This document shows positions 1-39,542 of a stretch of DNA of 39,542 nucleotides, one piece after another (position 1 is the first letter of the stretch; each line of letters begins with the position of its first letter). Origin of the DNA: a virus; IMG/VR virus record IMGVR_UViG_3300045988_111821, one strand, 5' to 3'. Below the pieces are notes generated by a model, which was not told the origin of the DNA, did no database searches, and was given only the letters and a program-made list of their open reading frames with translations. The translations under genes and the position numbers were made by a program.

Positions 1-32
1 TTTGGCGGAAACCACGTAGAATCAAGTGTTTC
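1..32. repeat. Terminal direct repeat, copy 1 (identical to 39511..39542)
   Basis: Direct comparison: TTTGGCGGAAACCACGTAGAATCAAGTGTTTC occurs at both window ends. Confidence 0.95.
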
Positions 33-43
33 CGCCGTTTTTT
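4..43 (+). terminator. Rho-independent terminator
   Basis: GGCGGAAAC (4..12) pairs with GTTTCCGCC (28..36) around a 15-nt loop, followed by GTTTTTT. Confidence 0.75.
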
Positions 44-60
44 AATGGTTGAAAAATGCG

Positions 61-87
61 TTACTGGGCATTTACTGGGCAAAAATT
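61..87. repeat. att-like core, left copy (TTACTGGGCATTTACTGGGCAAAAATT)
   Basis: Exact 27-bp match to 39361..39387. It overlaps the integrase stop codon (86..88) and contains TTACTGGGCA twice in 11-bp register. Confidence 0.8.
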
Positions 88-1210
88 ATGAGAAGAGATT
101 TATCTGATCTAATTTCTGATTATCATTTTGGGTTACTTTTTTAGTAACATGAATATAGATTTCTCTGGTTATCTCACTTTTTCCATGCCCGAGGCGGCGG
201 GCAATCTCATCAGGAGTCATGTTGTTTGCGGCGAGAAGCGAAGCGTGCGTATGTCGTAACATATGAGGTGTCACACGTCGTTCAAATAGCTTCTCTGATA
301 TGATACGAAGGTATTTTTCGTAACCGGCTATTTGCATATGATCACCTTTGCTGTTTGGAATCAAGATGCTTGATCTGAAATTGTTTGCAAGCATCATTTC
401 TTTACGCCATAGCATACATTTCTTTAATTCTACTAAGAGTGCCGGCTGGATGTGTATTACACGCTTGGAATTATCGGTCTTTGGTGTAGTGACACTGTCG
501 TGCTTTGAATCGTATGTTTTGGAGATTCGGATTGTTAACTGGTCCATATCGATATCAGATACTTCTAGTGCAGACAATTCGCCGAATCTCAAGCCTGTGA
601 GTAATAGTATCGAAGTTATATAGTACCAGTGCCAGCAATTATCATGTTTGATGTAATCAAGGAGCTTTTTTGCTTCTTCAGGTTCCAAGTATTTTGTAGT
701 AATTTCTTTATCATCAGATGAATCATCAAATGGCTTAAGCTTTGTGATCAGCTTCATGTTATCGTGGTAGTCATTTTCATATCCCCAATTTAACATTGCT
801 TTGAATCGTGTTATGTAAGAGTTCAATGTCGTAAGTTCTTTTCCGGAATCGAGCAATCTGGACTTTACATATTGTGCTGTCAGGTTGTTGACAATTGCAT
901 CTGGATTCAAGATCTCTATGACAGAGCCAGTAACACTCTCATTCCGATCAACTGTACTATCTTTGTATATGATTCTTTGGGCTTTCAGATACTCTTTTTG
1001 AAGTTTTGCAAGAGTTACCGTATTATCGGTGCATTGAAGATCCTTAATAGCAGCTTCGATCTTTGCATTTAACTCTCTTTGTGCTTTGTTCTTGTTCTGC
1101 GGCGTGTCTTTTGGATATGAGACCGCAACTCTTTCGACCTTAAGGGTGAGAGGGTTTGTGTATCGTTCACGATAGACAACTGTTCCGTTTTTTTGAGTTT
1201 CACACCACAT
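86..1210 (-). CDS. int: Tyrosine recombinase / phage integrase
   Basis: ORF 86..1285 trimmed to the ATG at 1210, which has AAAGGAGG 7 nt upstream. C-terminal signature LRFGEL, HMLRHTHAS, GHGKSEITREIYIHV (R, HxxR, H, Y). Confidence 0.93.
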   Translation of the reverse strand: MWCETQKNGTVVYRERYTNPLTLKVERVAVSYPKDTPQNKNKAQRELNAKIEAAIKDLQCTDNTVTLAKLQKEYLKAQRIIYKDSTVDRNESVTGSVIEILNPDAIVNNLTAQYVKSRLLDSGKELTTLNSYITRFKAMLNWGYENDYHDNMKLITKLKPFDDSSDDKEITTKYLEPEEAKKLLDYIKHDNCWHWYYITSILLLTGLRFGELSALEVSDIDMDQLTIRISKTYDSKHDSVTTPKTDNSKRVIHIQPALLVELKKCMLWRKEMMLANNFRSSILIPNSKGDHMQIAGYEKYLRIISEKLFERRVTPHMLRHTHASLLAANNMTPDEIARRLGHGKSEITREIYIHVTKKVTQNDNQKLDQINLFS

Positions 1211-1238
1211 AATAAAACCTCCTTTGAAAAAATAGGCA

Positions 1239-1273
1239 TAAAAAAATAAGCCTATGAAAATGAGAAGGCTTAT
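1239..1273 (-). terminator. Rho-independent terminator between the Zn-ribbon gene and int
   Basis: On the minus strand ATAAGCCT, a 12-nt loop, AGGCTTAT, then TTTTTTT (plus-strand A-run 1240..1246). Confidence 0.7.
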
Positions 1274-1372
1274 GGTATAATACAAGTTGCAAATTTGTTA
1301 TGCATAAGCCTTCGGTTTATGGGTGACACCCTCAGGTGTTTCCAGCACCTGGGGGGATTTTTATTTATGTAA

Positions 1373-1621
1373 TTATGATGCTTTCCAAGAGTTGCCGCAA
1401 TTCTGACATATGCATACGGATTCATTCTTGAATGTCGTTTTCTCACCGCCCTTTGATTTCTTCCATACAAGGTTAGATAATCCGAGCGTACAAACAGCTG
1501 TAATACCTCTTGCGGCATTGTTTACATGACCACCAACGCCATTCCCTTTTTTCTTCGTTTTTCCCTCCGTCTGTATCATCTGGACGTTAACGTTTTGACT
1601 TCCACATTTTGGACAAATCAT
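1373..1621 (-). CDS. Small zinc-ribbon protein (CxxC...CxxC), function unknown
   Basis: 82 aa. CPKC at the N-terminus and CQNC at the C-terminus. AAGGAGG lies 7 nt upstream of the ATG. Last gene of the repressor operon. Confidence 0.7.
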   Translation of the reverse strand: MICPKCGSQNVNVQMIQTEGKTKKKGNGVGGHVNNAARGITAVCTLGLSNLVWKKSKGGEKTTFKNESVCICQNCGNSWKAS

Positions 1622-1648
1622 ATTTTTTCCTCCTTAAAATTGTAAATA

Positions 1649-1933
1649 TCATAAATGCCTTGGTGAGCAATTATGTGCATAATATTCTAAATGGTCAACG
1701 CAAGCATCTCTATTCTCGAAGTCCAACCTGGTGATGTGGGACAGAGCATGTAAGTAAGCATCTGTCTGCTGTTCCTGATTGAGCCTTGAATTGATAAAGA
1801 TTGAGAAACTGCCATCTTCGTTCGAAGTGACGGTTTCTTTTGCGTTTGCTCCCTTAAAATCAATTAAGTGTACAAATACTTCGTTCGTAATATCACCCCC
1901 TGCGACTAAGAGCATATCATATCGCAGGTACAA
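1649..1933 (-). CDS. ImmA/IrrE-like short protein with degenerate metal motif (HALSH)
   Basis: Sits immediately downstream of the XRE repressor. ...NEDGSFSIFINSRLNQEQQTDAYLHALSHI... resembles short ImmA-type proteins. The start is uncertain (TTG 1933 or ATG 1915) and there is no clear SD. Confidence 0.5.
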   Translation of the reverse strand: MYLRYDMLLVAGGDITNEVFVHLIDFKGANAKETVTSNEDGSFSIFINSRLNQEQQTDAYLHALSHITRLDFENRDACVDHLEYYAHNCSPRHL

Positions 1934-1943
1934 TAATACGGAC

Positions 1944-2333
1944 TTATTCGCCTTTTTCTTTCTTTTTTAATGCAAGTAGCATTGTATGTACTGTTTGGAT
2001 GTCTTCTGGAGAAGCATCACGTGCAGCATCGAAGAGAAGTGAGAGCTCTTTGTTCTCGAAGATCTCCTGTGCTTTCTTTGCAGTTTCAGGATCCATGTAA
2101 TAGGATGGTTGCTTGTTTTCATCATCAATATCAAATCCCATTAACCACATTGCATTTACCATGAGCACCTTTGCAAGCTTTGGAGCTGATATATTAGATG
2201 GTTTGTGGCTCCCATTAACATATTGACTTATAGAAGCTTTGCTTACTCCGCTTTTATCCGCAAGTTCCTGAGCGCTTATATTTATCTTATTCATAGCTTG
2301 TTTTAATCGGTTAGCGGTTACTGGCCATTTCAT
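1944..2333 (-). CDS. XRE-family HTH repressor (CI-like)
   Basis: ORF trimmed to the ATG at 2333 (GAGGAGGA upstream). HTH ISAQELADKSGVSKASISQYVNG. Divergent from the cro-like gene. Confidence 0.88.
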   Translation of the reverse strand: MKWPVTANRLKQAMNKINISAQELADKSGVSKASISQYVNGSHKPSNISAPKLAKVLMVNAMWLMGFDIDDENKQPSYYMDPETAKKAQEIFENKELSLLFDAARDASPEDIQTVHTMLLALKKKEKGE

Positions 2334-2370
2334 ATGATCATCCTCCTCTATCCTTGTTTGATATAAGAAG

Positions 2371-2399
2371 ATTATACAACATCGTTTAACTAAAATCAA
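2371..2399 (-). promoter_or_regulatory. Leftward promoter for the repressor operon
   Basis: Minus strand: TTGATT (2399..2394), 17 nt, TATAAT (2376..2371). A GTTTAAC half-site (2384..2390) lies in the spacer. Confidence 0.6.
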
Positions 2400-2430
2400 A
2401 CAAAAAGTTAAAAAAAATTAAACTTTACAC

Positions 2431-2459
2431 TTGACATTACAGTTAAACGGAGTTAAACT
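2431..2459 (+). promoter_or_regulatory. Rightward early promoter (cro side)
   Basis: TTGACA (2431..2436), 17 nt, TAAACT (2454..2459). GTTAAAC half-sites at 2442..2448 and 2452..2458 overlap the spacer and -10. Confidence 0.6.
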
Positions 2460-2468
2460 ATCATCAAG

Positions 2469-2485
2469 GTTAAACAATGTTTAAC
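2469..2485. promoter_or_regulatory. Operator palindrome GTTAAAC-AAT-GTTTAAC
   Basis: Perfect 7-3-7 inverted repeat between the rightward promoter and the cro RBS. Confidence 0.65.
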
Positions 2486-2507
2486 AAAAATGAAGGGAGG
2501 TACATAT

Positions 2508-2714
2508 ATGCCATATCAGTATAATAAACTGAGAGGAAAGATTATCGAGCATTATGGAACGCAGGGGAACTTTGCCAATGCTTTAGGATTGTCTGTCAAT
2601 TCTGTATCAAAGAAACTGAATTGCCGCACAGGATTCACTCAGGAAGAGATGAACAAGTGGGCAGAATTGCTTGATATTGAATTGAAGGACTATCCAGCAT
2701 ATTTTTTTACCTAA
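2508..2714 (+). CDS. Cro-like small HTH regulator
   Basis: 68 aa from the ATG at 2508 (GGGAGG 7 nt upstream). GNFANALGLSVNSVSKKLN HTH. Divergent from the repressor. Confidence 0.8.
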   Translation: MPYQYNKLRGKIIEHYGTQGNFANALGLSVNSVSKKLNCRTGFTQEEMNKWAELLDIELKDYPAYFFT

Positions 2715-2717
2715 TAG

Positions 2718-2734
2718 GTTAAATGTAGTTTAAC
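2718..2734. promoter_or_regulatory. Second operator-like palindrome GTTAAAT-GTA-GTTTAAC
   Basis: Same 7-3-7 geometry as 2469..2485, with one mismatch, 4 nt after the cro-like stop. Confidence 0.45.
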
Positions 2735-2768
2735 TCATTAGGCGCTTAAAGTGATAGAAAGGAGAAGC

Positions 2769-2954
2769 ATGAGCGAGTTAGTATGTGTAATTCTGATTGT
2801 GGTTGCTATCAGTCAGTTTGTAAGAGCAGCCGCATATAAGAAATCAACAAAAGCCCTTACGCTGTATCTGAAAGATATTGATGCTGTTCCCGATGAACAG
2901 ACAATACAGAGATACAGCGAAAAGGCATTGCAGTCATCAAATACCAAGCGTTGA
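2769..2954 (+). CDS. Small membrane protein, unknown function
   Basis: 61 aa from the ATG at 2769 (AAAGGAGA upstream). N-terminal hydrophobic helix LVCVILIVVAISQFV. The 3' end overlaps the convergent gene by 18 nt. Confidence 0.5.
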   Translation: MSELVCVILIVVAISQFVRAAAYKKSTKALTLYLKDIDAVPDEQTIQRYSEKALQSSNTKR

Positions 2955-3317
2955 TTTAATGATTGATGCTACAACACTTGATGCTATTTGCGTAATGGCA
3001 GACACGGAGGTTGCTCCGATTTTCGATGCTATAGCTTTAGTCTTTTTCCAGACATTATTGTCACGAATGGATTCTAAAAACTGGTGACCGTTGTAAGTAA
3101 TATCGTTTATAGCGATGATCATTGTCGTGTTATCGGCATTAAGCGTCGAGGCTTTGATATATTCTGCTTCTTTAAGTTTCAGTACGGAATAACTGATATC
3201 GTCGGTGCTGTAATTAGGAAGCGCAGATACCAACGATTGAAAAGGTAATGATTTACCATATGAAACGTTTTCAACTTCTAATAGAATTGCACGCATGCAA
3301 TCAATATTTAGTTTCAT
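2937..3317 (-). CDS. DUF2513-like winged-helix protein with hydrophobic C-terminal tail
   Basis: 126 aa from the ATG at 3317 (AAAGGAG upstream). MKLNIDCMRAILLEVE... and ITYNGHQFLESIRDNNVWKKTK match my memory of the DUF2513 pattern. It is on the opposite strand to all neighbouring early genes. Confidence 0.6.
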   Translation of the reverse strand: MKLNIDCMRAILLEVENVSYGKSLPFQSLVSALPNYSTDDISYSVLKLKEAEYIKASTLNADNTTMIIAINDITYNGHQFLESIRDNNVWKKTKAIASKIGATSVSAITQIASSVVASIIKSTLGI

Positions 3318-3426
3318 AGAATGCTCCTTTCGTATGTACTTGGTTCTGGCAGGAACCTGTAAGGAGAGTATAGGTGTTGGGAGAAAAATAGTCAAGCAGA
3401 TAGTGTCTAACAGACAAAAGATGAAA

Positions 3427-3475
3427 TTGCAGAAAAAATGAAAAAAATATTCGTTTTATTGTTTTTTTTCTGCAA
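3427..3475. promoter_or_regulatory. 12-bp inverted repeat in a divergent intergenic region
   Basis: TTGCAGAAAAAA (3427..3438) and TTTTTTCTGCAA (3464..3475), between the minus-strand gene start (3317) and the plus-strand gene start (3515). Confidence 0.4.
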
Positions 3476-3514
3476 ACAATCGTTTTACTAAATATACAAG
3501 GAGGTTTTAGCAAA

Positions 3515-3829
3515 ATGGAGATCACATCAATTAAGTACATCAGTGCATCGCCGTATATGTCGAAAGCTCAGATCCAGAAGTTGATGAACGTATCTGCCAG
3601 AACGGTTACTAGCCGAATCGCAGAGATTGATCAGTATGTTCAGAATGGCAGATATGGCGCACACACAATACTGGATGGTTGCGGTGTGACATATGTGAAT
3701 TATCTCGCTTTTATAGATTTTTTGAAATATCGAAAAGATCTAAAAGCTGGACGCAGAGTGCCGCCGTACAACCCGAAGCGTATTGCGGAGCAGATCGCAT
3801 GGGGCACACTTGCCACGGAAAATCAGTAA
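3515..3829 (+). CDS. HTH DNA-binding protein, possible excisionase
   Basis: AAGGAGG upstream. SKAQIQKLMNVSARTVTSRIAEI HTH followed by a short beta-rich region, as in Xis-type proteins. Position is early-proximal. Confidence 0.4.
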   Translation: MEITSIKYISASPYMSKAQIQKLMNVSARTVTSRIAEIDQYVQNGRYGAHTILDGCGVTYVNYLAFIDFLKYRKDLKAGRRVPPYNPKRIAEQIAWGTLATENQ

Positions 3830-3854
3830 TGACAAGCAGAGAGGAAGAAAGAGG

Positions 3855-4118
3855 ATGAGCAATGACATGATTATATGGTCCTACCGGCTGGCAACGTTCG
3901 CCATGGTTGAAGGTGCGGTGCTGTTATGGATTGGCATGATCTACGGATTCTGGATGATGCTTGCGGCAGTAATCTATAAGGAACTGATCGAATGCGCCAA
4001 CGATGATGATATGGACCATGCAATCGAGATCTACAAAAAAAGCACCCTTGGGACTGGCATCCCGCAGGTGCAAATAACAAATAACACAATAAGAAGTATA
4101 ACACGGAAGGGAGCGTGA
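3855..4118 (+). CDS. Small membrane protein
   Basis: 87 aa from the internal ATG at 3855. Two hydrophobic helices (LATFAMVEGAVLLWIGMIYGFWMMLAAVIY). Confidence 0.5.
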   Translation: MSNDMIIWSYRLATFAMVEGAVLLWIGMIYGFWMMLAAVIYKELIECANDDDMDHAIEIYKKSTLGTGIPQVQITNNTIRSITRKGA

Positions 4119-4122
4119 ATCA

Positions 4123-4773
4123 ATGGTTACCATGCAGGTGCTTCCAAATCGTGAAGATTGGTTGAAGCACAGAACGAAGATTGGCGGATCAGATGCATCT
4201 GCAATACTTGGTAAGAATCCATATAAGACAAATGTGGAACTCTGGAAGGATAAGGCATTTCATCTGATGCCGGAGGATATCTCGGACAAGCCGTATGTGA
4301 AGTATGGCACCGAAGCAGAGAAGTATCTCCGGGAACTGTTCAAGATGGACTATCCGCAGTATGAGATGTTCTACGAGGAAAATAACATGTGGACAAATGA
4401 CGCATATCCGTTCGCACATGCATCTCTGGATGGATGGCTCAAGGATGAAGCTGGCCGTATGGGTGTATGGGAGTGTAAAACTACAAATATCCTGCAGTCT
4501 CGTCAGAAAGAGAAGTGGGATCATCGTTTGCCGGAGAACTATTACATACAGATCTTGCATTATCTGATGGTGACAGAGTTTGAGTTTGTGGAGCTGAAAG
4601 CGCAGCTCAAATCAGTGTTCTCAGATGGAATGGTGTATTTGCAGACCAGACATTATCACATTGAGAGATTTGATGTGGAAGCGGATATTGAATATCTGGC
4701 GGATGAAGAGCGGAAGTTCTGGACATGCGTAGAGAACATGAAGGCTCCGCCGTTGGTGCTGCCGGAGATATAG
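4123..4773 (+). CDS. YqaJ-type viral recombinase exonuclease (lambda Exo-like PD-(D/E)XK)
   Basis: GGSDASAILGKNPYKT N-terminal signature, plus SLDGW...WECKTT and the YY.Q..HYLMV core. Confidence 0.88.
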   Translation: MVTMQVLPNREDWLKHRTKIGGSDASAILGKNPYKTNVELWKDKAFHLMPEDISDKPYVKYGTEAEKYLRELFKMDYPQYEMFYEENNMWTNDAYPFAHASLDGWLKDEAGRMGVWECKTTNILQSRQKEKWDHRLPENYYIQILHYLMVTEFEFVELKAQLKSVFSDGMVYLQTRHYHIERFDVEADIEYLADEERKFWTCVENMKAPPLVLPEI

Positions 4774-4782
4774 GAGGATGCC

Positions 4783-4944
4783 ATGTATGGTTATATCTGT
4801 CCGACCTGTGGTGCACATCTGGATCCACAGGAGCGATGTGAGGAATGCACAGAGCAGAAGTTGAAGGATCAGCGGGAGAGCGAACGTATCAAGTCCCTGC
4901 TCTCGGTAGGTAAGGATGCTCAATATGAGCTGGTATTAAGTTAG
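4783..4944 (+). CDS. 53-aa four-cysteine zinc-ribbon protein (not in the ORF track)
   Basis: Hand translation: MYGYICPTCGAHLDPQERCEECTEQKLKDQRESERIKSLLSVGKDAQYELVLS. AGGAGG lies 5 nt upstream. It fills the 4774..4954 gap exactly. Confidence 0.6.
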   Translation: MYGYICPTCGAHLDPQERCEECTEQKLKDQRESERIKSLLSVGKDAQYELVLS

Positions 4945-4954
4945 GAGGATATGA

Positions 4955-5800
4955 ATGGAGTTAAGAGTAGAACCGGTTACATTTCCGGAGGTAATTCAGT
5001 TTAACTATGAAGAATTGAAAGCAGAGATCACAAGCAAGGTAGAGATGTATAAGAATCTGGTATATACAGGTAGTGATCAGATTAAGGATGCAAAAGCAGA
5101 CAGAGCGGAATTGAATAAGCTTATTAAGGCTATGTCAGATGAGAGAATCCTTATCAAAAAGGATTGTTTGAAGCCATACGATGAATTCGAACGGAAAATT
5201 CGTGAACTCACGGATATTGTGAATGAGCCGGTACAGTTGATTGATAAGCAGATCAAAGAATATGAGCAGACGTTGAAGGAAGAGAAGCGGAAGGAGATTG
5301 AAGCACTCTTTGAGACAATTGGATTTCAGGCATTTGTAAAGCTGGAGATGATCTGGGATGAGAAGTGGCTGAATGCATCTGTATCGATGAAATCTATCGA
5401 AGAGAAGATGCGGGAACGTATGTATCAGATCAGCACAGATCTTCTGACGTTGAATCGGCTTTCAGAATATGCGTTTGAAGCGGTTTCAGTATATAAAGAG
5501 ACTTTAGACATGCACAAGTCAATTGCAGAGGCACAGCGGATGTCTGAAATTGCCAAGAAGAAAGCGGAAGCAGAAGCACGGAAGAAGGCGGAAGAAGAGC
5601 GGCGTGCCAAGGAAGCGGAAGATAAGAAGATGCACGAAACGCCGGTTATTATTCCTGAGCCGGTGCCGGAACAGCAGGAGCCGGAACGCACAGAGCCGCA
5701 GAAGATGGAAGTGCGGTTTGCGGCACTTCTTACAACCGAAGATGCACTTGCCCTGAAAGAGTTCTTCCAGAGCAGAAATATAGAGTTTAGAGCGATTTAG
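4955..5800 (+). CDS. DUF1351-family protein (RecT-associated phage protein)
   Basis: N-terminus LRVEPVTFPEVIQFNYEELKAEITSKVEMYKNLVYTGSDQIKDAKADRAELNKL is the typical DUF1351 pattern. Lys/Glu-rich C-terminus. Confidence 0.8.
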   Translation: MELRVEPVTFPEVIQFNYEELKAEITSKVEMYKNLVYTGSDQIKDAKADRAELNKLIKAMSDERILIKKDCLKPYDEFERKIRELTDIVNEPVQLIDKQIKEYEQTLKEEKRKEIEALFETIGFQAFVKLEMIWDEKWLNASVSMKSIEEKMRERMYQISTDLLTLNRLSEYAFEAVSVYKETLDMHKSIAEAQRMSEIAKKKAEAEARKKAEEERRAKEAEDKKMHETPVIIPEPVPEQQEPERTEPQKMEVRFAALLTTEDALALKEFFQSRNIEFRAI

Positions 5801-5813
5801 GAGGATATGAAAA

Positions 5814-6110
5814 ATGGTAAAAGTAGAGGACAACGTAGTATCAATTTACGGCGCAGAAGATACATGTGCAATCGAAATTGCAAAGATCCTTTGTGCATTT
5901 AAGAAGGTACTATACAAGAACTATTCAAAGGAAGAGGCAGAAATCAAATACGGTGCTGTTCTTGCGACAGCAGATGCGTTTTCGTATATATCTTGCAAGC
6001 AGGAGAAAAAGGAAAATGCAGAGACGGATAAGAAAATCGGATTGGATGAGATTTTGAATCAGCTAATTTTAGATTCTTTAGATGCGATTGTAAAGAAGGG
6101 AGACAAATAA
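5814..6110 (+). CDS. Hypothetical protein
   Basis: GGAGG 9 nt upstream. Tightly packed between DUF1351 and recT. Confidence 0.55.
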   Translation: MVKVEDNVVSIYGAEDTCAIEIAKILCAFKKVLYKNYSKEEAEIKYGAVLATADAFSYISCKQEKKENAETDKKIGLDEILNQLILDSLDAIVKKGDK

Positions 6111-6111
6111 G

Positions 6112-7128
6112 ATGGTACAGAATAGTTTGGTTAAGAGTAAGCAGAATCAAATTCAGGACACGACAATGACCGGGTTCTTGAATCGTATGGATATCAAAGC
6201 GAATATTGAGCAGGCACTTGGTAAGGGAAATGTGCAGCGCTTTATCTCCGGCGTAGTATCGGCAGTCAGCGTGAATCCTGCTCTTGCAGAATGTACGAAG
6301 CCATCGATCCTGTCTGGTGCGCTGTTGGGAGAGAGCTTGAAGCTTTCCCCATCGCCACAGCTTGGTCATTATTACCTCGTGCCGTATAGCGACAATAAAG
6401 CCGGTACGAAGGTGGCACAGTTCCAGATGGGATATAAAGGGTATATCCAGCTTGCAATCCGCTCCGGTCAGTATAAAAAGCTTACTGTACTGGCTATCAA
6501 GGAAGGTGAGTTTGTCAGCTTTGATCCGATGAATGAAGAAATAAATATTCAGCTGATGGTTAATGACTGGGATGCACGAGAGAAAGCGGAGACGGTTGGA
6601 TATTATGCGATGTTTGAACTTGTCAATGGATTTCGAAAGTCAATGTACTGGAGCAAAAATCAGATGCTTGCACATGCTGACAGATATTCGCAGGCATTCA
6701 GCAAAGATATGACGGCAATCAATACGAGATACGGCGTGAAGCATAAGGTGTCTTATGCAGATTATGTTGCCGGTAATTACGATCAGCGTGATTCGTGGAT
6801 GTATTCAAGCTTCTGGTATAAGAACTTCGACGCAATGGCATACAAGACCATGCTCCGTCAGTTGATCAGCAAGTGGGGAATCATGTCTATCGAGATGCAG
6901 TCAGCATTTGAATCCGACATGGCATACATCAAAGAAGATGGTTCCAAGGTATATGTAGAAGATGAGCCGGTTGCAGATGTAGATGCTGCAGAGCCCTCAC
7001 AGCTGGCGGAAACATCTGAGGAACAGGCGATAGATTCTCAGCAGGAAGAACGTGCACAGGTGGCTGAAGCGGAAATGCCGACGCCGGAGCAGGTGAACAA
7101 CAGTGCCGCTGCCGCATTGTTTGGATAA
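6112..7128 (+). CDS. recT: RecT-family single-strand annealing recombinase
   Basis: GHYYLVPY...KVAQFQMGYKGYIQLAIRSGQYK core typical of RecT. Acidic C-terminal tail. Confidence 0.88.
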   Translation: MVQNSLVKSKQNQIQDTTMTGFLNRMDIKANIEQALGKGNVQRFISGVVSAVSVNPALAECTKPSILSGALLGESLKLSPSPQLGHYYLVPYSDNKAGTKVAQFQMGYKGYIQLAIRSGQYKKLTVLAIKEGEFVSFDPMNEEINIQLMVNDWDAREKAETVGYYAMFELVNGFRKSMYWSKNQMLAHADRYSQAFSKDMTAINTRYGVKHKVSYADYVAGNYDQRDSWMYSSFWYKNFDAMAYKTMLRQLISKWGIMSIEMQSAFESDMAYIKEDGSKVYVEDEPVADVDAAEPSQLAETSEEQAIDSQQEERAQVAEAEMPTPEQVNNSAAAALFG

Positions 7129-7218
7129 GGTTATTGTACAAAGATATATCACAGTATTCTTTGTTTTATTGTAAGTCATTCTCTACCGCATTTATGGCGG
7201 TAGAGGGAAAGGAGTTAC

Positions 7219-7587
7219 ATGAGCAAATACAGAAGCAGGAAAGTGGTAGTTGACGGTATTACATTTGATTCCAAGAAGGAAGCGTGTCGGTACCGGGAGC
7301 TTCATTTGCTTGAACAGACTGGCGAGATTAGCAATCTGCAGATGCAGGTCAAATATGAACTGATTCCATCGCAATATGAACTGCGACCGGTCACATTGAA
7401 GAATGGATTTGTGAAGATGAAGAAGTTTTGCGTGGAACATGCATGTAGTTATATCGCTGATTTCGTTTATATAGATACCAACGGAGATACGGTCGTAGAG
7501 GATACAAAAGGATTCCGGACAAAGGATTACATCATAAAGCGGAAGCTGATGCTCTACAGACACGGCATCCGGATCAGGGAGGTGTGA
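7219..7587 (+). CDS. DUF1064-family protein (putative nuclease / resolvase-like)
   Basis: KYRSRKVVVDGITFDSKKEACRYRELHLLEQTGEISNLQMQVKYEL is the classic DUF1064 N-terminus. AAAGGAG RBS. Confidence 0.8.
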   Translation: MSKYRSRKVVVDGITFDSKKEACRYRELHLLEQTGEISNLQMQVKYELIPSQYELRPVTLKNGFVKMKKFCVEHACSYIADFVYIDTNGDTVVEDTKGFRTKDYIIKRKLMLYRHGIRIREV

Positions 7588-7591
7588 CAAG

Positions 7592-7918
7592 ATGGGAGCA
7601 AATATCAGAGATACACATAAGGTTGTAAAAGCGATGCTTGAGAAACATCCAGAGACTCGGAGCAGTGACGGATGCTTATGTTACATGGTGTACAAGGAAA
7701 TTGGCAAGAAGAACGGCGTAGATGTAGATAAGATTCCTCTTCAGCAGTTCTTCCTGCATATGCGAGAGTTGGGATTTCCAACAACAGAATCGGTCAGAAG
7801 AGCACGACAGAAGATTCAGGCAGAGTATAAGGAACTTGCCGGAAGCGAGTTCGTAGAATGTAATCGAACAATGCTTGAAGATGTTTATAAGGATTATGCA
7901 ACCAGCATTATTAAATAG
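7592..7918 (+). CDS. Hypothetical protein
   Basis: GGGAGGTG RBS. No motif recognised. Confidence 0.55.
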   Translation: MGANIRDTHKVVKAMLEKHPETRSSDGCLCYMVYKEIGKKNGVDVDKIPLQQFFLHMRELGFPTTESVRRARQKIQAEYKELAGSEFVECNRTMLEDVYKDYATSIIK

Positions 7919-7940
7919 CTGGATTGAAAGGAAGGAGCAG

Positions 7941-8828
7941 ATGGCAAGACCGCAAAAAAAAGGATTGCTGTACTTCCCATTTGACACGGATTTCTTCGCA
8001 GACCTAAAGATTCGGGCACTCAGTGCAAGATACGGATCGGATGGATTGATATTCTACATATGGTTGCTTGCGGAGATATATAGAGAAAACGGTTATTACA
8101 TCGTATGGAATGAGGACAGCGAGGATGCAGCGATAGCATCCCTTGGGCTGTCCGAGGGTTCAATGAAGCAGATAATGACATTCTTGGCTAGTCGGTCACT
8201 AATCGTTGAGATCACACTTGCTAGTTCGGACACTATCATTACCTCCCCGAATATACAGAAACGCTATCAGGAGGCGGCAAAGAGCCTTAGACGTGAAATC
8301 ATAGTTGATTGTGAGATATGGCTTTTGAATGAAGAGGAGACCGCTTCTTTTATTAAAGTCACCCAAAATTCGGATAAATACAGTAAAAACCATAATAAAT
8401 CCGTTAAAAATGAGAGTAAATCCCGTAAAAACCCCACAAATAAAATAAAAGTAAATGAAATGAAAGTAAATGAAAGAGAGGGCGCACCCGCAAAGCATTC
8501 ATATGGACCATTCGGAAATGTGATGCTGTTGGATGATGAATTCACCAAGCTCGCAGATAAGTACGGAGCTGATATTCGTAACGATGCAATCGAATTTCTT
8601 GATATGTACATTGAAGAGAAAGGTTACAAAACAAAGTCTCATTATCTCGCAATTATTCGATGGGTAGTAAATGCAGTGAATGAGCGCAGGCAGAAACAGA
8701 GACGAGGATATCAGAGCAATATGCCTAAGAGTATACAACCGACACAGGAGCGTGTATCTGCGCTTGATGAGATGGAGGCTCTCTTTCAACAGGAGGTGAA
8801 TGGATTTGACAAAGGCAGAAAGAATTGA
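7941..8828 (+). CDS. Replisome organizer / DnaD-like replication initiation protein
   Basis: From the ATG at 7941 (AAGGAAGGAG upstream). N-terminus ARPQKKGLLYFPFDTDFFADLKIRAL (DUF4373/Lin1244-like). C-terminus ...KTKSHYLAIIRWVVN is DnaD-like. Confidence 0.72.
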   Translation: MARPQKKGLLYFPFDTDFFADLKIRALSARYGSDGLIFYIWLLAEIYRENGYYIVWNEDSEDAAIASLGLSEGSMKQIMTFLASRSLIVEITLASSDTIITSPNIQKRYQEAAKSLRREIIVDCEIWLLNEEETASFIKVTQNSDKYSKNHNKSVKNESKSRKNPTNKIKVNEMKVNEREGAPAKHSYGPFGNVMLLDDEFTKLADKYGADIRNDAIEFLDMYIEEKGYKTKSHYLAIIRWVVNAVNERRQKQRRGYQSNMPKSIQPTQERVSALDEMEALFQQEVNGFDKGRKN

Positions 8829-9363
8829 ACTGCGAAATCAGAAGATCATGGAGAATATCAAACTCGTGTATTTTCATTTGAATAAATATCATGGATTCCC
8901 AAATTACGATGACATCATACAGGAAGGTGTACTTGCACTGGTGGAAGCCATTGACAGAAGCAAGGATCTGGAACACTTAAATCGAAATTATATCGGTATA
9001 TATATCAACAGATATGTGGAAAGATACATTCAATTTGGAGATGTGACAGTACGTACACCATTTCACTGGAAAGATGTCGAGAAACCACAGTATGTATCAC
9101 TCGACAAGATTGTAAATGATGATGGTGACAGTTATGGGGATTCGTTTCTGGAAGACAGACACGATTGTATCGGAGAACTTATTACGATGATGGATTTTGA
9201 ACATATGGTAGATCAGTTGTCTCCGAGAACACAGAAGCCGATGCGGTGCATGCTGCAGGGATATGGCATGACCGATACAGCGAAAATGTGCGGTATATCG
9301 TTTGAACGAGTGAGACAGATCAAGAAGCTGTGCAATAGAGAACTGGTTGCAAGTGAGGTGTGA
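8800..9363 (+). CDS. Sigma-70-family RNA polymerase sigma factor (phage-encoded)
   Basis: Region 2-like DDIIQEGVLALVEAIDR and region 4 HTH MTDTAKMCGISFERVRQIKKLCNREL. Overlaps the upstream gene by 29 nt. Confidence 0.7.
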   Translation: MDLTKAERIELRNQKIMENIKLVYFHLNKYHGFPNYDDIIQEGVLALVEAIDRSKDLEHLNRNYIGIYINRYVERYIQFGDVTVRTPFHWKDVEKPQYVSLDKIVNDDGDSYGDSFLEDRHDCIGELITMMDFEHMVDQLSPRTQKPMRCMLQGYGMTDTAKMCGISFERVRQIKKLCNRELVASEV

Positions 9364-9364
9364 C

Positions 9365-11887
9365 ATGACGTATAGAGAATTTTTAGAAAGTAAAATTGAT
9401 CTTGCGACAGAAAGCGGATTTGTGGTTGATCATTCAAAGATCAATCCGGCGTTGAAACCGCATCAGGCAGATGCTGTTGCGTGGGCACTTAAGGGTGGAC
9501 GCCGGGCATTGTTTGAAGCGTTCGGACTTGGAAAAACGGTACAGGAAATTGAATTCTGTCATCAGGCAGCAGAACATACCGGAGGCAGAGCACTTATCGT
9601 GTTACCACTCGGAGTAAAGCAGGAGTTCACAAGAGATGCCGTGGAACTGCTTGGATATGAGAAGCCGGAGTATTGCCGGACGATGGACGAGGTCAAGGCG
9701 TGTGACAGTCAGATTGTGCTGACGAACTATGAGCGAGTGAGAGATGGTGATATAGATCCATCGTACTTTGCTGCAACGTCACTGGATGAAGCAAGTGTAC
9801 TCCGGAGCTTTGGAAGTAAGACATATCAGACATTCTTGGATAAATTCAAGAACGTTCCATATAAGCTCGTAGCAACGGCTACACCATCGCCGAATAAGTA
9901 CAAGGAGCTTATACACTATGCCGGATATCTGGAAGTCATGGACACCGGACAGGCACTGACAAGATTCTTCCAGCGGGATAGTACAAAGGCAAACAACCTG
10001 ACGCTGTATCCGAATATGGAAGATGAATTCTGGTTGTGGGTGTCAAGTTGGGCGCTGTTCGTTACAAAGCCGTCTGATCTCAATCCTGACTACTCAGATG
10101 TTGGATACGATCTGCCACCGCTTGATGTCAGATGGCATGAGATACCGATTCATTACGGAGATACAGCGGACAGGGACGGACAGATGCAGCTCTTTCAGGA
10201 AGCGGCAGAAGGATTGAAAGAAGCGGCAGCAGTTAAGCGGGACAGCATAGACATCCGGGTACAGAAGATGAAGGAGATTGTAGATGCTTCGCCGGATGAT
10301 CATTTCTTGTTGTGGCACGACCTGGAGAGTGAACGCCATGCAATCAAGAAGGCGTTGCCAGAGACGGTTGATATCTATGGATCCATGGATTATGAGACGA
10401 GAGAACAGCGTGTAATTGATTTCTCAAATGGAAAGACACGGTTGTTTGCAACAAAGAAATCGCTGTCTGGCTCGGGGTGTAATTTCCAGCGGTATTGCCA
10501 CCGGGAAATATTCCTTGGTATTGATTATGAATTCAATGATTTTATTCAAGCAATCCACAGATGTTACCGGTTCTTGCAGAGTCAGCCGGTTGTGATTGAC
10601 ATTATCTACATGGAGAACGAGCGGCAGATCAAGGAAGCATTGCTGGAGAAATGGAAGAATCATAATTACATGGTCAAGCGGATGGTTGAGATCGTGAAGA
10701 AGTATGGACTTAATTCAGCGAACAAAGCTGAACGATTGGAAAGGAAGATGGGAGTGGAAGGAACAAGAGAAGAACGAACCGTGCGAGGTAATCACTATGA
10801 AGCGGTATACGGCGACTGTGTGGAAGAAACACGCGTTATGGCAAGTAACAGCGTTGATCTGATACATACGTCGATACCATTCGGCAATCACTACGAGTAC
10901 AGCGCAAATTATAACGACTTTGGACACAACCAGGATACAGAGCGGTTCTTTGTACAGATGGACTACCTGACGCCGGAGCTTCTGCGAGTGTTAAAGCCGG
11001 GTAGAGTGGCAGCAGTGCATGTTAAAGACAGAGTGCTTTTTGGAAATGCGACTGGTACCGGGATGCCGACGATCGAGCCGTTTCATGCGGATTGTATCGA
11101 ACATTACATGAAACATGGGTTTATGTATTTCGGCATGATCACTGTTGTGACGGATGTTGTACGAGAGAATAATCAGACATACCGCCTTGGCTGGTCTGAA
11201 CAGTGCAAGGATGGCACCAAGATGGGTGTAGGATGCCCGGAATATATCTTATTGTTCCGAAAGCTCCCAACGGATCATAGCAAAGCATATGCAGATGATC
11301 CAGTATCAAAGAGCAAGGAAGAATACACAAGGGCACAATGGCAGATAGACGCACATGGATATTGGAGATCGTCGGGCAATCGTCTGATCAGTAAGGATGA
11401 GCTGAAAGAGATATCGGTGGATAATCTGCAGAAAGCATACAGGAAATACAGCAGAGAGAGCGTTTACAACTATGAAGAGCATGTGAAGCTTGCAAAAGAA
11501 CTTGATAAGGACGGCAGACTGCCGGCTACTTTCATGGTGGTTGCTCCGGGATCATGGAACCAACTTGAGGTATGGGATGATATCAACCGGATGCGGACAC
11601 TTAACACGACACAGAGCCGCAGAAGAGCACAGATGCATGTATGTCCATTGCAGCTTGATATCGTGGAGCGAATCATCAACAGATACAGCAATCCGGGAGA
11701 TGTCGTATATGATCCGTTCGGCGGACTTATGACGGTACCGATGACGGCGGTTAAGATGCACCGCTTCGGGAAAGGCTGCGAATTGAATCCTGATTATTTC
11801 CGAGATGGAGTTGGATATCTGCAGGCAGCAGAAAACGAGATGGACGAGCTGACACTGTTCGATTTTATGCCGGGGGTGATGGAGTGA
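9365..11887 (+). CDS. SNF2/SF2 helicase fused to a beta-class N6/N4 DNA methyltransferase
   Basis: 840 aa from the ATG at 9365. Helicase motifs GLGKT, DEAS, TATPSPN, QAIHRCYRFLQ. MTase motifs DLIHTSIPFG (motif IV position) and VVYDPFGGLMT...GCELNPDY (motif I). Confidence 0.82.
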   Translation: MTYREFLESKIDLATESGFVVDHSKINPALKPHQADAVAWALKGGRRALFEAFGLGKTVQEIEFCHQAAEHTGGRALIVLPLGVKQEFTRDAVELLGYEKPEYCRTMDEVKACDSQIVLTNYERVRDGDIDPSYFAATSLDEASVLRSFGSKTYQTFLDKFKNVPYKLVATATPSPNKYKELIHYAGYLEVMDTGQALTRFFQRDSTKANNLTLYPNMEDEFWLWVSSWALFVTKPSDLNPDYSDVGYDLPPLDVRWHEIPIHYGDTADRDGQMQLFQEAAEGLKEAAAVKRDSIDIRVQKMKEIVDASPDDHFLLWHDLESERHAIKKALPETVDIYGSMDYETREQRVIDFSNGKTRLFATKKSLSGSGCNFQRYCHREIFLGIDYEFNDFIQAIHRCYRFLQSQPVVIDIIYMENERQIKEALLEKWKNHNYMVKRMVEIVKKYGLNSANKAERLERKMGVEGTREERTVRGNHYEAVYGDCVEETRVMASNSVDLIHTSIPFGNHYEYSANYNDFGHNQDTERFFVQMDYLTPELLRVLKPGRVAAVHVKDRVLFGNATGTGMPTIEPFHADCIEHYMKHGFMYFGMITVVTDVVRENNQTYRLGWSEQCKDGTKMGVGCPEYILLFRKLPTDHSKAYADDPVSKSKEEYTRAQWQIDAHGYWRSSGNRLISKDELKEISVDNLQKAYRKYSRESVYNYEEHVKLAKELDKDGRLPATFMVVAPGSWNQLEVWDDINRMRTLNTTQSRRRAQMHVCPLQLDIVERIINRYSNPGDVVYDPFGGLMTVPMTAVKMHRFGKGCELNPDYFRDGVGYLQAAENEMDELTLFDFMPGVME

Positions 11888-13467
11888 TACACGGAGAGCT
11901 TATTGTAGATAATTTCGCTGGCGGTGGCGGAGCGTCAACAGGCATCGAAATGGCGACTGGGTATAGCGTAGATATCGCAATCAACCACGATCCAGAAGCG
12001 ATTAAGATGCACAAAGCCAACCATCCACGAACTAAACATTATTGCGAGAATGTGTGGGCGGTAGACCCGATCGCAGCATGTAAAGGAAATCCGGTAGGAC
12101 TTGCTTGGTTTTCACCGGACTGCAAACATTTCAGCAAAGCCAAAGGCGGAAAACCTAAAGACAAGAATATTCGTGGACTTGCGTGGGTAGCCTGCCGGTG
12201 GGCAGGTCTTGTAAGACCAAGAGTGATCATGCTTGAGAACGTAGAAGAGTTCAGAACATGGGGACCATTAAATCGACGCCATCACCCAGTTAAGAACAAA
12301 CAGGGCAAGACCTTTGAACGGTTTGTAAGACAGCTTGAAGAGTTAGGGTATGAAGTGCAATTCAAGGAGCTTGTGGCAGCAGACTATGGAGCTCCAACAA
12401 TGCGAAAGAGATTCTTTATGATTGCACGCTGTGATGGAAAATCAATCGTATGGCCAGAGCCTACACATGCACCGGCGGACAGTGAGGAAGTCAAGGCAGG
12501 GTTGTTTAAACCTTATGTTGGAGCCTACACGCAAATTGATTTTAGCCTGCCTTGCCCGTCCATATTTGATACTTCCGAGGAAATCAAGGAAAAATACGGC
12601 ATACGGGCGGTCAGACCGTTGGCACCTAAGACTATGGAAAGGATAGCAAGAGGATTAAAGAAATTTGTACTGGATAACCCAGAGCCGTTTATCATTCAGT
12701 GTAAATTTAACAATGATGCGCAGGACATCAAAAAACCTTTAGGAACGATAACAACCATAGGAAGTCACTTATTAGTGGAACCATATTTATCGGTAAATAG
12801 GGAAAACCATTTCGGAAGCGATATGAGGGAACCGATACATACTATCACATCGAATAATCAGCATATGCTTATGACACCGACGCTGATTCAGTATCATTCT
12901 GAAACAGCGCAGGGAGAAGTTCGAGGGCAAACCATAAAAGAACCGATCATGACAGTTGATGGTTCGAACCGGTACGGATTGGTTACATCGTTTCTCAGTA
13001 AGTTCTATAAGACGTGCATCGGGCAGGATGAAAGAGAGCCGTTACATACAGTGACAACGTCTGCGGGGCATTTTGGAGAAGTCCGGGCATTTCTGATTAA
13101 ATACTATGGTGATGCTACCGGACAGGACATTAAACAACCATTAGACACGGTTACCACAAAGGATAGATTTGGTCTTGTAACGATTGAGGGTGTTGATTAC
13201 CAGATTGTGGATATCGGACTTCGAATGTTGGAACCACGAGAGTTATATGGATGTCAGGGATTTCCAGAAGATTACATTATTGATCATGATTATACTGGCA
13301 AGACATATCCGAGAACGGAGCAGGTAAGAAGATGCGGCAATGCAGTGTGTCCACCGATACCGGCTGCACTTGTGAGAGCAAATCTTCCGGAAATGTGTGT
13401 TGCAAGAAGAACAGCCAATATGAGAGTTGCAGAGGAAGCAAATGGACAGTTGATGATGTTTGCGTAG
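11884..13467 (+). CDS. DNA (cytosine-5)-methyltransferase with an expanded repeat-containing variable region
   Basis: FAGGGGAS (motif I), FSPDCKHFS (motif IV), MLENV (VI), RKRFFMIA (VIII), CGNAVCPP (X). The GTG start overlaps the upstream TGA (GTGA). Confidence 0.9.
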   Translation: MIHGELIVDNFAGGGGASTGIEMATGYSVDIAINHDPEAIKMHKANHPRTKHYCENVWAVDPIAACKGNPVGLAWFSPDCKHFSKAKGGKPKDKNIRGLAWVACRWAGLVRPRVIMLENVEEFRTWGPLNRRHHPVKNKQGKTFERFVRQLEELGYEVQFKELVAADYGAPTMRKRFFMIARCDGKSIVWPEPTHAPADSEEVKAGLFKPYVGAYTQIDFSLPCPSIFDTSEEIKEKYGIRAVRPLAPKTMERIARGLKKFVLDNPEPFIIQCKFNNDAQDIKKPLGTITTIGSHLLVEPYLSVNRENHFGSDMREPIHTITSNNQHMLMTPTLIQYHSETAQGEVRGQTIKEPIMTVDGSNRYGLVTSFLSKFYKTCIGQDEREPLHTVTTSAGHFGEVRAFLIKYYGDATGQDIKQPLDTVTTKDRFGLVTIEGVDYQIVDIGLRMLEPRELYGCQGFPEDYIIDHDYTGKTYPRTEQVRRCGNAVCPPIPAALVRANLPEMCVARRTANMRVAEEANGQLMMFA

Positions 13468-13476
13468 GAGGTAGAT

Positions 13477-14721
13477 ATGGAACAAGAACAATTTGACTTC
13501 TTGGAAGATATTGAGATAGACAAGCCGGATGTGGAATTCCAGAAGTGGAAAGAACAGAAGCGTGAAGCAAAAAGCCGGATGATTGCCATGCAATATCAGC
13601 CATATGAAGTAAAAAAGAAGAGGTCAGAACTCCGTGCAATAGAATTTCTTCAGGAGATGGATAAACGTGGAAAAACAGCACATGTGAGTGTCGGTGGACT
13701 TGATAGTATTACATTGCATGTATTCTTGAAATCTATCGGAATTGATGTACCGGCAATATCAGTATCGAGTTTGGAAGATGCAAGTATTCAGAGAGTGCAT
13801 AAAGCACTTGGTGTGACAATTCTGCATTCATATAAGACAAAGACACAGGTTTTGAATGAAGTTGGATTTCCGGTAATCAGTAAGCGTATAGCAGGTAAGA
13901 TTGCATTGTTACAGAATCCGACGGAAAAGAATAAAACGGTCAGACATGCAATTATTACGGGTGAATGTGGAGAACTAGGACATTTTCAGAAGAATAGCAG
14001 GATGAAACTGCCGCAGAAGTGGTTGAAATTGTTCGGAGGGTATGAAAACGAAAATGAAGGAGTGAACTATCAGAAACCGGATTTCAAGGTATCAAATGAT
14101 TGTTGCTACTGGCTCAAAGAAAAACCATGTGACGACTGGGCGAGGGAACATCAGAGCTATCCGTATCTTGGAATGATGGCATCGGAAGGCGGGCAGAGAG
14201 AAGAAGCGCTTACCGATCACGGATGCAACTACTATGGAAAAACTACAATGCGATCGGCTCCGTTTGCTCCGTATATGCGAAATGACATATTAAAGCTGGC
14301 ATCGGAAATGGATGATTGGTATCACAAAAACATGGATGTGTTTGTGAAGTTGTACTATGAGCAACCTTACAGCAAAGACAAGAATGGAAATGTAATACCA
14401 TATGAGCCGGTGGATAGCATTATACCGGATATTTACGGCGATGTAGTACAGGATCAGTGCGGAAATCTTCGGACTACAGGAGCACAGCGAACCGGATGTA
14501 GTATGTGTGGCTTTGGCATTCACATGGAGAAAAGACCACATAGATTTGATAAATTGCGAGAGCGTAACCAGAAAGAATGGGAGTATTACATGTACCGGTG
14601 TTGTACAGATCCAGAGACTGGAGAGAAATATGGCTGGGGAAGAGTTCTCGATTACATAGGAGTTCCGTGGGAAGATTATCCGGCAATTCAGATGGAGTTG
14701 CCATTAGATCAGATGATGTAG
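13477..14721 (+). CDS. PAPS-reductase-like PP-loop protein (IbrA/DndC-like family)
   Basis: PP-loop-like VSVGGLDS (aa 70-77). C-terminal Cys motif RTGCSMCGFG. AGGAGG RBS. The start is 9 nt after the MTase stop. Confidence 0.72.
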   Translation: MEQEQFDFLEDIEIDKPDVEFQKWKEQKREAKSRMIAMQYQPYEVKKKRSELRAIEFLQEMDKRGKTAHVSVGGLDSITLHVFLKSIGIDVPAISVSSLEDASIQRVHKALGVTILHSYKTKTQVLNEVGFPVISKRIAGKIALLQNPTEKNKTVRHAIITGECGELGHFQKNSRMKLPQKWLKLFGGYENENEGVNYQKPDFKVSNDCCYWLKEKPCDDWAREHQSYPYLGMMASEGGQREEALTDHGCNYYGKTTMRSAPFAPYMRNDILKLASEMDDWYHKNMDVFVKLYYEQPYSKDKNGNVIPYEPVDSIIPDIYGDVVQDQCGNLRTTGAQRTGCSMCGFGIHMEKRPHRFDKLRERNQKEWEYYMYRCCTDPETGEKYGWGRVLDYIGVPWEDYPAIQMELPLDQMM

Positions 14722-14744
14722 CGTCGAAATTTGAACTTTGAAAA

Positions 14745-14773
14745 TTGAATAATGATGGTTGGAGTGGTATAAT
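14745..14773 (+). promoter_or_regulatory. Strong sigma-A-type promoter with extended -10
   Basis: TTGAAT (14745..14750), 17 nt, TGgTATAAT (14765..14773). Confidence 0.7.
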
Positions 14774-14804
14774 ATCCTTACCAATACGAAGGAGGATATG
14801 TATT

Positions 14805-15053
14805 ATGGGTTTAATTGATAACACAAAACAGTTTTGTTTAACATGCAAAAATAAGGGTGTAGTAGACACTATAAGTGCAGAGGACATGGATAAATTTGAT
14901 GAAGAATATGATAGACTAGATAAAATGGGATGTCTTTCCGCAGATCAAGTTTATGACAAAGCCTCACAAGGATGCAAAAAAGATTATTTCTACTGTCCGT
15001 ATTGTGAAAATGGACAAAAATATAAAGATAAATATCCTAAGTACAGAGCATAA
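14805..15053 (+). CDS. 82-aa zinc-ribbon protein encoded by a moron
   Basis: From the ATG at 14805 (AAGGAGGA 8 nt upstream). CLTC...CPYC. It has its own promoter and terminator and sits in an AT-rich segment. Confidence 0.7.
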   Translation: MGLIDNTKQFCLTCKNKGVVDTISAEDMDKFDEEYDRLDKMGCLSADQVYDKASQGCKKDYFYCPYCENGQKYKDKYPKYRA

Positions 15054-15068
15054 AAGTGTATGTATTTG

Positions 15069-15105
15069 ATACCAACCATCATTATTCGATGGTTGGTATT
15101 TTTTT
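15069..15105 (+). terminator. Rho-independent terminator
   Basis: ATACCAACCATC (15069..15080) pairs with GATGGTTGGTAT (15088..15099), followed by TTTTTT. Confidence 0.85.
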
Positions 15106-15128
15106 GCGCAAAAATGGAGGATATGAGC

Positions 15129-15329
15129 ATGTACATAGAAGAAATAACAGGGCAGACGATTATTCCGAATCTGATGGACGATGAGAACGTCTGCATGATT
15201 AAGAGAAATTATTCGGGCAAGCTGGAGATCATTGAGCTTGCTACGTTCCAGATTTCGAAGATTAAGAAGTATATGGAACGTAAGGATGTTGCATTTGTTA
15301 TCGTAAAGGATGATGAAAAGGGAGCGTGA
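15129..15329 (+). CDS. Hypothetical protein
   Basis: 66 aa from the ATG at 15129 (GGAGGA 7 nt upstream). The longer ORF-track version runs through the terminator. Confidence 0.5.
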   Translation: MYIEEITGQTIIPNLMDDENVCMIKRNYSGKLEIIELATFQISKIKKYMERKDVAFVIVKDDEKGA

Positions 15330-15808
15330 TTTTGTTGAGAAAAATGAAAGTAAAGAACTATCTGCAACAGGTACAGAAGATTGATGCTGTGATCACAAAC
15401 AAGATGATCGAGCGGGAGCAGTGGCTTACATTGGCAAGCTCATTGTCCGGACAGAATGGAGAGCGTGTGAAGTCGTCAGGATCCAATCAGAAGATGGAAG
15501 ATTCGGTCGTTATGGCTATTGACGCTGCAAGAGATATTGATAAGTATGTGGCAAGGCTCAGAGATGTTAAGAGCGAGATCAGCGAAGTGATTCAGCAGAT
15601 TCCGGTCAAGGAGTATAACGTGTTGCACAAGCTCTATATTCAAGGCAAGGACCTTGACGATGTGGCAGCGGATAACAAGAAATCGTATTCGTGGGCGTCA
15701 ACCATGCATGGAAGGGCACTTGCTCACGTTCAGGGCGTGCTTGATACATTAGAAGCTCTTCCGGAGAACAGCGGGAAGTATCGTTTTCGGAAGGGGTTGA
15801 AGCTGTGA
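15326..15808 (+). CDS. DUF1492 / ArpU-RinA-like late transcription regulator (sigma region-4-like HTH)
   Basis: N-terminal coiled region, then YNVLHKLYIQGKDLDDVAADNKKSYSWASTMHGRALAHV, typical of DUF1492. The start is uncertain (GTG 15326 or ATG 15344). Confidence 0.62.
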   Translation: MILLRKMKVKNYLQQVQKIDAVITNKMIEREQWLTLASSLSGQNGERVKSSGSNQKMEDSVVMAIDAARDIDKYVARLRDVKSEISEVIQQIPVKEYNVLHKLYIQGKDLDDVAADNKKSYSWASTMHGRALAHVQGVLDTLEALPENSGKYRFRKGLKL

Positions 15809-15993
15809 GTGAATATCCATGTAAAGGATGTACGGACAGAAAGGTAGGTTGCCATGGCGAGTGTGAAGGCTACAAAGCATTCGCCACAGAGCAACGGAAG
15901 AAAAATGAGTGTATTAGAAAACAGAAGGATGCTCTGAGCAATTACCTGGATATGAAGCAGGAAGTTGTGGAGCGGGCGAAAAGGAGGAGATGA
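15805..15993 (+). CDS. Small Cys-rich protein
   Basis: 62 aa with CKGC...C.GEC. GTG start overlaps the upstream stop. Confidence 0.5.
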   Translation: MSEYPCKGCTDRKVGCHGECEGYKAFATEQRKKNECIRKQKDALSNYLDMKQEVVERAKRRR

Positions 15994-15999
15994 TGCATA

Positions 16000-16368
16000 G
16001 TGATGAACAAGAGAAAATCGATTCCAAAGAAGATACGGCTTTTAGTATATGAAAAATGTAACCATAGATGCGGTTATTGCGGTTGCGAGATCGAATATAA
16101 GGATATGCAGGTAGATCACGCAAAGCCGCTTAGAATTGGAGGGGAAGATGATATATCAAATTACATGCCAGCTTGTAGGAGCTGCAACCACTATAAAGCA
16201 ACTTTAGATGTCGAGGGATTTCGAAAGTATCTTTCAGAAATACATAAAAGGCTTATGCGTGACAGCATACCTTATCAAGTGGCGGAGCGGTTTGGAATCG
16301 TTAAGTATGTGTCTGACGATGTAAAATTCTATTTCGAAGAATTGAGAGGTAATCAAAATGAAATGTAA
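16000..16368 (+). CDS. HNH endonuclease
   Basis: CGYCGCEI...VDHAKPLRIGGEDDISNYMPACRSCNHYK (HNH with CxxC pairs). Confidence 0.88.
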   Translation: MMNKRKSIPKKIRLLVYEKCNHRCGYCGCEIEYKDMQVDHAKPLRIGGEDDISNYMPACRSCNHYKATLDVEGFRKYLSEIHKRLMRDSIPYQVAERFGIVKYVSDDVKFYFEELRGNQNEM

Positions 16369-16633
16369 CGAGTGCAGCAATGCAAATATCTGCTTAGACC
16401 ATATCGAAATCCTTGGCTTGGGTGGGTGCACGAGTGGAATACCAGACTGCAAAGTAATCACCAATGCCGACAGAATAAGGAATATGTCGGATGAAGAGTT
16501 GGCAGAGTTTTTAGATATTGTCGGAGAAGATGGCATTTCATCACAGTATACAGATGTTCCGTGTGATTGTTGCTGCGAAAAAACAGAATGCTCTAAATGT
16601 TGGAAAGAATGGCTTCAATCAGAAGCGGAATAG
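16358..16633 (+). CDS. Cys-rich hypothetical protein
   Basis: 91 aa. CNEC, CDCCCEKTECSKC. NADRIRNMSDEELAEFL motif common in small Firmicute phage proteins. Confidence 0.55.
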   Translation: MKCNECSNANICLDHIEILGLGGCTSGIPDCKVITNADRIRNMSDEELAEFLDIVGEDGISSQYTDVPCDCCCEKTECSKCWKEWLQSEAE

Positions 16634-16641
16634 GAGATAAC

Positions 16642-16890
16642 ATGAGGAAAGTTAAATCGGAACCAGGAACAATAGTGTTTAAAAGTAAGAAACGACATGT
16701 ATCGTTTGCTTTTGGAATAGGTAAACGCTGGGGAATAAATTTGGGAGCAGAATATTATGAGGCTTGGGATTGGCACCATTTTGTCATAGGATTTACAATA
16801 ATTAAATTTTTTGTTGCGTTTAGAGTAAATTGGCGAATTTTTGGAGAAGGTTACGACAGAGACGAAATGTACTTCGGAATGTACGACTGA
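16642..16890 (+). CDS. Hypothetical protein
   Basis: 82 aa from the ATG at 16642 (TAGGAGA upstream). Hydrophobic FVIGFTIIKFFVAF segment. Confidence 0.5.
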   Translation: MRKVKSEPGTIVFKSKKRHVSFAFGIGKRWGINLGAEYYEAWDWHHFVIGFTIIKFFVAFRVNWRIFGEGYDRDEMYFGMYD

Positions 16891-16901
16891 AAGGAGAGAA
16901 T

Positions 16902-17405
16902 ATGGAAGATAGATATTTATTCAAGGCAAAGAGAGTTGATAACGGAGAATGGGTTACAGGACAGTATGTAAAAGGTTTAGATATGTACGGCAAAGAAGTT
17001 CATCTAATATTTGAACCTACCACGATATTTTATTCTAGTAGCGAAACAGACGGGTGGAGCGAAATAGACCCATCCACAATCTGCCAATGCACAGGCTTGA
17101 AAGATAAGAACGGCAAGCTGATTTGGGAAAATGATATTGTTGACTTATTAGGGCATAAAGGGACTATCAAGTTTGAATGTGGCAGTTTTGGAATTGGATA
17201 TCGAAAAAATATTGATTGGGAAGAAATGCAAGCCAATATTATGCGTGTTACAGGGTGTGAAAACATTTTATATGCTTGTGAAAACGATAATTATATATCA
17301 TTGTGGGAAATCAAGTGGAATTTTAATGATGAGGATGATTCGGTAAACACAGTAGAAGTTATCGGCAACATATTTGACGATAAGGAGTTGGAGAAAGGGG
17401 AATGA
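16902..17405 (+). CDS. YopX-family protein
   Basis: From the ATG at 16902 (AAAGGAGAG upstream). RYLFKAKRVDNGEWVTG...CQCTGLKDKNGKLIWENDIV is typical of YopX. Confidence 0.75.
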   Translation: MEDRYLFKAKRVDNGEWVTGQYVKGLDMYGKEVHLIFEPTTIFYSSSETDGWSEIDPSTICQCTGLKDKNGKLIWENDIVDLLGHKGTIKFECGSFGIGYRKNIDWEEMQANIMRVTGCENILYACENDNYISLWEIKWNFNDEDDSVNTVEVIGNIFDDKELEKGE

Positions 17406-18130
17406 GTATGAAACAAATATTGTTTAATACAGAGATGGTTCGTGCGATTCTGGACGGACGAAAGAGTTGCACGAGACGTGTGATAAAGCCGCAACCACAA
17501 TCAAGGCTATGTTATACATATGCAGGAAGCCACAAGGGTTGTGTAGGAAAATGGACATATCCAAACAGGGGAGCACGCGAATTTTGGGGCGAAGAATATA
17601 GGCTCCCGGAAAATATAAAGGATGAGGAATTAAGAAAACAATGGAATCAACCATATCACACAGATGATGTTCTGTATATTCGCGAGACATGGACGGAGGA
17701 ATGTGGAAAATATTATTATCGTGCAGACTATGACAGCGATTATTTAGACCCATGTGAAACCTTATCTGGTGGCTATCCGGCAAGTTGCAGAAATCATCCG
17801 GGATGTGATGGATGTATGGCAACTTCAACGAGAATACACTGGCGCCCATCCATTCACATGCCCAAAGAAGCGGCACGTATTTGGCTTAAGGTTACGGATG
17901 TACGGGTGGAGCGGCTGCAGGAGATAACTACAAATCAAATTGAGCAAGAGGGCGTAGAGACAGAATACCCGCATGTACTTAATGGCGAAGAAAAGAAATA
18001 TGCTTTTCAGAATCTTTGGAACAGTACCATCAACAAATCCAATCTTGATTTCTACGGATGGGATGCAAACCCTTTGGTCTGGGTTATTGAGTTTGAGCGA
18101 TGCGAAAAGCCAGAAAGCGAGGGAAATTAA
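17402..18130 (+). CDS. ASCH-like (PUA-fold) phage protein
   Basis: N-terminus ILFNTEMVRAILDGRKSCTRRVIKPQP and later IHMPKEAARIWLKVTDVRVERLQEI. The start may be 17408. Confidence 0.55.
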   Translation: MSMKQILFNTEMVRAILDGRKSCTRRVIKPQPQSRLCYTYAGSHKGCVGKWTYPNRGAREFWGEEYRLPENIKDEELRKQWNQPYHTDDVLYIRETWTEECGKYYYRADYDSDYLDPCETLSGGYPASCRNHPGCDGCMATSTRIHWRPSIHMPKEAARIWLKVTDVRVERLQEITTNQIEQEGVETEYPHVLNGEEKKYAFQNLWNSTINKSNLDFYGWDANPLVWVIEFERCEKPESEGN

Positions 18131-18316
18131 ATGAATATAGGAGTTGCTTGTGCAATAGTTCATAACATAAATTCTGAAAAATATTCAGAAGATGAAAAAA
18201 TTGAAGCATTAAAAATGTTCTTAGAAATGCCAACACACAATGGAACGACTAAAGAACAAATTCTTAAAGCATTTCGGTGGTTTTGGAATTTTTGTATTGA
18301 AGAAAGCGAGGAATAA
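18131..18316 (+). CDS. Hypothetical protein
   Basis: 61-aa ORF abutting its neighbours. Confidence 0.45.
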   Translation: MNIGVACAIVHNINSEKYSEDEKIEALKMFLEMPTHNGTTKEQILKAFRWFWNFCIEESEE

Positions 18317-18317
18317 T

Positions 18318-18587
18318 ATGACAGAGAGTGAAGCGATAGAAGCAATACAGTTTGATTTAAAAATAGGCGGTGAAATACATTCTAAGGTATTGCGCGATGC
18401 TGTTGATGTTGCTATACAGGCACTTGAAAAGCAGATTCCTAAGAAACCGCTATATATTGCAAATTTAGGTTGTACAGCATTATGGTTATGCCCAGTATGC
18501 GAAAGAAGAATAATCAGAAGTGATTTAGTTTACTGCCATCAGTGCGGACAGAAATTAGATTGGAGTGATGAAAATGAGATTGATTGA
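18318..18587 (+). CDS. Hypothetical zinc-ribbon protein
   Basis: 89 aa from the ATG at 18318 (GAGGAA upstream). CPVC...CHQC. Confidence 0.55.
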   Translation: MTESEAIEAIQFDLKIGGEIHSKVLRDAVDVAIQALEKQIPKKPLYIANLGCTALWLCPVCERRIIRSDLVYCHQCGQKLDWSDENEID

Positions 18588-18831
18588 TGCGGATGTATTA
18601 GTTAAGGATTTATTGGAACAGATACCTTTAGCAGAAAATGTGCCAATATTTAAAGATATTATTGAAAGCCAGCCTACCGCCTATGACATTGACAAAGTAG
18701 TAGGGCAACTAAAGAAAGTCTCATACGAACGATTCGGGAATACCGGCATGGGCGGAGAGATTGTAGTTAATTTGGATGATGCAATCGAGATTGTAAAGGC
18801 AGGTGGTAAAATCTATGGGAAAGTTGATTGA
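18574..18831 (+). CDS. Hypothetical protein
   Basis: MRLIDADVL... N-terminus. Start choice 18565 or 18574 is uncertain. Confidence 0.5.
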   Translation: MRLIDADVLVKDLLEQIPLAENVPIFKDIIESQPTAYDIDKVVGQLKKVSYERFGNTGMGGEIVVNLDDAIEIVKAGGKIYGKVD

Positions 18832-19072
18832 TCCGGAAAGATTAAAGAGCAGATTGGAAAGTTATGCTGAAACATACAAGAGTGTCGGCATGGATGTACC
18901 GTATGATATGGCGGTTGTGACGGATATCATTGATCGCAGCATTAACAGTTACAATGTGGATTATGTAGCAGAGACTGTAACGGATATGCTGGAGAGTATC
19001 GTTGACGAAAATCTACTGAAAGACGTGGTGGCATGCATCAAAAGAGGGTATAGTTTGATTGCATACACCTAA
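18815..19072 (+). CDS. Hypothetical protein (N-terminus similar to the previous gene)
   Basis: MGKLIDPERL... from the ATG at 18815 (AGGTGG upstream). Confidence 0.5.
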   Translation: MGKLIDPERLKSRLESYAETYKSVGMDVPYDMAVVTDIIDRSINSYNVDYVAETVTDMLESIVDENLLKDVVACIKRGYSLIAYT

Positions 19073-19097
19073 AATCAGTATAAAGATTGTGAAAAAG

Positions 19098-19126
19098 TTG
19101 TAAGTTTTTTGACTTATTTGTATAAC
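19098..19126 (+). promoter_or_regulatory. Candidate promoter upstream of the packaging/late operon
   Basis: TTGTAA (19098..19103), 17 nt, TATAAC (19121..19126). Confidence 0.4.
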
Positions 19127-19174
19127 ATGAGACGAGAAATCTGTGTTATATTTAATGTATCATAAATGGAAGTT

Positions 19175-19211
19175 GAAGGCATCGTGCATTTTGCATGGTG
19201 CCTTTTGCTTT
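19175..19211 (+). terminator. Intrinsic terminator-like hairpin in the late leader
   Basis: A 12-13 bp stem (19175..19187 with 19193..19205, two G-U pairs), 5-nt loop, then TTTTGCTTT. Confidence 0.55.
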
Positions 19212-19213
19212 AT

Positions 19214-19265
19214 GCCTGCCGTACTCTTTAGCTGATCATATCCTCCGGTGCGGTAGGCTTTTTGT
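19214..19265 (+). terminator. Second terminator-like structure before terS
   Basis: GCCTGCCG (19214..19221) pairs with CGGTAGGC (19251..19258), then TTTTTGTTT. An alternative small hairpin lies at 19242..19257. The loop is large. Confidence 0.35.
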
Positions 19266-19297
19266 TTGGATGGATATTGTAAAGGATGGTGATTGTG

Positions 19298-19762
19298 ATG
19301 GCTAAGCTTACAGCCAAACAGCAGAGATTCTGTGATGAATACCTGATTGATCTGAATGCCACACAAGCAGCTATCAGAGCAGGGTATTCAAAGAAAACGG
19401 CAAATAGAATCGGAACTGAAAACTTGTCAAAACTTGTAATCAGAGAATATATAGAAAACCGGATGGCGGAGAAAGAAGCGGCACTGATTGCCAATCAGGA
19501 TGAGGTACTTAAGTATCTTACATCCGTGCTTCGTGGACAGAGCAAATCGACAGAGATTGTGATTGAAGGCTTGGGCGATGGAAGCACAAAGGCTCGGAAG
19601 ATGGAGAAAGAGCCATCTGAGAAGGACAAGCTGAAGGCGGCGGAGCTTCTGGGCAAGCGATATGGATTGTACACCGAGAAGGTGGAAGAGAAAGTCGATA
19701 TGGAATTGAATGTGACTATCGATTATGGAGATGAAGAAGATACCGGCGGTGATGCCGATTGA
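19298..19762 (+). CDS. terS: Terminase small subunit
   Basis: AKLTAKQQRFCDEYLIDLNATQAAIRAGYSKKTA is the Terminase_2 signature. Start 19286 or 19298 is uncertain. Confidence 0.88.
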   Translation: MAKLTAKQQRFCDEYLIDLNATQAAIRAGYSKKTANRIGTENLSKLVIREYIENRMAEKEAALIANQDEVLKYLTSVLRGQSKSTEIVIEGLGDGSTKARKMEKEPSEKDKLKAAELLGKRYGLYTEKVEEKVDMELNVTIDYGDEEDTGGDAD

Positions 19763-21018
19763 ATCTGAATGTAAAGGCAAATCCGTGTTTCCGGGAGGTA
19801 GACCGAAGCACGAAGCGATATATTGTGATGAAAGGCTCTGCCGGTTCAGGAAAGAGCGTTGACACAGCGCAGAACTACATTCTCCGGCTAATGAAGGACA
19901 AGGGCAGGAACCTTGTGTGTGTCCGTAAGTCAGATATCACAAACAGAGACAGCACCTATGCAGAGCTCACAGGTGCCGTGTATCGGATGTTTGGAGACAA
20001 GGCGGAGCGATATTGGAAGATGACCACATCGCCGTTGTCGCTTGAATGCCGGGCGAATGGCAACAGGATTATATTCCGTGGAATGAATGATGATAAGCAA
20101 CGAGAGAAGCTTAAGTCAATCACATTCCAGAAGGGAAAGCTCACAGATGTGTGGTGCGAGGAAGCAACAGAACTGACGCAGGCAGATGTGGAAATTATAG
20201 ATGATAGATTGCGTGGAGAATTGCCGCCCGGGCAGTTCTACCAGCTTAGAATGACCTTCAACCCGGTGAATAAGAATCATTGGATAAAGAAGGTCTATTT
20301 TGATAGATATGATCCGGACGTGCTGACACACCATAGTACATATCTTGGTAACCGCTTTATTGATGCGGCGTATCATCGGCGTATGATGCGTAGAAAAGAA
20401 GTAGATCCGGAAGGATACAAGATATATGGCTTGGGTGAATGGGGCGAGATAGGCGGCTTGATTCTTCATAACTGGGAAGTCACAGATGTATCTCAGAATC
20501 TGAATGATTATGATGATATCGCAATCGGTCAGGACTTTGGTTTCAACCATGCGAACGCTATCTTGCTTCTGGGTATCAAGGATGATGATATATACATTCT
20601 CGATGAGATATATGTGCATGAGAAGGAAACAGCGGAGATCATTCCGCTGGCGATTCAGCATGCTATACCGACGAATAAGCCTATGTGGTGCGATTCCGCA
20701 GAGCCGGACAGAATTAAGACATGGAAGGGCGCAGGTTATCGTGCAAAGGGCGTTGATAAGGGCGGTTCCGCCGGATCTGTCAAGGCTCAGATAGACTGGC
20801 TCAAGGGTGTGGTCGATAAGAACCACATTATACGAAGAAGAATATATGTTGCCCCTCATTGTGTAAATACAATTAAGGAGCTGCAACAATGGAAATGGAA
20901 AAAGGACGAACGAACAGGTGAGTATACTGACGAGCCGGTTCCAATCATGGATGATGCGATGGCGGCACTTCGATATGGCATTGAAGGATGGCGTAAGCCT
21001 TGTCCATGGCTTATTTAA
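19759..21018 (+). CDS. terL: Terminase large subunit (PBSX-type)
   Basis: Walker A MKGSAGSGKS and the CEEA Walker B region. The TTG start overlaps the terS stop. Confidence 0.92.
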   Translation: MNLNVKANPCFREVDRSTKRYIVMKGSAGSGKSVDTAQNYILRLMKDKGRNLVCVRKSDITNRDSTYAELTGAVYRMFGDKAERYWKMTTSPLSLECRANGNRIIFRGMNDDKQREKLKSITFQKGKLTDVWCEEATELTQADVEIIDDRLRGELPPGQFYQLRMTFNPVNKNHWIKKVYFDRYDPDVLTHHSTYLGNRFIDAAYHRRMMRRKEVDPEGYKIYGLGEWGEIGGLILHNWEVTDVSQNLNDYDDIAIGQDFGFNHANAILLLGIKDDDIYILDEIYVHEKETAEIIPLAIQHAIPTNKPMWCDSAEPDRIKTWKGAGYRAKGVDKGGSAGSVKAQIDWLKGVVDKNHIIRRRIYVAPHCVNTIKELQQWKWKKDERTGEYTDEPVPIMDDAMAALRYGIEGWRKPCPWLI

Positions 21019-21036
21019 TTAGAAAGGGCAAAGAAT

Positions 21037-22536
21037 GTGCTGACGGTAGACGAGATTAAAAAGTTCATAGACGACGATAGAACGAGCGAGAAGAAGCGGT
21101 TTGCAAAGGTTGGTGAGCGGTATTATGACGGCGACAATGACATCAAGCAGTACCGCTTATTTTATTACAATGCAGATGGCAATCTGGTTGAAGATAAGAC
21201 TCGAAGCAATGTGAAGATACCGCACCTCTTCTTTACGGAGCTGGTAGATCAGGCGGTGCAGTACATATTGTCTGGCAATCGAAATGGAGAGCGCATTGTA
21301 TTATCGGATGATCCGGAGCTCCAGAAGCATATGGATAAGTATTTCAATAACAACGACATCTTCATGGATGAGCTGGCGGAGTGCATCACAGACTGCAAGG
21401 TAAAGGGATTTTCGTACATTTATGCATACAAGGATGCGAGTGATAAATACGCATTTGCGACAGCTGATTCCATGGGCGTTATCGAAGTACGTGAGAAAGA
21501 CACGGACGATGGATGTGCCTATGTGATTTACTACTATACGGACCGTATAGATAAAGGACACAAGGTTATAACACGTGTGCAGGTATGGAGTGAGAAAGAC
21601 ACGACATACTATGCGATGGTTGACGACGGCGAACTCATGATTGATGATTCCGTAGAGATCAATCCAAGACCGCATATCCTGTACAAGAAGAATGGCGGGA
21701 AGGAAGATGATACATACTATGAATCGCTCGGATTTATTCCGTTCTTCCGGCTGGATAATAACAAGAAGCAACATTCGTCTCTGCGACCGATTAAACCGCT
21801 GATTGATGATTATGATCTGATGGCATCGAGCTTATCCAATAACCTGATTGATTTCGACACCCCTTTGCATGTGGTTAAGGGATACGAAGGCGACAACATG
21901 GACGAGTTGCAGACGAATCTCAAGACAAAGAAGATAATCGGCACAGGAGAGAATGGCGATGTCGACATCAAGACAGTTGATGTGCCGTATCAGGCACGTA
22001 AAGAGAAGATGGAGCTTGATGAGAAGAACATCTACCGCTTCGGTATGGGACTGAATACAGCAGGATTGAAGGATACGGCTGCAACGACCAACATTGCAAT
22101 CAAGGCGGCATATTCGCTCTTGGAACTGCAGTGTAATAAGCTTGAGATCCGGTTGAAGAAGCTACTCCGGCACCTTGTACGGATTGTAATTGAAGAGATC
22201 AATAAGACAGAGAAGAAGGGTTATCAGGATTCCGATGTGTATTTCAAGTTTGAGCATGTGATTATGAGCAATGCTCAGGAGAATGCACAGATCAAGCTTA
22301 CGGAAGCGCAGGCACATCAGGTTGTAATCAACACGATCATGTCTTTAGCGGATACATTAGATGATGAGACGATTATCAAGGCTATTTGTGATGAGTTAGA
22401 TATTGACTATGAAGAAATCAAGGACAAGCTGCCGCAGGACGCAGAAAAAGATACAGCGGATGCCAAGCGGCTATTGGATGGAGTTGTGACGAGTGAACAA
22501 GCGACAGAAGGAAGTTCTACAAGCACAGCTGAATAG
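21037..22536 (+). CDS. Portal protein (SPP1 gp6-like)
   Basis: 499 aa immediately after terL. N-terminus ...RFAKVGERYYDGDNDI and overall pattern are portal-like. GTG start. Confidence 0.85.
   Translation: MLTVDEIKKFIDDDRTSEKKRFAKVGERYYDGDNDIKQYRLFYYNADGNLVEDKTRSNVKIPHLFFTELVDQAVQYILSGNRNGERIVLSDDPELQKHMDKYFNNNDIFMDELAECITDCKVKGFSYIYAYKDASDKYAFATADSMGVIEVREKDTDDGCAYVIYYYTDRIDKGHKVITRVQVWSEKDTTYYAMVDDGELMIDDSVEINPRPHILYKKNGGKEDDTYYESLGFIPFFRLDNNKKQHSSLRPIKPLIDDYDLMASSLSNNLIDFDTPLHVVKGYEGDNMDELQTNLKTKKIIGTGENGDVDIKTVDVPYQARKEKMELDEKNIYRFGMGLNTAGLKDTAATTNIAIKAAYSLLELQCNKLEIRLKKLLRHLVRIVIEEINKTEKKGYQDSDVYFKFEHVIMSNAQENAQIKLTEAQAHQVVINTIMSLADTLDDETIIKAICDELDIDYEEIKDKLPQDAEKDTADAKRLLDGVVTSEQATEGSSTSTAE

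Positions 22537-39542: not shown

Follow-up and report, generated by a model that had tools for sequence, protein, structure and literature searches.

DNA phosphorothioation (PT) systems are present in about 7.7% of gut isolates. All known PT systems require an NTPase partner (DndD, SspC or BrxC), and the synthesis of PT depends on this dedicated NTPase together with a DNA-recognition component (PMC12914056). PAPS reductases are also present in Aca-regulated anti-defence operons, and a PAPS-reductase-type gene of Bifidobacterium prophages was proposed in the literature to be an auxiliary metabolic gene, the usual label of virome studies for phage genes of the PAPS/APS-reductase type. In a Vibrio phage, a PAPS-domain::Dam fusion and one neighbouring gene provide escape from Dnd (Piel et al., bioRxiv 10.1101/2021.05.05.442762; Nat Microbiol 2022). 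This fusion, encoded by the Vibrio crassostreae podovirus p0018, is the sole functional precedent for the locus described here, and at the superfamily level it makes outdated the statement of an earlier sequence-only reading of our locus, that phage PAPS-reductase genes beside methyltransferases (MTases) are functionally uncharacterised.

The locus lies in a window of 39,542 nucleotides (the whole stretch analysed, IMG/VR virus record IMGVR_UViG_3300045988_111821) and has the following features:

8800-9363, + strand: sigma-factor-like gene (phrog_351 RNA polymerase sigma factor, E 1.2e-16), given for context and outside the modification genes
9365 (ATG)-11887, + strand: P1, fusion of an SNF2-type helicase with an N6/N4 DNA MTase, 840 aa (Pfam, phrog_16)
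11884 (GTG)-13467, + strand: P2, C5-cytosine DNA MTase, 527 aa (PF00145, phrog_116)
12730-13233, + strand: tandem repeat region of P2, aa 283-450 (regular expression and position analysis)
13477 (ATG)-14721, + strand: P3, divergent PAPS-reductase-superfamily PP-loop protein, 414 aa (phrog_424, fold, homology)
14745-15100, + strand: downstream moron with promoter-like site, RBS, ORF and terminator (promoter/terminator scan, sequence)

The three large ORFs are co-directional and head to tail, and the coordinates and both junctions agree with the sequence-only reading: the GTG start of P2 overlaps the stop of P1 as GTGA, and the 9-nt gap between P2 and P3 contains AGGAGG. Close packing and overlaps of stop and start codons are commonplace in phage operons, so by themselves they are no sign of a functional system. 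As the stop codon of the sigma-factor-like gene lies 1 nt before the P1 ATG, the three genes form the last part of a longer early operon and are not separately bounded. Genes for an integrase, RecE/RecT, a replication initiator and a sigma factor are found 5′ of the block, and those for a Q-like regulator, HNH and terminase 3′ of it; the best explanation of the region is that it closes the early (recombination/replication) operon of a temperate, siphovirus-type prophage from gut Lachnospiraceae. The scan also bore out that the block ends just before a moron bounded by a promoter and a terminator. The top promoter-like site in 8700-15400 (TTGAAT-17-TATAAT, 10/12, TG-extended, 14745-14773) begins 24 nt past the P3 stop, and is followed by an AGGAGG RBS (14790-14795), a Zn-ribbon-like ORF of 82 aa (14805-15053), for which the PHROG search gave no match, and a terminator with a 13-bp stem (15068-15100).

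Each of the three proteins belongs to a phage family that is already annotated. P1 matched SNF2-rel_dom, Helicase_C and N6_N4_Mtase in Pfam, with an SNF2-type helicase at aa ~30-445 and a beta-class N6/N4 MTase at aa ~497-813, and it matched phrog_16 with E 7.9e-126. Full-length homologues (at least 80% coverage, 46-55% identity), labelled 'DNA helicase/methylase', were found in 306 phage records. Members of this family such as Arthrobacter phage Auxilium gp73, Mycobacterium phage Zerg gp66 and a protein of Pseudomonas phage vB_Pae_BR326a align with P1 over its whole length (50-55% identity) and have identical catalytic motifs; the motifs GLGKT, DEAS, TATP, TSIPF and DPFGG are kept in actinophage and Pseudomonas phage homologues, i.e., across phyla. 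The position in an early/replication module is also common to P1 and the family, with SSB, SSAP, HNH and polymerase-subunit genes as neighbours in actinophages and Pseudomonas phages. Only the host phylum (P1 is from a Bacillota gut prophage) sets P1 apart, with no functional difference evident. Some phages encode the helicase and the methylase in two separate, adjacent genes. Judging by architecture, P1 would most likely methylate replicating phage DNA processively.

P2 matched PF00145 in two stretches (E 9.7e-28) and phrog_116 (E 1.1e-100), and homologues with at least 80% coverage were found in 305 phage records. Its catalytic domain, with the motifs FAGGG, SPDCKHFS, ENV and GNA, is interrupted by a variable region of five tandem units of ~33 aa (aa 283-450), each with the core [KR]xP[LI]xT[IV]T; homologues of 457-605 aa carry one to six units. 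By their sequence, the units are TRD-like (recognition-type) modules. The C5-MTases of Bacillus phages SPR, phi3T, rho11s and H2 are multispecific, with tandem target-recognition domains in a variable region. P2 resembles them in having a core split by tandem modules, each containing a motif of the P-x-T-[IV]-T type and varying in number among homologues, but its units are shorter and more regular and its motif IV is P-D-C rather than P-C; the matches listed for the P2 search did not include the four Bacillus phage enzymes. Judging by architecture, P2 would likely methylate several target sequences, as multispecific phage methylases do.

P3 matched phrog_424 (E 4.7e-23), the phage 'phosphoadenosine phosphosulfate reductase' family that includes proteins of the Clostridium/Enterocloster phages Villandry and Saumur, of C. 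perfringens phages phiCP34O/phiCP13O and of Enterobacter phage Tyrion (gp48). P3 is 68% identical to the Villandry protein and 59% to the Saumur protein, and has the signature GYPVxSK...LQNPT...CCxxLKxxP...RTGCxxCxFG in common with these named members; its gene, like theirs, is accessory, stands alone and varies in its neighbours. It differs from them in its longer C-terminal region (414 aa vs about 310 aa) and in the Val that its sub-family has in place of the first Ser of SGGxDS, whereas canonical members retain an intact SGGKDS loop of the ATP-pyrophosphatase type. The sub-family is also too diverged for detection by PF01507, NCBIfam or PADLOC: the P3 sequence itself had zero matches in Pfam, NCBIfam and PADLOC, and none to the DndC, SspD and BrxP profiles. 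Its assignment as a PAPS-reductase-type protein rests on the phrog_424 match, on transitive homology (26 of 30 diverse relatives matched PF01507) and on the fold. On these grounds, and by Pfam for P1 and P2, the domain assignments first made for the three proteins were confirmed.

Both P3 motifs noticed earlier, VSVGGLDS (aa 70-77) and RTGCSMCGFG (aa 338-347), were found in the sequence. All family members compared (44/44), with identities as low as 28%, keep G74, D76, S77, C209, C210, C341 and C344, which places the PP-loop and cysteine motifs beyond chance; E100, K136, K214 and R241 are invariant as well. C209, C210, C250, C341 and C344 are predicted to form a [4Fe-4S]-type set, and a family-specific insertion of ~65 aa spans aa ~134-200. 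The AF2 model (pLDDT 88.9) matched APS/PAPS reductases best in Foldseek (4bwv, 6vpu, 2goy), with weak similarity (E at least 5e-3, TM about 0.5). The fold and the invariant residues agree with a PP-loop/PAPS-reductase-fold protein carrying a cysteine cluster, as first proposed. Given the invariant PP-loop G/D/S, the four other invariant residues, the four cysteines and a confident model with an APS/PAPS-reductase-like core, P3 is probably a catalytically active, stand-alone PP-loop ATP-pyrophosphatase with an Fe-S cysteine set of the APS-reductase/DndC type.

Comparison with profiles of PT sulfurtransferases yielded matches to BrxP for 22/30 P3 relatives (best 2e-22), to SspD for 19/30 and to DndC for 5/30. 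In hhalign, the P3 family profile aligned with a DndC (probability 85.5%, E 5.7e-6) over the PP-loop, C-x2-[LR]K-x2-P and R[TF]GC-x2-C. These profile matches and the alignment relate P3 to the PT sulfurtransferases of Dnd, Ssp and BREX type 4, with which it has the PP-loop ATP-pyrophosphatase core and Fe-S cysteines in common. Unlike BrxP it has no DUF4007 fusion, and unlike DndC it has no C-terminal region of the PF20306 type, carries the ~65-aa insertion, and has an APS-reductase-like CC before the LK motif where DndC has a GCxCC dyad. With p0018 PAPS::Dam it has in common a PAPS-reductase-superfamily domain linked to a DNA MTase in a variable anti-defence region; there, however, the domain is N-terminal (175 aa), Pfam-detectable and fused to Dam, while the MTases of our locus belong to other classes (C5 and N6/N4) and have genes of their own. 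The p0018 protein was not retrieved by tblastn with P3 or with a canonical family member, which points to a different branch of the superfamily.

No DndD/DndE, SspB/SspC, BrxC-type ATPase, cysteine desulfurase or ParB partner adjoins P3, and no NTPase partner (DndD/SspC/BrxC) was found near P3 in about 220 loci examined. Backbone phosphorothioation by this block alone is hence disfavoured; a PP-loop-dependent backbone modification had been one example given in the sequence-only reading. As the NTPase and DNA-recognition component that PT synthesis requires are never encoded beside P3, a PT role for P3 would need host partners.

The absence of PT partner genes nearby would also fit another PP-loop reaction, unrelated to PT: nucleobase thiolation or amidation in DNA or tRNA (TtuA/TtcA/QueC-like), an adenylation-dependent reaction that inactivates some defence molecule of the host, or Fe-S SAM-linked chemistry. 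A PP-loop with a [4Fe-4S] cluster is the hallmark of tRNA thiolases, TtuA, NcsA and LarE were among the fold and sequence matches, 11/30 relatives weakly matched the QueC profile, the neighbours of the P3 family include radical-SAM proteins (3), SAM synthetase (2) and ThyX (2), and the family-specific insertion might accommodate a novel substrate. Yet PAPS/APS reductases, BrxP, SspD and DndC outrank the tRNA thiolases and QueC in both sequence and fold, and genes for tRNA, DpdA/Tgt or other pathways are not linked to P3; we regard such a reaction as rather unlikely.

The sequence-only reading had also suggested a system not yet described that goes beyond simple m5C/m6A. In its fuller form, P1, P2 and P3 would make up one integrated hyper-modification system for modifications beyond m5C/m6A/m4C such as phosphorothioate, in which the SNF2 helicase might replace the DndD/SspC/BrxC ATPase. 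Translational coupling in this phage is in line with it, as are the existence of the PAPS::Dam fusion and the nature of P1, which brings in ATP-dependent DNA translocation, an activity of the type that PT systems require (PMC12914056). We surveyed the gene content of 54 species-level prophage loci from different Lachnospiraceae/Oscillospiraceae species. P3 occurred with neither MTase in 25, with P2 in 12, with P1 in 8 and with both in 9, so that co-inheritance of the three genes largely failed. The nine complete loci show at least four gene orders (P1-P2-P3, P3-P1-P2, P1-P3-P2, P2-P3-P1), and recurrence despite this reshuffling suggests some selection for proximity. Of 80 close viral loci, only those whose P3 is at least 96% identical showed the complete order P1-P2-P3, the rest having P3-P2, P1-P3 or P3 alone; other neighbour clusters around P3 hold replication/recombination genes. 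Conversely, P3 is nearby in about one third of the loci of P1 or P2 homologues, being missing from 27/40 loci of P1 homologues (85-94% identity) and 25/37 of P2 homologues (75-84% identity), and both families are common in hundreds of phages with no PAPS-like gene. A P3-type domain fused to an MTase or helicase was not found among long homologues. With such independent gain and loss, and with P1 and P2 in large annotated families, the integrated system was not borne out and we consider it improbable.

Linkage of P3 to MTases above chance was nevertheless evident within its own clade, where MTases are 27% of P3-adjacent genes vs 1-2% further away, a figure based on few lineages; in the broad set the enrichment is only about 2-fold (7-9% vs 3-5%). 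MTases are the largest functional class (10 genes) among 149 immediate neighbours of the P3 family. Distant P3 relatives lie in unrelated settings, e.g., among head genes, which fits any accessory function.

A role of P3 as an auxiliary metabolic gene, whose product, a PAPS/APS reductase of the CysH type, would raise assimilatory sulfate reduction and with it the cysteine supply of the host during infection or lysogeny, would accord with the annotation of its relatives, with the matches of NCBIfam CysH and APS-reductase models to them, and with the proposal for Bifidobacterium prophages. CysH enzymes (PDB 1SUR, 6VPU, 2GOY, 4BWV) are its best matches among solved structures, with a common core fold, and the CC...CxxC spacing resembles the pattern of [4Fe-4S] ligands in APS reductase. 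The C-terminal ECG[LI]H cysteine motif is the essential catalytic motif of PAPS/APS reductases, and ECG[LIVM]H was found in 0/44 members of the P3 family. Together with the 85% hhalign probability to a DndC, this sets P3 apart from assimilatory CysH, as had been anticipated. The intact SGGKDS loop of canonical members is unlike CysH, the insertion is family-specific, the structural similarity is weak, and the gene lies among DNA-metabolism, MTase or head genes and never with other cys genes, making a metabolic role very unlikely. Least probable is a P1 protein that acts like DarB of phage P1, packaged in the virion and injected so that it methylates the entering DNA in cis ahead of restriction by the host: DarB-type polyvalent proteins do contain helicase and DNA methyltransferase domains, but P1 is an 840-aa protein with its helicase N-terminal, encoded in the early operon (sigma factor, RecT, replication initiator) and not among virion genes, and its homologues adjoin replication-type genes or are split in two.

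On balance, we think it probable that the early operon ends in a modular anti-restriction island, made of three independently mobile cassettes, with P3 a likely PT-linked enzyme. In this phage P1, P2 and P3 would be co-transcribed and translationally coupled, and would have in common a variable 'hotspot' and a purpose, evasion of host restriction, with no obligate complex or pathway. P3 would most likely carry out sulfur/adenylation chemistry connected with PT, acting without a phage-encoded partner; it may plug into the host PT machinery, so that phage DNA is marked, or interfere with PT-dependent defence (Dnd/Ssp/BREX type 4). A link of phage PAPS-reductase-like proteins to PT, or to escape from it, is an idea already in the literature.

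The three large genes P1 (a fusion of an SNF2 helicase and an N6/N4-methyltransferase, 840 aa), P2 (a C5-cytosine DNA methyltransferase, 527 aa) and P3 (a divergent PP-loop protein of the PAPS-reductase superfamily, 414 aa) lie in a temperate siphovirus-type prophage. The left end of the window holds an integrase gene (phrog_1), followed by RecE- and RecT-like recombination genes, a replication initiator, a sigma-factor-like gene, P1-P2-P3 and a small moron; 3′ of the moron come a Q-like late regulator, an HNH endonuclease, and the terminase and structural genes. The features around the three genes are the following:

8800-9363, plus strand, sigma-factor-like gene (phrog_351)
9365-11887, plus strand, P1 (ORF call)
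11884-13467, plus strand, P2 (ORF call; GTG start)
12730-13233, tandem-unit region of P2 (window coordinates)
13477-14721, plus strand, P3 (ORF call; ATG start)
14745-15100, moron: promoter-like site, AGGAGG RBS, 82-aa ORF (14805-15053) and a terminator with a 13-bp stem
15326-15808, Q-like regulator, downstream of the moron

Our ORF call reproduced the coordinates claimed for the three ORFs by the sequence-only reading, and both junctions are as described there: the GTG of P2 overlaps the TGA of P1 as GTGA, and the 9-nt gap before the ATG of P3 contains AGGAGG. The moron said to follow the block was borne out as well, with its promoter-like site, small ORF and terminator at 14745-15100; with 10/12 matches and an extended -10, this site scores best among the promoter-like sites of the region, and it starts 24 nt past the P3 stop. 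The 82-aa ORF of the moron encodes two CxxC pairs and is Zn-ribbon-like; it had no PHROG match. No DNA near-identical to the window was found in the INPHARED phage collection. The closest genome is that of Lachnospiraceae bacterium UBA4711, and isolates of Dorea, Roseburia and Blautia carry relatives of the prophage. The stop of the sigma-like gene is 1 nt before the ATG of P1. Because the tight packing begins further upstream, at this gene, P1-P2-P3 are the tail of an early operon rather than a separately bounded unit. With the sigma-like gene directly upstream and the Q-like regulator after the moron, the modification genes therefore lie between two phage transcription regulators.

Co-inheritance of the three genes was assessed around P3 and, in reverse, around P1 and P2. 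Among the 80 viral contigs that match P3 most closely (67-100% identity), for which the four genes on either side were clustered, the order P1-P2-P3 was found solely at P3 identities of at least 96%, and two such contigs were without P2. At ~82% P3 identity, one lineage carries a P2-type methyltransferase directly downstream of P3 and no P1, and another carries P1 upstream of P3 and no P2. Neither gene was present in about 45 of the 80 contigs. The other recurrent neighbours of P3 in this set were replication and recombination genes and antirepressors. We also examined the genes within 7 kb on either side of P3 in 54 evaluable prophage loci from different Lachnospiraceae and Oscillospiraceae species. 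P3 was accompanied by neither P1 nor P2 in 25 of these loci, by P2 only in 12, by P1 only in eight and by both in nine, and the three-gene loci showed the orders P1-P2-P3, P3-P1-P2, P1-P3-P2 and P2-P3-P1. Starting from P1 homologues (85-94% identity), P3 was nearby in 13 of 40 loci and P2 in 23 of 40; starting from P2 homologues (75-84% identity), P3 was nearby in 12 of 37. Pairing of P1 with P2 is more recurrent than pairing of either with P3. In gut Clostridia prophages, P1, P2 and P3 often reside together in one variable region but are dispensable one by one, and together they form a modular anti-restriction island, not a co-inherited unit or a novel system.

The survey was extended to remote branches of the P3 family with 90 dereplicated loci. 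ORFs with methyltransferase motifs amounted to 7-9% within ±3 positions of the P3-type gene versus 3-5% farther out. A Pfam census of the 149 immediate neighbours in these loci listed 10 DNA methyltransferases (three classes), six portal genes (five Phage_portal and one Portal_Mu), three ClpP, three radical-SAM, three PAPS_reduct (tandem paralogues), two SAM synthetases and two ThyX, with no dominant partner of P3. No NTPase, cysteine desulfurase, ParB or DUF4007 partner was found in the 80 close loci (±4 genes) or among the 149 neighbours in the 90 loci, and the latter included no DndD/SspC/BrxC-type ATPase. In annotated phages, P3-type genes lie in the gap between portal and head protease, after the head genes, in the early region or after SSB. 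A PAPS-reductase-like gene is located between the portal and the head-maturation protease in Ruminococcus phage NatCom_29429 (3444-4529) and in several IMG/VR loci, which is an odd position for a DNA-metabolism gene.

P1 has SNF2-related and Helicase_C domains and a C-terminal N6_N4_Mtase domain (Pfam), and phrog_16 matches it over its full length (E 7.9e-126, aa 9-834). Sequenced phages of Mycobacterium, Arthrobacter, Pseudomonas and Flavobacterium, 306 in all, carry the same fusion, collinear over 99% of the length at 46-55% identity, and it is labelled 'DNA helicase/methylase' or 'DNA methylase N-4' in phage records; in some phages the helicase and methylase halves are neighbouring separate genes. 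No difference between phyla is seen in the helicase motifs GLGKT, DEAS and TATP or in the methyltransferase motifs TSIPF and DPFGG, and with its full-length collinear architecture and intact motifs P1 is a DNA helicase/methylase of PHROG 16. In sequenced phages, P1-type genes are surrounded by SSB, annealing-protein, HNH and polymerase-subunit genes, and no PAPS-like gene was near them in the annotated loci viewed. In Arthrobacter phage Auxilium, a P1-like gene (gp73) and a P2-like long C5-methylase gene (gp77) are 2 kb apart. The P1-like match of Mycobacterium phages Doug, Rita, BuzzLyseyear and Tootsieroll spans ~3.5 kb in two pieces, compared with 2.5 kb in phage Zerg, which suggests an insertion of ~1 kb (an intein or a homing endonuclease) within the gene.

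P2 matches PF00145 (E 9.7e-28) and phrog_116. The motifs that mark C5-methyltransferases around their variable region, I (FxGxG), IV (PC), VI (ENV) and X (GN[AS]), are represented by FAGGG at 11, SPDCKHFS (a P-D-C variant), ENV at 118 and GNA at 485, and together with the Pfam match they identify P2 as a C5-cytosine DNA methyltransferase. Five tandem units of ~33 aa, with the core [KR]xP[LI]xT[IV]T, make up the variable region of P2 (aa 283-450). Close homologues have one to six copies of the unit at protein lengths of 457-605 aa, which suggests that the recognition modules of P2-type enzymes are gained and lost rapidly. The family includes 305 phage records at a coverage of at least 80%. Multispecific methylases of Bacillus phages carry tandem target-recognition domains, each giving one specificity, and by analogy P2 probably methylates several target sequences.

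P3 itself had no match in Pfam (even at E<10), NCBIfam or PADLOC, and a PDB sequence search with a profile of its close homologues returned nothing; its sole profile match was phrog_424, 'PAPS reductase' (E 4.7e-23). The family is large, with 5,375 clusters at 90% identity and 1,241 representatives at 50% identity, and a precomputed Pfam domain was absent from all of the 120 closest cluster representatives (best 120 of 5,375). Homologues at 67-79% identity are found on MAG contigs labelled Bacteroides, Tidjanibacter and Bacteroidales, so that either prophage contigs were mis-binned or the host range is wider; all remaining hosts are Clostridia. PF01507 was matched by 26 of 30 diverse homologues (28-57% identity, best 4.6e-29), and transitive homology thereby assigns P3 to the PAPS-reductase/PP-loop ATP-pyrophosphatase superfamily. 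PF01507, NCBIfam and PADLOC all miss the sub-family of P3, and most pipelines will label this abundant gut-virome group 'hypothetical'.

The PP-loop of P3, V72-G-G-L-D-S77, directly follows a strand (67-71) and has the form SGGxDS with a changed first position, which is S in canonical family members and V or F in P3's group. G74, D76, S77, E100, K136, K214, R241, C209, C210, C341 and C344 are invariant in 44 of 44 family members, and C250 is conserved in 43. With 29 close homologues as input, AF2 modelled aa 134-199 and 339-353 poorly, and this model was superseded by one from the 44-sequence alignment (pLDDT 88.9, pTM 0.85), which has a Rossmann-like alpha/beta/alpha fold. The best solved structures retrieved with it by Foldseek were the APS/PAPS reductases 4bwv, 6vpu and 2goy, followed by other PP-loop enzymes, at probabilities of 0.84-1.0 in matches that were nevertheless weak (E at least 5e-3, target TM ~0.5). 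Based on the conserved motifs, the missing ECG[LI]H motif and the profile alignment with a DndC sequence, P3 is classified as a divergent, non-CysH member of the PAPS-reductase superfamily with predicted Fe-S ligands of the APS-reductase/DndC type, and it is probably catalytically active.

Its relation to the enzymes of DNA phosphorothioation (PT) is one of homology at the domain level. Among the 30 diverse homologues, 22 matched BrxP, 19 SspD and five, weakly (4e-7), DndC profiles, TIGR03183 being matched by one; P3 itself was matched by neither TIGR03183 nor the PADLOC DndC profile. DndC is encoded in operons with DndD (an ABC ATPase), DndE and usually a cysteine desulfurase, and DndD, DndE and cysteine desulfurase are absent from the window and from ~220 related loci. 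Aligned by hhalign with one DndC (the C-terminal part of P0152, a long homologue from a metagenomic contig), the P3-family profile scored a probability of 85.5% (E 5.7e-6), which shows homology with DndC and not membership in its family. The aligned features are the PP-loop, a GYP motif, C-x2-[LR]K-x2-P, ES-x2-R and TG-x2-R[TF]GC-x2-C, whereas P3 residues ~134-200 (ISK...LQNPT...LTG...KW) form a family-specific insertion. In DndC, the [4Fe-4S] cysteines are accompanied by a separate cysteine dyad (Rakesh et al. 2024, PMC10853773). P3 has five conserved cysteines, CC209/210, C250, C341 and C344, as predicted cluster ligands, but its dyad is at the LK motif, whereas that of the compared DndC is in the GCxCC position. 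BrxP carries a fused DUF4007 (SspB-like) domain, and BrxP and SspD adjoin the BrxC/SspC ATPase; P3, in contrast, has no extra Pfam domain, and no BrxC, SspC or PglZ neighbour of its family was found in the neighbour clusters or the 149-gene census. IbrA combines a PAPS reductase with DUF3440 and is paired with the ParB-like IbrB, and this reading was rejected, as DUF3440 is absent from P3 and the 30 relatives and no ParB-like gene was among the 149 neighbours. The only functional precedent for P3 is a Vibrio podovirus fusion of a PAPS domain with Dam, which, together with a single adjacent gene, allows escape from Dnd (Piel et al., bioRxiv 10.1101/2021.05.05.442762). This protein belongs to another branch of the superfamily and was not retrieved by tblastn with P3 or with a canonical family member.

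No fusion of P3 with a methyltransferase was found among the long homologues of the family. Two candidates turned out otherwise: P0167 is a chimera with a nitrogenase-type domain and P0159 has a tape-measure-like tail. P0152 (625 aa; Logan contig ERR6121479_248131, 709-2586) joins in frame a P3-like fragment, which has no PP-loop, to a DndC-like protein, and a DndD-like SMC/AAA gene lies downstream. It is a single 3.2-kb contig, and because its junction occurs in 0 of 7,590 DndC-side homologues we rejected it as evidence for a P3-DndC linkage; unique among these homologues, it probably reflects a singular rearrangement or a chimeric assembly.

As to function, P1 and P2 would methylate the replicating phage DNA and thereby evade host R-M, and P3 would be an ATP-dependent Fe-S enzyme in the same arms race, most plausibly acting on or against PT. 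The same idea has already been proposed by others, who noted PAPS reductases in Aca-regulated anti-defence operons (PMC13551039). Every PT system known so far depends on a dedicated NTPase together with a recognition subunit (PMC12914056); since the phage encodes neither, a PT role of P3 would need host partners. We tentatively propose, as a possibility that we rate well below even, that the P3 family is a self-sufficient enzyme that would use only the host cysteine desulfurase, either to place a sulfur mark on DNA (a phosphorothioate or thio-base) or to neutralise PT defence (Dnd, Ssp, BREX-4), and that gut prophages would deploy it alongside methylases of broad specificity, in an island that gives several layers of epigenetic camouflage. 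A different PP-loop chemistry (thio-base, tRNA- or SAM-linked) is likewise conceivable but doubtful, and we keep QueC/7-deazaguanine and TtuA-like readings within it at low probability. That P1, P2 and P3 act as one integrated hyper-modification system is improbable: the PP-loop/PAPS-reductase assignment of P3 in the sequence-only reading held up, but the integrated three-gene system did not, being complete in only 9/54 loci. An assimilatory, CysH-type auxiliary metabolic gene (AMG) is very unlikely; many of the 30 homologues also match CysH, APS-reductase and CysD models, but the catalytic cysteine is missing, the motif ECG[LIVM]H occurring in 0 of 44 family members, and the genomic context does not fit, with no linked cysD/N/C/I/J gene in either the neighbour clusters or the 149-gene census. 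DarB-type anti-restriction proteins are packaged in the virion and act in cis on injected DNA, and such a role for P1, whose gene sits in the early operon, is hardly credible.

P1, P2 and P3 each fall in known, already-annotated phage families; the three-gene arrangement of the window raises no new question, and what the stand-alone enzyme does is a question that the literature already acknowledges. Gut viromes abound in phage PAPS-reductase-like genes, with more than 5,000 clusters (90% identity) in the P3 family alone, and these genes are routinely labelled sulfur-metabolism AMGs. For the P3 family this label is probably wrong, judging from its sequences and their setting, because the CysH motif is lacking, the ATP-pyrophosphatase loop and the Fe-S cysteines are kept, homology is to PT sulfurtransferases and DNA methylases tend to be adjacent. 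On these grounds we argue that the P3-type gene belongs in the epigenetic arms race between phage and host. If our proposal is true, the family would be the first case of a single protein that modifies DNA with sulfur or counters PT.
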